Source: Abditibacteriaceae bacterium (GTDB taxonomy: Bacteria > Armatimonadota > Abditibacteriia > Abditibacteriales > Abditibacteriaceae). Taken from it: 64,000 nt of DNA. The stretch is from NCBI GenBank assembly GCA_031372065.1, contig JANMKN010000388.1, forward strand, positions 1-64,000. Direction: 5' to 3'. The notes under the pieces were generated by a model that saw only the letters and a list, made by a program, of their open reading frames with translations, made no database searches and was not told the origin of the DNA. The position numbers and the translations under genes were made by a program. Positions 1 to 64,000 of this stretch are shown here, piece by piece (position 1 is the first letter of the stretch; every line of letters starts with the position of its first letter).

Positions 1-7
1 ATTTTTC

Positions 8-733
8 ATGAAACTCAGCGTTTTGATGCCGGTTTACAACGAGCGCGCCACGCTGCACGAAATTTTGCGGCGCGTGCAGGCTGTGCCGATTGACAAAGAA
101 ATTATCATCGTGGACAACTGCTCAACGGACGGCACTCGCGAAGATTTACAAGCGATGCTCGCTTCCAGCGAAGCCGAAAATGCTGACGGTTCGGGGCGTT
201 TGCGTGTCGTTTTGCAGCCGCGTAATGGCGGCAAAGGTTCCAGTGTGCGACGCGCTTTGGAACTGGCGCGCGGCGAATGGGTGATTGTGCAAGATGCCGA
301 TTTGGAATATGACCCGCAGGATTATTTGCAACTGCTGATGGTAGCCGAGCGTTCGCCTAATCGCCACGCGGTTTTTGGCTCACGTCTCCAGCGCGGCACC
401 GATTCGCTCAAGGGAATGCCGCACACTTCGTTTTATTACGGGCGCATCGGGCTTTCGATTTTGTTTCGCATTTTATACGCCTCGCCGCTTTCGGATGTGG
501 CAACGTGTTATAAATTGATGCGCCGCAGTCTTGCGCAGTCGCTGGATTTAAAAGGCAGCGGTTTTGAACTGGATTTTGAAATCCCGGCGCGCTTGCGGCG
601 GCGCGGCGTGCGCATTTATGAAGTGCCAGTTTCGTATGCGCCGCGCACCGAACTGGAAGGCAAAAAAATCCGCGTCGTGAAGGATGGCTTGCACGCTGCG
701 TGGACGCTGATTAAATATCGTTTTAGCGGTTAG
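8..733 (+). CDS. Glycosyltransferase family 2 (DPM1/polyprenol-phosphate glycosyltransferase-like)
   Basis: N-terminal LSVLMPVYNE, IIIVDNCSTDGT, GGKGSS, QDADLEYDP (DxD), SDVATCYK, FELDFEI and EVPVSYAPR motifs. Confidence 0.9.
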   Translation: MKLSVLMPVYNERATLHEILRRVQAVPIDKEIIIVDNCSTDGTREDLQAMLASSEAENADGSGRLRVVLQPRNGGKGSSVRRALELARGEWVIVQDADLEYDPQDYLQLLMVAERSPNRHAVFGSRLQRGTDSLKGMPHTSFYYGRIGLSILFRILYASPLSDVATCYKLMRRSLAQSLDLKGSGFELDFEIPARLRRRGVRIYEVPVSYAPRTELEGKKIRVVKDGLHAAWTLIKYRFSG

Positions 734-793
734 CTATGAGCGGTTAGCTTTTAGCCGATTTCAATGTTCATAGCTTAATGCTCAACGCTCACA
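724..793. repeat. 7-bp periodic (heptamer) repeat with inverted arm
   Basis: tagcggt-tagctat-gagcggt-tagcttt-tagccga (724-758), then inverted-type units gttcata-gcttaat-gctcaac-gctcaca (766-793). Confidence 0.7.
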
Positions 794-804
794 TCTGAAA
801 TTTT

Positions 805-2673
805 ATGGAAACTCGCCGTAATTATTTTGCAATTTTCGCCGGCGTTTTTCTGGCGCTGATTGCCTTCGTGACATATTTAGCAACGCGCTGTTCGCCCGAA
901 GATATTGCCAAAGAACGCTTGAAAGCAATGGCGAAAAAGGTCGAACGCAAGGCCAAAAACAAGTTCATGGAAACGATGGGCAACGCGGCCATCGAAGGCG
1001 GTGAACTATCGGGCAACGACGACCAAGGCCGTCCTTTGTGGTCGGTGGGCGCCGAAAAAAGCAACGTGCGTGCTGGCGACAACGACGAAATGCAAGCGAC
1101 GTTAACTGGCGCCCACGCCACGCTGTATAACCAAGGCGCGCCGGAAACGACATTTCGCAGCGCAACAATGGAACTCACGCGCGATGCCAACGACAAAGTG
1201 CGCCTTGTTCTCAGCGGCGGCGTGACAGCGAAAACTTCATCGCAAGCCATCGCGCAAATTGCCAAAACGACAAAGCAAAAAATCAAAAACGCGCCGCAGG
1301 GCGTGATGCAAATGCAATCGAAAGATGCCGAAATTGATGTAAATGCGCGCCGTTTGGTCGCCAAAAACGGTGTGGTTATGACACAAGGCGAAGGCATGAA
1401 AGCCGTCAAAGTGACCGCGCCGCAATTGGTTGCCGATGTTGGCCTCGCCAACGCCAAATTAACGGGCGGCATTGTCGCCAATGCGCCGCAGGGCACGTTC
1501 AAAGCGCCCTCGGCGACATGGAATTGGAAGAACCATCGCCTCAGTGTGATGGGCGGCGTGACGGCCACGCATGAAAGCACGACCATCACGGGGGCGCGTT
1601 TGGATGCCGACACGCAAAGCAAAAGCGGCACAATTTCAGGCGATGTAGAAATCAAAGCGCCGCAAGGACAAGCCAGCGCGCAAAGCGTGACTTACAATTG
1701 GGATGCAAGGCATATCATGGCGCGCGGCAATGTGAATTTGAAAAAAGATAATGGATTGCTGCGCGCGGGCCGCATCGAAGGCGATGACAAATTGCAAAAC
1801 GCTTCTGCCAGCGGCGGCGTGATTTTGCAAAAAGACGGCGTGCGCCTCACAGCAAACAGCGCCAAAGCGACAAACGGCCTGTCGCGTGCCAGTGCGTCCG
1901 GCGATGTAACCATCACCAAAGATGATGTAATTTTGCGCGCCGCCAACATTCAATCGTTTGATAATTTCAATCGCGCCGAAGCCTCCGGCGCCGTTCATTT
2001 GACTAAGGGCAACACAACCTTGCGCGCCGGGCGCGCCGAAGTTTTTGATAAAGGCGCGCGCGCGGTGGCAAATGGCGGCGTAACTTTGACGCAAGGCAAT
2101 TTGACTGTAAATGCCAATCGCGCCGAAGCCCAAAATATCAATCAAAAAGGCGCCTTGCGTGTAGTGGCGAATGGCAAAGTGCGACTGAGCCAAGCCGATT
2201 TGAAAGTGACGGCGGGCCGCGCCGAAGCGACAAACACCGACAGCGAAAAATCGCGCCGCATTATCGCATCGGGCGGCGTGACGGCGCAAAATTCCACTGG
2301 CTGGGTGCGCGCCTCGCGGGTGACATGGGGCAACGGCAAAGTGGACGCGACAGGCGGCGTGAGCGCGAAACGCGGTGAACTAACTTTGTCTGCCGATGCC
2401 TTTGCGGGCGATGACAAAGGCACAAACGCGCTGTTAAGCGGCCATGTGGTGGTCAGACATTCCAATGGCGCTTCTTTGCAAGCGCCTTCGGCACGCTATG
2501 GGAAAAAAGCTAACAAAGTCATCGCCAGCGGCGGCATCATTTACAAAGATGCTCAAGGCAGCGTGGCTCGTGGCGAATCGTTGGTCGCTAATCTGGAATT
2601 GAAGCAAGCGCAGATTTCGGGCGTCAAAGCGCAAATCAAATTGGATAACTACAGCGGCAAAAACTTATTTTAG
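805..2673 (+). CDS. Elongated LptC/LptA(OstA)-like beta-jellyroll protein with N-terminal membrane anchor
   Basis: Single N-terminal TM, LptC-like 'DDQGRPLWSVGA' segment, many repeats of A-x-G-x-V-x-(L/I)...L-x-A; lies upstream of lptA-like and lptB genes. Confidence 0.7.
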   Translation: METRRNYFAIFAGVFLALIAFVTYLATRCSPEDIAKERLKAMAKKVERKAKNKFMETMGNAAIEGGELSGNDDQGRPLWSVGAEKSNVRAGDNDEMQATLTGAHATLYNQGAPETTFRSATMELTRDANDKVRLVLSGGVTAKTSSQAIAQIAKTTKQKIKNAPQGVMQMQSKDAEIDVNARRLVAKNGVVMTQGEGMKAVKVTAPQLVADVGLANAKLTGGIVANAPQGTFKAPSATWNWKNHRLSVMGGVTATHESTTITGARLDADTQSKSGTISGDVEIKAPQGQASAQSVTYNWDARHIMARGNVNLKKDNGLLRAGRIEGDDKLQNASASGGVILQKDGVRLTANSAKATNGLSRASASGDVTITKDDVILRAANIQSFDNFNRAEASGAVHLTKGNTTLRAGRAEVFDKGARAVANGGVTLTQGNLTVNANRAEAQNINQKGALRVVANGKVRLSQADLKVTAGRAEATNTDSEKSRRIIASGGVTAQNSTGWVRASRVTWGNGKVDATGGVSAKRGELTLSADAFAGDDKGTNALLSGHVVVRHSNGASLQAPSARYGKKANKVIASGGIIYKDAQGSVARGESLVANLELKQAQISGVKAQIKLDNYSGKNLF

Positions 2674-2758
2674 CGTGTTGTTTTGCGCACGGTGTAGGCG
2701 CTCAGGGAAGGCCCTGTGGTATCCTCAATTCATCGTTAGGACGTTACGCACATTGTTC

Positions 2759-4066
2759 ATGAATACACGAAATTCTCGTTTGGTCAACTTATTGGTCGTG
2801 CCGGTTTTTTCTTGCCTTTTCTTGCCGCAGGTCGCTGCTCGTGCGCAGCAGGGAGCCACGAAAACGGTGAAAATTGGTGGAAATTTGAATGTCGAAGCTG
2901 GCAGCGTCAAATTGTTCACCGGCGCCAAGCAAGGCGCGCTCATCGAAGGAACGCCAACCAAACCGGCGCATATTTGGTTTCCGGCAGCCGATGCCAAAGA
3001 GCCGCCACAATTGGATGTCACTTCGCCGCACATCGAAATTTTGTCCGATAAAAACAATACGCTCAAAGGCGTGGTTGCGACAAAAGGAGTGCAGTTTGAG
3101 GTATCTTTGTCGCAAAAAAACGGGCCGCCAGTGCGCGTTCAGGCTAAATGCGACAACGCCACTTTGAATCGCACCGATGCGGCGCGCGTTTTGACCTTAA
3201 ACGGCGGCGTGGATGGCTGGTTTCAAAGCGGCGATGGCCCGCGCAACCAACTGCGCGGCCAAACCGTCACCATCACCTCGCAGCCGGATGCAGCCACTTC
3301 GTTAATCGCCGATATTAAAGGCGATACGCAAGGAATTCGTGTGGACGTGCCGCCAGACGGCAAATCCGCCTCCGGTGTTAAACCAGTGATTGTTACCGCG
3401 CAAAATGCGCAGTTGCGACAGGGCAAAAATGGATTGGAAGCGGATGTGGACGGCGGGACGCAAGGCGTGCGCATGGAAATTCCCCCACAGCCAAAAACTG
3501 GAAACGCGAGTGCTTTGGCAATGGGCATGATTGTGCTGACCGCGCAACGTGCCAGCGTGCGCCAAGCCGATGGCACGGCGCACTTGATGGGCAACGCGCA
3601 CGCCGCTTCGAATGGCGAAGGGCAAGGCACATTTGACGTTGCCGCCGATGAATTCACGTTAAGCCGCAAGCCCGACGGCGAAATTGATGTGCTGAAAAGC
3701 AAAGGGCGCACGCGTCTTAAGCTTGGTTTGCCGCCCGATGCCAATGCCAAACCATTGGTCGCAACAAAGAACAAAATTGCGTTTGGCAAGCCCGATTATA
3801 TCGAAGTCGAATCCAACTCTGCGACGGCGGATTTGGCAAAGAACACTTTGATTTTTGAAGGCGATGTGAAAGGCTTTTATCGTTTGCCAACCGCCAATGC
3901 CCCTGCCGCTACGCCATCAAAGGACTACAAATTTTCTGGTCAGCGCGCCATTATGTCTTACGCCCCGGAAACGGGGGACATCGCGCGCGGATTAAACGTT
4001 GAAGTAGAAGGCGGCACCGAGCAAGCCGTCATCGAGTTGCCTGGCTTTTCGATAGATAATTTCTAA
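2759..4066 (+). CDS. LptA/OstA-like exported beta-jellyroll protein
   Basis: Signal peptide from ATG 2759 (MNTRNS...AARA); beta-rich with LTLNGGVDG, HLMGNAHA and LIFEGDVKG motifs; located between the LptC-like gene and lptB. Start moved from the ORF-track position 2675. Confidence 0.6.
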   Translation: MNTRNSRLVNLLVVPVFSCLFLPQVAARAQQGATKTVKIGGNLNVEAGSVKLFTGAKQGALIEGTPTKPAHIWFPAADAKEPPQLDVTSPHIEILSDKNNTLKGVVATKGVQFEVSLSQKNGPPVRVQAKCDNATLNRTDAARVLTLNGGVDGWFQSGDGPRNQLRGQTVTITSQPDAATSLIADIKGDTQGIRVDVPPDGKSASGVKPVIVTAQNAQLRQGKNGLEADVDGGTQGVRMEIPPQPKTGNASALAMGMIVLTAQRASVRQADGTAHLMGNAHAASNGEGQGTFDVAADEFTLSRKPDGEIDVLKSKGRTRLKLGLPPDANAKPLVATKNKIAFGKPDYIEVESNSATADLAKNTLIFEGDVKGFYRLPTANAPAATPSKDYKFSGQRAIMSYAPETGDIARGLNVEVEGGTEQAVIELPGFSIDNF

Positions 4067-4119
4067 ATCTTGCATTTTAATTGCTGGATTCATCCTCAAT
4101 TCAAAAATCCAAAAATTCC

Positions 4120-4890
4120 ATGCCTTCTGCGCCGCCTCTCAAAAAAAATAACCCTTTGCTGTTTGCTGATGGCACGCCAGCGGCCATTGTCGCCAGCAAG
4201 TTGCGCAAAACCTACAACGGGCGTGTAGTAGTGGATGGCGTTTCCATCGAAGTGCAGCGCGGCGAAGTTGTCGGTTTGCTTGGGCCAAACGGGGCGGGAA
4301 AAACGACTTCGTTTTACATGATTATGGGTCTTGTGCCCGCTGAGGGCGGTTCGGTGCATTTGGGCGAAGAGAACATCACGCATTGGCCGATGCACCAGCG
4401 CGCACGCGGCGGCGTTGGCTATCTGGCGCAGGAATCGTCTGTGTTTCGCAAACTCAGCGCCGAAGACAATGTGCGCGCGGTTTTGCAGTTGATGCCACTT
4501 TCCAAATCGGAACGCGAAGCGCGCTGCGAACAACTATTGGGCGAATTTGGTTTGTTGAATAAACGTCATATTTTAGGAATGCGCTTGTCGGGCGGCGAAA
4601 GGCGGCGCGTGGAAATCGCGCGCACTTTAGCCACCGATCCGTTTTTCATCTTGCTCGACGAGCCGTTTACCGGCATTGACCCGATTGTGCGTCAGGAAAT
4701 TCGCACTATCGTGCGGCGTTTGTGCGAACAAGGCATCGGCGTGCTGATTACCGATCATAACGAAATGGAAACGCTGCGCATCATTGATCGTGGCTATATT
4801 TTGTCCGATGGAAAAGTCATTGCCCAAGGCACCTCGCAGGAACTTTTGAGCGACGACGAAGCCCGCCGCGTTTACTTCGGGCACGAGTAA
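4120..4890 (+). CDS. lptB: LPS export ABC transporter ATP-binding protein LptB
   Basis: GLLGPNGAGKTTSFYM, GYLAQESSVFRKLS, LSGGERRRVEIAR, LLDEPFTGIDP and GVLITDHN are LptB hallmarks. ATG 4120 preferred over TTG 4081. Confidence 0.93.
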   Translation: MPSAPPLKKNNPLLFADGTPAAIVASKLRKTYNGRVVVDGVSIEVQRGEVVGLLGPNGAGKTTSFYMIMGLVPAEGGSVHLGEENITHWPMHQRARGGVGYLAQESSVFRKLSAEDNVRAVLQLMPLSKSEREARCEQLLGEFGLLNKRHILGMRLSGGERRRVEIARTLATDPFFILLDEPFTGIDPIVRQEIRTIVRRLCEQGIGVLITDHNEMETLRIIDRGYILSDGKVIAQGTSQELLSDDEARRVYFGHE

Positions 4891-4940
4891 TTAGGTTTTA
4901 GGTGCTGGAAACGCTCCCAAAAACCAAAACCCAAAATCCA
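4891..4940. repeat. 7-bp periodic repeat with inverted arms
   Basis: ttaggtt-ttaggtg ... cccaaaa-accaaaa-cccaaaa between lptB and the next gene. Confidence 0.5.
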
Positions 4941-4942
4941 CG

Positions 4943-6526
4943 ATGTCAACTCCCCTTTTCCTTTTGCTTGGTCTGACTATAGCGACCTGCGTGATCGCGT
5001 ATTGGTCGGATAATCTCGGCAAAAAACTGGGGAAAAAACGCGTCAGCTTGTTCGGTCTGCGTCCGCGTCAAACGGCGACCTTGATGACGATGACTTCCAG
5101 TGTGGTCATCATGTTTTTTACTTTGGGTGTGCTTTTAGCCACCAATAGCGGTTTGCGCGGCGCGCTTTTGCGATACGACAAAGAACGCGCCGACAATCGC
5201 GATTTACGCCAAAAGAACAGTGCCTTGCGAACCGAGCAAAAGAATTTGCAATCGGAAGTTGGCAGCGCCCAAAAGCAGGCTGCCGGTGCCAAAAAACAAG
5301 CCTCAGATGCCCAAAAACAGGCTTCGTCCTTCAAAACGCAGGCTTTTGAGGCGCATAATAATTACCAGAGCGCATTGGGCCTTCTTAAAGGCCAAAAAGC
5401 ACAATTGCGCGTCGCCAAAAGTGCCGAGCGTGCAGCACATTCGCGCGAAAACGCAGCGCGCGCTGGCGAATATGCTGCGAAAGCCAGCGCTCGAAAAGTC
5501 GGTCTTGAGTTAGCAAATAAGAAGAAGGAATTAAGCACAGTAAACCTTGATTTGGCAACGGCTCGAACCAATTTGGATACCCTGCAAGCGCAACTATCCA
5601 AGGCTCAAGAAAGCGTAATACAAACGCAGGCGAAATTAAAGGATGAGCAAAATAAAGTCGCCATGCAGCAAAACGACTTTGAGAGAGTCGCCCAGGCTTC
5701 GCAAAAACTTCAAGCGGAATTAGTGCGACAGATCAATCAACTACAGCAAAACATAGAAGATTTCAGAACCCAAAAAGTAAGTTTGGAACAAGATATTAAC
5801 GAATTGAACAGTCGAATTATACGACTCAAATTATTACAAACTCAACTGTCACAACCCTCAGCAGAAACGATTGATGTGGTCAAAGGTGCGGTCTACGCAG
5901 ATGCCTTAATTCCACCGCATACTAATGCGTCGGACACTACTGAAAAGTTGCGTGCCATGTTGAACGAAGGCCGCGAAGAATTAGCTCGAAATAACGAAAA
6001 ACGCACTATTAAGTTACTGCTTAAGACCGGCGAAGAGTTGCCACAGGAAGTCATTATTAAATCGTTGGCTCAATTTCTCCAAAGCTTGGATACGCCAGCT
6101 TCCGTGCGGCTAAGTGCCTATCGTTTTCACGCCAGAGAGGAAACTGAAATTCAGTGCTTTTTTGTGGTAGTGCAGTCGCGTATAGCGTTTGTGCGCGATG
6201 AAGTCATGGCCTCGAAGATTATTGATGGCTCACAAAGCGATGCGCGTATTTTTAATCAACTATTGCACGACCTATTAGATGCAGGTGAAAGTGAAGCGAA
6301 TAAGAAGGGTGTTGTGCCTATTTTGAAGCGTGGTGAGAAGATTTATGCCGATGGCACCAACGAACGCCTGTTTGAAGTTTTGCGTCGCGTTCAAGCCATC
6401 GGAAAACCTGTCGAAGTGCGTTTGGTGGCCGATGCTAATCTCACAACCATTGAGCCATTGCGCGTGCATTTTGAAGTCGGCAAGCCCGATTCCAATAAGA
6501 CGGTCAGTTCGCCCGATTCGCTGTGA
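4943..6526 (+). CDS. DUF3084 family membrane-anchored coiled-coil protein
   Basis: IAYWSDNLGKKLGKKRVSLFGLRPRQTA matches the DUF3084 N-terminus; two TMs followed by a long coiled coil; typical neighbour of lptB and YqgF. Confidence 0.85.
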   Translation: MSTPLFLLLGLTIATCVIAYWSDNLGKKLGKKRVSLFGLRPRQTATLMTMTSSVVIMFFTLGVLLATNSGLRGALLRYDKERADNRDLRQKNSALRTEQKNLQSEVGSAQKQAAGAKKQASDAQKQASSFKTQAFEAHNNYQSALGLLKGQKAQLRVAKSAERAAHSRENAARAGEYAAKASARKVGLELANKKKELSTVNLDLATARTNLDTLQAQLSKAQESVIQTQAKLKDEQNKVAMQQNDFERVAQASQKLQAELVRQINQLQQNIEDFRTQKVSLEQDINELNSRIIRLKLLQTQLSQPSAETIDVVKGAVYADALIPPHTNASDTTEKLRAMLNEGREELARNNEKRTIKLLLKTGEELPQEVIIKSLAQFLQSLDTPASVRLSAYRFHAREETEIQCFFVVVQSRIAFVRDEVMASKIIDGSQSDARIFNQLLHDLLDAGESEANKKGVVPILKRGEKIYADGTNERLFEVLRRVQAIGKPVEVRLVADANLTTIEPLRVHFEVGKPDSNKTVSSPDSL

Positions 6527-6969
6527 ATTTTCTTGTCATGGGCAACGCACAAAATGCAGCGACCATCGTGCCCTCGCTGGTGTTAGCTGTTGATCCAGGC
6601 CGCGATAAATGCGGCGTTGCCATTGTCACAAGCGAGGACGAAATTCGATTTCATCGCGTTGTGCCCGTGGCGAAAATGCGCGCCATGCTCGAAGAACTCG
6701 CACAAAACTGGCATTTTACGCATCTCGTTTTAGGAAATTCAACTTCCTCGCAAGAGTGGCGCCAAAGAATCAGCGATTGGTTGCCCGAAGTCACCATAAT
6801 CTTGCAAGATGAACGCGGCTCAACCTTAGCAGCGCGTCCACTGTATTGGCAACATAATCCGCCGCGCGGCTGGCGTCGCCTGGTGCCGCTGTCGCTGCAA
6901 CACCCGCCTGAACCGATTGACGATTTCGCCGCTGTGGTTTTAGCGCGGCGCTTTTTTCAGTTGTCTTGA
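6523..6969 (+). CDS. YqgF/RuvX-like RNase H-fold nuclease (pre-16S rRNA maturation family)
   Basis: VLAVDPGRDKCGVA, LVLGNSTSS, DERGSTLAAR, PPRGWRRLVP and PIDDFAAVVLA. The start may be ATG 6538. Confidence 0.85.
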   Translation: MNFLVMGNAQNAATIVPSLVLAVDPGRDKCGVAIVTSEDEIRFHRVVPVAKMRAMLEELAQNWHFTHLVLGNSTSSQEWRQRISDWLPEVTIILQDERGSTLAARPLYWQHNPPRGWRRLVPLSLQHPPEPIDDFAAVVLARRFFQLS

Positions 6970-6977
6970 CCGCAAGA

Positions 6978-8276
6978 TCACGCGAAGACTTCCAAGGCCG
7001 GTTGCGCTTTGTTGCCGACAGTAAACGGGCGTCCGCTGGGTGAGACGACTTCTTTTGTCAGCGGCAAACCGGCGGCGTGGCCGATGGTGGCGTGAAACGA
7101 GCCGATAGTCATCGGCTTGTCGGCTGGTTCGTAGCCTGTGGCATTGCTGGCGCCGTGAACGTGGCCGCGCTTGACGCCGCCGCCCGCCAAAACTGTCGAA
7201 AAGCAAATCGGATGATGCCCGCGTCCGCCGCCGTCGAAGTTGGGTTTGCGGCCAAATTCCGTCGTGACGGCGACTAATGTTGTATCCAGCAATCCTTGCG
7301 CATCCAAGTCGGCGACGAGCGCGGCGAAAGCCGAATCGAACTCATTACCTTTGTCGGTCATGCGGTCTTCGAGATCGTCGTGCATATCCCAGCCGCCGCT
7401 TTCGACTTCGATAAAGCGCACGCCCACTTGCACCAAGCGGCGCGCTAACAAGCAGCCTTGGCCGAATTTATTGCGGCCATAATCGTCGCGCAGTTTCTCG
7501 GTTTCGTTGGATAAATCGAAAGCTTTCAATTCGCTACTGCGCATCAGGCGCAAGGTGTTGTCGTAAAAATCGTTGTAGGCTTTGACGTTTTCGTCGGGGA
7601 AGTGCTGGCGAAAATCCTGATCGAGTTCATTGGCTAATGAAAGGCGCGCTGCGGTGCGCTCGGAGCCGGAGGCCGCCGCTGAATTTTGCAAGCCCTCTTC
7701 GGGGTCGAGAATCGGCAGCGGCGAATAGGTGGCAGGAAAAAAGCCGTTGCCATGCCGCGATGGTTGATTAATGCACACCGACGAGGGCAAAGTTTGATGG
7801 CTCGGCCCCAAATAATGTTGGCACCACGCGCCCATAGCCGGATGCACAACCGTGCCGCGCTGCTCGTAAGCGGTGCGCATTAAATAGGCTGCCTGCGCGT
7901 GAACGCCGACTTTGGCCGTCATAGAGCGGATAACGCAGATTTTATCGGCCACGCCGACGGTTTTGGGTAGAAATTCGGTCAACTGAAAGCCCGCCTTGGT
8001 GCCGACTGCTTTGGCTGGGCCTTGCGCCTCGCCGGTTTTCGGGTCGAAGGTATCAATATGGCTGAGTCCGCCCGAAAGACGCAGCCAAATGATGTTTTTC
8101 GCACGACCAAAGCCCGGCAAAGCCGCGTTACTGTTTGCCGCCGCATTTTGCGGCGCCGCCAATGCCGCGCTGCCTTTGACAAGCGGCAAAATGCTCAGGC
8201 CAAACGCCGCGCGCGCGCAACGCTCCACAAAAGCGCGGCGCGAAACGGAATCTTTGGCATTCATTTGGTGGCTCAT
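6978..8276 (-). CDS. DUF1501 family protein, Tat-exported
   Basis: SRRAFV Tat motif; LSGGLSHIDTFDPK, FGQGCLLARRLV, GGWDMH, TEFGRKP, GRGHHP and LAGGGVKRG. Confidence 0.9.
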   Translation of the reverse strand: MSHQMNAKDSVSRRAFVERCARAAFGLSILPLVKGSAALAAPQNAAANSNAALPGFGRAKNIIWLRLSGGLSHIDTFDPKTGEAQGPAKAVGTKAGFQLTEFLPKTVGVADKICVIRSMTAKVGVHAQAAYLMRTAYEQRGTVVHPAMGAWCQHYLGPSHQTLPSSVCINQPSRHGNGFFPATYSPLPILDPEEGLQNSAAASGSERTAARLSLANELDQDFRQHFPDENVKAYNDFYDNTLRLMRSSELKAFDLSNETEKLRDDYGRNKFGQGCLLARRLVQVGVRFIEVESGGWDMHDDLEDRMTDKGNEFDSAFAALVADLDAQGLLDTTLVAVTTEFGRKPNFDGGGRGHHPICFSTVLAGGGVKRGHVHGASNATGYEPADKPMTIGSFHATIGHAAGLPLTKEVVSPSGRPFTVGNKAQPALEVFA

Positions 8277-8288
8277 AAATTCTCCGTT

Positions 8289-10382
8289 TTACTGCACGAA
8301 AATAAACTCGCGCGTGTTGAACAAAACCCACGTTAATTCGGGCAGTTCCAAGCCCTGAGTAAGCGCGTTTAGCACTTTGGTTTTCTCGCTTGCGTTTGGC
8401 ATCCGGCCCAAGAAACTCAGATACAGTGATTCAATCTGGCGCTCTTTAGTGGGCTGCAAGGCGGCGCTTTTGAGAGCCAGCGCATCACTATTACCGATGA
8501 CGCGCTGCACATCGCCGTTCATCAGCATTAGCACTTGCGGAATGCCGCCTTCGCGCGAAGAATCGTCGGCGATTTCGCGGTCGCTTTCTCCAAACATTCG
8601 CAGAAAATGGCTTTCTTTGCTCGGCTGCTCCAATTCGGAGGCGCGCGCTAAAATCATCCCGACAAAGCGCGGCGGCGGGGCTTTTTTGCCGTCTATCGTT
8701 TCGTAATTGAGGGCGTTCGGGCCAAGGCCTTTCAGGTCTTGCGGCTTTAGGCTTTTGGCCTTGTCTTCGATCATTTTGAGGCTTAATTCATCACCCGCAA
8801 TCACCAAGGGCTGCAAGGCTTCCACACGTTTGAGTTGATAATAATTCAAGCCCGAACCTGCCGCTAAAGTAAGCACCGAATCCCACGCTTGCTCGGCGGT
8901 CATGCGCCGCAAAAGCGGGCCGGGAAATAGATACGGGCCTTTGGATAAATCGGGCGTGATGTTAGCTTGCCGCTGATACGTTTTGCTATTGAAAAGCACG
9001 CGCTGAAACTCGCGCAGATCGAAATTGAGTCGCTTCATTTCGGCGCCCAAATGCACTAAAAGCTGCGGGTTTGAGGCTTTATTTAGATCATCCAGATCGC
9101 TAATCGGCTCCTGCACCGCGAGGCCGAAATTTTTCTGCCACAAGCGGTTGGCAATGGCTACGGCAAAGCGTGGGTTATCGGGATTAGTTAGCCATGTGGC
9201 AAACGCTTGGCGGCGCTTGTCCGGGTCATTTGTGTCCACATTATAGGCCGCACTTTTCTTGTCGCTTTCGTCCCATGTGAAGAGCGCGGGATGCACCAAT
9301 TCGCCGGGTTTGGCGTTGTCGTATTTATAATCTTTGGGAAACGCAAGTTTCTTTCGGGGGACGATTTTTACTGCCGAAGCGTTGACCGTTGCCAGCGCCA
9401 CTAACATTTTTTTGTCTTTTTCGTCAAAGGAATCCGATTGCTTGATGATCCTTTTGGCAATGCCATTGCCTTTGACAACGCTGGTGTCTACGTCACCGAA
9501 AAAGGCGGCCATTTCATAAAATTGCTTTTGTGTCCACGGCGCCAGAGGATGATCATGACACTGCGCGCAAGCCACATTGGCCCCTAAAAAAGTCGTCAAT
9601 GTGCCGGACAAATTATCCAGTGGCATTCCCGGATCGCGCAATAAATAACCCGCCGCGCCGTTGGTGATGAGGCGCCCCTCGGCGGTCATCATTTTGTAAA
9701 CCGTCTCGTTCCACGGGCTGTTTTTGGTGATACGCTCTTTGAGCCACTCCTGATAAGTGAAAGTCGGCCCGCCTTTGTTGATGCGGTCTTTGACGCGCAG
9801 CATATCGGCCAGCCAATTGAAACTTTGCGAGCGATAATCCTGCGAAAGCAGTAACGCATCAATGATCTGCGCGCGCTTGTCGGGCGCGCTATTGGAAAGG
9901 AAATCGGTTACTTCATCGCGTGTGGGAATGCGCCCGGCAGCATCGAGATAAACGCGCCGCAAAAATTGTTCATCGCTGGTAAGGGCGTTGGGCTTTTGCT
10001 TGGCTTCGCCGAGTCTTTCCAAAACCAGCGCGTCAATCTTCGCGGCGGCATCAGCGACTTTGAGCGTGCTTTGCACCAGCGGCAAAGCATCGGGCGCTAC
10101 AGTTAAAACTTGTTTCACCGGCGCGCTGATGCGAGCGCTTGTTGGCGTTGCCTCGTCGCGCCTGCCGCGCCGATTCTTGCTTCCATTACCACGCCGATTA
10201 CCGCCCGCCTGATTTTGCGGTTGCGCTTGCGGGCGCTGCATTTCCTGCATTCGTTGCCGACGCTGCGCCTGCATAACGCGATTCGTCACCTTGTTTTTGC
10301 GGTTTTGCGCCTGCGCGGGGCCAAAACACAGCAAAAAAGCCGACAGAACAAGCAAAGGGCGAAAGAGAAGCTGTTTTTTCAT
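8289..10382 (-). CDS. DUF1549/DUF1553 (PSCyt2/PSD1) planctomycete-type cytochrome c domain protein
   Basis: Signal peptide, DEQFLRRVYLDAAGRIP, WLADMLRV, heme-binding CAQCHDHP, NPRFAVAIANRLWQKNFG, RRMTAEQAWDS and C-terminal WVLFNTREF. Confidence 0.9.
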   Translation of the reverse strand: MKKQLLFRPLLVLSAFLLCFGPAQAQNRKNKVTNRVMQAQRRQRMQEMQRPQAQPQNQAGGNRRGNGSKNRRGRRDEATPTSARISAPVKQVLTVAPDALPLVQSTLKVADAAAKIDALVLERLGEAKQKPNALTSDEQFLRRVYLDAAGRIPTRDEVTDFLSNSAPDKRAQIIDALLLSQDYRSQSFNWLADMLRVKDRINKGGPTFTYQEWLKERITKNSPWNETVYKMMTAEGRLITNGAAGYLLRDPGMPLDNLSGTLTTFLGANVACAQCHDHPLAPWTQKQFYEMAAFFGDVDTSVVKGNGIAKRIIKQSDSFDEKDKKMLVALATVNASAVKIVPRKKLAFPKDYKYDNAKPGELVHPALFTWDESDKKSAAYNVDTNDPDKRRQAFATWLTNPDNPRFAVAIANRLWQKNFGLAVQEPISDLDDLNKASNPQLLVHLGAEMKRLNFDLREFQRVLFNSKTYQRQANITPDLSKGPYLFPGPLLRRMTAEQAWDSVLTLAAGSGLNYYQLKRVEALQPLVIAGDELSLKMIEDKAKSLKPQDLKGLGPNALNYETIDGKKAPPPRFVGMILARASELEQPSKESHFLRMFGESDREIADDSSREGGIPQVLMLMNGDVQRVIGNSDALALKSAALQPTKERQIESLYLSFLGRMPNASEKTKVLNALTQGLELPELTWVLFNTREFIFVQ

Positions 10383-10497
10383 GGCTGGGACGAAAGTCCT
10401 TTTTCTTGCAATGAGACTTTTGAAACGCCGCGCCGCGCGCCGGTGTGCGTTTTTACAGCAAATTTACACAGGTGTCACAGAAGTTCACGACAGCGCG

Positions 10498-11967
10498 TTA
10501 CACCGGCACGCCGCGCCGCAAAAACTTTTGGGCTTGTTCCATCGCTTTGCTGGCGTAATCGTGGGCGTGGCCGACTTCCATGCAGCCGCGATGCGAGGGC
10601 AGCAATTTGGATGGATTGAAATTGTTTTTCGGATTGAAAACCGCGCGCACATCGCGCATCGCCGAAAGTGTATCGGGCGTGAAGGCGTATTCCATCAGCG
10701 AGACTTTTTCGACGCCGATGCCGTGTTCGCCGGTCACGCTGCCGCCGTAATCTATGCAGCGGCGCAGAATTTCTTCGCCTGCTTCGAGAACTATCGGCAA
10801 TTGCGCCGGGTCGCGTTCGTCGAACAAAATGCAGGGATGCAAATTGCCGTCGCCGGCGTGAAAAACGTTGGCGACTTTGACACCGTGACGCGCCGCGATT
10901 TCTTTAATCTCTTTGAGCATCGGCGCGATTTTCGAGCGCGGCACCACGCCGTCTTGCGTGACATACGAAGGCGTCACGCGGCCCAGTGCGGCAAAGGCAC
11001 CTTTGCGCGCCGCCCACAAAAGTTTGCGTTCTTTGTCGTCTTTGGCGAGCCGCACTTCGCGCGCACCGCTTTCGCGGCAAATCTGCGCGGCGCGTTCGTA
11101 TTCTTCCGTCGCGGCTTCGGGCAGTCCGTCGGTTTCGATCAGTAAAATCGCTTTGGCATCGAGCGGCAGGCCGAATTTATAGGCCGCTTCGATGGCGGGC
11201 AGGAAAACATCGTCCAACATTTCCAGCGCCGCCGGAATGATGCCCGCCGCGATGACATTGGAAACGCATTGCGCGGCCTCGTCGAAGTCGTCGAAAATCG
11301 CCAGCATGGTGCGCGCCGCTTGCGGAACCGGCGTGAGTTTCACCCACGCTTTGGTCACGATGCCGAAAGTGCCTTCGCTGCCAACGCCAACGCCCAATAA
11401 ATCGTAGCCGGGCATTCCTTCTAAGGTGCCGCCGAGCCAGACGATTTCGCCGTCCGGCAAGACCATTTCCACGCCTAATGTATGGTTCACCGTGATGCCA
11501 TATTTGAGCGTGTGCGGCCCGCCCGAATTGTTGGCGATGTTGCCGCCGATGGTGCAAGCCGCTTGCGAGGATGGGTCGGGCGCGTAATGCAAGCCAAAAG
11601 GCGCCGCAGCTTGCGTGAGATGCAGATTCACCACGCCCGCTTCGACAAGCGCGCGGCGATTGGTCGCGTCCACTTCCACAATGCGCTTCATGCGCGTCAT
11701 GGCCACTAAAATCGAATCGGTTTCCGCCAAAGTGCCGCCCGCGAGGCCCGTTCCGGCGCCGCGCGGCACGATATTGAGATTGTGTTTGATGGCGCACTTA
11801 ACCAGCGCGGCGGTTTCTTCGGTTGTGCCGGGAAAAACCACCACTTCGGGGCGCCTTTTAAAGGCGACACAGGCATCGCATTCGTAAACCAGAAGGTCGT
11901 CCGGCGTGGAAACGATATTTTTCGCGCCGACAATCGCTTGCAATTCGCTGAGAATTTGAGGAGTCAC
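10498..11967 (-). CDS. glcD: FAD-linked oxidase, glycolate oxidase subunit GlcD-like
   Basis: PRGAGTGLAGG, YAPDPSSQAACTIGGN, GGPHTLKYG, GSEGTFG, VFHAGDGNLHP and GEHGIGVEK. Start uncertain (GTG 11967 versus 12003). Confidence 0.85.
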   Translation of the reverse strand: MTPQILSELQAIVGAKNIVSTPDDLLVYECDACVAFKRRPEVVVFPGTTEETAALVKCAIKHNLNIVPRGAGTGLAGGTLAETDSILVAMTRMKRIVEVDATNRRALVEAGVVNLHLTQAAAPFGLHYAPDPSSQAACTIGGNIANNSGGPHTLKYGITVNHTLGVEMVLPDGEIVWLGGTLEGMPGYDLLGVGVGSEGTFGIVTKAWVKLTPVPQAARTMLAIFDDFDEAAQCVSNVIAAGIIPAALEMLDDVFLPAIEAAYKFGLPLDAKAILLIETDGLPEAATEEYERAAQICRESGAREVRLAKDDKERKLLWAARKGAFAALGRVTPSYVTQDGVVPRSKIAPMLKEIKEIAARHGVKVANVFHAGDGNLHPCILFDERDPAQLPIVLEAGEEILRRCIDYGGSVTGEHGIGVEKVSLMEYAFTPDTLSAMRDVRAVFNPKNNFNPSKLLPSHRGCMEVGHAHDYASKAMEQAQKFLRRGVPV

Positions 11968-12014
11968 AAGCGGTAGTTTAAAAGCTATCGTCGGGCGGCA
12001 CACAAAAGGCAGAC

Positions 12015-12049
12015 AAAAGCCGCGCTTGAATTTTCAAGCGCGGCTTTTT
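12015..12049. terminator. Intrinsic terminator (bidirectional type) downstream of the 12079-12777 gene
   Basis: aaaagccgcgcttgaa / ttcaagcgcggctttt is a perfect inverted repeat with A/T tails, 30 nt past the stop codon. Confidence 0.85.
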
Positions 12050-12078
12050 GATGGCGTTTCCGGTGAGCGGAGTGCGTT

Positions 12079-12777
12079 TCACGGCTGTGTAGACACGCTT
12101 TTGACGGCGGAATAGTCGCCGATGGCGTTTCTGCCGTCGGAATAGCGAATGCGATATTCGCGCGATTCAGTGCGGCCCGGCGTGAGATTCTGGCGCATAT
12201 CCAAATAGTTCGCGGCAGCGACTTTATCCAGCACGGCCCACTCGGTTTCGGCCCCGCGACGGCCTTCGATAATGACCATAGGCGAACCATCGCGCGTGAA
12301 AGTCAGTTCAACGTAGCCGTTGGGTTGCGCGTCGGCGTCTTTGATGCGCGGCGCGCCTTTGGGCGGTTGGGGAATCGGGTCGAGACGCAGCAATGTTTTC
12401 AAGGCGGGCGTGAGATTGTTCGATTTGAGAATCGTATCGTTCACCAATTCGGCGATGAAGTTGAAAATGCCGCTGTCGGGTGCGCCCGAAGGCGGCGTGG
12501 GCGGCGCGAAAGTCGGCAAAACTGTCGCTTGAGGAGTCGGGTCGCTGTCTAAATCGGTCAGCAACGTCGTGCCGCCTTTGGAAAAGGAGCGCACATAAGG
12601 CAGATAGCGATTGAGCAGGTAGTTATACCAGTCCGCAGCGGACTGGATACGGGTCATGGCGACTGTCGTAACGCCCAAATCAGTCGCAATCGGTGCCAAA
12701 ACTGCCGCGAAGTTGCCGAGCCATTTGCCACGCTCATCGAAGGAGCCGGGCAGATAATTCACATTAACCAGATTCAT
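12079..12777 (-). CDS. Uncharacterised cytoplasmic protein: N-terminal helical domain, Pro-rich linker, C-terminal FN3-like beta-sandwich
   Basis: Strong RBS (AGGAGG, 12784-12789) before GTG/ATG at 12780/12777; no signal peptide; C-terminal VELTF...IEGRRG.E.EW..L....YLD.R.NL..G..E.REYRIRY....GDYS suggests an FN3-like fold by eye. Confidence 0.75.
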   Translation of the reverse strand: MNLVNVNYLPGSFDERGKWLGNFAAVLAPIATDLGVTTVAMTRIQSAADWYNYLLNRYLPYVRSFSKGGTTLLTDLDSDPTPQATVLPTFAPPTPPSGAPDSGIFNFIAELVNDTILKSNNLTPALKTLLRLDPIPQPPKGAPRIKDADAQPNGYVELTFTRDGSPMVIIEGRRGAETEWAVLDKVAAANYLDMRQNLTPGRTESREYRIRYSDGRNAIGDYSAVKSVSTQP

Positions 12778-12799
12778 CACAAACCTCCTGAGACTTGAT

Positions 12800-12830
12800 A
12801 TTATTATCGCGAAAACAATGCGTTTGTCAA
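12800..12830 (-). promoter_or_regulatory. Putative sigma70-type promoter for the 12079-12777 gene
   Basis: Minus strand reads TTGACA-aacgcattgttttcgc-GATAAT (16-nt spacer), about 25 nt upstream of the start codon. Confidence 0.65.
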
Positions 12831-12872
12831 ACGGAATCACGCCTGTTTAGGAGAAAAAAAGGATAGATTTTG

Positions 12873-13110
12873 AAAAAGCTGCCTTAGATTTCGGGAAATC
12901 TACGATAGCTTTTTAGACATCCATCGTAGCTTTCGAGAAATCTAAGATAGCTTTTTGGACATCTAAAGTAGCTTTTTAGACATCTACGATAGCTTTTGCG
13001 ACATCTAAGGCAGCTTTTTAGACATCTACGATGGCTTTTTAGACATCTACGATAGCTTTTTCAGTATCTAAGGCAGCTTTTTGGACATCCGCGACGGATT
13101 TCGAGAAATC
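12873..13110. repeat. 21-bp tandem repeat array A (10 units, 12898-13107) plus an inverted unit at 12873-12889
   Basis: Consensus atctacgatagctttttagac at exact 21-bp spacing; 12873-12889 is the exact reverse complement of atctaaggcagcttttt (13003-13019 and 13066-13082). Confidence 0.95.
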
Positions 13111-14187
13111 TCAGCGCATTCGATAGAGTTTGACGCTATTTTGAGTGCTAACCGCTAAAGTCGAACCATCGGGCGAAAGGGCCATAGCGTAAATACATTG
13201 ATTTACTTTGACTTCGCGTAGGAGTTTGCCTGTTGCTATGTCCCAAATATAAAAGATTATGTCCTTGTGTAAAATTCCCGCCTTTTCATTTTCAAAAGTG
13301 TCGTAAGCAAGTAACCACGGTTTGCTGCCGGAAGATTGTAGCCATCTCATCCAAGGGGTAATCATTGGGTGATGAACCGAGATTTTCAACTTTCCCGTTT
13401 GAGCATCTCGCAATTGACATCCTCCCTTTCCTGAAATAAAGAAAGTGGTGCCATCAGTCGAAAAACTAATTAATTGGTGGGAAGGAGGCAGCAATGAAGC
13501 GGGCAAGAATACATTACGTTTTGCAGCCTGTGCCTCAAAGAGAAGAATACCAATCGAATTTTGATTTCGATCAAGTTTGTCGTCAAGCATAGCTGCTCCA
13601 CTGTTGCCGCTCATTGCCAAATTCCCATCTTCAAATGTTTTGCCTGAAGGCGGCTTTATTTCTGATGTTGTTAGCAAACGTCCTGTAGCTCTATCGAGAG
13701 TGCTAATCATAATGGAATCGCCCTTTTGTTGGCCCTCAATCATTTGTTTTCCATCAGTCGAAATGTTGTAGTTGAAAAATTCGGAGGGGGAAATCGGAAT
13801 GCGCAAGGGCACCGGTTTTTTCTTTTGCAAGTCCCAAATTGTCCAACAATCGCAACCTGATTTAGTGCCTGAATCATGATAGAGCAACGAACCGTTAGGC
13901 AATAAACGAAGACTGCCCGGATCAGCATCTACATTTAGAGAACGCGACAACACCTTTTTGTCGGTATCCCAAAATTGCAATTGATCGTTAATGCTATCCT
14001 CCACCAAAAGCGTTTTGCTGTCGGGCATCCATAGCAATTGATAGATTATCTTGGTGTCGGCAGACAATGGCAGCGTGCGCGGCTGCCAACTACGGCGCTC
14101 GCGGATGACGGCGAAAAGCAGCAGCGGAATAAGCAAAAGGACGGCTATTCCCGCGCGGCGTTTGGTGAGGCGAAAGCGATTCATCAC
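13111..14187 (-). CDS. Membrane-anchored WD40/beta-propeller protein
   Basis: N-terminal TM; LQFWDT, TIWDL, FSTDG, LRDAQTGK, IWDIATGKLLR and LSPDGSTLAV propeller motifs. Confidence 0.8.
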   Translation of the reverse strand: MMNRFRLTKRRAGIAVLLLIPLLLFAVIRERRSWQPRTLPLSADTKIIYQLLWMPDSKTLLVEDSINDQLQFWDTDKKVLSRSLNVDADPGSLRLLPNGSLLYHDSGTKSGCDCWTIWDLQKKKPVPLRIPISPSEFFNYNISTDGKQMIEGQQKGDSIMISTLDRATGRLLTTSEIKPPSGKTFEDGNLAMSGNSGAAMLDDKLDRNQNSIGILLFEAQAAKRNVFLPASLLPPSHQLISFSTDGTTFFISGKGGCQLRDAQTGKLKISVHHPMITPWMRWLQSSGSKPWLLAYDTFENEKAGILHKDIIFYIWDIATGKLLREVKVNQCIYAMALSPDGSTLAVSTQNSVKLYRMR

Positions 14188-14287
14188 AGTGAATTATGCA
14201 ACAAAAAACGCGGCTATAAAATGAAGCGCTGAAATATGTCGGGAAAACAGATAACGTCGCGGCGTTATACTTTTTAGTGAGGTTTTT

Positions 14288-17200
14288 ATGACTTTTCGCC
14301 GTGTTCTTCTCTCTCTTTTCGTTTTTTGCTGCCTCGCGCCCGTTTTTGCCAAGGATTATGCCGACCCGGACGGCGCGTTTGCCGTTCGTGTGCCGGATAA
14401 CTGGCAAACGCAGCGCGCACCCATTGATACCGGCGTGTGGCTGACGGTTTTGGCGCCCCTCGTGAGGCCCGGACAGCAATCGGAAAGTCTTAATATCGTC
14501 GCGGTGCCCACGCCCAAAGCGGCGACGGGCGCGGCGCTGGATAATCTCGCCAAGTTGCTCATCGGCGTGATGGAGCAAATTCTCAAAACGCAGGGCACCG
14601 TGCAAATCGGCGAAACGACGCACGTCAAGCATGAAAATCTCGATGCCGTGCGCGCCGATTTGAGTTTCACCAGCCCCAACGGAACCGATAGGGGCTACTT
14701 TTTGGTGCTGTCGGGCCAGCGTCACGCCTTTTTGGTGGTTCCCAGCGGGCCGCAAGGCGATGAAAACGGCCTCAAGCGCGCCGAAGCGGTGTTATCCACG
14801 CTGGTTTTGGAAGGCACGCAGCCCAAAGCGGGCATCGCCATGCCGCCCGCCACGCAAAATCAAACCGGCGCTGCCGATGTCGAGGCAACCAACCAAGCCG
14901 CCGGAGAAAAATTTGTCAAAGACTTAGTCGAAGAAGAAAAAGAATTAATCGCCATGCAGCAGGCGTTTTTGGAGCGCACGCCCGACAAAGAGGCCAAAGC
15001 GCCGGACAATAACACGCTGCGCGCCCGCTTTACCGAAGCCAATGCCGCGCGTTTGGCGGCGCCGGAAAATTCCAAAGAACGCGCCCTTTCGGCGCGTCGC
15101 GCGATGGATGCCGCGACAGATATGGCGTGGCTCCTTTTCGACAAGCAGCAATTCGACGAAGCCGCGACATGGTTCGAGAAACGCGCTGCGTTGCGCCGCG
15201 AAAGTTATCAGGCGGCGCGCACTTTTCAGGAAAATCTCGTGGCCCAACGCTTTGACGACATGAAAAAATGGCGCGCCCTGCAAAAACAAAGTGCGCCCGA
15301 TCAAGCGGCGGGTTTTCATGCCGTTCTCACGCTTATCGGCGGCTTGCAAGCCGAGCGCCTTCAGGTTTTGCAAACCTTCGCCACCGACAGCAACGACAAC
15401 GCGGCAGTGGTGCGTTATGCCACGCAGGAATTGCAACTGCGCACCGATGAATTGCAAGACGCCACGCAAAAAGGCGCCTTGCTGGAGCCGATAGAAGGCA
15501 AGAAAGCGCAAATCGCCGCCGCCCACGAGCATCTGGCGACGGCGCTTTCGTCGCTGGCGCGCTACGACGAGGCCGAAAAAAACCTGCGCCGCGCCTTGGA
15601 AATCCGGCGCGGCTTGCCCGCGACCTTCGGGCAGCGTGATATTCACATCCCCATCGCGGAATTAGGCGCCTTGCGCGGTGCTTTAGGCGATTTGCCGGGC
15701 GCACGCGACTTTTATCAGCAAGCGCTACTGGCCTTGGAATCCGATGCGCCCGCGCGGGCCAAAACAGTGGCTACCGAACTTGTCACGCCCGAAGGCTTGA
15801 AGATTGAGGCAACTATCGCGCAAGGCACAATCCTGCTGACCTTGGCCACGGTGTTGGAAAACATGAACGATTATGTAGCGGCAGCGCGGCATCTCGAACG
15901 CATTCCGCAATTGCTCGAAACCGTGCCCGAAACTGGCGATCTGGCACGCCGCAAGCAATTGCTGGGCTTGACGGCGCGCCTGATGTTAGCCGCCACGCAC
16001 GCTGATGCGGGCGAAACCACTACGGCACTGAGCGAAATCAAGGAAATCACACCGCTTTTGCGCACTTTGAGCGGCGAAATCGGCGTGTCCGGGCCGCTGG
16101 TCAGCACCTTAGCGGTTTATGCTGTGCTTTATGAGCGCGGCGAAATCAGCCGCGCGCAAATTTTAGAAGCGCGCACCTACGCCGAGCAGTTTCAGCGCGT
16201 AGCCGTTTCGACGCAGGACTTGGGCAACATGGCGCGGGCCAGCTATTTTCTGGCGACCATTGATAACGAATTGGATGATCTTCCCAATGCCAGTCTGAAC
16301 GCCGAAGAATTTCTCAATGCCGCCCGCAAAGCCGAAAACACTTCCGACATCAGCGATGCTCAGGTAATGCTCGCCAAAGTGCGCCACAAGCAAAAACGCG
16401 AAGACGAAGCGTTGGCTGCTTTGGCCGAAGCCGATAAATTTGCTGCTGGCGTCGGTTCGTCGCTCGATAAATCTATGATTAGCGATGTGCGCGGCCAAGT
16501 GTTGGAAGCCAAAGGCGATTTGCCCGGCGCGTCAGCCAGTTACAAGCAAGCGATTGCCCTCATGGAAAGCGTGCGCGCCGGGGCCGCCTCGGAAAGCGAT
16601 TTTTCGAGCTTGAAAAGCCGCTACGAAGTGTATGAACACATGGTGCGCCTGCTCATCAAAATGGGGCGCGCTGATGAAGCCTTTGATTATTTAGGCCGCG
16701 CCAAATCAAAGAAAATGCAGGACAACTTGCGCCTGACTAATGTGCGTTCGCCCAATCCCGAACTGCAAGCCTTATTAGATCGCTTCAACGGCATCGAAAC
16801 CAAACTGCAAACTGTCAGCACGCAATTGCAAAGCGAGCAATCCAAGCCTGAAACTGAGCGCGACGCCGCCAAAATTGAAACCTTGAAAACGTTGGTTGCC
16901 ACCACGCAAGGCGAATATCGGCGTGTTTTTGAAGAAATCAAAACCAAACATCCCAACTGGGAAGCGAATTTAACCGTCAAGCCGCGCGAACTCAAAGCCA
17001 CGCAGCGCAGCATTCCCGCAGGCGTGGTTTTGGTGCAATATGCGCCCGTCGGCGAGCAGATTTATATCTTCGTCGTGACGCGCGATGATTTGAAAATCTA
17101 CACGCCCGCCGCAAAAACTGAGGATGTTTTCACGCGCATCAAAAACTTGCGCCGTCTAATTGTGCAGGAAGGCCAACGTGGCGTGCCGGTGCCCGCCAAA

Positions 17201-18064
17201 GCGCCGGCCACCAACGATTCTTCCAGCAGCACCGGCAATTTGTTGGCGCTTTATGAAATGCTCATCAAGCCCATCGAAGCCGACATAAAAGACGCCAAAA
17301 CCATCGCGTTTATTCCCAACCAGATTTTGTATTATTTGCCGTTTCACGCCTTGGCGCGGCGCGACGGCGATAAAGTTCGCTATCTTATCGAAGACAAAGA
17401 AGTGGTTTATTTAACCGGCGCTGACGTGATGCGCTTCGTGCAGCCGTCCGACACTACAAAAAAACAAAATGGCTTAGTGGCATTTGGCAACCCGACCGGC
17501 GCCAATTTGCCCGCTTCGCAGGAAGAAGTGAAAACCATCGGCACGGTTTATCCGCAATCGCAGATTATGACGGGCGCCGATGTCACCAAAGGCGCCGTGA
17601 CCGCCTCCACGACTATGGATAAGCGCATTGTGCATTTCGCCACGCACGGCTTTTTAAACGCCAATGTGCCCTCGCAAAGTTACATTCAACTCGCCAAAGG
17701 CGGCGCGCAAGGCAGCGAGCAATTAACCGTCAACGAAGTGTGGGATTTGCCCTTGCAAAAAGTGGATTTAGTGACGCTTTCGGCCTGTGAAACCGCGCTT
17801 TCGCAGCGCAATCCCGATGGCGGCGACATCACAACTTTAGCCGAAGCCTTTTCTACCGCCGGCGCGACTTCCGTGCTGTGCAGCTTATGGAGCGTCGCCG
17901 ACGACAGCACACGCGATTTGATGGTGGAATTTTATACGCAGTTAGCCGCTGGCGCGACCAAAGGCGCCGCCCTGCGCGCCGCCGAACTCAAAGTCATGCG
18001 CAATCCACAAACGGCCCATCCCTTTTACTGGTCGCCCTTCATTTTAATGGGCGACTGGCGCTAA
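14288..18064 (+). CDS. Exported TPR-repeat CHAT-domain (caspase/HetF-like) protease
   Basis: Signal peptide, PsbP/DcrB-like N-terminal domain, TPR-like helices, and CHAT catalytic motifs VHFATHG and LVTLSACETA, plus SLWSVAD and HPFYWSPFILMG. Confidence 0.9.
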   Translation: MTFRRVLLSLFVFCCLAPVFAKDYADPDGAFAVRVPDNWQTQRAPIDTGVWLTVLAPLVRPGQQSESLNIVAVPTPKAATGAALDNLAKLLIGVMEQILKTQGTVQIGETTHVKHENLDAVRADLSFTSPNGTDRGYFLVLSGQRHAFLVVPSGPQGDENGLKRAEAVLSTLVLEGTQPKAGIAMPPATQNQTGAADVEATNQAAGEKFVKDLVEEEKELIAMQQAFLERTPDKEAKAPDNNTLRARFTEANAARLAAPENSKERALSARRAMDAATDMAWLLFDKQQFDEAATWFEKRAALRRESYQAARTFQENLVAQRFDDMKKWRALQKQSAPDQAAGFHAVLTLIGGLQAERLQVLQTFATDSNDNAAVVRYATQELQLRTDELQDATQKGALLEPIEGKKAQIAAAHEHLATALSSLARYDEAEKNLRRALEIRRGLPATFGQRDIHIPIAELGALRGALGDLPGARDFYQQALLALESDAPARAKTVATELVTPEGLKIEATIAQGTILLTLATVLENMNDYVAAARHLERIPQLLETVPETGDLARRKQLLGLTARLMLAATHADAGETTTALSEIKEITPLLRTLSGEIGVSGPLVSTLAVYAVLYERGEISRAQILEARTYAEQFQRVAVSTQDLGNMARASYFLATIDNELDDLPNASLNAEEFLNAARKAENTSDISDAQVMLAKVRHKQKREDEALAALAEADKFAAGVGSSLDKSMISDVRGQVLEAKGDLPGASASYKQAIALMESVRAGAASESDFSSLKSRYEVYEHMVRLLIKMGRADEAFDYLGRAKSKKMQDNLRLTNVRSPNPELQALLDRFNGIETKLQTVSTQLQSEQSKPETERDAAKIETLKTLVATTQGEYRRVFEEIKTKHPNWEANLTVKPRELKATQRSIPAGVVLVQYAPVGEQIYIFVVTRDDLKIYTPAAKTEDVFTRIKNLRRLIVQEGQRGVPVPAKAPATNDSSSSTGNLLALYEMLIKPIEADIKDAKTIAFIPNQILYYLPFHALARRDGDKVRYLIEDKEVVYLTGADVMRFVQPSDTTKKQNGLVAFGNPTGANLPASQEEVKTIGTVYPQSQIMTGADVTKGAVTASTTMDKRIVHFATHGFLNANVPSQSYIQLAKGGAQGSEQLTVNEVWDLPLQKVDLVTLSACETALSQRNPDGGDITTLAEAFSTAGATSVLCSLWSVADDSTRDLMVEFYTQLAAGATKGAALRAAELKVMRNPQTAHPFYWSPFILMGDWR

Positions 18065-18175
18065 CGAAAATTTATGTGGCTGGAATTAGCGGGGCATTGG
18101 TGGGGAATAACATTGTTGTGGCGGCGCGCGGCGTTAATGTGGGCGATACGGCTTTGATGCAGAATTAACGGCATA

Positions 18176-18505
18176 ATGAAAATGAGCGGTGAGGAACTTC
18201 AAAAGCTACTTGATTTAGCTCCCGGTTTCATCGGCAAGCAAATCACCGTCGTCGAGTCAATCAGTCGTGGCCGCAACACTGGCAAGCATGACCGCCACTT
18301 CGCCACTCGCTCATCTTTCACGTTCAAAGTTGAGAGTGTGTTTGCGGCTTTCAGCGGCGCTCAATTATGTTTTATGGGTGCGGCTGCTCAATATGGTGTC
18401 TCGCTTGACGGTGTTGTGAGTTTCAAATTTGGCGACGGTGAATTAGAAATCGTGGAGCATTTCGAGCAACAAACCGAGCGTCAAACGCACATAACCGTGA
18501 GCTAA
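18176..18505 (+). CDS. Hypothetical small beta-rich protein
   Basis: 109-aa ATG ORF that fills the gap on the coding strand; no recognised motif. Confidence 0.6.
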   Translation: MKMSGEELQKLLDLAPGFIGKQITVVESISRGRNTGKHDRHFATRSSFTFKVESVFAAFSGAQLCFMGAAAQYGVSLDGVVSFKFGDGELEIVEHFEQQTERQTHITVS

Positions 18506-18747
18506 CAAGAAATTATGTTGGCAAGGGGTCTGTTTTGGGTGATCGATTTTGAGTTTTGATAGAACAAACAGCAGCGTGTTTCTCAAGCGGGAAGCGCGCT
18601 TTTGAGTGAAAACACAGCGCAGAGTAAAAACGGAAGCCCGTTTTGCGCTTCCGTTTGTGGTTTTACCGGCGAACCAACGGAGTAGGCAATGTTTCAAAGG
18701 TTAGTGTTTACTTGCAATTGCCATTAAAAAACTGGCGAGGAGGCGCA

Positions 18748-19425
18748 ATGACAATTGGTGATGTGCTGGCCTTTGTGGGCTTTATCGGAAGCGTTTGTTT
18801 ATCGTTGTGGGTGCTTTTAATCGGCGTGGCGCTGCTTTTTGAAAGCAAAGCCGCCGCCGCACGGCGCGTGTTGGAAAATGAAGCTGGGCGCACGTTTTGT
18901 TTGGGGATTGTGCTGCTATTGCCGCTGGGCTTTGCAGCAATTGCTTTAATCAACGCGCCGGGCATTTTGAAGTTAATCGGCTTCCTTTTGATTGCGGCGC
19001 TGTTGGCGTTAAGTCTGCTTGGCGGCGCCGGACTCGCGCTTTTGATGGGCGAAAGAACGGGAAGTCGCGCCCCGGAAATCTCGTCGTTTTCGGCGCTGTC
19101 GCGCGGCGCCGGCATGATGTCGCTGGCGTGGCTTTTTCCGGTTCTCGGTTGGTTTTTGGTGGCGCCGGTCAGCATAATTGCTGGCCTCGGCGCCGGTGCC
19201 AAGGCCTTACGGAAAAAACATTCGCCACAAGAAAACGTGCTTCCCGTAAGGGAGAATCTCGCGCTGCAAAGAGTGTCTGAAACCGTTCGCGTCATCGCTT
19301 CTGAAACGACGCACGAAACTCCGAAATTCGCTTCGCCGGAAGCCATCAATAATGCGCCGATTTTCGCATCGGAAGCGTTGGTTTTCGAAGAAAAATCCGC
19401 TGTTGTGACTAAAGAAGAATTATGA
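18748..19425 (+). CDS. Hypothetical integral membrane protein (about 4 TM)
   Basis: RBS GAGGAGG before ATG 18748; hydrophobic helices; ATGA overlap with the DUF1800 gene. Confidence 0.75.
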   Translation: MTIGDVLAFVGFIGSVCLSLWVLLIGVALLFESKAAAARRVLENEAGRTFCLGIVLLLPLGFAAIALINAPGILKLIGFLLIAALLALSLLGGAGLALLMGERTGSRAPEISSFSALSRGAGMMSLAWLFPVLGWFLVAPVSIIAGLGAGAKALRKKHSPQENVLPVRENLALQRVSETVRVIASETTHETPKFASPEAINNAPIFASEALVFEEKSAVVTKEEL

Positions 19426-20879
19426 AAATCTCGCGGCGCGATTGGCTGAAAATGGGCGGCGCTTCGGGCGGCGCGCTGCTTCTTGGTGGCTGCTCAAAAG
19501 TGGTGCAACGCGTCACGGCGCCGCATCTCGAAGCGCCCTTTTCGCCACCCGCGCACAGCGACCCGATTGTGCGTCTCTTGAATCGTGTGGCCTTTGGCGC
19601 CGCGCCCGGCGATGTGGCGCGCGTGGCAAAACTCGGCGCCGAAAAATATGTTGACGAGCAGTTAAATCCCGACGGCGCCGACGAATGGATTTTGCTGGCG
19701 CGCTTGCGCGGCGTGGAAGTTTTTGAAACCGGCGCCATCGAAATGCGCGACACGCACGTCGAACCAATGCTGCGCGGCTTGCAGCAAGCCGCCATTCTGC
19801 GCGCCGTTTATTCGCGTCATCAATTGCAAGAGCGCATGGTAGATTTTTGGACGAACCATTTCAACATCTACGCGCGCAAAGGCGACGGAACTTACTTTTT
19901 GCCCACGGAGCAAACCAAAGTCCTTCGTCCGCACGCGCTGGGCAAGTTTCCCGAATTGCTGAAGGCTTCGGCTCACAGTCCGGCGATGCTGTCGTATTTG
20001 GATAACAACGTCAATCAAAAGGGCCGCGCCAACGAAAATTATGCGCGCGAATTGATGGAATTGCACACCTTGGGCGTGCATGGCGGCTACTCGCAAAAAG
20101 ATGTGCAGGAAGTGGCGCGCTGCTTTACCGGCTGGACTGTGGAAAACCGTTTTTTGCGTCGCAAGGGTTTTTATCGCTTTGACGAATCGAAGCATGACAA
20201 CGGCGAAAAAACGGTTCTCGGCCATAAAATTCCGGCCAAAGGCGGCGAAAAAGACGCTGAAATGGTGCTGGATATTTTAGTTAGGCATCCCAACACGGCG
20301 AAATATATTTCCGAAAAATTGTGCCGCTACTTTTTGGGCGAAAGTGCGGGCAATTGGCCTCAAAAAACGGCGCAAATTTATTTGCAAACGGGCGGCGACA
20401 TCAAAGCCATGTTGCGCCCGCTTTTGCTGTCCGACGAATTGAAAAACGGCCCGCCGGTTATCAAGCGGCCTTTTGATTTTCTGGTGTCGTCCTTGCGCGC
20501 TTTGGGCGCCGATACCGATGGCGGACAGGCTTTGCAAGAACATTTGCGACAAATGGGCCAGCCTTTGCATTTATGGCCGATGCCCGACGGCTACCCTGAC
20601 CGCACGCAGGCGTGGACAGGCTCGCTTTTGGCACGTTGGAATTTCGCTATCGCCCTGACACACGGCGCCATTAAAAACACCTCGCTCAACTTGCCCGACC
20701 TCATTGAAAAACGCGACGCGACAGCAACATTAACCGAAATTATTCTCGGCCACTGCGCCGGGGAAAAACCGGATTTGATTCGCACCATCACCAAAAATTT
20801 GCACGGCATCAAAGACGAGAAAAGCGTCAAATCTATCGCGGCGATGCTGCTTTGCACACCGGAATTTCAATGGCGCTAA
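19422..20879 (+). CDS. DUF1800 family protein, Tat lipoprotein-type signal
   Basis: SRRDWLK...LLLGGC; QLQERMVDFWTNHFN, PAMLSYLDN, NENYARELMELHTLG, DVQEVARCFTGW and PDGYP. Confidence 0.92.
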   Translation: MKISRRDWLKMGGASGGALLLGGCSKVVQRVTAPHLEAPFSPPAHSDPIVRLLNRVAFGAAPGDVARVAKLGAEKYVDEQLNPDGADEWILLARLRGVEVFETGAIEMRDTHVEPMLRGLQQAAILRAVYSRHQLQERMVDFWTNHFNIYARKGDGTYFLPTEQTKVLRPHALGKFPELLKASAHSPAMLSYLDNNVNQKGRANENYARELMELHTLGVHGGYSQKDVQEVARCFTGWTVENRFLRRKGFYRFDESKHDNGEKTVLGHKIPAKGGEKDAEMVLDILVRHPNTAKYISEKLCRYFLGESAGNWPQKTAQIYLQTGGDIKAMLRPLLLSDELKNGPPVIKRPFDFLVSSLRALGADTDGGQALQEHLRQMGQPLHLWPMPDGYPDRTQAWTGSLLARWNFAIALTHGAIKNTSLNLPDLIEKRDATATLTEIILGHCAGEKPDLIRTITKNLHGIKDEKSVKSIAAMLLCTPEFQWR

Positions 20880-20916
20880 ACCCTGCGAATTCATTCGCAG
20901 ACCAAGATGGAGATTT

Positions 20917-22269
20917 ATGAATGACTGGCTCGGTTGTGATGGCAGCGGTAACGAGCCGCGCGAAATTGAAAATATCCCGATGGCACGCCGCGCGCTGCTC
21001 GGCGGCGCATTGGCTTCGCTGGTTTGGTGGGCACGTGGCAAAACGGCGCTGGCGGGCGTGGCCCTTGCGCCGCCACCGCGTCAAATTGAGCGCGATATTT
21101 TAGTCGTAATTTTCATGCGCGGCGGCGCCGATGGTTTGAATTTGATTGTGCCGCATGGCGACGATGATTATCATAAAAATCGGCCCACAATTGGTGTGGC
21201 GGCGCCAAAAAATAAAATCAAAAACGCCAAAGATCGCGCTTTAGATTTAGATGGATTTTTTGGCTTTCATCCGGCGCTGGAGCCGCTAAAACCCTTCTAC
21301 GACAAGGGCAAACTCGCTTTGGTGCAAGCGTGCGGTTCGTTCGACCAATCGCGCTCGCATTTTGAAGCGATGGCGCTGATGGAACACGGGCAGGGCAGCA
21401 CGCCGGGCGGCCTCAGTGGCGGTTGGCTGGCGCGTCATTTATCAAGTGCGCCGGGCCACAACGATTCGCCATTGCGCGCTGTGGCACTGTCGAATATCAT
21501 GCCCGAATCGTTGCGTGGCGCCACTTCGGCCACGGCGCTTAATTCGTTGGATGATTTTCGTTTAATCTTGCCCGGCGCGGGCAGCAAGGAAAAAGCAGAA
21601 AATGAGCGCGCCCAGCAAAATGCACAGCGCGCGCGGCAAATTTTGTCCTCGCTTTATGAAGGTGACGACGCCGTCGCGCACGCCGGGCGCGAAACCTTAG
21701 CGGTTCTCGATTCGCTGCGCCGCCTCGACCCGAAAAATTATAAACCGGCCCATGCCGCGCAATATCCTGACAGCGAAATTGGGCGCGGCTTGCGGCAAGT
21801 GGCGTGTTTAATCAAAGGCGATGTCGGTCTTGAAGCGGCCTGCCTTGACCATCGCGGCCCATTTTTGTGGGACACGCACGTTGCGCAGAATAATTTGCTG
21901 CCTGCGCAAGCCGCTGATTTAGCCAAAGGTATGGCGGCCTTCGCACAGGATTTGGGCAACGAATTGCAAAATGTGACGATTATCGCCATGACCGAATTCG
22001 GGCGCCGCGCTGCTGAAAATAGCGGTTTCGGCACCGATCATGGACGCGCCGGCGTGATGTTTTTATTGGGCGGCGGCATCAAAGGCGGCAAGGTTTATAC
22101 GAAGTGGCCCGGATTATCGCCGGATGATCTCGAAGCGCCCGGCGATTTGAAAGTGACCGTAGATTATCGCGACATTTTGGGCGAAATTGTAGCCAAGCGT
22201 TTGAAAAACGAAAACGTAAAAGCGATTTTCCCCGGCCACGAATCGAAGTTTTGGGGCGTGACTGCATAA
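20917..22269 (+). CDS. DUF1501 family protein (DUF1800 partner)
   Basis: ARRALLG Tat-like motif; FMRGGADGLN, RSHFEA, WDTH, TEFGRR, GTDHG and VDYR. Confidence 0.92.
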   Translation: MNDWLGCDGSGNEPREIENIPMARRALLGGALASLVWWARGKTALAGVALAPPPRQIERDILVVIFMRGGADGLNLIVPHGDDDYHKNRPTIGVAAPKNKIKNAKDRALDLDGFFGFHPALEPLKPFYDKGKLALVQACGSFDQSRSHFEAMALMEHGQGSTPGGLSGGWLARHLSSAPGHNDSPLRAVALSNIMPESLRGATSATALNSLDDFRLILPGAGSKEKAENERAQQNAQRARQILSSLYEGDDAVAHAGRETLAVLDSLRRLDPKNYKPAHAAQYPDSEIGRGLRQVACLIKGDVGLEAACLDHRGPFLWDTHVAQNNLLPAQAADLAKGMAAFAQDLGNELQNVTIIAMTEFGRRAAENSGFGTDHGRAGVMFLLGGGIKGGKVYTKWPGLSPDDLEAPGDLKVTVDYRDILGEIVAKRLKNENVKAIFPGHESKFWGVTA

Positions 22270-22313
22270 AAGTGGCGGCAAAATGTATTTGCAATGTATA
22301 AAATACATTTTTC

Positions 22314-23075
22314 ATGAAAACCGTAATCATCATTCCAGCGCGCTATGGCTCGACGCGCTTTCCCGGCAAACCGTTGGCGCTTCTTCAAGGTGAGCCGGTC
22401 ATCGTTCATGTGGTGCGCGCCGCTTTGCAAGTGCAAAGCGCCGATGCCGTCGGCGTAGCTACCGACGATGAAAAAATCGCCGCTGTCGTGCGCGAAAAAT
22501 GCGAACGCGCGCGTGTTATCATGACCGGCGAATGTCGAACGGGCACTGACCGCTTGGCGCAAGCAATTGCAGATTTGGATACGGAAAATTTAATTGTCGT
22601 GAACGTGCAAGGTGATGAGCCATTTATCAACCCGCGCCACATAGAAATGCTGATTGATGCCATGAAAAGTGATGCTTCGTTGCAAATGGCGACACTTGCC
22701 ACGCTGTTGCCGCAGAATTTGACCGCTGACACGAATGTCGTCAAAGTTGTCTGCGCCCAAAATGGCAACGCGCTTTATTTTTCGCGCTTACCGATTCCTT
22801 TTGCGCGCGAGGGCGAAAACGTGCCGCGTTTGCGTCATTTGGGCGTTTACGCTTACACCGCCAAATGGCTTTTGCAGATGGCAAACTTGCCGTCCGCGCC
22901 GCTGGAAGACATCGAAAAACTCGAACAATTGCGCGCTTTAGAAAACGGCGTGGCGATTCGCGTGGTGAAAGTTGAAAACGTCATTGATATTGCGATAGAT
23001 ACGCCGGAAGATTTAGAGCGCGCGGAAGAGTTTTTATTAAGCACAGCTAACACGGAGGGCACAGAGACGATTTGA
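22314..23075 (+). CDS. kdsB: 3-deoxy-manno-octulosonate cytidylyltransferase (CMP-Kdo synthetase)
   Basis: IPARYGSTRFPGKPLA, GTDR, VNVQGDEP, ALYFSR.PIP, HLGVYAY and LEQLRALENG. Confidence 0.95.
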   Translation: MKTVIIIPARYGSTRFPGKPLALLQGEPVIVHVVRAALQVQSADAVGVATDDEKIAAVVREKCERARVIMTGECRTGTDRLAQAIADLDTENLIVVNVQGDEPFINPRHIEMLIDAMKSDASLQMATLATLLPQNLTADTNVVKVVCAQNGNALYFSRLPIPFAREGENVPRLRHLGVYAYTAKWLLQMANLPSAPLEDIEKLEQLRALENGVAIRVVKVENVIDIAIDTPEDLERAEEFLLSTANTEGTETI

Positions 23076-23166
23076 GGTTATTTGAGGTTGCGGGAGTAAG
23101 TGGGGAGCAATCTTCTTTGTTTCCGTTTTCATCTTTGTGCCCTCCGTGTTAGCTGTGCTTAATAAA
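23033..23166. repeat. REP/MITE-like inverted-repeat element (35-bp arms, one mismatch)
   Basis: tttattaagcacagctaacacggagggcacagaga (23033-23067) pairs with 23132-23166; the arms have a 9-bp cac periodicity. Confidence 0.9.
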
Positions 23167-23846
23167 TGAAAGATTTGCAAAATGAAATCGTTGCTTGTCA
23201 GCGCTGCCCGCGCTTAGTCGAATGGCGCGAAGGCGTGGCCGAGAATCCTCCCTTGCGGCATCAAGGCGAAGAATACTGGGCGCGGCCTGTGCCCAGTTTT
23301 GGCGATGAAAACGCGCGTTTGTTAATCGTTGGTTTGGCGCCGGGCGCGCATGGCAGCAATCGGACGGGACGAATGTTTACCGGTGATCGCTCTGGCGAGT
23401 GGCTTTTTCGCGCTTTGCACAAAGCGGGTTTTGCCACACAATCAACATGGCAAAAGCGTGGCGATGGCTTGCGATTGAAAGACTGCTGGATTACTGCCGC
23501 CTGCCATTGCGCGCCGCCCGCGAATAAGCCGTTGCCGGAAGAAATTCTCAATTGCCGCCCGTTTTTAGTGCGGGAAATGGCTTTCCTCACTAATGTGCGC
23601 GTTTTATTGGGCCTCGGCAAAATTGGTTTCGATGCCGCTTTTGATGTAGCTCGTGTCGCCGGTTGGACATCTTTAAAAGCGCGTCCCAAGTTTGCGCATG
23701 GGGCGGAAATAAAATTAAATGAAGAATTAACGCTGCTCGGCACTTTTCATCCGAGCCAGCAGAACACCTTTACTGGCAAACTAACCGAGCCAATGTTCAA
23801 TGCTATTTTTAATCGAGTTAAAGAAATTCTTGGTGGCGTGTCGTGA
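23166..23846 (+). CDS. Uracil-DNA glycosylase family 5 (UdgB-like, Fe-S)
   Basis: CQRCPRLVEWRE, GLAPGAHGSNRTGRMFTGDRSG, CAPPANKP and HPSQQNTFTGKLT. Confidence 0.92.
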   Translation: MKDLQNEIVACQRCPRLVEWREGVAENPPLRHQGEEYWARPVPSFGDENARLLIVGLAPGAHGSNRTGRMFTGDRSGEWLFRALHKAGFATQSTWQKRGDGLRLKDCWITAACHCAPPANKPLPEEILNCRPFLVREMAFLTNVRVLLGLGKIGFDAAFDVARVAGWTSLKARPKFAHGAEIKLNEELTLLGTFHPSQQNTFTGKLTEPMFNAIFNRVKEILGGVS

Positions 23847-23869
23847 ATGACGAAACCGACCACTGACTA

Positions 23870-25375
23870 ATGACCATGATTGGAACTGTTTACCTTGTGG
23901 GCGCCGGGCCGGGCGATGCGGGCCTTATGACGGTGCGCGGGCGCGATCTTGTTGCTGCCTGTGATGTCGTTGTTTATGACCGCCTTGTCGGAAAAGAAAT
24001 TTTAGATTGGTGCCGCGCCGATGTCGAAATGATTTTTGTCGGCAAAGAAGCGGGCCGTCATTCGATGACCCAAGACGAAATCAACGCCCTGCTTGTCGAA
24101 AAAGCGCGGCAAGGCCAAAGCGTTTGCCGCTTAAAAGGCGGCGATCCGTTTGTGTTCGGACGAGGCGGCGAGGAAGCGCTTTTTTGCCTCGAAAATAGTG
24201 TGCCTTTTGAAATTGTGCCCGGCGTAACCAGTGCCATCGCGGCGCCTGCTTATGCGGGCATTCCCGTCACACATCGCGGCGTTGCCACCAGTTTCGCGGT
24301 TGTGACAGGGCACACCAAAGATGACGACGCGCCGCCGGAAAATTTGCCTGTCGCTGACACTTTGGTGTGCTTAATGGGCGTGCGCGCTTTGCCAAAAATC
24401 GTCGCGGCCCTTTTAGCGCGCGGCGAAAATCCCGACAAGCCTGTCGCACTGGTGCGCTGGGGCACAACCGAAAATCAGCAAGTTGTGACGGGCACTTTGC
24501 AAACTATCGAAGCCGAAGTTGAAAAAGCGCAATTAAAACCGCCCGCGTTGATTATCATTGGCGATGTGGTGAATTTGCGAGAGCAAATGCGCTGGTTCGA
24601 CGCCCGCCCGTTATGGGGTCAAACCGTCATCGTTACTCGCGCGCGCGAACAGGCATCCGGCCTTGTTGCCGGCTTGCGCGAACGCGGCGCGCGCGTGATT
24701 CAATGTCCGACAATTCGCGTGGAGAATCTTGATGATTACACGATTTTAGATGATGTTTTGAATGGTTTTCAGGCTTACGAATGGGTCGTTTTTACGTCGG
24801 CTAACGGTGTCGAAAAATATTGGGATCGCTTGGCGGTGGCGGGTTTGGATTCGCGCCCTTTGTGTTCTTCGCAAATCGCCGCGATTGGGCCTGCTACGGT
24901 GGCCGCTTTGAAAGCGCACGGTGTCAACGCCGATTTTGTGCCCGAAACTTCAATTTCCGAAAGCGTCGCCGAAGACCTGCTGCTGCGCGGTGCGAGGCAT
25001 GGCCGCACACTGCTGGTGCGCGCCTTGGAAGGTCGCGATGTGATTGAGAAAATGTTGCGCGCCGAAGGCGTCGAAGTGGTGGTCGCGCCCTGCTATCGCA
25101 CGGTTCCGGACACTTCGCAAGCCGAAGAAGCAAAAGCCGAAATTGAAGCCGGGCGCGTCAGTTGGATTACTTTCACCTCCACTTCGACAGTGCAGAATTT
25201 TGTGGACGCCATCGGTGCCGACACCATCGCCGCACATCGCGACAAATTCCGCGTCGCCTGCATCGGGCCGATTACAGCGCGCACCGCCGAGCAATTAAAT
25301 ATCAAGCCCGATGCCGTTGCCGAAAACGCCAGTGTGGAAGCGTTAGTGAAAGTGATTTTAGAAAGCGCAACTTGA
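23870..25375 (+). CDS. cobA: Uroporphyrinogen-III C-methyltransferase / uroporphyrinogen-III synthase fusion (CobA/HemD)
   Basis: VYLVGAGPGD, RLKGGDPFVFGRGGEE and PGVTSA; C-terminal HemD with VTRAREQA, FTSANGV and ACIGPITA. Confidence 0.93.
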   Translation: MTMIGTVYLVGAGPGDAGLMTVRGRDLVAACDVVVYDRLVGKEILDWCRADVEMIFVGKEAGRHSMTQDEINALLVEKARQGQSVCRLKGGDPFVFGRGGEEALFCLENSVPFEIVPGVTSAIAAPAYAGIPVTHRGVATSFAVVTGHTKDDDAPPENLPVADTLVCLMGVRALPKIVAALLARGENPDKPVALVRWGTTENQQVVTGTLQTIEAEVEKAQLKPPALIIIGDVVNLREQMRWFDARPLWGQTVIVTRAREQASGLVAGLRERGARVIQCPTIRVENLDDYTILDDVLNGFQAYEWVVFTSANGVEKYWDRLAVAGLDSRPLCSSQIAAIGPATVAALKAHGVNADFVPETSISESVAEDLLLRGARHGRTLLVRALEGRDVIEKMLRAEGVEVVVAPCYRTVPDTSQAEEAKAEIEAGRVSWITFTSTSTVQNFVDAIGADTIAAHRDKFRVACIGPITARTAEQLNIKPDAVAENASVEALVKVILESAT

Positions 25376-25408
25376 TGAGGCACTGAGTTTTTAGCGTGGA
25401 TTCAGAAA

Positions 25409-25482
25409 AAATCACCACAGAGAACACAAAGGGCACAGAGTTTTTATTTTCTCTGTGCCCTTTGTGTTCTCTGTGGTGATTT
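25409..25482. repeat. REP-like perfect 32-bp inverted repeat between convergent genes
   Basis: aaatcaccacagagaacacaaagggcacagag (25409-25440), 10-nt loop, exact complement at 25451-25482. Confidence 0.92.
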
Positions 25483-25487
25483 GAAAT

Positions 25488-26336
25488 TTATTTGCGCGCG
25501 TGCGCGTCGCCTTTGCGCCAATCGCTGCCGCTGGTGAAGCCGCCATCTACATAGAGAATCTGGCCGGTGACGAAGTTGGAGGCATTGGACGACAAGAAAA
25601 TCACCGCGCCGCAGAGTTCGATGGGTTCGCCCCAGCGTCCGGCAGGCGTGCGATTCAAAACCCACGCGTTGCGATCATCAGCGCGCACCGGTTCGGTCAA
25701 GGCAGTGCGAAAATAACCGGGCGCGATGCCGTTGACTTGAATATTATGATCGGCCCATTCGACGGCCATCAATTTGGTCAACTGGTTCATGCCGCCTTTG
25801 GCTGCCGAGTAGGGCACCACGGTGGGCAAACCTAAAAACGAAGTCAAAGAAAGAGTGGTGATGATTTTTCCCTGACGGCGCGGCGCCATCACTTTGGCGC
25901 ACTCGCGCGACATGAAAAAGGCGCCTTTCAGGTTGACATCAATGACGGCATCCCAGTCTTCTTCGGAGATTTCCATCGCCGGAATGCGCACATTGATGCC
26001 GGCATTGTTGACCAAAATATCAATTTGGCCGAATTCAGCGACCACACGTTGCACGCCGGCTTCGATTTCCTTTACGCTACCGACATCTGCAACCAGTGGC
26101 AGCACTTTTCGGCCCGTGGCGTCTTTGATGCGCTGCGCGGCCTCATCAATGGTATTTTGCTCACGCCCGAAAATGGCGAGGTCGGCTCCGGCTCCGGCCA
26201 AGGAAAAGGCCATTGCTTCGCCTAAGCCGCGACTGGCGCCTGTGACAATGGCGACTTTGCCTGCCAGCGAAAATTGTTTGATTGTGTCTTGCGGTTCGTA
26301 ATCCGGCAGGGGCGTGCCTGTGGCTTCATTGCTCAT
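25488..26336 (-). CDS. SDR oxidoreductase (gluconate 5-dehydrogenase/KduD-like)
   Basis: TGASRGLG, NNAG, YSAAK, NGIAPGYF, RTPAGRWG and GQILYVDGG. Confidence 0.88.
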   Translation of the reverse strand: MSNEATGTPLPDYEPQDTIKQFSLAGKVAIVTGASRGLGEAMAFSLAGAGADLAIFGREQNTIDEAAQRIKDATGRKVLPLVADVGSVKEIEAGVQRVVAEFGQIDILVNNAGINVRIPAMEISEEDWDAVIDVNLKGAFFMSRECAKVMAPRRQGKIITTLSLTSFLGLPTVVPYSAAKGGMNQLTKLMAVEWADHNIQVNGIAPGYFRTALTEPVRADDRNAWVLNRTPAGRWGEPIELCGAVIFLSSNASNFVTGQILYVDGGFTSGSDWRKGDAHARK

Positions 26337-26345
26337 AATTTCCTT

Positions 26346-27167
26346 TCACTTTACCAATAACTCAGCGCTGTTTGTAACTTTTACGGCCTCCGATACCAAA
26401 TTTGTGCATTGAAGTTTTGCAGAAGATTGCAAATTCAATGTGCCGCTGGGTAGATAAAGCACACCGTGCAGAACAGCGGTGGCCGAACCGGAAAATTGGA
26501 TGAGGCGATTATTCTCGCGTGGTTGCCACAACACAATTTCCTTCATCGGGCCATCTTGCGGCGCCGCGAGTTTTAGAGTGCTGGAATTATCCAAGCGCAT
26601 CTCGCCTTCATTGATTAAAGTCACGCCATCGCCGACCATCTGGCTTTGCCCGCTCATGACAAGTTCGTGTTCGATAATGTAGACGCCCGGAGCTAAGAAG
26701 ATTTTGGCATTTCCGCTCAGAAAAATGCCATCATAGAGTCCCGGCTCCAGTTGAGTTTCGCCTTCGTTGAGATCAAACGCGCCATGCCAAGTCAGGCCGT
26801 CCTTTTTGACCGCTTCCCTTTGCGCCAACGGGTCAAGCCCTTCTTTTAGGCGCGAATTCTGACGTGAATTAGCCGTGGCACCGTTATCCATTTGCACACC
26901 TCCGGCCAAGGCCACCGTATCAACTGTCACTTCTGCCGCGTTGCGCAGGCTAATGGCACTGCGACTTTGCGAAAAGACTTGCAAGGTGCCCTCTGGAATC
27001 AAAATCTTGCCGCTATTTTCCGCCGTTAAGGCCTTTGCGCGATTCGGATGCAAAACCAGCAATGAATTTCCTTCCAGCCCCACTAAATTAGCAGCGCGAC
27101 CAGAGTGAAAACCGGAAGACAATAGCAATGCACAAAGCGAAAGCGAAAACTTAACCAGAGGCTTCAT
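26346..27167 (-). CDS. Exported beta-helix protein (TadG C-terminal-like), paralog 2
   Basis: Signal peptide from ATG 27167; LEPGLY, LAPGVY, GDGVTL, LAAPQDGPMKEIVLWQ and GVLYLP are shared with the upstream paralog. Confidence 0.7.
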   Translation of the reverse strand: MKPLVKFSLSLCALLLSSGFHSGRAANLVGLEGNSLLVLHPNRAKALTAENSGKILIPEGTLQVFSQSRSAISLRNAAEVTVDTVALAGGVQMDNGATANSRQNSRLKEGLDPLAQREAVKKDGLTWHGAFDLNEGETQLEPGLYDGIFLSGNAKIFLAPGVYIIEHELVMSGQSQMVGDGVTLINEGEMRLDNSSTLKLAAPQDGPMKEIVLWQPRENNRLIQFSGSATAVLHGVLYLPSGTLNLQSSAKLQCTNLVSEAVKVTNSAELLVK

Positions 27168-27184
27168 GTTTTTCTCCAAAACTC

Positions 27185-28030
27185 TTAGCGAATCAGCAAT
27201 TTGCCGTTGGCTGACAGGCGCAGGCTATCGGCGACCAAATGAGTGCAGGCAATTTTTCCGTTACCTGTGATTTGTAAATAAGCAGTCGGTAAATAGAGTG
27301 CGCCAGTCGCTTCCAAAGTGGCGTTGCCTTCGAGTTGCACACTTTTTTTATTCGTGCGCTCCTGCCAAAAAACGATGCCTTGCAAGGGGCCATTTGCTGG
27401 CGCGGAAAGGCGCAGCGTGCCCAAACCGTTCACCAAAAACTGACCTTGATTGACAAGGGTCACATTTTGCCCCTGCAAGCCGTTTTTACTGCCAATTTCG
27501 ACATAATTCTTGAAGACATAAAGCCCCGGCGCCAATTGCACCTGTGCCAGACCTCCGACGACAAGAGAATCGTAAATGCCGGGTTGTAGCGTGACCCGTT
27601 CGGTTTGTAGTTCTATATCGCCGAAATTCTTCAATCCCGCGAAATTGGGCAGGACAATGTTGGCCCAGGGGTCTGCAATGGTCGGCAATGGGGCCTGACC
27701 GGGAGTTATGGCTTTGCCCTCTTTTAGAACGCCTCCACCCAGTGCTTGAGCAATGCTTTTCGCATGAATAGCGCCCAAATCGCGTAAGCGTATCGCCGCA
27801 GGACTGACTGAGAACACATTAAGCGCGCCGTTTGGGATGGTTAATTCGCCACCCGCTTCAATCGAGACGGCAAAGGCCCGTTTTTCATTCAGTATGTAAG
27901 CAGCAGGTTCAATCAATTTGGGTGCATTAACCTGCGCCCAAATGCTGCTGGAAGTTGCCATCCAACAGCAGAAAAGCACTGCTAAAGAAACAGAAAACTT
28001 TAGGCCGGGTGTAATTCCACTTATGTTCAT
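27185..28030 (-). CDS. Exported beta-helix protein (TadG C-terminal-like), paralog 1
   Basis: Signal peptide; DPWA, LQPGIY, LAPGLY, GQNVTL, LSAPANGPLQGIVFWQ and GALYLP. Start uncertain (28030 versus 28072). Confidence 0.7.
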   Translation of the reverse strand: MNISGITPGLKFSVSLAVLFCCWMATSSSIWAQVNAPKLIEPAAYILNEKRAFAVSIEAGGELTIPNGALNVFSVSPAAIRLRDLGAIHAKSIAQALGGGVLKEGKAITPGQAPLPTIADPWANIVLPNFAGLKNFGDIELQTERVTLQPGIYDSLVVGGLAQVQLAPGLYVFKNYVEIGSKNGLQGQNVTLVNQGQFLVNGLGTLRLSAPANGPLQGIVFWQERTNKKSVQLEGNATLEATGALYLPTAYLQITGNGKIACTHLVADSLRLSANGKLLIR

Positions 28031-28306
28031 CAAAGCATAGCTCCCATTAAAACTAGGCCGACTCGTTGCCACAAATCAAATTTTATCATGGGATTTCGGC
28101 TTTATGAAGGTTGATGATATAAATTCAAGAATTTCGTGATTAAGCTAAATCTGCGAGAACACGGAAATGACAATGTTTAGATTTTGACGACTTTGGTTAT
28201 AATCATCAAAGGCCATTGATTTTGCAGTGTGCCTGACTTTTTGTTATGTGAGTGTGTATCGTCACTCACATCGGGCCATGCATAATGCATAAAAGGAGCG
28301 ATTTTC

Positions 28307-29248
28307 ATGGGTTTTAAGCTGGGTCAGACGACCCTCTCCGCACCACGCAAGGTGCAAGTCACATCTGTTCAGAAGTCTCACCGAGGCTTCACGCTCATCG
28401 AACTGCTTGTCGTCATAGCGATAATAGCGCTCCTCGCCGCGATTTTGTTTCCTGCGTTTGCTAATGCGCGCGAGCAAGCCCGTCGCTCTGCCTGCTTGAA
28501 CAATGAAAAGAACATTGGCACTGCTTTGCTGATGTATGCTCAGGACAACGACGAAGGTTTTCCTGCGTGGACAACAGCATTCATTTATCAAACATCGGCA
28601 TCTACGACTTGCTCTGATGCAGGAAACAGTTACGGCCACGGTCCACAGACTGCTGATACACCAACTGCTTACTGGGATGCCAAACTTCTGCCTTATGTTA
28701 AAAATGGTAACCGTCCCTCATCTGTGGCAGGTGGAATACCTGTATCCGGTGGTGTTTGGCAATGTCCTAACTCTGAAAGGCCCAGCACTATTCGCAGCTA
28801 CGGATTAAGTATGGGAGCTATGTATGACATGGACCCGACCCACTGCCGAAGCTATATGTATCCCATCGTCACCGAAATGGATTTTCCTGGTGAACTGATA
28901 TTCTTAGGTGACGGAGGAACGGCTGGGAGATTAGGCAGGCCACAAGACCAGCAGGGCTATTTTGAGAAGTATGTAACTCCGCCAGCGGCTGGAGGTTTCA
29001 CGCGTGATGCACCGTTTCGCCATCAAGATGGTGCAAATTATCTGTTTTGTGATGGTCATGCAAAGTATGTGAAAGCAGACCTTGTTTACCCCCATCCGAC
29101 TCCGCCCTCAACGGCGTATGCAACTGTGGCGCAAGCAGGGTATTGTTCGCGGGCAAAATACTTTTCCTTCAATCGAGCAATACGGGACTATCACTTTAGC
29201 CTGATGACTGCTGCTACTGCAGCAGCGTGCAAAGTTGCTTCTCGTTGA
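28307..29248 (+). CDS. Prepilin-type N-terminal cleavage/methylation protein, DUF1559/H-X9-DG family
   Basis: [40 protein letters not shown]...MYAQD; C-terminal [16 protein letters not shown]. Confidence 0.93.
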
Positions 29249-29283
29249 ATCGCAGTCAAGAGAGTGCAAGAATTGGTTCTTGT

Positions 29284-29324
29284 AAATAAAAAGCCCCCTC
29301 ATCATTTGAGGGGGCTTTTTATTT
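29284..29324. terminator. Bidirectional intrinsic terminator
   Basis: aaataaaaagccccctca / tgagggggctttttattt between convergent genes. Confidence 0.88.
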
Positions 29325-29587
29325 CAAGGTTTTTCTTGGTCTTTGGGAACATCACCGGGCGGAATTTTGTTGGTGCCGGGTGGTTCGGCAGCAGGCTGAT
29401 CCCCTGGGGGAAGAGGCTTGCCTGCCGAAGTCGTTGCACTGCTTCCATCACTCGGCGAGGCGGCACTGCTCGCGCCACCGGGTGGAACCGCCGCACTATC
29501 CTCATCCTTCGAGCCGCAGCCTCCTACCATGAACATAGCCATCAAGAGCAAAGCTATGCCTGCGAAAAACATTCTTGTTAATTTCAT
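29324..29587 (-). CDS. Small Pro/Gly/Ser-rich putative lipoprotein
   Basis: RBS AGAGGTG; MKLTRMFFAGIALLLMAMFMVGGC lipobox-like signal; disordered mature part. Confidence 0.75.
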   Translation of the reverse strand: MKLTRMFFAGIALLLMAMFMVGGCGSKDEDSAAVPPGGASSAASPSDGSSATTSAGKPLPPGDQPAAEPPGTNKIPPGDVPKDQEKP

Positions 29588-29718
29588 AACATCACCTCTA
29601 AACAAGTTATACAAATGCGAAAGCATAAAACAAACCCTCTATTGAATTATATTAGTCACTTTAACCGAATTGTTGGCAACATCGCTGTCAATTCTTCGAT
29701 TTTCGCCATACTCAGGAC

Positions 29719-30687
29719 ATGGCTTTTCCGATTCATCGCCCGCGCCGTTTGCGCGCCACGCCGACTTTGCGCCGCATGGTGCGCGAAACCACCTTGGAAC
29801 CTGCCGACCTTATCGCGCCGCTCTTTGTGCAGCTTGGACAAGGCGTGCGTGCGCCGATTGCTTCAATGCCGGGACAGTTTCGTTTTTCGCCTGATACGGC
29901 GGCGCAGGAAGCGCGCGAATTGTGGAATCTCGGCGTGCTTTCCGTCATTTTGTTCGGCATTCCCGACAGCAAAGATGAAATCGGCAGCGGCGCTTACGAT
30001 GCCAATGGGCCGGTGCCAGTCACCATTCAGGCGATCAAAGAGGCCGTGCCGGAAATGATCGTCATCGCCGACACTTGCGCTTGCGAATATACCAGTCACG
30101 GACATTGCGGCATTTTGCACGGACACGTTGTCGCTAATGATCCGACTTTAGAACTTTTGAGTAAAGCGGCGGTGTGTTATGCGCAAGCAGGCGCAGATAT
30201 TATTGCGCCGTCGGATATGATGGATGGTCGCGTCGGGGCGATACGCCGCGCTTTAGACGAAAATCAATTTTCTCATCTGCCGATTATGAGTTACGCCGCG
30301 AAATTTGCGGGCGCGTTTTATGGCCCGTTCCGCGATGCCGCTGATAGCGCGCCAAGTTTTGGTGACCGCCGCAGTTATCAAATGGACATCGCCAACAGGC
30401 GCGAAGCCTTGCGCGAAATGGCGCTTGATTACGAAGAAGGCGCCGATTTTTTGATGGTCAAACCGGCGCTTTTCTGCCTTGATATTTTGCGCGAGGCACG
30501 CGAACGCTTCGATGTGCCTTTGTGCGCTTACAACGTGAGCAGTGAGTATTCAATGATTAAAGCGGCTGGTCAGTTGGGATGGATTAGCGAAGCGCAACTC
30601 ATCGAAGAAACACTGGTTTCTATCAAACGCGCGGGCGCTGATTTGATCATCACTTATCACGCCAAAGAGTGGGCGATGGGCCAATGA
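29719..30687 (+). CDS. hemB: Porphobilinogen synthase (delta-aminolevulinate dehydratase)
   Basis: RPRRLR, Zn-binding [38 protein letters not shown] and MVKPAL. Confidence 0.97.
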
Positions 30688-30792
30688 TAATGGCGAGAAA
30701 TGAATTCATTCGCTCTTGGAATTTGTTTGAAAAGTCCAATTACCCTAAAAGGTAATGCGGGATAGGATAATTGTGACTTTCCAACCTGCCGC

Positions 30793-31065
30793 AGAAAACG
30801 TCATTTCCTGACTTGAAGATGCCATTCCTTGACGTGAAGATGCTATTTCTCCATCTGAAGATGGCATTTCGCGACCTGAAGATGGCATTTCGCGACCTGA
30901 AGATGCCATTTCGCGACCTGAAGATGCCATTTCCCGATCTGAAGATGGCATTTCTTCATCTGAAGATGCCATTCTGGTAATTGAAGATGGCATTCCTCAA
31001 TCTGAAGACGGTATCCGCTGGCGGCAAAAAGCCGTTTCAAGTCAGCGGATACCGTCTTCAGATTG
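30793..31065. repeat. 21-bp tandem repeat array B (about 11 units, 30793-31023) ending in a 23-bp perfect inverted repeat
   Basis: Consensus tgaagatg(g/c)catt plus a variable 8 nt; 30998-31020 pairs exactly with 31043-31065. Confidence 0.95.
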
Positions 31066-31089
31066 CTTTTTGGGTGGGATTGGAGGGGT

Positions 31090-31112
31090 AAAGTCGCTTT
31101 TAGCGACTTTTA
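31090..31112. terminator. Short hairpin terminator after the rhomboid gene
   Basis: aaagtcgct-ttt-agcgacttt, about 10 nt from the stop at 31122. Confidence 0.6.
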
Positions 31113-31121
31113 TGCTGTTTT

Positions 31122-32015
31122 TTAGCCGGGGGAATCTGATGCCCCAACATTGTTGTTCAGCTTTTGATATTCGCGGGTGGCTTCAAGGGCCAATTTTTCA
31201 TCGCCTATTTGCTGGTAACTGACAGCCAAATTGTGCCAGACCCATTCTTTATCGGTGCCTTGCGCCAATGTCTGTTTCAGCCAGTAAACAGCTTGTGGAT
31301 AATTTTTCGCATTCAAGGCTTTTTCTGCTTGCACGGCTGTCCACTCTGAAGAAAGCGGGCAGTAAAACAGCGGAACGAGCGAAGCGCCCAGCAAAAGCAG
31401 TGTGGCAAGCGTGCCAAGCCACGCATTTTTGCGGCGCGCATAAAACCAGCCCACGGCACAGCCAAAAATAAGACCACCGAAGTGTGCTTCGTTGCCGACG
31501 CTCAGGACATTGAATTTCGTTAGAAGAATGCACGCTACAAACCACACTAAGAACATATTGACCGTGCTTTCGTTGGCAATCGGCTTTGTGTTTGGCAGTT
31601 TTTCGCGCGCCACCCAAGCAAAACCAAAAAGCGCATAACCAACGCCCGAAAAACCGATTCCGGTATGGCCGCTTGCCAGTTGCGCCGCCGAACTGACCCA
31701 CGCCGCTGCCAAAACAAAAATTATCCAGCGCAGAGAGCCAATATCGCGCTCAATGTTGCCCCCTAAAATCCAACACCAATAAAGATTGAAGAAAATGTGC
31801 CAGATTTCAAAATGCACAAACGCCGAGGTAATCAGTGCCCACGGTTTACCTTGCCAAATCACCGAATCGGGATACAAGCCAAATTTAGCTGTTTCCACAT
31901 AAGGCGGATTTTGGCCCAGCGCTGTCAAGCCGATGAAAATAGCGATGCACGCGAAAATGACGCCTACGGTCATAGGCGGAATCTTTTCGCCGGATTCGCG
32001 GGAAGGTTCATACAT
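31122..32015 (-). CDS. Rhomboid intramembrane serine protease with C-terminal TPR
   Basis: HIFFN, catalytic GFSG and EAHFGG; C-terminal TPR-like WVWHNLAVSYQQIG. Start moved to ATG 32015 to avoid overlapping the divergent gene. Confidence 0.88.
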   Translation of the reverse strand: MYEPSRESGEKIPPMTVGVIFACIAIFIGLTALGQNPPYVETAKFGLYPDSVIWQGKPWALITSAFVHFEIWHIFFNLYWCWILGGNIERDIGSLRWIIFVLAAAWVSSAAQLASGHTGIGFSGVGYALFGFAWVAREKLPNTKPIANESTVNMFLVWFVACILLTKFNVLSVGNEAHFGGLIFGCAVGWFYARRKNAWLGTLATLLLLGASLVPLFYCPLSSEWTAVQAEKALNAKNYPQAVYWLKQTLAQGTDKEWVWHNLAVSYQQIGDEKLALEATREYQKLNNNVGASDSPG

Positions 32016-32124
32016 GAGATGAGTGTAGGCCTTGTAGACACCGGCGCGGCACAAAGCGATTTCGCAACGCTGCGCACTTCTCATCTGTCCAAAAAGGCGA
32101 AAAACTTCAGACAGTTTCCCCTTT

Positions 32125-33417
32125 ATGAACCCAGCAGACCACAAAACCAAGGCGCACCTTTCGCGGCGTCGCTTTTTGCAAGGTGCAGCGGCTTCGAGCG
32201 TGCTGTGGCCGACAATTTTGCGCCATCACACCGCGTTTGCTCAAGGTAACGAAAAGCCATCCAACCGCATCGTTATGGGCTGCATCGGCATCGGACGGCA
32301 AGGCGGCGGGCATTTAGGCGCTTTGGTTTCGCGCAAAGATGTGCAAGTTGTCGGTTTGTGTGATGTGGATTCCAAGCATCTCGCCGAGGCCAAAGAGCGC
32401 GTTGGAAAAGCGGGCGGGCCGGGCGTTTTTTCAACCGGCGACTTCAGGGAACTGGCCGCGCGACCCGATATTGACGCCGTGATGGTCGGCACGCCCGATC
32501 ACTGGCACGTCTTGGCCTCGTTAGCCTGCATTCGCAACGGTAAAGATGTTTACGTCGAAAAGCCGCTGACTTTAACCATCGCCGAAGGTCGCATTTTGAG
32601 CGACGACGTGGCGCGTTATAGCCGCATTTTGCAGGTCGGCAGCCAGCAACGCTCTTCATTTCAATATCGCCGCGCTTGCGAATTGGTGCGTAATGGCAGG
32701 CTCGGCAAAATTAAAACTGTGCGCCTCGGTTTGCCTGCGGGCCGCGCCATGAATCCGATTGCGCCGCAGCCTATTCCACCCGAATTGAACTACGATATGT
32801 GGCTCGGACAGGCGCCTTATGAACCGTATTTTGCAGACCGCGTGCATTATAATTTTCGCTGGATTTTCGATTATTCCGGCGGCCAAACCACCAATTTCGG
32901 CGCGCACGATTTGGATATTGTGCAGTGGGGGCTGAACCACGACGACAGCGGCCCGGTTGAAGTGCAAGGCAAAGGCGAATTTCCCGTAGACGGGCCGTAT
33001 AACACGCCACTCAAAGTGGATGTTCACGCCAAATATGCCGATGGCGTCGAAGTTTTTGTCGGCAGCGGCCCCAGCACCGTGCGCTTTGAAGGTGAAAACG
33101 GTTGGATTGGCGTCAATCGCGGCGGCTGGCAAACCGAACCGGCCAATCTGAAAACCAGCGCCATCAAGCCAAACGAAATTCATCTTTACGAAAGCCGCGA
33201 CCATTGGGACAATTTTCTCGACTGCGTGCGCACGCGCCAACAACCGATTTGCACGGCAGAAATCGGCCATCGCACCGCCACATTTTGCCACTTGGCAAAC
33301 ATCGCCATGCGCCTTGAACGCAAAGTGCAATGGAATCCGCAAACCGAACAAATAATTGGCGACGATGAAGCCGCCCGTTTGACGGCCCGCGCCATGCGTG
33401 CGCCGTGGAGCCTTTGA
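32125..33417 (+). CDS. Gfo/Idh/MocA oxidoreductase, Tat-exported
   Basis: SRRRFLQ Tat motif; GCIGIGRQG, TPDHWH, YVEKPL, QVGSQQRS and GAHDLD. Confidence 0.93.
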   Translation: MNPADHKTKAHLSRRRFLQGAAASSVLWPTILRHHTAFAQGNEKPSNRIVMGCIGIGRQGGGHLGALVSRKDVQVVGLCDVDSKHLAEAKERVGKAGGPGVFSTGDFRELAARPDIDAVMVGTPDHWHVLASLACIRNGKDVYVEKPLTLTIAEGRILSDDVARYSRILQVGSQQRSSFQYRRACELVRNGRLGKIKTVRLGLPAGRAMNPIAPQPIPPELNYDMWLGQAPYEPYFADRVHYNFRWIFDYSGGQTTNFGAHDLDIVQWGLNHDDSGPVEVQGKGEFPVDGPYNTPLKVDVHAKYADGVEVFVGSGPSTVRFEGENGWIGVNRGGWQTEPANLKTSAIKPNEIHLYESRDHWDNFLDCVRTRQQPICTAEIGHRTATFCHLANIAMRLERKVQWNPQTEQIIGDDEAARLTARAMRAPWSL

Positions 33418-33418
33418 C

Positions 33419-33450
33419 GAATGCGGAATTCGGAGTGTGGAATGCGGAAT
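33419..33450. repeat. 7-bp tandem repeat (gaatgcg type)
   Basis: gaatgcg-gaattcg-gagtgtg-gaatgcg-gaat; produces the spurious MRNSECGMRN leader in the ORF track. Confidence 0.75.
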
Positions 33451-35562
33451 ATGAACAAAATGAAAATAAAATTTCTATGGTTTGGCTTGTTATTGGTGCC
33501 GTTTTCGGCCTTGGCGCAACCGGCGAAAAATGATTTCGATGAAGACGCCGGCAAAGTAAAAGCCACAGCAGTTTTGACGATTGACCAAGCGTGGCAACGC
33601 TTGCCGAATTACAAATTTGGCGATAGTTTGGTGCCGCTGAAAACCATCGAAAAAGCGGTTGCGGCATCGCCCAAAACTGATGCCGAGCGCGCTGACTTAG
33701 CCGCCAAACTTGGCGCAATTTTGGATAATCCAAACGCGACCAAAGACGCCAGAAAATTCGTTTGTCGCCTATTGGCAATTATCGGCGATGACAAGCAAAT
33801 TCCGGCCTTAAGCGCGCTTCTGTTAGGTAACGACGAAGAACTCTCCTTCGCCGGACGCTATGCCTTGGAACGAATGCCAAGCGCCTCAGCGTTGCAAGCC
33901 TTGCGCGATGCGCTGACCAAAACCAAAGGCGCGACTTTGGCGGGTGTAATTGATTCTTTGGGTGTGCGGGGTGATTTTAATAGCATCGGCGCTATTGCAG
34001 CCGCGATGCGTGAAGCCGATGATTTAGTGATGCGTTCGGCTTTGAACGCGATTGGCGCCATCGGCGGGACGCAAAGTTTGGAGACTTTGGCGCAAGTTGG
34101 CTTTCCTCAAAATTCGCCGTTGGTCGCTGTCGCGCAAGCCTCGGCATTGCGCGTGGCTGATGGCTTGTTGAAAACCAGTCCAACGCAAGCCGCGCCGGTT
34201 TATAAAAATATCATGGCCGCGAATTCCAAAGGCGCAATTCATATTGCTGCGTGGCGTGGCGTCGTGAAAACTACAGGCGAACAAGCCGCGCCGATGGTTA
34301 TCGAAGCCTTAAAAAGTAACGATAAGAATTTGCAAACCGCAGCGATGGGCGTGATAAACGACCTGCCCAAAGGGGCATTTATCAGTGTGGCGAATGCGAT
34401 TGCAAATTTGCCGGAAGATTCGCAAATTCTCGTTTTCAATGCGATGACAAGTTACGATGTGCCTGCTGTGCGTTCGGCGGCGCTCGCGGTTTTGAATAGC
34501 AAAAACGAAAACGTGCGAATTGCGGCACTAAATGCTTTATCGATGTCAGGCGATGTTTCAACGATTGCCGCGCTAACCAAAGTAGCAGCGAATGGTTCGG
34601 CTCGCGAAAAACCTGTCGCGCAAAATACTTTAGAAAGGTTGCGCGGCGACACGATTGATGCGGCATTAATTCAACATCTCGAAAAAGCCTCGCCGAATGA
34701 ACGCGCGGTTTTGGCGAAGGCGTTGGGCAATCGGCACGCGCCGAATGCGACGGAGGTTTTGCTCAAAGCAGCGGGCGATGTCGAAGCCAATGTGCGCCTC
34801 GCGGCGTTGGAAGCACTTTCGCAAACCGCGCAGCCCAATGATGTGCCGACACTGCTCGAATTGCAAAGCAGAGCCTTAAACGCTGACAAACGCGAATTAT
34901 TAACACTCGAAAAAACAACCGTTGCAGCGGTGCAAAATGGCTCGGATACCGAAGCGGCGCTAAACAGTGTTTTAATCGCTCTCAAAGACGCCGCGCCGCT
35001 ACGCAAAGCCTCGCTACTTCGCATTGTGGGCGCCATTGGTGGCCCCAAAGCCAACGCAGCGCTGATGGAAGCGGCAAAAGACAACGACGAAACCATTCGC
35101 GATGCCGCGATTCGCACCTTGGCTGTTTCCAGCGATCAAAAAGTCGCGCCCGCGCTATTGGATTTAGCGCAAAATGCCATCAGCGCGACGCATAAAGTTT
35201 TGGCCTTTCGCGGCTATGTGCGCTTGGCCGACGACAAAAATCTGAAGAATTCAGAGCGCCTGAAAATGTATGGAGCGGCGTTGCCTGTCGCGCCGGCCAG
35301 CGAGAAAAAATTAGTTTTGGGCGGATTGGGTAACATCGGCAGCGCGGACGCGTTAAAATTAGTGGCGCCGTTTTTAGAAGATGCCGATATGCGCGAAGAA
35401 GCCGCCGCTGCGATTAACACCATCGCTGCAAAAATGCTGGCGGGCGCCGTTGCCGAAAAAGACAAAGAACCGTTGCGCGCCGCTTTGAAAAAAGTGCTGG
35501 AAATTTCCAAGAACGAGGCGCAACGCAAGCAGTCCGCAGACAATCTGCAAAAACTGGGATAA
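33451..35562 (+). CDS. Exported HEAT-repeat protein
   Basis: Signal peptide MKIKFLW...ALA; repeated VRIAALNAL, VRLAALEAL and IRDAAIRTL HEAT motifs. Confidence 0.85.
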   Translation: MNKMKIKFLWFGLLLVPFSALAQPAKNDFDEDAGKVKATAVLTIDQAWQRLPNYKFGDSLVPLKTIEKAVAASPKTDAERADLAAKLGAILDNPNATKDARKFVCRLLAIIGDDKQIPALSALLLGNDEELSFAGRYALERMPSASALQALRDALTKTKGATLAGVIDSLGVRGDFNSIGAIAAAMREADDLVMRSALNAIGAIGGTQSLETLAQVGFPQNSPLVAVAQASALRVADGLLKTSPTQAAPVYKNIMAANSKGAIHIAAWRGVVKTTGEQAAPMVIEALKSNDKNLQTAAMGVINDLPKGAFISVANAIANLPEDSQILVFNAMTSYDVPAVRSAALAVLNSKNENVRIAALNALSMSGDVSTIAALTKVAANGSAREKPVAQNTLERLRGDTIDAALIQHLEKASPNERAVLAKALGNRHAPNATEVLLKAAGDVEANVRLAALEALSQTAQPNDVPTLLELQSRALNADKRELLTLEKTTVAAVQNGSDTEAALNSVLIALKDAAPLRKASLLRIVGAIGGPKANAALMEAAKDNDETIRDAAIRTLAVSSDQKVAPALLDLAQNAISATHKVLAFRGYVRLADDKNLKNSERLKMYGAALPVAPASEKKLVLGGLGNIGSADALKLVAPFLEDADMREEAAAAINTIAAKMLAGAVAEKDKEPLRAALKKVLEISKNEAQRKQSADNLQKLG

Positions 35563-35582
35563 ATCCTTCGGGAAATCAAAAT

Positions 35583-37496
35583 ATGAACACCAAAACCTTC
35601 GTTATCAGCGGCGCCTTGCTCGCCGCGCTGTGGGGCATCGCACCGAAAGCTTCGTGCGCCGCCATCAAACCCGACGAACTCGCCAAAGTGCAGGCCGCGT
35701 TGCCTGAAAAGGCACCTGCTACACCCGCCGCGCCGCGCAAAGTGTTGATTTACACGCGCGCCAACGGCTTTGTGCATTCTTCGATTGAACTCGGCGCCGA
35801 AGCGATTCGTTTGCTGGGCGAGAAAACCGGTGCTTACACGGGAACCGTCACCGACGATCCCAAAGCGTTCGAGCCGGATAATCTCAAGCAATACGACGCT
35901 GTGGTTTTTGAATCCACAACAGGCGATGCGCTGCGGCCCGCCGGATTTAATAATTTGGAAGAAGCGGCCAAAAAAGAAGCCTTAGCCAACGAAGAACGCT
36001 ACAAAACAGCGCTGATGGACTTCGTCAAAGGCGGCAAAGGTTGGGTCGGCATTCACGCCGCAACCGATTGTTATTACGGTTGGGGTGATTACGGCAAAAT
36101 GACCGGCGGCTATTTCGACGGCCATCCGTGGCACGAAAAAGTCGGCGTGATGAATGAAGACCCGACTAATCCTGTAACAGCGGCGCTCGAAGGAAAAGAT
36201 TTTGAAATCACCGACGAGATTTATCAATACAAAGATTACGACCGCAAAAATCAGCGCGTTTTGTTGGGCTTAGATGTCACCAAAACCAACATGAAAAAAG
36301 GTGGCATCAAGCGCACCGATGGCGATTTTGCCGTAAGTTGGATCAAAAATGTCGGCGATGGACGCTTGTTTTACTGTTCGCTGGGGCATCGGGAGGAAAT
36401 TTATTGGAATCCCATGATGCTCAAATATTATTTGGCGGGCTTGCAGTTCGCTTTGGGCGATTTGAAAGCTGATACGGCCTCGTTGCCCTTGCCCGAAGTG
36501 GCACGCCAAAACTTGCGCGCTATGCTAATGGCGCCGGGCGACCCGGAAGATGTGAAAGACGACATCAATGGCATTTATAAAGGCACCTTTTTGCCGTCCA
36601 AGCAAGCCGCCGTCGCTCCGCAGCCCGCGCAAGTCAAAGTTGTGGCGTGGGCTAACAATGAATATCGCGCTGTCGTGGAAGTGCCAAATGGTGATAAGAC
36701 ACAACGCCTTGAAATTCCTTTGAAAAAGGAAGGCGACAAATTTGTCGTTAGCGGAAACGCGGGCGGCGCGGAATGGAAGGGTGGTTTGGACAACGGGAAA
36801 TTGACGCTTTCGGGCGGCGGCGAATTTGAAGCCACGCGCGAAGCCAAATCGTCGCCCACGCAAGGTTTGAAAGCGCCTGCCAACGCCATTGTTTTGCTTT
36901 CCAATGAGCCGGGCAAATATCCTTCGCTCGACGAATGGCGCGAAGGCACTTGGAAGCCGATTAGCGATGGTTCAATGCAGGTTAATGGCACCGGCGATCA
37001 GCACACCAAACGCGAATTTGGCGACATGATTTTGCATTTGGAATACAAACCGCCTATTAAAGCCGAAGCACGCGATCAAGAACGCGGCAACAGTGGCGTT
37101 TACTTCCAAGACCGCTATGAAATGCAAGTTCTTGATTCGTTCGGCTGGCCCGCTGCCGATAATCAGTCGGGCGGTATTTATCATGTGGCGGTGCCCAAAG
37201 TCAACGCCGCCTTGCCGCCAACCGAATGGCAAACCTACGATTTCGCTTTCCGTGCGCCGCGTTTTAACGCCGATGGCAGCGTGAAAATTCCCGCGACAGT
37301 CACGGCTTATTTGAATGGGGTTTTGATTCACGATAACGTCCAAATTCCCGGCCCAACGGGCGGCGGCGCAGCCGGCAATGTCGCCAAAGGCCCGATTCGC
37401 TTGCAAGATCATCACAATCCGGTGCGTTTTCGCAATATTTGGGTCGTCGAAAAGAATTTCGCTGATGGCGCGCCATTGCCCAGTCCGCTGAACTGA
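35583..37496 (+). CDS. ThuA-like domain plus DUF1080 (3-keto-disaccharide hydrolase family) fusion, exported
   Basis: Signal peptide; ThuA motifs GFVHSSI, GIHAATD, GGYFDGHPW, DEIY, FYCSLGH; DUF1080 motifs GNSGVY...YEMQVLDS, EWQTYD, LQDH.NPVRFRNIW. Confidence 0.9.
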   Translation: MNTKTFVISGALLAALWGIAPKASCAAIKPDELAKVQAALPEKAPATPAAPRKVLIYTRANGFVHSSIELGAEAIRLLGEKTGAYTGTVTDDPKAFEPDNLKQYDAVVFESTTGDALRPAGFNNLEEAAKKEALANEERYKTALMDFVKGGKGWVGIHAATDCYYGWGDYGKMTGGYFDGHPWHEKVGVMNEDPTNPVTAALEGKDFEITDEIYQYKDYDRKNQRVLLGLDVTKTNMKKGGIKRTDGDFAVSWIKNVGDGRLFYCSLGHREEIYWNPMMLKYYLAGLQFALGDLKADTASLPLPEVARQNLRAMLMAPGDPEDVKDDINGIYKGTFLPSKQAAVAPQPAQVKVVAWANNEYRAVVEVPNGDKTQRLEIPLKKEGDKFVVSGNAGGAEWKGGLDNGKLTLSGGGEFEATREAKSSPTQGLKAPANAIVLLSNEPGKYPSLDEWREGTWKPISDGSMQVNGTGDQHTKREFGDMILHLEYKPPIKAEARDQERGNSGVYFQDRYEMQVLDSFGWPAADNQSGGIYHVAVPKVNAALPPTEWQTYDFAFRAPRFNADGSVKIPATVTAYLNGVLIHDNVQIPGPTGGGAAGNVAKGPIRLQDHHNPVRFRNIWVVEKNFADGAPLPSPLN

Positions 37497-37614
37497 TTTT
37501 GGGCGCACGCAATACGCAACGCAGGGCGCCGCGATTTTGTCATACTACGCCCTACAACACCGATTGTCAGACTGATTATTTGCCGGAAATTCCGGCTTTT
37601 TAGAGGAGATTTTA

Positions 37615-39153
37615 ATGGAAGCAAACGAACATTTGGCAGAAGCAACGAACGCAGAACAAACTCAGGAATCAACGAAAAACTCATCGCACCTGATTTTACC
37701 CCCGCGTTTGACTTCGCAAGACAACCTTGACCGGCGCGGTTTTATCAAAACCATTTCCATTGCTGGCGCGGGCCTCGCCTTGGGCGATGCCGCTGCGCGG
37801 GCCGGTGGCCCCATTGCATCGGATTTTCAGCCGGTAGTCAAAGAAGTTATCGCCCAAGCGCCCAAAGCGATGGCAAAACCGGCTGTTAAAACGCCGCCCA
37901 AACCCGCGCCGAAAACGCCGCCAAAAGCGAAGAATCCTGAACTGAAAGTGGCCTTCATTGGCCCCGGCGTGCAAGGTCGTAACTTGCTGACGCAGTGCCT
38001 GCGTATCGAAGGCGTGCGTTTCGTCGCTGTTTGCGACATTTGGGATTACAGCCTGACTTACGCGGCCAACATTTTGAAGAAGTTCGACCAACCGGTGCGG
38101 ACTTATACCGATTACCACGATTTGTTGGAGAAGGAAAAAGACCTCGACGCCGTTATCATTGCCACGCCGGACTGGATGCACTCACCGATTACTGTCGCGT
38201 GCCTCGAAGCGGGCTTGCACGTTTATTGCGAGAAAGAGATGTCCAACGACATCGAAGAAGCACGCAAAATGGTGTTGGCTCAACGCAAATCCGGCAAGTT
38301 GCTGCAAATCGGCCATCAGCGTCGCTCGAATCCACGCTATTGGGCAGTGAACAACTTGCTTCACAAAGACAAATTAGCGGGGGACTTGACACACGTTTTT
38401 GGTCAGTGGAACCGCTCGCGTAAACTGGATTTGGGTTGGCCCAAGGACGCTGTAATGAGCGATGCCGACTTGAAAAGGCATGGCTATGATTCCATGCAGC
38501 GCTTCCGCAACTGGCGATGGTATCGCAAGTTTTCTGGTGGCCCCATTGCCGACCTTGGTTCGCATCAAGTTGACATCTTTAACTGGTTCTTGGGTGGTGG
38601 TCCCACCGCAGTGCAAGCCACTGGCGGTGCTGACAACTACAAAGATACCGAGTGGTATGACAATATGTTGACGTTGTGGGATTACCAGACCCCAACCGGC
38701 CCGGTGCGCGGTTTTTATCAGGTCATCAACACATCCAGTTATGGTGGCTATTACGAAGTATTCATGGGCAAGGACGCCGCCATTGAAATTTCGGAAAACA
38801 TCAATAAGGGTGCCATATTCCGCGAACCACAAGCCAAACCGCGTGTGTGGGAAAATGAAGCCAAACAGGTCGAAAAAGATGGCGTAATTGGCACCTTGGT
38901 GATTGTTGGCAAGTCGTTGGATAACAAATCCAAAACCGGCCCCGGTGACAAGTTGTCCACTCCCGATGTGGACAAGCCGCCGCATCTTTTGCACCTTGAA
39001 AACTTCTTTAACGCGATTTGGGATCCGAAAAATAATAAGTTAAGTTGTCCCGGCGAAGTGGGCTTTGAAACTTGCGTAACGGTTCTCAAGGCCAATCAGG
39101 CACTGAAACAGGGCAGTAAAGTGACTTACGATCCCAAGGAATTTGAAGTTTAG
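37615..39153 (+). CDS. Gfo/Idh/MocA oxidoreductase with Tat motif and Pro/Lys linker
   Basis: DRRGFIK; FIGPGVQG, TPDWMH, YCEKEM, QIGHQRRS and DLGSHQVD. Confidence 0.92.
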   Translation: MEANEHLAEATNAEQTQESTKNSSHLILPPRLTSQDNLDRRGFIKTISIAGAGLALGDAAARAGGPIASDFQPVVKEVIAQAPKAMAKPAVKTPPKPAPKTPPKAKNPELKVAFIGPGVQGRNLLTQCLRIEGVRFVAVCDIWDYSLTYAANILKKFDQPVRTYTDYHDLLEKEKDLDAVIIATPDWMHSPITVACLEAGLHVYCEKEMSNDIEEARKMVLAQRKSGKLLQIGHQRRSNPRYWAVNNLLHKDKLAGDLTHVFGQWNRSRKLDLGWPKDAVMSDADLKRHGYDSMQRFRNWRWYRKFSGGPIADLGSHQVDIFNWFLGGGPTAVQATGGADNYKDTEWYDNMLTLWDYQTPTGPVRGFYQVINTSSYGGYYEVFMGKDAAIEISENINKGAIFREPQAKPRVWENEAKQVEKDGVIGTLVIVGKSLDNKSKTGPGDKLSTPDVDKPPHLLHLENFFNAIWDPKNNKLSCPGEVGFETCVTVLKANQALKQGSKVTYDPKEFEV

Positions 39154-39170
39154 GTTGCACCCGAACTGCC

Positions 39171-39194
39171 ATAAAAACCGTATCCGGTTTTTAT
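39171..39194. terminator. Palindrome (terminator or operator) after the Gfo/Idh/MocA gene
   Basis: ataaaaaccg-tatc-cggtttttat. Confidence 0.5.
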
Positions 39195-39284
39195 CTGAAC
39201 GATGTCAATTGGAGGGCGTCGCAAAGCGCAATCTCAAGGTGATATAGATTCTTGTATCGCCTAAAATTAACAGGAGAAATTTTG

Positions 39285-39926
39285 ATGTTAAAACAACAAA
39301 ATGGATGGAGCGCCCCGGTGGCGCTGACGGTATTGATGGGCGCAGCGGCTTTTGCCGGTGTCCGGCCCGCGCAGGCAGCGATTACTTACAAAGTGGTGCC
39401 ATCGCAGAGCCGCATCACGGTGATGTCGGAAACCAAAAGTCCGCTGAAGCGCTTGCAGCACGAGCGCGAATTGCGCTCCAGTTCCATTAGTGGTGCGGTC
39501 GTTTTTTCGGCGCCCAACAAACCCGCTTCGCTTTCGATGACGGCTAAATCCGATGCGTTCAAAACGGTGAAAAAGCACGAACTGAGCGACAATGACGTGG
39601 CGAAAATTGATTCGGTGACACGCGATTCCATTCTGGAAGCGAAAAAATATCCGAATGTCGCTTTTAAAAGCACCAGAATAAACTTCAAGCCGGGCGCGGG
39701 CGGCAATTTCTCCGGTTCCGTTTTGGGCAACCTGACTATGCATGGCGTGACGCGCGCTGTTTCGGTGCCTATTAGCGGCAAAATCGCGGGCAATATGATC
39801 AAAGCCAAAGGCAAGTTTCAGGTGAATCAATCCGATTTCGGCATGACCATCATTTCCATCATGGGCGGCATCATTTCCGCCCGCGATATGGTTGAAGTGA
39901 ACCTTGACCTGACAGCCAAGAAGTAA
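39285..39926 (+). CDS. YceI family exported lipid/polyisoprenoid-binding protein
   Basis: RBS CAGGAG; signal peptide; LEAKKYP.VAFKS, GNLTMHGVTR.V and F.VNQSDFGM. Confidence 0.85.
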   Translation: MLKQQNGWSAPVALTVLMGAAAFAGVRPAQAAITYKVVPSQSRITVMSETKSPLKRLQHERELRSSSISGAVVFSAPNKPASLSMTAKSDAFKTVKKHELSDNDVAKIDSVTRDSILEAKKYPNVAFKSTRINFKPGAGGNFSGSVLGNLTMHGVTRAVSVPISGKIAGNMIKAKGKFQVNQSDFGMTIISIMGGIISARDMVEVNLDLTAKK

Positions 39927-39940
39927 TGCAAGCCCTGCGT

Positions 39941-39986
39941 GGCGTGAAAAAGCGGTTCTGCTAAGGCGGAACCGCTTTTTCGCGCC
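39941..39986 (+). terminator. Intrinsic terminator
   Basis: ggcgtgaaaaagcggttctgc / gcggaaccgctttttcgcgcc hairpin after the YceI stop. Confidence 0.8.
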
Positions 39987-40059
39987 TCATGGATAGCCTT
40001 GGTTGGTCAAAGCAGAAGACGTTTCGCGCATTTCACGAAAGGTAGTGGCAAAACTACTC

Positions 40060-41403
40060 ATGAGTCAGGACAAAGCCAAAAAGCAAATTGAAAATGAAAA
40101 GTCCCCTTCTGCGGAAGGGACATCAGAAAATGCCTCCGCAAAAGGTGCATCGCGGCGCCGCTTTTTAGCGGGCGCCGCCGTGACACTTAGCACGCCGTAT
40201 ATTTTGACTTCCGCCGCCTTGGGGCAGCCGGGCAGCGGCAAGGCGCCTGCCAATTCGCGCATTGTGATGGGGCAGATTGGCATCGGCAATCAAGGCAGCG
40301 GGCTGCTGGGCAACTTTGCCGGCAATGGCAAAGTGCAAATGATTGCCGTTTCGGATGTCAAGCCGGAAATGCTGGACACCGCGTATAAACGCATCGGTTC
40401 TCCTGCGGGTGGCGCTCACAAAGATTTTCGCGAACTTTTGGGCCGCCCCGATATTGATGCTGTAGTTATGGCGGTGCCAGACCATTGGCACGCTTTGATG
40501 GTTGTCATGGCGGCGGAGGCTGGCAAAGACATTTATTGCGAAAAGCCGATGTCACTGACGATTCGTGAGGCGCGCCACATGGTAAATGCGGTGCGACGCT
40601 ACAATCGTGTGTTTCAAACCGGTTCAATGCAGCGATCAATGGGCACGTTTCAAGTCGCCGTCAACGCCATTCGTAATGGCATGATTGGCAAAGTGCAGAC
40701 TATCACTGTGGGATTGCCCAATGATGGTCAAACTTCTCTGGAATGGGGCTTATCGCGTCCCCCTGAAGGAGAACCTCCTGCGGGATTCGATTACAATATG
40801 TGGCTTGGCCCGGCGCCGTGGCGTCCTTATAATTCGGAGCGCGTCAGCGGCAACTATGGCGGCGGCTGGCGTTATTATCGCGATTATTCCGGCGGCATGA
40901 TGACCGACTGGGGCGCGCATCACTTCGACATCGCGCAATGGGCACTCGGCATGGATAACAGCGGCCCGGTAGAGATTATTCCGGCGGGCAGCGGTGGTGT
41001 CGAGACGCTGACTTATAAATATGCGGATGGCACGCTCATGTCGCTTGGCCCACGCGGTTTTCCCAACGGCGTGCTTTTTAAGGGCGAGAAGGGCGAGATT
41101 TTCTGTAGCCGTGACAAGGTCACGCCCGATAATTTGCGCGGTTATAAACCCAGCGCGCAGGAATTTGATGTAAATCGCGGACGTGACCATTACAATGACT
41201 GGATCGAATGCATTAAAAGCCGTGAAAAGCCAATTTGTGATGTCGAAATCGGCTGCCGCTCGGCGACGGTTTGCCATTTGGGCAACATCGCCAAGTGGAC
41301 AGGACGTTCCTTTAAGTGGAATCCCGATATCGAAGAAATCATCGGTGATGATGACGCGGCTCGTTGGTTGGATCGCCCCAAACGCTCGCCTTGGCACTTG
41401 TAA
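40060..41403 (+). CDS. Gfo/Idh/MocA oxidoreductase, Tat-exported
   Basis: SRRRFLA; GQIGIGNQG, PDHWH, YCEKPM, QTGSMQRS and DWGAHHFD; paralog of 32125-33417. Confidence 0.92.
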   Translation: MSQDKAKKQIENEKSPSAEGTSENASAKGASRRRFLAGAAVTLSTPYILTSAALGQPGSGKAPANSRIVMGQIGIGNQGSGLLGNFAGNGKVQMIAVSDVKPEMLDTAYKRIGSPAGGAHKDFRELLGRPDIDAVVMAVPDHWHALMVVMAAEAGKDIYCEKPMSLTIREARHMVNAVRRYNRVFQTGSMQRSMGTFQVAVNAIRNGMIGKVQTITVGLPNDGQTSLEWGLSRPPEGEPPAGFDYNMWLGPAPWRPYNSERVSGNYGGGWRYYRDYSGGMMTDWGAHHFDIAQWALGMDNSGPVEIIPAGSGGVETLTYKYADGTLMSLGPRGFPNGVLFKGEKGEIFCSRDKVTPDNLRGYKPSAQEFDVNRGRDHYNDWIECIKSREKPICDVEIGCRSATVCHLGNIAKWTGRSFKWNPDIEEIIGDDDAARWLDRPKRSPWHL

Positions 41404-41500
41404 AATATAGTTTTTAGGCGGGGCTGACACTTGCCAACGGAAGGCAATATTGACAAGTGTCGGCCTCGCTTTTTCCATTTTCGGTAGGAATTGGAGTCTT

Positions 41501-42697
41501 ATGAAACGCTTTTTAGTTTTTGCTTTAGCCAGTTTTTTTGGGTGGTCGTTTGTGGTTCAGGCACAGCCTACCAGTGTGCCCAATCCGCCAGCGCCTGCCG
41601 CTTTGCCAATAACTTTGTCGGACGCCGCCCAATTGTTAGGTGGCCCGACACTGGTAACTATGCATCTCAAAGAGGCATCAGCGCAGGCCGTTTTAGACGC
41701 TCTGTCCAAACAATCGGGCGTTCCTTTGCGCTTATTGTTTACGGATGATGCCGTTCCCGCGCCCAAATACACCATTAACATCGAAAATCAGCCGTTTTGG
41801 ACGGCTTTGATGGAAGTCTGTCGGCAGTTACAGTTGGCGCCTCAGCTGGCTGGTGACCGCATTACGCAAGACTTGCTGCCGGGCAACTCCGATGAAAGTC
41901 TGGGCGCGGTAATTCCCGTGCATCCTCTGGTCACACTGACTGCGCGTGAGATGCGGCACGAACATATTTTTTCGTTGAAGGCCGATGACAAAGGCGCCTT
42001 TCAGATTCCGCAAGATGTTCATGCGATTTATTTCAACGGTTGGGCTTTAGTAGACCCTAAAATTCGCGTGGCCCCCAATAGCACGATCAACGTAGACATC
42101 ACCGCAGCCGTGGACGACAAAGGGCAAGAACTGCCGCATAACCAAGGCGGCGCGTCCTTTGTGCAGTCACCAGTGCTGTGGGACTTACAACTAAACATGG
42201 AGGGGCGCGGCGATGCGAGCAAGAAACTGGCGAGTTTAAAAGGCGTTATCAAGGCGTTTATTGTTTCCAAAAGCGAACGCTTGGAAGTGCCCGATTTGGC
42301 GAATGCCGGGCCGGTTTCCAAGATCATCAAAACGCCACAGGGCAACGAAACCTATCACCTTATGGATTTGGCGCAGGATGGCAAGCAATACGAAGTGACA
42401 TTTAGCATTAATCGCCCCGCTCAAACCGCGCCTGTGCCCGACGAGGACATTAATGTTCAGCAATTGCGCAATGCACGGCAAGACCTTGGTTCGTTCACAC
42501 GCTTGCTGGATGCCCAGGGGCGCGATATCCCTTATGTGAGCAGCAAAGTCAACGGCGAAGCGGTCACGCTAACTTTTGCGCGGCAAGCGGAAGGCGAAAA
42601 CGCGCCGGGAGCAGCCAAGCGGTTGGTGTTGGATATTCCCGTTGAGTTCCGCGAGTTGCAGATTCCGTTTGAATACAAAGACGTGCCGCTGCCATGA
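41501..42697 (+). CDS. Exported uncharacterised protein, tandem paralog 1 (STN-like N-terminus, C-terminal PFExKDxPLP)
   Basis: RBS GGAG; signal peptide; GGPTLVTMHLKEASAQ, PFW, DPK, AVDDKGQEL, KKLASLKG and IPFEYKDVPLP. Confidence 0.8.
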   Translation: MKRFLVFALASFFGWSFVVQAQPTSVPNPPAPAALPITLSDAAQLLGGPTLVTMHLKEASAQAVLDALSKQSGVPLRLLFTDDAVPAPKYTINIENQPFWTALMEVCRQLQLAPQLAGDRITQDLLPGNSDESLGAVIPVHPLVTLTAREMRHEHIFSLKADDKGAFQIPQDVHAIYFNGWALVDPKIRVAPNSTINVDITAAVDDKGQELPHNQGGASFVQSPVLWDLQLNMEGRGDASKKLASLKGVIKAFIVSKSERLEVPDLANAGPVSKIIKTPQGNETYHLMDLAQDGKQYEVTFSINRPAQTAPVPDEDINVQQLRNARQDLGSFTRLLDAQGRDIPYVSSKVNGEAVTLTFARQAEGENAPGAAKRLVLDIPVEFRELQIPFEYKDVPLP

Positions 42698-43899
42698 GAA
42701 CTATCTCGGAAAAAGTTTCAAAGGTTGGATTGCTATGCGTTTTCGGGCTTTCTGCGGCCACGGCGCAGCCACCAATGCCATCCAAACCGCCGAGACCGGC
42801 GGTCGCCTCAATTACATTAGGGGAATTGGAAAAAAACGCGGGTGGCCCCACCTTAATCACATTGCACTTTAAAGAGTCCACCGCTCAAGAAATATTAAAT
42901 GAACTCAGCAAGCAAGGTGATATCCGCGTGCGCGCCAACTTTTGGAGCGATGAGCAACGCACAAAAAAGTATTCTCTCGATGTCGAAAAGCGCCCATTTT
43001 GGGAGGCTATGAGCGAAATCGGCGACAAGCTAAAACTATTTCCACAGCAATGGGGCGGTCAAAACGGTATGGTGTTGTCACCGGATAATGAAGGTTCGTC
43101 CAAAGGTTCGGTGCAACTGGAAACGCCGCTGCTTTCGATTATCGCGAAAACTTTGACGCGCACACATTCCATCAACTACAAAACCAAAACGGGACAAGAT
43201 CAGCCCGAAGTGCCCTCGATGACCTTGCAAAGCGTTATCCTTTTCGACCCGAAATTGCAGTTGCTCAATAACGCAGCCAAAGCGACAGTCACCGAAATTG
43301 TGGATGACAAAGGTAAAACGCTCAAAGGCGAACAGAATGACATTTACGTTTACGGCGAAGCCCCTGTGCAATGGCAAATGCAGGTGCCATTAAAATACAG
43401 CACCACGATGGGCAAAAAGTTGACTCGTCTCAAAGGCACTTTCCAAGCATTCGTGGTGGCGCGACGTGAGACATGGGACATCCCTGATATTTTAAAGGTC
43501 AAGGGGTTGAGCAAAACCTTCAAATTCGGCACCAAAGAAGAAACTTACACCATTGAGGAAGTTACCAAGCAAGGCGACGGGATTCAAATCCGCATTACTG
43601 TCAAGCGCCCTTTGGAAATCGCGCCGACCCAAGCTGACAATACGCCCGAAGGTCAGCAACTAAAATATGCCCGCCGCGATTGGTCACGGTGGATGCGGCT
43701 GACCGATGAAAAAGGCAACCAATATCAAGGCTATAATTCCGGCAGTTCCGAAGACGAGATGAGTTTCACCTTCAATAACAACCAACAGTTTCCCGGCGAT
43801 GAAAAAGCTGGTGAGCCGGTGAAATTAGAAATTGATGTTCCTCTCGAATTTCGCCTGCTCGAAGTGCCGTTTGAATTTAAAGATTTGGTGCTGCCATGA
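42694..43899 (+). CDS. Exported uncharacterised protein, tandem paralog 2
   Basis: ATGA-coupled to paralog 1; GGPTLITLHFKE, PFW, DPK, VDDKGKTL, KKLTRLKG and VPFEFKDLVLP. Confidence 0.82.
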   Translation: MRTISEKVSKVGLLCVFGLSAATAQPPMPSKPPRPAVASITLGELEKNAGGPTLITLHFKESTAQEILNELSKQGDIRVRANFWSDEQRTKKYSLDVEKRPFWEAMSEIGDKLKLFPQQWGGQNGMVLSPDNEGSSKGSVQLETPLLSIIAKTLTRTHSINYKTKTGQDQPEVPSMTLQSVILFDPKLQLLNNAAKATVTEIVDDKGKTLKGEQNDIYVYGEAPVQWQMQVPLKYSTTMGKKLTRLKGTFQAFVVARRETWDIPDILKVKGLSKTFKFGTKEETYTIEEVTKQGDGIQIRITVKRPLEIAPTQADNTPEGQQLKYARRDWSRWMRLTDEKGNQYQGYNSGSSEDEMSFTFNNNQQFPGDEKAGEPVKLEIDVPLEFRLLEVPFEFKDLVLP

Positions 43900-45083
43900 A
43901 ATGGTTTTATCTGAGTCTTTTAGGATTACTTGCCAGCATAGCATCCGCTCAGGTGGCGCCTAATCCATCAAAGGAAGTGCCACTTGATGCTCCTCATTTT
44001 GCCCCTATAAATGACGACGAGCTAAAGCATTTTATTGGCGAGCCAACACGGATTAGTTTGCATCTGAAAGAAGCGACATCGCAGGCAGCCTTTGAAGCGA
44101 TAGCGCGTCAGGCGGGGCTAAAAATGGGTAATGGTTCGACTTTCAATTCGACAGCGCCCCTTACCGTTGATTACGATAGCCTGCCTTTCTGGAAAGCAGT
44201 CGCGCAAACCCCCTTAAAAATGGCCTTTATGCGCTTTGCGCGGCTTGATGAAACAAGTTTTGATGGGCCACAGGCTGACCACGGTTATTTCGATGTTGGC
44301 CGTAGTTTTTCGGTTCATGAACTGGCGACAATTTTTGTCTCGCGGATTGACCATTTGCATACGCAGGCCGTTGGTGAAGTTACGGACATAAGTGAACCCA
44401 AACGCACCATTTGGCTGACAGGTTGTATTGGGCTTGATCCAAAACTTCCGACTTTGCAGTCAGCCATTACTGTGGAATTAAGCGAAGCTGTTGACGAACA
44501 AGGCCAATCGCTACTTTTTAATGCGCCACGCAGGTTTCTAACTTCGTATCCTGCTACGGGTAGAACTGAATTCGTCGTGCCGCTTGATTATCCACCGAAT
44601 GTTGGCAAGCGTATCGCTCGACTTAAAGGCACTTTGAAATTTCCTATCGTCTTGAAAACCGAAAAATGGAATGTGCCCGATGTTTATGCGCCTGATATTT
44701 TCAATACTGTGCAAGGGCAAAATGGCCCGGAGACGTATCGCGTGATGGCCGAAAAACCAAAGACCCAAAAAAATGGCGCCTATGAATTTATGCGGGCGCA
44801 ACCCTTGAAAATTGCGATTGAACGCCCGCTCAAGGCGCCGCCCGGCATCGCCAAGTGGAACGCTTCAATTTTTGCGCCCTTGTTTCATACTCTTGAAGGA
44901 AAACAATTTTCTCCACAACTGCCACTACAGATGGCTGGTAATGTTCTTGAAGTCTCGGCTCACAGGTCTTATCGTTCTTCTATTTATGCTGGTGTGGAAT
45001 TGAAGGCATTTAGTTTGGATATTCCACTCGAAGTGCGGGAAGCGCAGATTGCTTTTGAGTTGACGGATTTGCCCTTGCCGTAA
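43896..45083 (+). CDS. Exported uncharacterised protein, tandem paralog 3
   Basis: ATGA-coupled to paralog 2; GEPTRISLHLKE, PFW, DPK, AVDEQGQSL, KRIARLKG and IAFELTDLPLP. Confidence 0.82.
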   Translation: MKWFYLSLLGLLASIASAQVAPNPSKEVPLDAPHFAPINDDELKHFIGEPTRISLHLKEATSQAAFEAIARQAGLKMGNGSTFNSTAPLTVDYDSLPFWKAVAQTPLKMAFMRFARLDETSFDGPQADHGYFDVGRSFSVHELATIFVSRIDHLHTQAVGEVTDISEPKRTIWLTGCIGLDPKLPTLQSAITVELSEAVDEQGQSLLFNAPRRFLTSYPATGRTEFVVPLDYPPNVGKRIARLKGTLKFPIVLKTEKWNVPDVYAPDIFNTVQGQNGPETYRVMAEKPKTQKNGAYEFMRAQPLKIAIERPLKAPPGIAKWNASIFAPLFHTLEGKQFSPQLPLQMAGNVLEVSAHRSYRSSIYAGVELKAFSLDIPLEVREAQIAFELTDLPLP

Positions 45084-45144
45084 ATAGACTGCTTGCAAAA
45101 GCGCCCAAAGGCGAGGCCAAGCGCTTCGTTGCAAGTCGCACCAC

Positions 45145-45427
45145 GAAATCGCTGTCGGACGCCCAGAAAACGCGTCTCTCCGTATAGAAAACGCTGTCGG
45201 ATGAGCGGAAAACGCGTCTCGACGCTCGGAAAACGATGCTTGACGCTCGGAAAACGATGCTCGACGCTCGGAAAACGATGCTCGACGTGCAGAAATTGAT
45301 GCCGGATGAGCAGAAAACGATGCTGGACGAGCAGAAATTGATGCCGGATATGCAGAAAATGGTGCTGGACGTGCAGAAAACGATGTCGGACGTTGTGAAA
45401 ATGATGCTGGATGCGCAGAAAACGATA
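45145..45427. repeat. 21-bp tandem repeat array C (13 full units plus a partial one)
   Basis: Consensus gaaaacgatgctggacg(a/t)gca; gaaa recurs exactly every 21 bp from 45145 to 45418. Confidence 0.95.
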
Positions 45428-45439
45428 AAAATCTTCGCT

Positions 45440-46573
45440 ATGTCACTAAAAAAACGCGTTTTTATGGTTCTGATATGGTTTGCGATGTGTTCTCTACATT
45501 TGTCCGCCCAACCGCCCGCAACACCTTTGAAGATTGGCCCATTGGATTCCGCCGATTTGGAAGCACTTTTGGGCGGGCCAACGCGCATTAATCTACATTT
45601 GCGCAACGCCACACCGCAGGAAGTGATAGATAAAATCGCGCAGCAGGCTGGTTTGAAGTCATCGTCCAATTATCCGACGCAGCGGTCTGAAAACAATCAG
45701 CCTGTTTCTTTGAATATTGACCAATTGCCGTTTTGCGAAGCCGTCGGTTTGGCCTGCCAAAAACTGCGTCGCACCATGTTTCCGACTCCTGAGGGCGCTT
45801 TTACTTTGTATGCACAAGACGCCAGTTATGGAAGCGGGCGCTATGCTCCAGTCGGCAACATGGTGGGAATTATTATCAATCGCACGGCGCGGTCACACTC
45901 ACAACGAATGGCAGACAATGAAACGCCAAAACATCAAGCGTCCTATTCTGTTTCGGGTGCTGTTTTTCTTGACCCGAAAGTGCGACTGCTGCACCGATAC
46001 GTTTCTATTCGCTTGACGCAAGCCGACGACGAGAAAGGCAATGATCTGCGGGGTTCTGATGTCTCGCGCAGCTTTGCATATATGCAAAGCGCGAATAATT
46101 TGCGCTGGGATTTTCGTTACTCGCCCAATATGGGGCATCGCTTGGAAACTGTGCGAGGATGGGTGCGTTTTCCGGTTGTGTTGCAATCGGTGCCGTGGGA
46201 AATCAGCGATTTTAAAAAACCGGAACAGGAAAAAATTGTGCGCGCTCCTGACGCAGTTTTGACGTTTCGTTTGGAAGAAGTCGAACAGAATCAACGCGAA
46301 ATGAAATTTCATTTTCTCGTCAAAAGTTCTGTGGGCAAGGTGGCAGCCATAGAAGCATGGCGCGAATCGCCCGACGGATATGATTATTTTCAGTTGCTTA
46401 ATGAAAAAGGCGAAAAAATCACTGGGCCGCGTATGGATTTGGATAAGGATAAAATGTTATTGACTTACTATTATCCGTCGAATCAAACTCCGACGAAGTT
46501 AGTCATGCAACTGCCAACCGACGTTCGCACCGTAGAAATTCCCTTTAAAATCAAGGATTTGCCGCTGCCATAA
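45440..46573 (+). CDS. Exported uncharacterised protein, tandem paralog 4
   Basis: Signal peptide begins MSLKKRV at 45440 (the ORF-track extension to 45236 is repeat array C); GGPTRINLHLRN, DPK, ADDEKGNDL and IPFKIKDLPLP. Confidence 0.8.
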   Translation: MSLKKRVFMVLIWFAMCSLHLSAQPPATPLKIGPLDSADLEALLGGPTRINLHLRNATPQEVIDKIAQQAGLKSSSNYPTQRSENNQPVSLNIDQLPFCEAVGLACQKLRRTMFPTPEGAFTLYAQDASYGSGRYAPVGNMVGIIINRTARSHSQRMADNETPKHQASYSVSGAVFLDPKVRLLHRYVSIRLTQADDEKGNDLRGSDVSRSFAYMQSANNLRWDFRYSPNMGHRLETVRGWVRFPVVLQSVPWEISDFKKPEQEKIVRAPDAVLTFRLEEVEQNQREMKFHFLVKSSVGKVAAIEAWRESPDGYDYFQLLNEKGEKITGPRMDLDKDKMLLTYYYPSNQTPTKLVMQLPTDVRTVEIPFKIKDLPLP

Positions 46574-46677
46574 TTGATGCCAGTGAGTAGGAATCCGTTT
46601 ACACTGAAAAAACCTCCTGTTTAGTGACACGAACCGCGTTTGAATTGTCCAAAGAATTCATGCCAAAAGGATTGAAT

Positions 46678-49341
46678 ATGAATCGAGAAACGAGGCGCCG
46701 GGCGAAACGCCAATTGCGGCGCTGGCCGCTGGCGTTGTTGTTGGGTGCATTACTGGGATTTTCGCCGCTGGCGCGGCCTGTTCTGGCGCAAAGCGATGGC
46801 GAAATTGCCGGCTGGAAAACAGCGTTTCAAGCCGCGCCCAAAGCAGATGTCGCAGCTGCCAAAGCCGCTTACAGTGCGCTTTTAGAAAAGCTATTGCCGG
46901 GAATGAGCAATCCCGATTATGGCACGCAGGCGCGCACGCAGGACGCGTGGGAAAAAGCCGCCGTTAATGCGGGGCGTCCCGGTGCCGAAAGCGAACGCGC
47001 TGGTGCTGTGCAGGCTATGATGGGCCACTTCGGGCCGGATGTGCCCCAGTTGACGCGCGTTTGGATGATTAAGCAGTTGGGACATATCGGACGCGCTGAA
47101 GCCGTTCCTGCTTTAGCTGCGCTGATTAATGAACCCGATATTGTGGTGCGTGGGCGTGTGCTGCGTGCGTTAGCCGAAAATCCTTCTGTTGAAGCGGGCG
47201 CCGCTTTGCGCGATGCGCTGGGCAAAGCGACGGCGCCTGAAATGAAAGTCGCGCTGATTAATGAAGTAGGCTATCGTCGTGATGCGGCGGCTACTGCTTC
47301 GTTGGCTGCGATGTTGGCGCCCGGCGATGAGGTCGCGACGGCTGCGGCATGGGCTTTAAGTCGCATTGGTTCAGCGGATGCGGTTAAGGCGCTGTCTGGC
47401 GCTAAAGGCGCGGCGGCAGGCGCGTTCAAGATGGCTTTGTGGGATGATCTGCTGCAAGCCGCTGACCGCATGGCGAAGATGAACGATGCGAAAAACGCTT
47501 TGCCGATTTATCAGCAATTGTGGGGTTCGACAGAAGCGCCGCGCTTGCGTTTAGCCGGATTACGCGGCGTGGCTTTAATTCGCGGCGCCGATGCCGTGCC
47601 CATTATTTTGGAACAGGCAAGCAGCGATGATGCGTTTACTCAACTCACAGCGACGCGTTTGCTTGCTGAAATGCCGGGCAAAGGCATCAGCGCTGCTGTT
47701 GCCGAAAAATTAGGCACTCTTAAGCCCGATATGCAAATTCGTATGGCTGGCATTTTGGCAGAGCGCGGCGAAGCCGCTGCCAAGCCGTCGGTGGCATCTT
47801 TGATCAAGAGCGCCGATGAAAACGTGCGCCTTGCTGCCCTCCGCGCTTTGGCGAAGTTAGGCGATGCGGCTGACGTGACAATGCTCGCGCAATTGGCCGC
47901 AAGCGACAAAGGCGAAACTGGCAAAGCTGCGCGCGATACCTTGGCCCGTTTATCCGGTGAGCCGGTCAACGCCAAAATGGTGCAAATTTTCACTTCGTCC
48001 ACGCCGGAAGTGCGTGCTGTTTTAGCCAGTAGTTTGGCGGCGAGGCGCGCTCCCAATGCGGCTTCGGCGATGTTGGCCGCTGCCGAAAAAGGCGCGCCTA
48101 CCGAGCGCATTGAAGCTATCAAAGCCGTCGGTGTTTTGGGTGATGAAAAAGTGGTGCCGAATCTGGTGACATTGATTGCCAAAGCCCCTACCGATGATTT
48201 TCGCAATGCAACAGCTGGCGCCCTGCGCGACATCATTGACAATCGCACGCAAGATAAAGCCGCTGCGGGAGCCTCGCTTGCTGCTGGCATGGTGACTGCC
48301 GATGTGCTGGGCAAGCGTGCCTTGCTGACACTAATGAAAAACGCAGGCGGCGATGCGGCGCTGAATGCAGTGAAAGCCGCCACCAAAGATGAAAACGCCG
48401 ACGTTCAAGATGCCGCCGTGCGTGCTTTAGTGGCGTGGCCCGACAAAGCTGCTGTGCCGATTCTCACTGAATTAGCGGCCAACACGCCCAAGGCGAATTA
48501 TCATGCTTTGGCATTGCAAGGTGTGGTGCGCTTGGCTGGAACTGCCGATTACACCACCGAAGAGCGGATGAAAATTTTGCAGGATGTGATTGCTAACGCT
48601 AAACGTGTCGAAGAAAAACGCGCCGCGTTGGCCGGACTTGGCAAAGTGCCGGATGCCTCGGCATTGACGATTATCGTGCCGCTTTTAGATAATGCCGATT
48701 TGCGTGAAGAAGCCTCGCTGGCCGCCATCACCGCCGCGAAAGTGGCCGGTGGCGACGCACGCCGTGCGGCCATGCAAAAGGTCATCGCTTCGTCGAAAAA
48801 TGCCGATACTATTAAAGCGGCGACTGATTTGATGAACGCTCCGTCCACCGTCCGTCCGTGGCAAATCGTTGGGCCTTTTCCCGGCGATGGTGCTTTCAAT
48901 AAAGATTTCGGCGCCGAACAAAAAGTTGACCTCAACAAAACGTTCGATGTGATGGACAACAAAAAAGCGCGCTGGAAAACAGTGACTTCCGATGCGCAAA
49001 ACGGCTACATGGATTTGCTAAAGCTGTTTGATGGCAAAGAAAGCTCAGCCGCGTATGCCTTGATTTATGTGAAAAGCCCTTCGGCGCGCAAAGCGTGGAT
49101 GACCGCCGGTTCGGACGACGGCGCGAAAATCTGGATCAACAACAAGAACATCATTTCCAACGATGCCGCGCGCGCCGCCAATCCGGGCGACGAGCAAAAA
49201 GAAGTTGACCTCAAAGAAGGCTGGAACGAAATCCTGCTGAAAATCACCCAAGGTGGCGGCGACTGGGGCTATTATTTCGATTTGCTGACCCCCGACAAAA
49301 AACCAATGGCCGACCTCGAATGGGCGGCGAAACCAAACTGA
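46678..49341 (+). CDS. Exported HEAT-repeat protein with C-terminal PA14/galactose-binding-like beta domain
   Basis: Signal peptide ending VLA; HEAT repeats; C-terminal WQIVGPF...GSDDGAKIWIN...LKEGWNEILLKITQGGGDWG. Confidence 0.82.
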   Translation: MNRETRRRAKRQLRRWPLALLLGALLGFSPLARPVLAQSDGEIAGWKTAFQAAPKADVAAAKAAYSALLEKLLPGMSNPDYGTQARTQDAWEKAAVNAGRPGAESERAGAVQAMMGHFGPDVPQLTRVWMIKQLGHIGRAEAVPALAALINEPDIVVRGRVLRALAENPSVEAGAALRDALGKATAPEMKVALINEVGYRRDAAATASLAAMLAPGDEVATAAAWALSRIGSADAVKALSGAKGAAAGAFKMALWDDLLQAADRMAKMNDAKNALPIYQQLWGSTEAPRLRLAGLRGVALIRGADAVPIILEQASSDDAFTQLTATRLLAEMPGKGISAAVAEKLGTLKPDMQIRMAGILAERGEAAAKPSVASLIKSADENVRLAALRALAKLGDAADVTMLAQLAASDKGETGKAARDTLARLSGEPVNAKMVQIFTSSTPEVRAVLASSLAARRAPNAASAMLAAAEKGAPTERIEAIKAVGVLGDEKVVPNLVTLIAKAPTDDFRNATAGALRDIIDNRTQDKAAAGASLAAGMVTADVLGKRALLTLMKNAGGDAALNAVKAATKDENADVQDAAVRALVAWPDKAAVPILTELAANTPKANYHALALQGVVRLAGTADYTTEERMKILQDVIANAKRVEEKRAALAGLGKVPDASALTIIVPLLDNADLREEASLAAITAAKVAGGDARRAAMQKVIASSKNADTIKAATDLMNAPSTVRPWQIVGPFPGDGAFNKDFGAEQKVDLNKTFDVMDNKKARWKTVTSDAQNGYMDLLKLFDGKESSAAYALIYVKSPSARKAWMTAGSDDGAKIWINNKNIISNDAARAANPGDEQKEVDLKEGWNEILLKITQGGGDWGYYFDLLTPDKKPMADLEWAAKPN

Positions 49342-49343
49342 TT

Positions 49344-49407
49344 TTAGTCATTAGTCATCATTTGCGTTGAACTTTCAAATGACAACTGACTAATGACCAA
49401 GGACTAA
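49344..49407. repeat. 7-bp periodic repeat with inverted arms
   Basis: ttagtca-ttagtca ... caaatga-caactga-ctaatga-ccaagga-ctaa. Confidence 0.75.
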
Positions 49408-49410
49408 AAT

Positions 49411-50283
49411 ATGAAATTCCCCCAATTGCTTTTAGGTGCCGTGTTGGCGCTGAGTGTGGCTCCAAGCCTTTCTTCGGCGGTGCGCGCAGCGGAACCATTG
49501 CCCGACAGTTTGAAAACCGGCGAGTTTATTATCGGGTGTCAGGCGTGGACGTTCAACAAGTTCACTGCTTTTGAGGCCATCGAAAAAACCAAAGCCGCAG
49601 GCGGCAAAGTTATTGAGCTGTATCCGGGTCAGACGATGATGAAAGGCAGCGAAACCAAAGTCGGACAGGGCATGAGCGCCGAGGATACGCAAAAGCTCAA
49701 AGACAAGCTGAATGCCGAAGGCATCAAAGCCGTCGCTTTTGGCGTAACGGGCATTTCCAATGATGAAAACGATGCCCGCAAGCTGTTTCAATGGGCCAAA
49801 GACATGGATTTGCGCATCATTGTCACGGAATCCACAGACGCCATTGACACTATCGAAAAGATGGTCAAGGAATTCGATATTAAAGTCGGTTTTCACGATC
49901 ACCCGCGTCAGCCTAACAATCCCGGCTACAAAATGTGGGACCCGTATTACATTCTTAGTGTGGTCAAAGACCGCGATGCGCGCATCGGTTCTTGCGCCGA
50001 CACCGGTCATTGGGTTCGTTCGGGTCTTAACCCAGTTTTCTGCTTGAAAGTCCTTCAAGGACGTATTGTGGATAGCCATCTCAAGGACCTGAATGTTTTT
50101 GATGGCAGCGGCCATGATATGCCCTACGGACAAGGCGTCAGCGACGTGCCAGCGATTCTCAATGAATTCAAGCGTCAAGGTTTTACGGGGCCGATTGAAA
50201 TCGAATACGAACACAAAATGGAGAATAATCTGCCCGAAGTAACGCAGTGCATCGCCTTCGTGCGCGATTACAAAACCAAGTAA
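49411..50283 (+). CDS. Sugar phosphate isomerase/epimerase (AP_endonuc_2 TIM barrel), exported
   Basis: Signal peptide; QAWTF, IELYPGQ, GFHDHP, CADTGHW, HLKD and EIEYE metal ligands. Confidence 0.88.
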   Translation: MKFPQLLLGAVLALSVAPSLSSAVRAAEPLPDSLKTGEFIIGCQAWTFNKFTAFEAIEKTKAAGGKVIELYPGQTMMKGSETKVGQGMSAEDTQKLKDKLNAEGIKAVAFGVTGISNDENDARKLFQWAKDMDLRIIVTESTDAIDTIEKMVKEFDIKVGFHDHPRQPNNPGYKMWDPYYILSVVKDRDARIGSCADTGHWVRSGLNPVFCLKVLQGRIVDSHLKDLNVFDGSGHDMPYGQGVSDVPAILNEFKRQGFTGPIEIEYEHKMENNLPEVTQCIAFVRDYKTK

Positions 50284-50304
50284 ATTCCCTTGCGATTTGA
50301 AAAA

Positions 50305-50337
50305 GACGCCGCGCTCTTAACCAAAGCGCGGCGTTTT
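50305..50337. terminator. Hairpin between convergent genes
   Basis: gacgccgcgct ... agcgcggcgtttt. Confidence 0.6.
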
Positions 50338-50724
50338 GTTTTTGGGCTTGACCAAAGGACGATAGCGCGCATCTGCGAATCTATCAATGGGGAATGCAAT
50401 GCAAAGGAGTATTGCAATAAGCGACACAGCATCGCCCTTTGTTGGGCCTTTCCGATCCGTTAAAGGAGCAGTAATAATTGCGTAACCCAATTCCAGTATT
50501 GTAATCATAGCGGATATAAGTGCGATCAAAACCAGATAACCAAAATAGGCTGCTGTCCATTGCAAATGAGATTTTTCGCCGCATTGTGGGCATTTTACGG
50601 CACTGTTGAAGCCTTGTTTCAAATAGCGGCTCCATGTTAGTGGAAATTCATGACCGCAAAATGGACACGCAAGGTTAGATGTTTTCTTTTCTGTTTGCGG
50701 CGATGGAATCGGCGGCTCGCGCAT
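50317..50724 (-). CDS. Small membrane protein with N-terminal zinc ribbon
   Basis: CPFC...CPQC followed by two hydrophobic helices; 5 bp downstream of pdp. Confidence 0.7.
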   Translation of the reverse strand: MREPPIPSPQTEKKTSNLACPFCGHEFPLTWSRYLKQGFNSAVKCPQCGEKSHLQWTAAYFGYLVLIALISAMITILELGYAIITAPLTDRKGPTKGDAVSLIAILLCIAFPIDRFADARYRPLVKPKNKTPRFG

Positions 50725-50729
50725 GATTT

Positions 50730-52034
50730 TTACTCCACGATTTCGACAATGTTTGGCAAAATTTCAGGCTGCGAATCGGCAATTTCAAAGGCGGCTTGTA
50801 GCCGAATGATGGCGGCTTGAGCGTCGCTTTCGCGTGCGGCGTGCAGGCGACAGAGTAGGGCATCGGGTTCGATTTTTTCGCCCGATTTGGCAATATGGTC
50901 AAGACCGACATCGAAATTAAGCACGGAATCTTTGGTTAAACGTCCGCCGCCTAAATCGCGAATAACTTCGCCGATGATTTTCGCATTGCATTGGGTGACG
51001 AAACCATCGCGCGGCGCTTTGATTTCGTGAATGATGGGCGCGTTATGCGATTTCAATTTTGTATTAAATTTTTCCAAATCGGCGCTTTGCCATTCGAGCA
51101 TTTCGTCCCATTTCCGGCGCGGCGCGCCCGAAGCGAGGCAATCGGTGGCGCGCTGCCGTGCAGAGGGAAGATTGGTGGACAAACCGCCTTGTTGCAGCAA
51201 GTGCGCGGCGCATTCGATGACTAATTCACGCAAATCCTGCGGGCCTTTGTTTTCTAAAATTTCCACGCTTTCTTTGACTTCGAGCCAGTTGCCCGCTGTG
51301 CGGCCCAAAGGCGTATCCATACGCGTTAAAATCGCGCGTGTTTTGGTGCCGCATTCGTTGCCAAGATTCACCATTGCGCGGGCGAGTTTTGAAGAATCGT
51401 CATGCGTTTGCATAAACGCCGCCGTGCCGAATTTGACATCGAGAATTAAGCAATCCAAATTTTCAGCGAGCTTTTTGGAAAGAATTGAAGCGACGATGAG
51501 AGGAATCGAAGGCACCGTGCCGGTGACATCGCGCAAGGCATAAAGCGCGCGGTCTGCGGGCGTCATATCAGCGGTTTGGCCGCAAATGCAACAGCCGATT
51601 TCCTGCACTTGCTGCACAATGCGTTGGGGCGAAATTTGCGTGACGAAATCGGGAATGCTTTCCAATTTATCGAGCGTGCCGCCCGTGATGCCAAGACCGC
51701 GCCCCGAAATCATCGGCACACGAAAACCAAGGCACGCCAAAAGCGGCGCGAGCGGCAGTGAAACTTTATCCCCCACGCCGCCAGTGGAATGCTTATCAAC
51801 CAAAGGCCGCGCATCATCGGGAAATTGCAAAGTCGCGCCGCTATCGCGCATCGCTAAAGTCAGTGTTCGCGTTTCGCTGGAATCAAGGCCGCGAAAATAA
51901 ATCGCCATCAAAAACGCAGCCATTTGATAATCGGGAATTTCGCCGCGCATGAAGGCAGCGACAGCGGCCTGAATTTGCAGCGTTGCCAGCATTTGTCCGT
52001 CACGCTTGGCCTCTATAATTGGCAGAAAATTCAT
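50730..52034 (-). CDS. pdp: Pyrimidine-nucleoside/thymidine phosphorylase
   Basis: KRDG, DYQMAAFLMA, DKHSTGGVGDK, SGRGLGITGGTLDKLES, YALRDVTGTV and SILSKKLA. Confidence 0.95.
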   Translation of the reverse strand: MNFLPIIEAKRDGQMLATLQIQAAVAAFMRGEIPDYQMAAFLMAIYFRGLDSSETRTLTLAMRDSGATLQFPDDARPLVDKHSTGGVGDKVSLPLAPLLACLGFRVPMISGRGLGITGGTLDKLESIPDFVTQISPQRIVQQVQEIGCCICGQTADMTPADRALYALRDVTGTVPSIPLIVASILSKKLAENLDCLILDVKFGTAAFMQTHDDSSKLARAMVNLGNECGTKTRAILTRMDTPLGRTAGNWLEVKESVEILENKGPQDLRELVIECAAHLLQQGGLSTNLPSARQRATDCLASGAPRRKWDEMLEWQSADLEKFNTKLKSHNAPIIHEIKAPRDGFVTQCNAKIIGEVIRDLGGGRLTKDSVLNFDVGLDHIAKSGEKIEPDALLCRLHAARESDAQAAIIRLQAAFEIADSQPEILPNIVEIVE

Positions 52035-52043
52035 GCCTGTAGT

Positions 52044-52535
52044 TTAACTTTGCGCTAATGTGTCGAGAGCTTCGCCGGTCACGCGAAAGATCGTCCATTC
52101 GTCCATCGGAACCGCGCCCATGCTTTTGTAGAAGTTGATAGAAGGCTCGTTCCAATCTAAAACCGACCACTCAAAGCGCCCGTAATGGCGCTCTTTGGCA
52201 ATCTTTGCCAAGTGTTTTAATAGCGCTTTTCCGGCACCTTTGCCGCGATGCTGCGGCTCGATAAACAAGTCCTCCAAATATAAGCCCGGACACGCCAGAA
52301 ACGTTGAATAGTTGGTGAAAAACAAGGCAAAGCCAACAGGCGCCTCATCTCCTGAGATGAATGCCAACACCACTTCGGCTGCCGGATGCGCGCCGAATAT
52401 GGTTTCGTGCAGCATTTCTTCGCTTGCCTCGACGGTGTGCGACAAATTTTCGTATTCAGCCAGTTGCTTGATGAAATTGAGAATCTGCGGCACGTCTTCG
52501 GGCCGCGCCTCGCGGATGTAAATGGAATGGCTCAT
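52044..52535 (-). CDS. GNAT N-acetyltransferase (diamine acetyltransferase-like)
   Basis: LAEYE, GFALFF.NYSTF, GLYLEDLF, RGKGAGK and EWSVLDWNEPSINFY. Confidence 0.9.
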   Translation of the reverse strand: MSHSIYIREARPEDVPQILNFIKQLAEYENLSHTVEASEEMLHETIFGAHPAAEVVLAFISGDEAPVGFALFFTNYSTFLACPGLYLEDLFIEPQHRGKGAGKALLKHLAKIAKERHYGRFEWSVLDWNEPSINFYKSMGAVPMDEWTIFRVTGEALDTLAQS

Positions 52536-52579
52536 GGATTTTTCAAAAGTCGTGATGCGCAGGTCACGCGTTTTATAAG

Positions 52580-52613
52580 ATAAGGCCCAACATTTGAGAA
52601 TGTTGGGCCTTAT
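52580..52613. terminator. Terminator hairpin after the giant surface-protein gene
   Basis: ataaggcccaacatt-tgag-aatgttgggccttat. Confidence 0.75.
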
Positions 52614-52631
52614 GGTATGTGAAACGGCACG

Positions 52632-55600
52632 TTATTCGACAATAATTGTGGGGGAATTGCCAATTAGCGATTCGCCTGCTTGGGTGTGCAATTGGCTCCA
52701 CGAAACGATGACTTCATCGCCGGTTTTCAGGGTGCCTTTAGGAAGCAAGATTGTCAGCGCATTTCCGCTCACGCTGGTGCTTTGCGCCTCGATTTCACGA
52801 CCATTTACTAACACCCGGACAGCGCCGCCGCCGATGCTTTGCAGCTTCGCCGAGAATGTCAGCACGATGCTGTTATTACTGGCGTAAGAGATAGCGTTTT
52901 GCAAGGTTGTGGTGGGTTGATTGTCCGTAGTGGGCGTGCGGGCGCTAACTCGCGAAGCGATGGCGATGCTGTGAGCGTAACCCGCTGCCACGGCCTGACC
53001 ATCGGTGAGATTCAACACTGGTTGTGGCGCGATTTGATCGTTGCTGTTTCCCAAACCGAGATTGCCGAATTCGTTGTAGCCCCAACTCCAAATCGTGCCG
53101 TCGCCGCGAATTACGAGGTTGTGACCGCTACCCGCCGCCATTTTTTCAACGTTGCCAAAGAGCGTGCCGTTGGCATTGGCCACGCCACTGGCTATGGCGT
53201 CGTTGGCATTGGGCGTCGTGCGGCCTAATTGACCGTAGAAGTTGTTGCCCCAACTCAGCAAAGTGCTGTCACCTTTCAGCACCAGAGTGTGAGCATAGCC
53301 TACGCTCAGTTGTGACCCGGCGGACACATTTTTCACCGTCACAGGCACCGCACTGCGGCGCTCTTCGCCGTTGGTTTGATAGCCGCTCAAACCATTACCC
53401 AGTTGCCCGTAGAAGTTCCAACCCCACGCTTTAGCGGTGCCATCCGTGAGGAGCGCGACACTGTGGCCGGCGCCAGCGCCAATCGCTTTCGCGTTGGGCA
53501 AACCTGCCACGATGGTCGGCGTGGCGTCGAGGTTTTCCACGCTGCCGTTGCCCAGTTGACCGTAGAAGTTGTTGCCCCAAGCCCAGACTTTGCCGTTGCT
53601 ATCAAGGGCGAGGCTATGAAGCGTGCCGCCCGCGATTTGCGTGATGTTGGTGAGACCTGCAACAAGACGCGGCGCTGTGATGAAGCGCGGGGCATCAGCC
53701 TGCACGCCGCATTGTCCATCCTTATTGAAGCCCCATGCTAAGACGCGCCCATCACTTGTGAGCGCCAAACTGTGATACCAGCCACAGGTGATTGCTTTCA
53801 GGCTGTCCGCGCGAATGCCCGAAGGCAGCGGGATGGCAACAGGTCGGTTGCGCGAAGTGTGAGTGCCATCGCCCAATTGAGCGTCATCGTTATCGCCCCA
53901 CGCATAAAGCACGTTGCCCGCGACGGCCAAGTTGTGACTGCCGCCCGAAGCAAGCAGACGCGCATTTTGAATGATGCTTACATCCACTGGCGAGAGGCGA
54001 TTTGTATTGGAGCTATCGCCTACCGAGCCGAATTCGTTGTAGCCCCAGCCAAGAAGTGGATTGCCTGTTGGTGTGCTGACAACAGTCACCGTCGCAGTGC
54101 CAGAAACTGTATTATCCGCGACGCTGGTGGCGCGCACGGTATACGTTCCCGGAGTGGCGGGCGCGGTGTAAAGTCCGGCGGCGGTTATGGTGCCGCCTGC
54201 TGCGCCACCATCCACCTTCCATGTGACATTTTGGTTTGTTGTGCCGCCGACGGTGGCGGTGAAAGTTTGCGTGTCGCCGGAGTTGAGCGTGGCAGCCTTG
54301 GGACTGACAGCCACCGTGATCGTTATGGGCGGGTTGACCTTCAGCGTTTTCGAGAATTCGCTGGTGTCGCCCGTTGTGTTATCGGTGGCAGTTAGCGAAA
54401 TCAGCTTGCCTGCGAGATCGCCGCTGGCAGCCAGCGATTTATTAAAGGTGCCGTTGCCGATGACAAACGAGCCGAGATAAGTTTGGCCTTCACCAAAGAG
54501 AGAGAGATCAGCAGCGGCGTTGGAATAGGCATCAATGGTGAAGGTGCGGCCCGATGTGCTATCGAGCGAGCCTTGCAACACCAAAGGTTGACCGGCGGCA
54601 CTTTGCGTGGCAGAAGTCAGCACCGGATAATTTTGCAGATGATTGGCGCCTCCATCAGCGTCGCTGGCCCCTTCTCCCGCACCACTATCATTGGCTGTTA
54701 CGCCATCGGTAAAGCCACTGACAATCAAATCAATGCCCAGACCCCCGTTGTTAAATAGACGATTGCCACGAAAACGATTGCCGAAGGCCGAGCCGCGATC
54801 TGTTAAAACGCCGATGCCGGGGCCATCGTTGTTGGCAATCAGATTTGCTCCTGTGGTCGTATTGCCCACCGTGTTGTTGCTGGCCGAAACGACAAGCACA
54901 CCCCAACCGGCTTGTGTGCCTTTGCGATTGGGCAGCGACGTGGTGCCATTGGCGGCGACACCGACAGCGTTGCCGAATACGGAGTTATTGGTGGCCTTGT
55001 CTTCAAGGCTGATACCCGAAATCAAGTTGCCACTGACGAGGTTGCCCGCACCTGTGCCCGGCACGCTGGTGAAGCCGCCGATTATATTGTTGGAAGCCGC
55101 GAAGGTGATGGTAATGCCGACGAATTTGTTGGCTATGGCGCCTGTGCCCGAAAGATTAGTGCCGACATAATTGCCTTCGACACGATTGCCTATAGTGCCC
55201 GCCTCCGTAATGTAAACGCCACGCTGAATATTGCCGGAAATTACATTACGGGTGCCTGCAACTGCGCCGCCAATGGTGTTGTTTTGCGCACCGCCATCAA
55301 TTGTGACTCCGTGGAAATTCGGCAAAGCAGCCGTTCCTGCCACGTTGAGGCCGATGCTATTGCCCATGACGCGGTTGCCAGCACTGCTGCCTCCGAAGAA
55401 CGTTCCCATATGCACGCCTACGCCATTGTTGCCGGAAATCAGATTGCCAACACCAGTGCCGGGAGTTGTGGTGACGCCGCCGATGGTGTTATTTATAGCG
55501 TTGACAAACACACCTTCGTTGGTATTCGGAATAGCGGCGGTTCCTGTGGCGTTCGTGCCAATATAGTTGCCTTGCACTGAATTATTTTTCGCGGTGTCGC

Positions 55601-58600
55601 CTATAATGGCGAGTCCGGCAACGCCGATTAAGCCATTTCCCGAAATAATGTTGCGTGCCGCTGTCGTGCTACCGCCGATCAAATTACCAAAGGCGTCGCG
55701 GATTTGAACACCTTCAAACTGATTTCCAATCCCAGCGGTGCCCGCTATGTTGGTGCCGATGAAGTTACTGGCAATGATGTTAGCTGTAGCGGTGCCCGAA
55801 ATGAAAATTCCCGCTCCGCTATTACCCGAAATGATGTTGCGCCCGCCGCTGCCGCCGACAATGTTGCTGCGCGCGTTATCGGCGATGGTGATGCCGTTTC
55901 CGTTATTGGGCAAAGCGCCACTCCCATCGGCTTTGATGCCAATATAATTGCCTTGAATGCGATTTGAGCGCGCATCGGGGAAGCCGAGAAAAATGCCGTC
56001 GGACTTATTGCCGGAAATCAAGTTGCGGGTGCCGCTTGTCGTGCCACCAATCAAATTATCGTGAGCGCCCTGTGCGATGGCGATGCCGGGAAACAAGTTA
56101 CCGAAACCGGTCAACTTTCCTGTGGGGTCAGTGCCGACAAAGTTGCCTTGCACCACGTTAAAGGCCGTATTCTGCCCCGAAGTCGCGCCGTTAATGCCGC
56201 CGATGCCGATGCCATTATGGGTGTTGCCTGCGACGACGTTGCCGGTGCCTGCCACATCGCCGCCGATGCGATTGCGTTGCGCGCCATCGTGCATCACAAT
56301 GCCTTGCGCGACGTTGCCCAGCACGCCATTGCCTGTTGCGTTGAGGCCAACCCAGTTGTTTTGGATGGTGTTGCCGTCGGTGCCGGTGCCGGACATCGAA
56401 ATGCCGTAACGATTGTTGCCCGAAACGAGGTTGCGCCCGCCGCCAATGGTGCCCACCACGTTATTGAGCGCGCCCGTTTCCATAGCAATGCCGTCATTGC
56501 CGTTGGCTACTTTGGCATTTCCGGTGGCGTTAAGGCCGACATAGTTGCCCGTCACTCGGTTGGTGCGCGCCAACGCGCCGAGGCCAAAAGATCGGCCCGA
56601 AATCAATACGCCATTTCCGGCGTTGCCCGAAATAACGTTGCGCGCCGCTACTGTGTTGCCGCCGATGACATTGCTGTTGGCGCCGTTATCAATCCACACA
56701 CCCGCCGTTGTTGAAAAAGCCCCAAACGAAGCCGCGCCGTTGAGCGTTGTGCCAATGAAATTGCCCAGCACGCTGTTGGCCGCCGCGTTCTCGGAGATGT
56801 AAATATTGGCGTCAGTGTTGCCGGAAATCAGGTTGCGCGAGCCGCTTACCGTGCCACCAATAGTGTTGCGCGCCGCGCCAAAAATGCCGACGCCAAAGCG
56901 ATTGGACAGCACCGCATTGCCCGCCGCATTGGTGCCCAGATAATTGCCGAGAATGGCATTGCTTACTGTAGCGGCACCTTCTATGGCAACGCCATATTCA
57001 CAGCCGGAAATGATATTGCGAAAAGCAGCGGTTGTGCCACCGATAATGTTTCCTGTGGCGCCATTGGTCAAGCGCACACCACGCCCGTTGGCAATGGCGA
57101 CATTGCCCGCTGGGTTAGTGCCGATGTAATTGCCGCGCACGGGGTTCGCGCTGCTGCCATTGATGAGAATGCCAGTTCCGTTATTGCCGGAAATGATGTT
57201 GCGCGCTCCGCTAACCGTGCCGCCCACGATATTGCCTTTGGCGCCCGCGTTAATTTGAATGCCATCGCCAAACGCGCCGTTACTGAGCGCCGCACCATTA
57301 AAACTCAAGCCGATGGTGTTGCCTTCGATATGGTTGTTGTCGGCGTTCCGAATCTCTATGCCAATCAAATCGTTGCCAGCGATGAGATTGCCCGCGCCGT
57401 TTGCCGTGCCACCGATGTTATTTAACTGCGCATCAGTAAGGATTAGCACGCCGGTGGGGTTGGGCAAAGGCAAAAGACCGGCGGCATTAGTGCCGATGAA
57501 ATTCCCTTGCACCGCGTTGGAAAGTGTGCCGGCATCAGTCAGCAGGATACCCGCTCCATCGTTGCCCGAAACTAAGTTGCCTGCGCTTCTTGTAGTGCCA
57601 CCAACCACATTATTGGTGGCATTGCCTTCGAGCCGGATGCCGGTGCGTGTGTTACCCAGATCAGTGCTTCCGGCGGCGTTGGTGCCGACATAGTTGCCTT
57701 GCACTGCGTTGCCAGTGCCACCCAAAATATCAATGCCATGAACATCATTGCCGGAAACTACATTTCTGGCCGTAGCTGTGGTGCCGCCGATGGTGTTGTT
57801 GTTGGCTTGAATCAAAATGCCGACAGAAGCATTGCCCAAATCAGCCGCGCCCACCACATTAGTGCCGACATAGTTGCCTTGAATAATCGTCCCCGTAGCG
57901 CCGGGCTGGACATGAACGCCATTGAAACCATTGCCCGAAAGCAAATTGCGTTGCGAAGCCGCTGCTCCGCCAATGCGGTTATTGTCGCCCGTCACCACTA
58001 CGCCTGTGCCGCCATTGGGCAACGCGCCGGTGCCTGTTATGTTGGTTCCGATGAAACATCCCGAAATTTGGCTGCTGTTACCGCGTAAAATGACTCCATC
58101 GCCCGTAAAGCGGTTAATTGCTAAACCACTGATGTTGACGTTGGAGGCCAGCACGTTAAAGCCACGTCCAATCGTTGTGGAACCACTAAGCTGGACAAGT
58201 AAAATGGCGTTATTGCCCACAGTTTGGTTATTCACGCTGGCGCCGGGCTGCGTATAACCGTTAATGGTCACGGCTTCGGTGATATTAGGTAACAGAGAAG
58301 CCAGTGCAATCGTTTTTACGCCCGCGCCGGGAATGTTGAACGAAATCGTATCGGCTCCCGCAGCGGCATTGGCGCGATTTATGGCGCCGCGCAGCGAGCA
58401 ATCATTGGGATTGGTTGTGCAAGCTGTTAAATTCGCATCTGAAATTGTATCTACCACCAGAGCGGAGCCGGAAGTCACATCGTTGTTGATAATCGTGCCG
58501 ATTGCCTGATTGTCACCGATGGTCGCATTGACGGCGTTGCTCAGATTCACAAAAAAGGTTTCGTCCGGCTCGACGGCGGTGTCGCCGATGATCGGCACGG

Positions 58601-61600
58601 CAATGGTGCCGCTCGTCGCTCCGGCGGGAATAGTAAGCGTTGTGGCGGGCAATGCGGCGTAATCGGTGGGTGACGTTGCGCTACCATTTTGCGTGAGGAA
58701 ATCTACTCTTACCGTTTTTCCAGAAATCGCAGAAAGCGTGACGGTGAAAATCAGATTCGCGGTGCCCGTATCTGGCTCAATAAGGGAAGTATCAGCGACA
58801 GAAAGCACAGGCGGTGCATCGTTGTCCAGAATAGTTCCCTGACCTTGCGCGTCGGTGATGGTGGCGTTGGTGGGATTGCTCAGATTGACAAAATACGTTT
58901 CGTTGGCTTCGTCCAATAAATCGCCTTGCACTAAAACGGTGATTGTTTTCGCGGTTTGGCCGGGCGCGAAGGTTAAAGTGCCGGTTTGCGCGTTGTAATC
59001 TCCCGGCGCGATGGCCGTGTTGTTGGCCGTAGCGAAATCAAACGTAATCGTTTGTGTGCTGGCCGCCGACAAAATGACCGTAAATGTAGTGATGGCCGTG
59101 CCCGTGTCGCCTTCGGGCGCGGTTACGTCGGTGATGGAAAGTGTTGGTGAATTGCGCACTGCAACGCTAAATTCGCTGGTGTTTCCAGCAGCATCGGTGG
59201 CAGTGGCGCTGAGGACGCGGCTGGTGAAGTTGCCGGTTAGTGTCACGGTTTTGGCTGCGTTGGTCGCGCCGGTGGGAATAGTGATGGTATCGGTGCCGAC
59301 AAATGTTTGGCCCTCGCCGTTGCCGGAGGGGTCGGCGGCGGCGTTGGAGTAAAAGTCCAAATTGTAAGTGCCGGGCAAGCTGTCGAGTGACACGTCCACC
59401 AAAGTGTTGCCGCTGCTTAAGCGCACATTGGAAAGCACCGGAAAGTTTTGCAAGTTGTTGGCGCCGGTGTCGGCATCGCCTGCATCGTTCGCATTCGGAG
59501 TGCCGAAGGCGCCGCCGCTGGGCACCAAATCAATGCCCAGTGCCGGATTGGTGGCAGTGCCGTTATCATGAATCGAGTTGCCGCGAATCGAAATGCCTGT
59601 CGGATTGGTCGGCACGCCGCCGAGCGTAGTGTTCAGCACAGTGACGCCGTAATTGGTATTGAAGGCGATGAGGTTGCCGTTGGCCGCCGTGCCGTCGCCG
59701 ATTCTGTTGGTGGTGCCGTCCAGAACTGTGACGCCCGAATTGTTAGGTGTGCTGTTGGTAGCACCCGGTTCGGGTAGACCGGCAGTTCCGGCAGGGGTAG
59801 TGCCCATCGAGTTGCGCAGAATCTTGTTGCCGGTTCCGCTTACCATGCTCACGCCCGAACCGTTGCCCGCCGACATCACATTGCGCGCTTCAGGCACGGT
59901 GCCACCGATGAGGTTATTATTGGATGCGATGCTCACACCGCCGCCATTAGCGGCTAAAGTAATCGTGCCCGCCGCGTTGACCTGTAAAAAGTTGCCTTGA
60001 ATCGTGTTGGTGTTGGCGCCCGTATTCAAACGAATAGCATCGCCGTTGGACGCGCCGATGACATTGCGCGCGGCGGGCGTCGTGCCTCCGATAAGATTGC
60101 CCGTTGAATCAATCGTTACGCAGTCGCCGTTGATGCTTTGCGCGCCGCTCGGATTCGCGCCGGTTTCGCTGGTGCCGATGAAACAGCCGGTAATCGTGCA
60201 GTTGTTGGCGCCCACACTCAGAACGACGCCGCCAAATGAGCCGTTGACGATCAGGCCTTTCAGCTTCGTGCTGGCTGCTTTAACGGTTAGCGGCGCGCCG
60301 GTAATTTGAATCAGCGGCTTGGCGTCCACGCTGAGATTTATTGTGCGCGTGTTGGCGCTGCTACCCGTTTGTGAGAAACCGTTAATCGTTACAGCTTTGG
60401 TAATGTCCGGGAAGCTGAAAGACGTTGTGACGGTGAAGATGCCGCCAACAGCCTGCGTTGCTGGAATAGCGAAGGAAATCGTGTCGCCACCGCTTCTGGC
60501 GTTAGCATTATTAATGGCGCCGCGCAGCGAGCAGTCGCCCGCCGCTGCCGTGCAAGCGTTCATGGTGGCGGAATCCGAAGTCGTGTCTACTACAAAGTTC
60601 TGCACGGCGCGAATTGAGCGCGAAAATTCCGAGGTGTTCAACGGCGCTGTTACAGGCGTGGCCGTTGCTGAAATCGGGTCGGTGAAAGTGCCCGTAATGC
60701 CGAAGTTAAAAGTGGCATTGCCGCTTGCGTCAGTGGTGACGCTTGTCGTGCTGAACACAAATGTTTGGCCTTCGCCGAAGCCCGAAGGATCGGGCGACGG
60801 GTTGGAGAAGAATTCAAGAGTGAATTGAGTGTTAGGCGTGGAATTGAGTGTTCCGGCGATTGTCGTGTTGCCCGATGCCACAGTCACACTGGTCAAAACC
60901 GGGAAGTTTTGCAGGGCGTTGGGGCCGGTATCCGTGTCGTCGTTGTCATTAGGCGTCACGCCGGTGGCGCCCAAATCAATGCCGAGGCCGCCGTTTTGGA
61001 AAATCGAGTTGCGCGTAATCTGGTTGCCGGTGCCCGCCAACGCAGTCACCGCAACGCCCGCACCGGTGTTGTGCGCGATGGTATTTGGAAAGCCGCCGAC
61101 GCCAATAATGTTGCCCGCTGCGCCGTCTTCAATCGAAATGCCCGCACCGGTGTTGGGCAGGGCGTTGGCGCTGCTCGCCGATGAAAAGCCAATTGAGTTG
61201 CCAATAATCGAGTTGGCGCTGGCCGTGCCGACGGCAGAGGCCGAAATCTGAATGCCGTCGCCGCCGTTGCCGGAAATGAGGGCGCCCCCGCCCGCGCCAC
61301 TCGTGCTGCCGACGGTGTTGCTGGAAGCGTTGGTGATGCGAACGCCATCCGAGCCGTTGCCCCTGTCCAGCGTGCCGGTTTGGTCGGTGCCGATGAAGTT
61401 GGCTTGCACGATGTTGCCCGTCGAGGCCGCGCCGCTGATGTCCACACCGGCATCGCCGTTGCCGGAGATGATGTTGCGTCCGGCAAGCTGCACCGATGAG
61501 CCGCCGATGGTGTTACTGGCGCTGTTGACAATGCCCACGCCGTAGGCGTCGTTGCCCACAATCGTTGTGCCGTCCGCCGCCAGGCCGATGATATTGCCCG

Positions 61601-64000
61601 CGATGGTGTTAGTTATGCCGGCGCTTTCGATTCGCACGCCGCCGCCGTTGCCGGAAATGACGTTACCCTCGCCAGCAGTGGTGCCGCCAATCGTGTTGTC
61701 GGTGGAGCTGCTATCTATCAAAACGCCATTGAGCGTGTTGCCCACATCGGTTGTGCCGTTGGTGCCCAGACCGATGTAATTGTTGACGATAGTGGCTATG
61801 GAGGTTGCGCCGCGCACGATAATGCCTGTATTGCTGTTGCCCGAAATGATGTTGCGATTGGCGGCGCCCGTCGCGCCAATGATTTGTTGTTGGCCGGAAG
61901 TGGTGTGCACGAAAATGCCGACGGAGTTAGCCAATGCCACGTTGCCGGTGGCGTCCACGCCGATGAAATTGTCCGCATAGGTGCCACGGCTATCGCCCGC
62001 AATGTCAATGCCGCTTTGCGTGTTGCCGGAAATCACGTTGCGCGCGTCGCTGCCGATGTCGGTGAGGACAGCGCCGTCGGCATTGACGCCATGACGCCCG
62101 TTGCCCAAAGCCGCCGTGCCGTTGACATCGGTGCCGATAAAGTTGCCTTCGATGCGGGCGCCGCGCGTATTGCCTATGTTCACCGTCAGCCGAACGCCAT
62201 CCTCTGTGTTGCCCGAAATAATGTTGCGGGCGCTTGCCGTATTGCCGCCGATGATGTCGCCTTGGGAGCCGCTGAGCCGAACCCCGGCCAGTGTGTTGGC
62301 GATGGCGGCGGTGCCCGTCGCATTGGTGCCGATGAAGTTGCCCAGAATCGTGTTGGAAGTCCCGTTTGACTGCACGCCGTTGGCGTTGTTGCCGCTAATC
62401 ACGTTGCGGGCCGTCGTCGTGGTGCCGCCGATGGTATTGGTATTCCCCAATGAAATCAGCACGCCGTCGCCGTTACCGAGTGGAGAGGTGCAGGCCGCGT
62501 TGGTGCCGATGAGGTTGCCCAGCACCGTGTTCGTTGTGCCGCCTATTGTGACTCCTGCCGTTGTGTTGCCGGAAATTAGGTTGCGCGCTGCTGCCGTTAT
62601 GCCGCCGATGGTAGTGTTGGAGTGGGGGCCAATGAGGGTAATGCCTGTGCCATTAGGCAGCGCCGTCGTGCCCGCCGCGTTGGTGCCGATGAAGTTCCCG
62701 GCGAAGGTTTCGCTCACGGTCGAATTATCCGCCGAAATGCCGCTGCCGCCAAAACGATTGATGACCAAACCGCGAATCGTGCAGTTGTCACCCGCACCGC
62801 TGAAATTGAAACCGTTGGTCGTCGCACCGGCTCCGGCGCCGTTGAGTTCGACCGTCAGCACCGTGTTGAGCGCGCCCGTCGCGTTGGTGTTGGCGCTGCT
62901 GCCCGTTTGTGAGAAGCCGTTAATCGTCACCGGCTGCGTGATAGCAGGCAGCGACGAAGCGGGAGTTATCGTTTTCACGCCCGTGCCGGGAATACCAAAG
63001 TTGATATTCGTCGGACCGCCGGCATTGTTACCAAACAAGTTGCTCGCGTAATTAATACCTTCGCGCAGGCTGCCGGCGTTGGTATCGTTGGTGTTGGTGA
63101 CAAGATAGCCGGGAGTTACGGTGAAGTTCGTGCCTGAAATAGCCTGCTGTCCGCCCACGACCACACGAATTGGGCCAGTGACGGCTGTTGCGGGCACTGT
63201 AGCGGTGATTTGCGTGGTGGAATCTATTGTGAAAACCGTTGTGTTGTTGCCGCCGAATTCAACCGTCGTTGTGGCGTTGGTTCCGGTAAAACCGGTGCCG
63301 GTTATCGTCACAATGCTGCCACGCGGCCCGCTGGTTGGCGTAAATGAAGAAATCGTTGGGCCTGTGATGTCATCATTTGTAATTGTGCCAATGCCTTGAT
63401 TGTCGGCAATCGTGGCGTTGGTGGCACTCGTCAAATTCACAAAGAAAGTTTCGTTTGGCTCAACCGTCGTATCGCCGTTAACGATGACCGTGATTGTTCC
63501 CGTCGTTTGCCCGGCTGGAATTGTCAAAGCGCCATTTGTAGTGGTGTAATCGCTGGGTGACGTCGCCGTGCCGTCGGCGGTGGCGTAATTCACCGTTATG
63601 TTTCGCCCGCTGACCGCCGATAACGTCACGGTGAAAGTCGCGAGTGTCGTGCCTATGTTGCCTTCGGTCACGGTCACATCGTTTACCGTGACGCTGGGCG
63701 CCGCGTCATTATCGGTAATGGTGCCCACGCCCTGCGCGTCGGCGATGGTGGCGTTGGTTGGATTGCTTAGATTGACAAAATAGGTTTCGTTGGCTTCATC
63801 CAACAAATCACCTTGCACTAAAACAGTGATCGTTTTCGCGCTTTGGCCGGGCGTGAAGGTTAACGTGCCGGTTTGCGTGTTGTAATCTCCCGGCGTGATG
63901 GCTGTGTTGTTGGCGGTGGCAAAGTCAACTGTAATGGTTTGCGTGCTGGCCGCCGACAAAATGACTGTAAAGGTAGTGATAGCTGTGCCGGTATCGCCTT
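52632..64000 (-). CDS. Giant surface/adhesin-like protein (5' end outside window): Calx-beta, IPT/TIG, CSLREA-type plus right-handed beta-helix modules, Ig-like, RCC1 propeller, C-terminal beta domain
   Basis: Frame is open to the window edge (GDTGTAITTFTVILS...). Motifs: Calx-beta GDLLDEANETYFVNLS; PTISSFTPTSG; DCSLRGAIN; many GNxIGTNxxG/RNxISGN repeats; GLGIDL...QN(F/Y)PVL...TSEFS; RCC1 AWGxNxxGQLG. Confidence 0.93.
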   Translation of the reverse strand, partial: GDTGTAITTFTVILSAASTQTITVDFATANNTAITPGDYNTQTGTLTFTPGQSAKTITVLVQGDLLDEANETYFVNLSNPTNATIADAQGVGTITDNDAAPSVTVNDVTVTEGNIGTTLATFTVTLSAVSGRNITVNYATADGTATSPSDYTTTNGALTIPAGQTTGTITVIVNGDTTVEPNETFFVNLTSATNATIADNQGIGTITNDDITGPTISSFTPTSGPRGSIVTITGTGFTGTNATTTVEFGGNNTTVFTIDSTTQITATVPATAVTGPIRVVVGGQQAISGTNFTVTPGYLVTNTNDTNAGSLREGINYASNLFGNNAGGPTNINFGIPGTGVKTITPASSLPAITQPVTINGFSQTGSSANTNATGALNTVLTVELNGAGAGATTNGFNFSGAGDNCTIRGLVINRFGGSGISADNSTVSETFAGNFIGTNAAGTTALPNGTGITLIGPHSNTTIGGITAAARNLISGNTTAGVTIGGTTNTVLGNLIGTNAACTSPLGNGDGVLISLGNTNTIGGTTTTARNVISGNNANGVQSNGTSNTILGNFIGTNATGTAAIANTLAGVRLSGSQGDIIGGNTASARNIISGNTEDGVRLTVNIGNTRGARIEGNFIGTDVNGTAALGNGRHGVNADGAVLTDIGSDARNVISGNTQSGIDIAGDSRGTYADNFIGVDATGNVALANSVGIFVHTTSGQQQIIGATGAANRNIISGNSNTGIIVRGATSIATIVNNYIGLGTNGTTDVGNTLNGVLIDSSSTDNTIGGTTAGEGNVISGNGGGVRIESAGITNTIAGNIIGLAADGTTIVGNDAYGVGIVNSASNTIGGSSVQLAGRNIISGNGDAGVDISGAASTGNIVQANFIGTDQTGTLDRGNGSDGVRITNASSNTVGSTSGAGGGALISGNGGDGIQISASAVGTASANSIIGNSIGFSSASSANALPNTGAGISIEDGAAGNIIGVGGFPNTIAHNTGAGVAVTALAGTGNQITRNSIFQNGGLGIDLGATGVTPNDNDDTDTGPNALQNFPVLTSVTVASGNTTIAGTLNSTPNTQFTLEFFSNPSPDPSGFGEGQTFVFSTTSVTTDASGNATFNFGITGTFTDPISATATPVTAPLNTSEFSRSIRAVQNFVVDTTSDSATMNACTAAAGDCSLRGAINNANARSGGDTISFAIPATQAVGGIFTVTTSFSFPDITKAVTINGFSQTGSSANTRTINLSVDAKPLIQITGAPLTVKAASTKLKGLIVNGSFGGVVLSVGANNCTITGCFIGTSETGANPSGAQSINGDCVTIDSTGNLIGGTTPAARNVIGASNGDAIRLNTGANTNTIQGNFLQVNAAGTITLAANGGGVSIASNNNLIGGTVPEARNVMSAGNGSGVSMVSGTGNKILRNSMGTTPAGTAGLPEPGATNSTPNNSGVTVLDGTTNRIGDGTAANGNLIAFNTNYGVTVLNTTLGGVPTNPTGISIRGNSIHDNGTATNPALGIDLVPSGGAFGTPNANDAGDADTGANNLQNFPVLSNVRLSSGNTLVDVSLDSLPGTYNLDFYSNAAADPSGNGEGQTFVGTDTITIPTGATNAAKTVTLTGNFTSRVLSATATDAAGNTSEFSVAVRNSPTLSITDVTAPEGDTGTAITTFTVILSAASTQTITFDFATANNTAIAPGDYNAQTGTLTFAPGQTAKTITVLVQGDLLDEANETYFVNLSNPTNATITDAQGQGTILDNDAPPVLSVADTSLIEPDTGTANLIFTVTLSAISGKTVRVDFLTQNGSATSPTDYAALPATTLTIPAGATSGTIAVPIIGDTAVEPDETFFVNLSNAVNATIGDNQAIGTIINNDVTSGSALVVDTISDANLTACTTNPNDCSLRGAINRANAAAGADTISFNIPGAGVKTIALASLLPNITEAVTINGYTQPGASVNNQTVGNNAILLVQLSGSTTIGRGFNVLASNVNISGLAINRFTGDGVILRGNSSQISGCFIGTNITGTGALPNGGTGVVVTGDNNRIGGAAASQRNLLSGNGFNGVHVQPGATGTIIQGNYVGTNVVGAADLGNASVGILIQANNNTIGGTTATARNVVSGNDVHGIDILGGTGNAVQGNYVGTNAAGSTDLGNTRTGIRLEGNATNNVVGGTTRSAGNLVSGNDGAGILLTDAGTLSNAVQGNFIGTNAAGLLPLPNPTGVLILTDAQLNNIGGTANGAGNLIAGNDLIGIEIRNADNNHIEGNTIGLSFNGAALSNGAFGDGIQINAGAKGNIVGGTVSGARNIISGNNGTGILINGSSANPVRGNYIGTNPAGNVAIANGRGVRLTNGATGNIIGGTTAAFRNIISGCEYGVAIEGAATVSNAILGNYLGTNAAGNAVLSNRFGVGIFGAARNTIGGTVSGSRNLISGNTDANIYISENAAANSVLGNFIGTTLNGAASFGAFSTTAGVWIDNGANSNVIGGNTVAARNVISGNAGNGVLISGRSFGLGALARTNRVTGNYVGLNATGNAKVANGNDGIAMETGALNNVVGTIGGGRNLVSGNNRYGISMSGTGTDGNTIQNNWVGLNATGNGVLGNVAQGIVMHDGAQRNRIGGDVAGTGNVVAGNTHNGIGIGGINGATSGQNTAFNVVQGNFVGTDPTGKLTGFGNLFPGIAIAQGAHDNLIGGTTSGTRNLISGNKSDGIFLGFPDARSNRIQGNYIGIKADGSGALPNNGNGITIADNARSNIVGGSGGRNIISGNSGAGIFISGTATANIIASNFIGTNIAGTAGIGNQFEGVQIRDAFGNLIGGSTTAARNIISGNGLIGVAGLAIIGDTAKNNSVQGNYIGTNATGTAAIPNTNEGVFVNAINNTIGGVTTTPGTGVGNLISGNNGVGVHMGTFFGGSSAGNRVMGNSIGLNVAGTAALPNFHGVTIDGGAQNNTIGGAVAGTRNVISGNIQRGVYITEAGTIGNRVEGNYVGTNLSGTGAIANKFVGITITFAASNNIIGGFTSVPGTGAGNLVSGNLISGISLEDKATNNSVFGNAVGVAANGTTSLPNRKGTQAGWGVLVVSASNNTVGNTTTGANLIANNDGPGIGVLTDRGSAFGNRFRGNRLFNNGGLGIDLIVSGFTDGVTANDSGAGEGASDADGGANHLQNYPVLTSATQSAAGQPLVLQGSLDSTSGRTFTIDAYSNAAADLSLFGEGQTYLGSFVIGNGTFNKSLAASGDLAGKLISLTATDNTTGDTSEFSKTLKVNPPITITVAVSPKAATLNSGDTQTFTATVGGTTNQNVTWKVDGGAAGGTITAAGLYTAPATPGTYTVRATSVADNTVSGTATVTVVSTPTGNPLLGWGYNEFGSVGDSSNTNRLSPVDVSIIQNARLLASGGSHNLAVAGNVLYAWGDNDDAQLGDGTHTSRNRPVAIPLPSGIRADSLKAITCGWYHSLALTSDGRVLAWGFNKDGQCGVQADAPRFITAPRLVAGLTNITQIAGGTLHSLALDSNGKVWAWGNNFYGQLGNGSVENLDATPTIVAGLPNAKAIGAGAGHSVALLTDGTAKAWGWNFYGQLGNGLSGYQTNGEERRSAVPVTVKNVSAGSQLSVGYAHTLVLKGDSTLLSWGNNFYGQLGRTTPNANDAIASGVANANGTLFGNVEKMAAGSGHNLVIRGDGTIWSWGYNEFGNLGLGNSNDQIAPQPVLNLTDGQAVAAGYAHSIAIASRVSARTPTTDNQPTTTLQNAISYASNNSIVLTFSAKLQSIGGGAVRVLVNGREIEAQSTSVSGNALTILLPKGTLKTGDEVIVSWSQLHTQAGESLIGNSPTIIVE

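What the first reader, a model, noticed from the sequence alone, without database searches (positions are those of the whole stretch)
12015..13110. Stand-alone helical plus FN3-like gene directly beside 21-bp array A: candidate partner protein
Seen: a self-contained unit of array A, a TTGACA/GATAAT promoter, an AGGAGG RBS, a 232-aa ORF without signal peptide, and a strong terminator. It sits between unrelated genes (glcD and WD40). The protein has an amphipathic N-terminus (YLP.S.DERGKWLGNFA..L......LG), a Pro-rich linker and a basic/aromatic beta-sandwich C-terminus (REYRIRY). My unverified recollection is that similar hypothetical proteins occur in several phyla and often lie next to heptad-like repeats. 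Inference: gene and array form a functional or mobile module, and arrays B and C may be orphan copies.
Basis: partly seen in the sequence, partly recalled or inferred. Interest (0 to 1): 0.8.

Follow-up and report, generated by a model that had tools for sequence, protein, structure and literature searches.

The report
DNA array paired with helix-FN3 gene
A small gene of no known family sits next to a repeat array spaced every two DNA turns, both here and in almost all its relatives, and its protein, predicted to be a dimer, likely coats that array as a repeating filament, a gene-plus-DNA module not found in my literature searches.

Summary
Confirmed. The 232-aa gene (12079-12777, minus), RBS, promoter match and a 12-unit 21-bp array are real. 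The pairing is not chance: 8 of 8 assessable paralogues have an upstream array (4.2% background), as do 66 of 69 relatives in other genomes (1 of 63 downstream). The unit sequence turns over fast while the period stays at 20-22 or 40-42 bp; units are often dyads and show no coding signal. The protein is a predicted C2 dimer: an unmatched helical domain plus FN3. The genome holds 302 arrays and about 78 such genes; congeners nearly lack both. Arrays B and C are orphans, but not of A; the terminator belongs to the host locus. New here: in Verrucomicrobiota the gene gains a Trp-rich arm and a downstream collagen-fibre gene (41 of 42), and one HU/DUF4469-like gene shares arm, array and fibre. Best reading (0.45): the dimer coats its array as a phased nucleoprotein filament displaying Ig domains. 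Binding is untested; most members are acidic. This scan noted the gene-array pair before on other DNA; nine paper searches found no description.

The parts
12079..12777 (-). 232-aa gene (P0001), no Pfam, NCBIfam, PHROG or PADLOC family; member of a family of 2697 clusters at 50% identity
12370..12777 (-). Residues 1-136: helical domain (H13-30, H38-78, H104-116, H124-129), no clear fold match; predicted antiparallel dimer interface
12082..12363 (-). Residues 139-232: FN3 beta-sandwich
   Evidence: Z 12.4, rmsd 2.1, 88 aligned
12784..12789 (-). AGGAGG ribosome-binding site
   Evidence: direct
12803..12830 (-). Sigma-70-type promoter match TTGACA-16-GATAAT, about 30 bp from the last array unit
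12861..13112 (.). Array A: 12 units of 21 bp, each an imperfect 8-2-8 dyad plus 3 bp (4-8 of 8 arm positions match); the last unit is inverted in register
12015..12049 (.). Bidirectional terminator-like hairpin; host backbone, conserved in a congener that lacks the module, and multi-copy
13111..14187 (-). WD40 propeller gene whose stop abuts the array; its 3' end recurs before arrays at C184 and C116
30802..31065 (.). Array B (21 bp) plus a 23-bp-arm hairpin that includes its last unit; orphan of the F9 subfamily's array type, after a hemB-like gene
45145..45426 (.). Array C (21 bp); orphan, in a cluster of 4 with no known gene; lies in a 2.7-kb stretch absent from two congeners

Best explanation
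The gene and the 21-bp array form one conserved module, in which the array likely serves as a helically phased landing strip that the predicted protein dimer would coat cooperatively, about one dimer per two DNA turns, to build a nucleoprotein filament with its FN3 domains likely pointing outward. Shown: the linkage, the fixed period with free sequence, the lack of coding signal, the FN3 fold match. Predicted: C2 dimer through the long helix. Inferred: DNA binding, filament assembly, and display of Ig domains (and of collagen fibres through the Trp arm in Verrucomicrobiota). Orphan arrays would be dispersed copies or relics of such strips.
For: Linkage: 8 of 8 assessable paralogues against 190 of 4496 genes; 66 of 69 upstream, 1 of 63 downstream, 0 of 58 far controls. 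Periods 21, 42, 41, 20, 22 in 205, 43, 36, 15, 3 of 302 arrays fit 2 or 4 B-DNA turns, not codons. Dyad symmetry in 106 of 246 arrays at p<=0.05 (about 12 expected), with two conserved half-sites about one turn apart. Homodimer score 0.86 against best control 0.00; runs agree in at least 86% of contacts, pLDDT at least 86; that mark was reached by 20 of 30 solved dimers and 1 of 23 single chains. The promoter match lies on either side of the array, which fits an assembly site better than a fixed operator. Where two gene-linked arrays cluster, their proteins are of one subfamily (5 of 5). One Trp-arm gene with a weak DUF4469 match and an HU-like N-terminus (my recalled reading) has the same array-plus-fibre layout.
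Against: No known DNA-binding fold matched the helical domain. P0001 is acidic (pI 5.6; family median 6.3) and has lost several basic residues conserved in relatives. Array A's own dyad test gives only p=0.09, and B and C are not dyads by it. Arrays change while proteins are still 80-90% identical (7% of such pairs keep a similar unit), and no specificity residue emerged. Some fibre genes follow an array with no such gene between them, and 245 of 302 arrays here have no gene. 15 of 59 wider-family genes with room lack a detected array.
Confidence: 0.45

Rival explanations
1. The array is a cis-regulatory platform read by a host factor or by DNA shape. It controls a structural helix-FN3 protein (an appendage or inclusion subunit) that does not itself bind DNA.
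For: Acidic proteins. Fibre-gene coupling points to a structural role. Arrays also precede fibre genes directly. Promoter matches lie near the arrays.
Against: One host reader would hardly accept about 150 different array sequence groups in one genome (154 clusters). The promoter side varies, and subfamily F4 has its arrays downstream (5 of 7 by TRF).
Confidence: 0.25
2. A REPIN/RAYT-like selfish system: each gene helps copy its own array type to new intergenic sites.
For: 40 of 57 gene-linked arrays have orphan kin. Orphans favour convergent gaps, 43 of 170 against 305 of 1764, p=0.012. The site of array B holds other dispersed repeats in congeners. Congeners nearly lack both genes and arrays. 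Inverted end units occur in 36 of 151 arrays.
Against: No catalytic motif or nuclease/transposase family. No recurring enzyme neighbour. G145 has about 8 genes but 0 arrays in 400 kb. Orphans reshuffle unit order rather than copy it.
Confidence: 0.15
3. The array works as RNA (a repeated hairpin scaffold or leader) bound by the protein.
For: At C201/C247 a promoter match lies upstream of the array. Array A folds at z=-5.9.
Against: At this locus the promoter match is downstream of the array. Arm mismatches break unit hairpins. A dyad repeat folds well by construction. No Rfam family. A period of 20-21 fits B-DNA better than A-form RNA (own knowledge).
Confidence: 0.1
4. The array encodes a heptad peptide partner or is an eroded coiled-coil gene.
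For: Slight excess of open frames (2.56 against 2.21; 2.53 against 2.37 with a stricter null). Open frames run through the arrays at C201 and C247. Gene callers fuse heptads to some homologues.
Against: 54 of 302 arrays have periods not divisible by 3. No codon-position signal. No excess heptad moment. Four TAA stops lie in array A's heptad-like frame. The fused heptads share no sequence.
Confidence: 0.04
5. Chance adjacency in a repeat-rich genome.
For: 302 arrays in 6.14 Mb.
Against: 8 of 8 against 4.2%; 66 of 69 against 1 of 63 and 0 of 58.
Confidence: 0.01

Closest known systems
ParR/parC segrosomes (R1, pB171, pSK41, pCW3; PMC9426499, passages read)
   Same: A repeat array upstream of the genes, with sequence and spacing that differ between families; dimers bind it cooperatively into a higher-order filament; pSK41 ParR binds 20-bp repeats; many cognate pairs can coexist in one cell.
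   Different: No ParM/ParA partner gene, no ribbon-helix-helix match, chromosomal rather than plasmid-borne, about 78 genes per genome, Ig domain and fibre accessory.
REPIN/RAYT (PMC3116915, abstract read)
   Same: One gene per repeat family, with dispersed extragenic copies; inverted units; patchy between lineages.
   Different: No tyrosine transposase; tandem arrays with a fixed 21-bp phase instead of REP doublets; the unit order is reshuffled between copies.
Plasmid iteron origins with Rep proteins (recalled, not read)
   Same: Repeats at about 21-22 bp spacing beside their cognate gene and promoter.
   Different: No winged-helix Rep match; many units are dyads; no replicon context.
HU-like/DUF4469 genes with 22-bp dyad arrays (scan note e1-4202334; one case seen here)
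   Same: Dimer-type N-domain plus Ig-like C-domain beside a phased array; in the case seen, also a Trp arm and a fibre gene.
   Different: Different N-terminal domain; the Pfam match is below cut-off; in the case seen the array lies downstream of the gene.
Fibronectin type III domains
   Same: Fold of residues 139-232.
   Different: Apparently cytoplasmic, below Pfam detection, fused to an unmatched helical domain.

Membership tests
FN3 fold | FN3 beta-sandwich fold | tested here: met
   VIA Z 12.4, rmsd 2.1, 88 aligned; top 50 rows are FN3-containing chains; Foldseek E 4e-5
Pfam fn3 (PF00041) | Sequence match to the profile | tested here: not met
   0 of 140 aligned members match
ParR/parC (ParMRC) | Repeat array upstream of the genes | tested here: met
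ParR/parC (ParMRC) | Adjacent ParM/ParA NTPase gene | tested here: not met
   No recurring NTPase neighbour among 57 gene-linked arrays or 80 loci (judged by clustering and inspection); neighbours here are FAD-oxidase and WD40
ParR/parC (ParMRC) | Ribbon-helix-helix DNA-binding fold | tested here: inconclusive
   Not among the listed matches; best Z 5.4; the model has no N-terminal strand
ParR/parC (ParMRC) | Specific cooperative binding to the cognate array | not testable with these tools
   Needs EMSA or ChIP
REPIN/RAYT | HUH (Y1) transposase gene | tested here: not met
   No Pfam/NCBIfam match; the fold is helical plus FN3
REPIN/RAYT | Dispersed extragenic copies related to the gene-linked repeat | tested here: met
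   40 of 57 gene-linked arrays have orphan kin; for array A only a collapsed remnant at C116
CRISPR-type array | Constant repeat with unique spacers | tested here: not met
   Contiguous degenerate units without spacers; no Rfam match
Heptad coiled-coil gene | Open frame with codon-position signal | tested here: not met
Filamentous virus or phage coat | Fold or sequence match to a virion protein; viral context | tested here: inconclusive
   No match at E<=0.001 in BFVD or PHROGs; none in phage or viral collections

The most novel reading that the evidence does not exclude
These modules are minimal DNA-coating particles. The array nucleates a filament of helical dimers around its own DNA, and Ig domains and Trp-arm-anchored collagen fibres decorate it like a virion. 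The coated segment moves between loci or cells, which would explain why one genome holds about 78 diverse modules and 245 orphan arrays while congeners hold almost none. This would be a new class of enzyme-free mobile or gene-transfer element.
Probability: 0.13. Interest if true: 0.95.

Novelty: categorically new. Interest (0 to 1): 0.78.

Why it matters
A family of thousands of uncharacterised proteins in several phyla gains a near-obligatory DNA partner, which makes its function testable with one binding assay. If the dimer reads a 21-bp grid whose sequence can be rewritten, it is a new DNA-binding fold and a natural set of orthogonal protein-array pairs. The fibre link suggests a displayed structure. 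It also accounts for a whole class of dispersed repeats (0.85% of this genome) and warns that gene callers fuse these arrays into false heptad N-termini.

Tried and rejected
Family searches: no match for P0001 in Pfam, NCBIfam, PHROGs, PADLOC or PDB sequences. Of 13 representatives of the other subfamilies, only a PQLLE-family match just under cut-off. The helical domain alone gave no clear match in PDB, BFVD or the Atlas; this does not prove a new fold. No relatives in plasmids, phages or viral contigs (the fibre gene likewise, 122-123), nor close relatives in metagenome contigs. No RNA holder was listed. No Rfam family (only a tRNA). 'One gene-linked array per cluster' was not significant (p=0.13). 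The search for specificity residues gave nothing interpretable. Homology to P0001 is supported only for F7 (83-96%) and, through F7, F5; the other ten subfamilies are grouped by context and helical character only. C116 and C276 ends did not visibly overlap. The script for dN/dS of the C201/C247 leader, a promoter census and a relic-gene test did not run. Paper searches that found no description: (two were for comparators). PMC3184786 and PMC3372372 (passages only) do not describe it. No supplements were read; subscription journals are not covered.

Full report
Observation. The ORF, RBS, promoter match, hairpin and array are all at the stated place. Array A has 12 units of 21 bp in exact register (13112-12861). 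Each unit can be written as an 8-2-8 dyad plus 3 bp, with 4 to 8 of 8 arm positions matching, and the last unit is inverted in register. Its column-shuffle dyad test gives only p=0.09. The dyad pattern with one mismatch occurs 11 times in the genome, all within array A.

Is the pairing chance? The genome (6.14 Mb, 410 contigs) carries 302 merged arrays of this period class, so a control was needed. 190 of 4496 crude genes (4.2%) have one within 300 bp upstream. All 7 tblastn paralogues have one 91-204 bp upstream. A profile adds two more: one with a 22-bp array, one at a contig start, giving 8 of 8 assessable. Of 80 loci from other genomes, 11 lacked room; 66 of 69 have an array upstream, 1 of 63 downstream and 0 of 58 far upstream. 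Most of these are Verrucomicrobiota and so not independent, but records titled Pyrinomonadaceae, Bacteroidia, Lentisphaerae and Gallionella also pass. In the window's phylum 9 of 151 genomes match. Four of five full-length matches there have arrays; the fifth is cut by a transposase-like ORF (recalled likeness).

The array. Period is kept and sequence is not. Periods are 21, 42, 41, 20 and 22 in 205, 43, 36, 15 and 3 arrays. Unit similarity falls from r 0.89 at 97% or more protein identity to about 0.5 at 70-90% and 0.29 below 40% (74 loci). Dyads are enriched: 106 of 246 at p<=0.05 and 74 at p<=0.01. Conservation peaks at two half-sites about a turn apart. There is no codon-position signal and no heptad moment; a small excess of open frames shrinks under a stricter null. 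Inverted units sit at the ends of 36 of 151 arrays against 3 of 1374 swapped flanks, though such units end a TRF array by construction. Some relatives switch polarity mid-array. The promoter match is gene-proximal here but lies upstream of the array at C201/C247.

The protein. The family has 2697 representatives at E<=0.001 and no library name. The model (pLDDT 95.8) has an FN3 C-domain and a helical N-domain with no clear match. A homodimer through the long helix scores 0.86 against a best control of 0.00. Runs agree in at least 86% of contacts, with pLDDT at least 86; 20 of 30 solved dimers and 1 of 23 single chains reached this mark. This supports dimerisation but does not show it. Against DNA binding: pI is 5.6, and the conserved FN3 arginines may be structural (own knowledge).

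The wider system. Looking at genes beside arrays gave 13 subfamilies of long-helix proteins, about 78 genes, with or without FN3. 44 of 59 with room pass the array test against 5.1% background. This count is partly circular, since the seeds of F2-F13 were picked by adjacency. Only F7, and F5 through it, are shown to be homologous to P0001. 57 arrays are gene-linked and 245 are orphans; 40 of the 57 have orphan kin; 76 orphans cluster with a gene-linked array, 102 without one, and 67 stand alone. Orphans lean to convergent gaps (p=0.012). B belongs with two F9 arrays; C belongs to a group with no known gene. Congeners G152 and G151 (79% and 85% complete) gave no family-size match and G003 gave two. 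Samples held 0 arrays in 400 kb (G152) and 1 in 333 kb (G003), against 49 per Mb here. Against a simple rule, G145 has about 8 genes and 0 arrays in a 400-kb sample.

Boundaries. G152 keeps the glcD-like gene, the hairpin and the CHAT gene, but has a different gene in the slot. Across 14 paralogue pairs, shared DNA generally stops at or shortly before the stop codon. In close pairs it extends through promoter and array, and in two pairs 300-400 bp further. C116 holds a deleted WD40 copy, a collapsed remnant of array A and a newer array beside it. No enzyme gene recurs beside the modules, and none was found on plasmids or phages.

An accessory gene. Among 58 loci with room, 41 of 42 genes with an N-terminal Trp-rich arm have a downstream collagen/fibre-like gene. 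Of 16 scored as armless, 10 lack it, and the 6 that have it are truncated or carry variant arms (kin not independent). The fibre matches Pfam Collagen near cut-off and PHROG tail fibres mainly through its collagen. It is absent from this genome and four relatives, and multi-copy in five Verrucomicrobiota genomes. I examined five fibre loci in G162 that have no P0001-family gene adjacent. Four have a 21-, 22- or 41-bp array. In one of the two whose ORFs I listed, the fibre gene follows the array directly. In the other, a Trp-arm gene with a sub-threshold DUF4469 match and an HU-like N-terminus (recalled) precedes array and fibre. The same arm, array and fibre with a swapped, probably DNA-binding N-domain is the best indirect argument that the helical domain binds the array.

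Mechanism and verdict. Most likely (0.45) the dimer coats its array as a phased filament and displays Ig domains and fibres. It would work like a ParR/parC segrosome (PMC9426499, passages) without being one. Rivals: a host-read regulatory array (0.25), a REPIN-like copier (0.15; PMC3116915, abstract), an RNA scaffold (0.10), a peptide (0.04), chance (0.01). Eight earlier scan notes report the gene-array pair on other DNA. Word look-ups found none on the fibre link or the orphan structure. No paper describes it in my searches. Interest 0.78; categorically new, with the mechanism unproven.

Noticed in passing
L029-L105, e.g. L029:3706-4053: Collagen/phage-fibre-like gene with no apparent signal peptide and conserved N- and C-terminal anchors, tightly coupled to a Trp-rich arm on the upstream gene; 17-41 profile matches per genome in five Verrucomicrobiota.
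   Followed up: partly
L257:220-1972: Trp-arm gene with an HU-like N-terminus (recalled) and a weak DUF4469 match, then a 22-bp array, then a fibre gene.
   Followed up: partly
L005:2221-2520 and L006:3270-3600: About 300 bp upstream of the arrays, 82% identical between two paralogues, starting at a strong promoter match; an open frame runs from it through each array.
   Followed up: partly
L149:1350-2092 (G000:C116): Internally deleted WD40 gene, collapsed remnant of array A and a newer, related 21-bp array at a contig end.
   Followed up: partly
G000:C43, C69, C234, C239, C382 (subfamily F4): All-helical 150-190 aa genes whose arrays lie downstream, not upstream.
   Followed up: partly
window 30998-31065: Perfect 23-bp inverted repeat that includes array B's last unit; also follows the related array at C351.
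   Followed up: no
L126:2470-2870 and L124 (congeners, around hemB): Other dispersed elements: long inverted repeats built from 7-15 bp tandem units; in G003 one fills the slot that array B holds here.
   Followed up: no
window 43904-46625: 2.7-kb stretch of tandem paralogous genes with array C between them, absent at this site in G152 and G151.
   Followed up: partly
window 12015-12049: The hairpin belongs to a small multi-copy palindrome family also present in relatives.
   Followed up: partly
P0038, P0049, P0113, P0079: Database proteins whose N-termini are the upstream array read in frame, probably gene-calling artefacts.
   Followed up: no
L122:2529-4516 (G003:C114): The congener's only P0001 relative is cut at its 5' end by a transposase-like ORF, with a short 21-bp repeat remnant beyond.
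   Followed up: no
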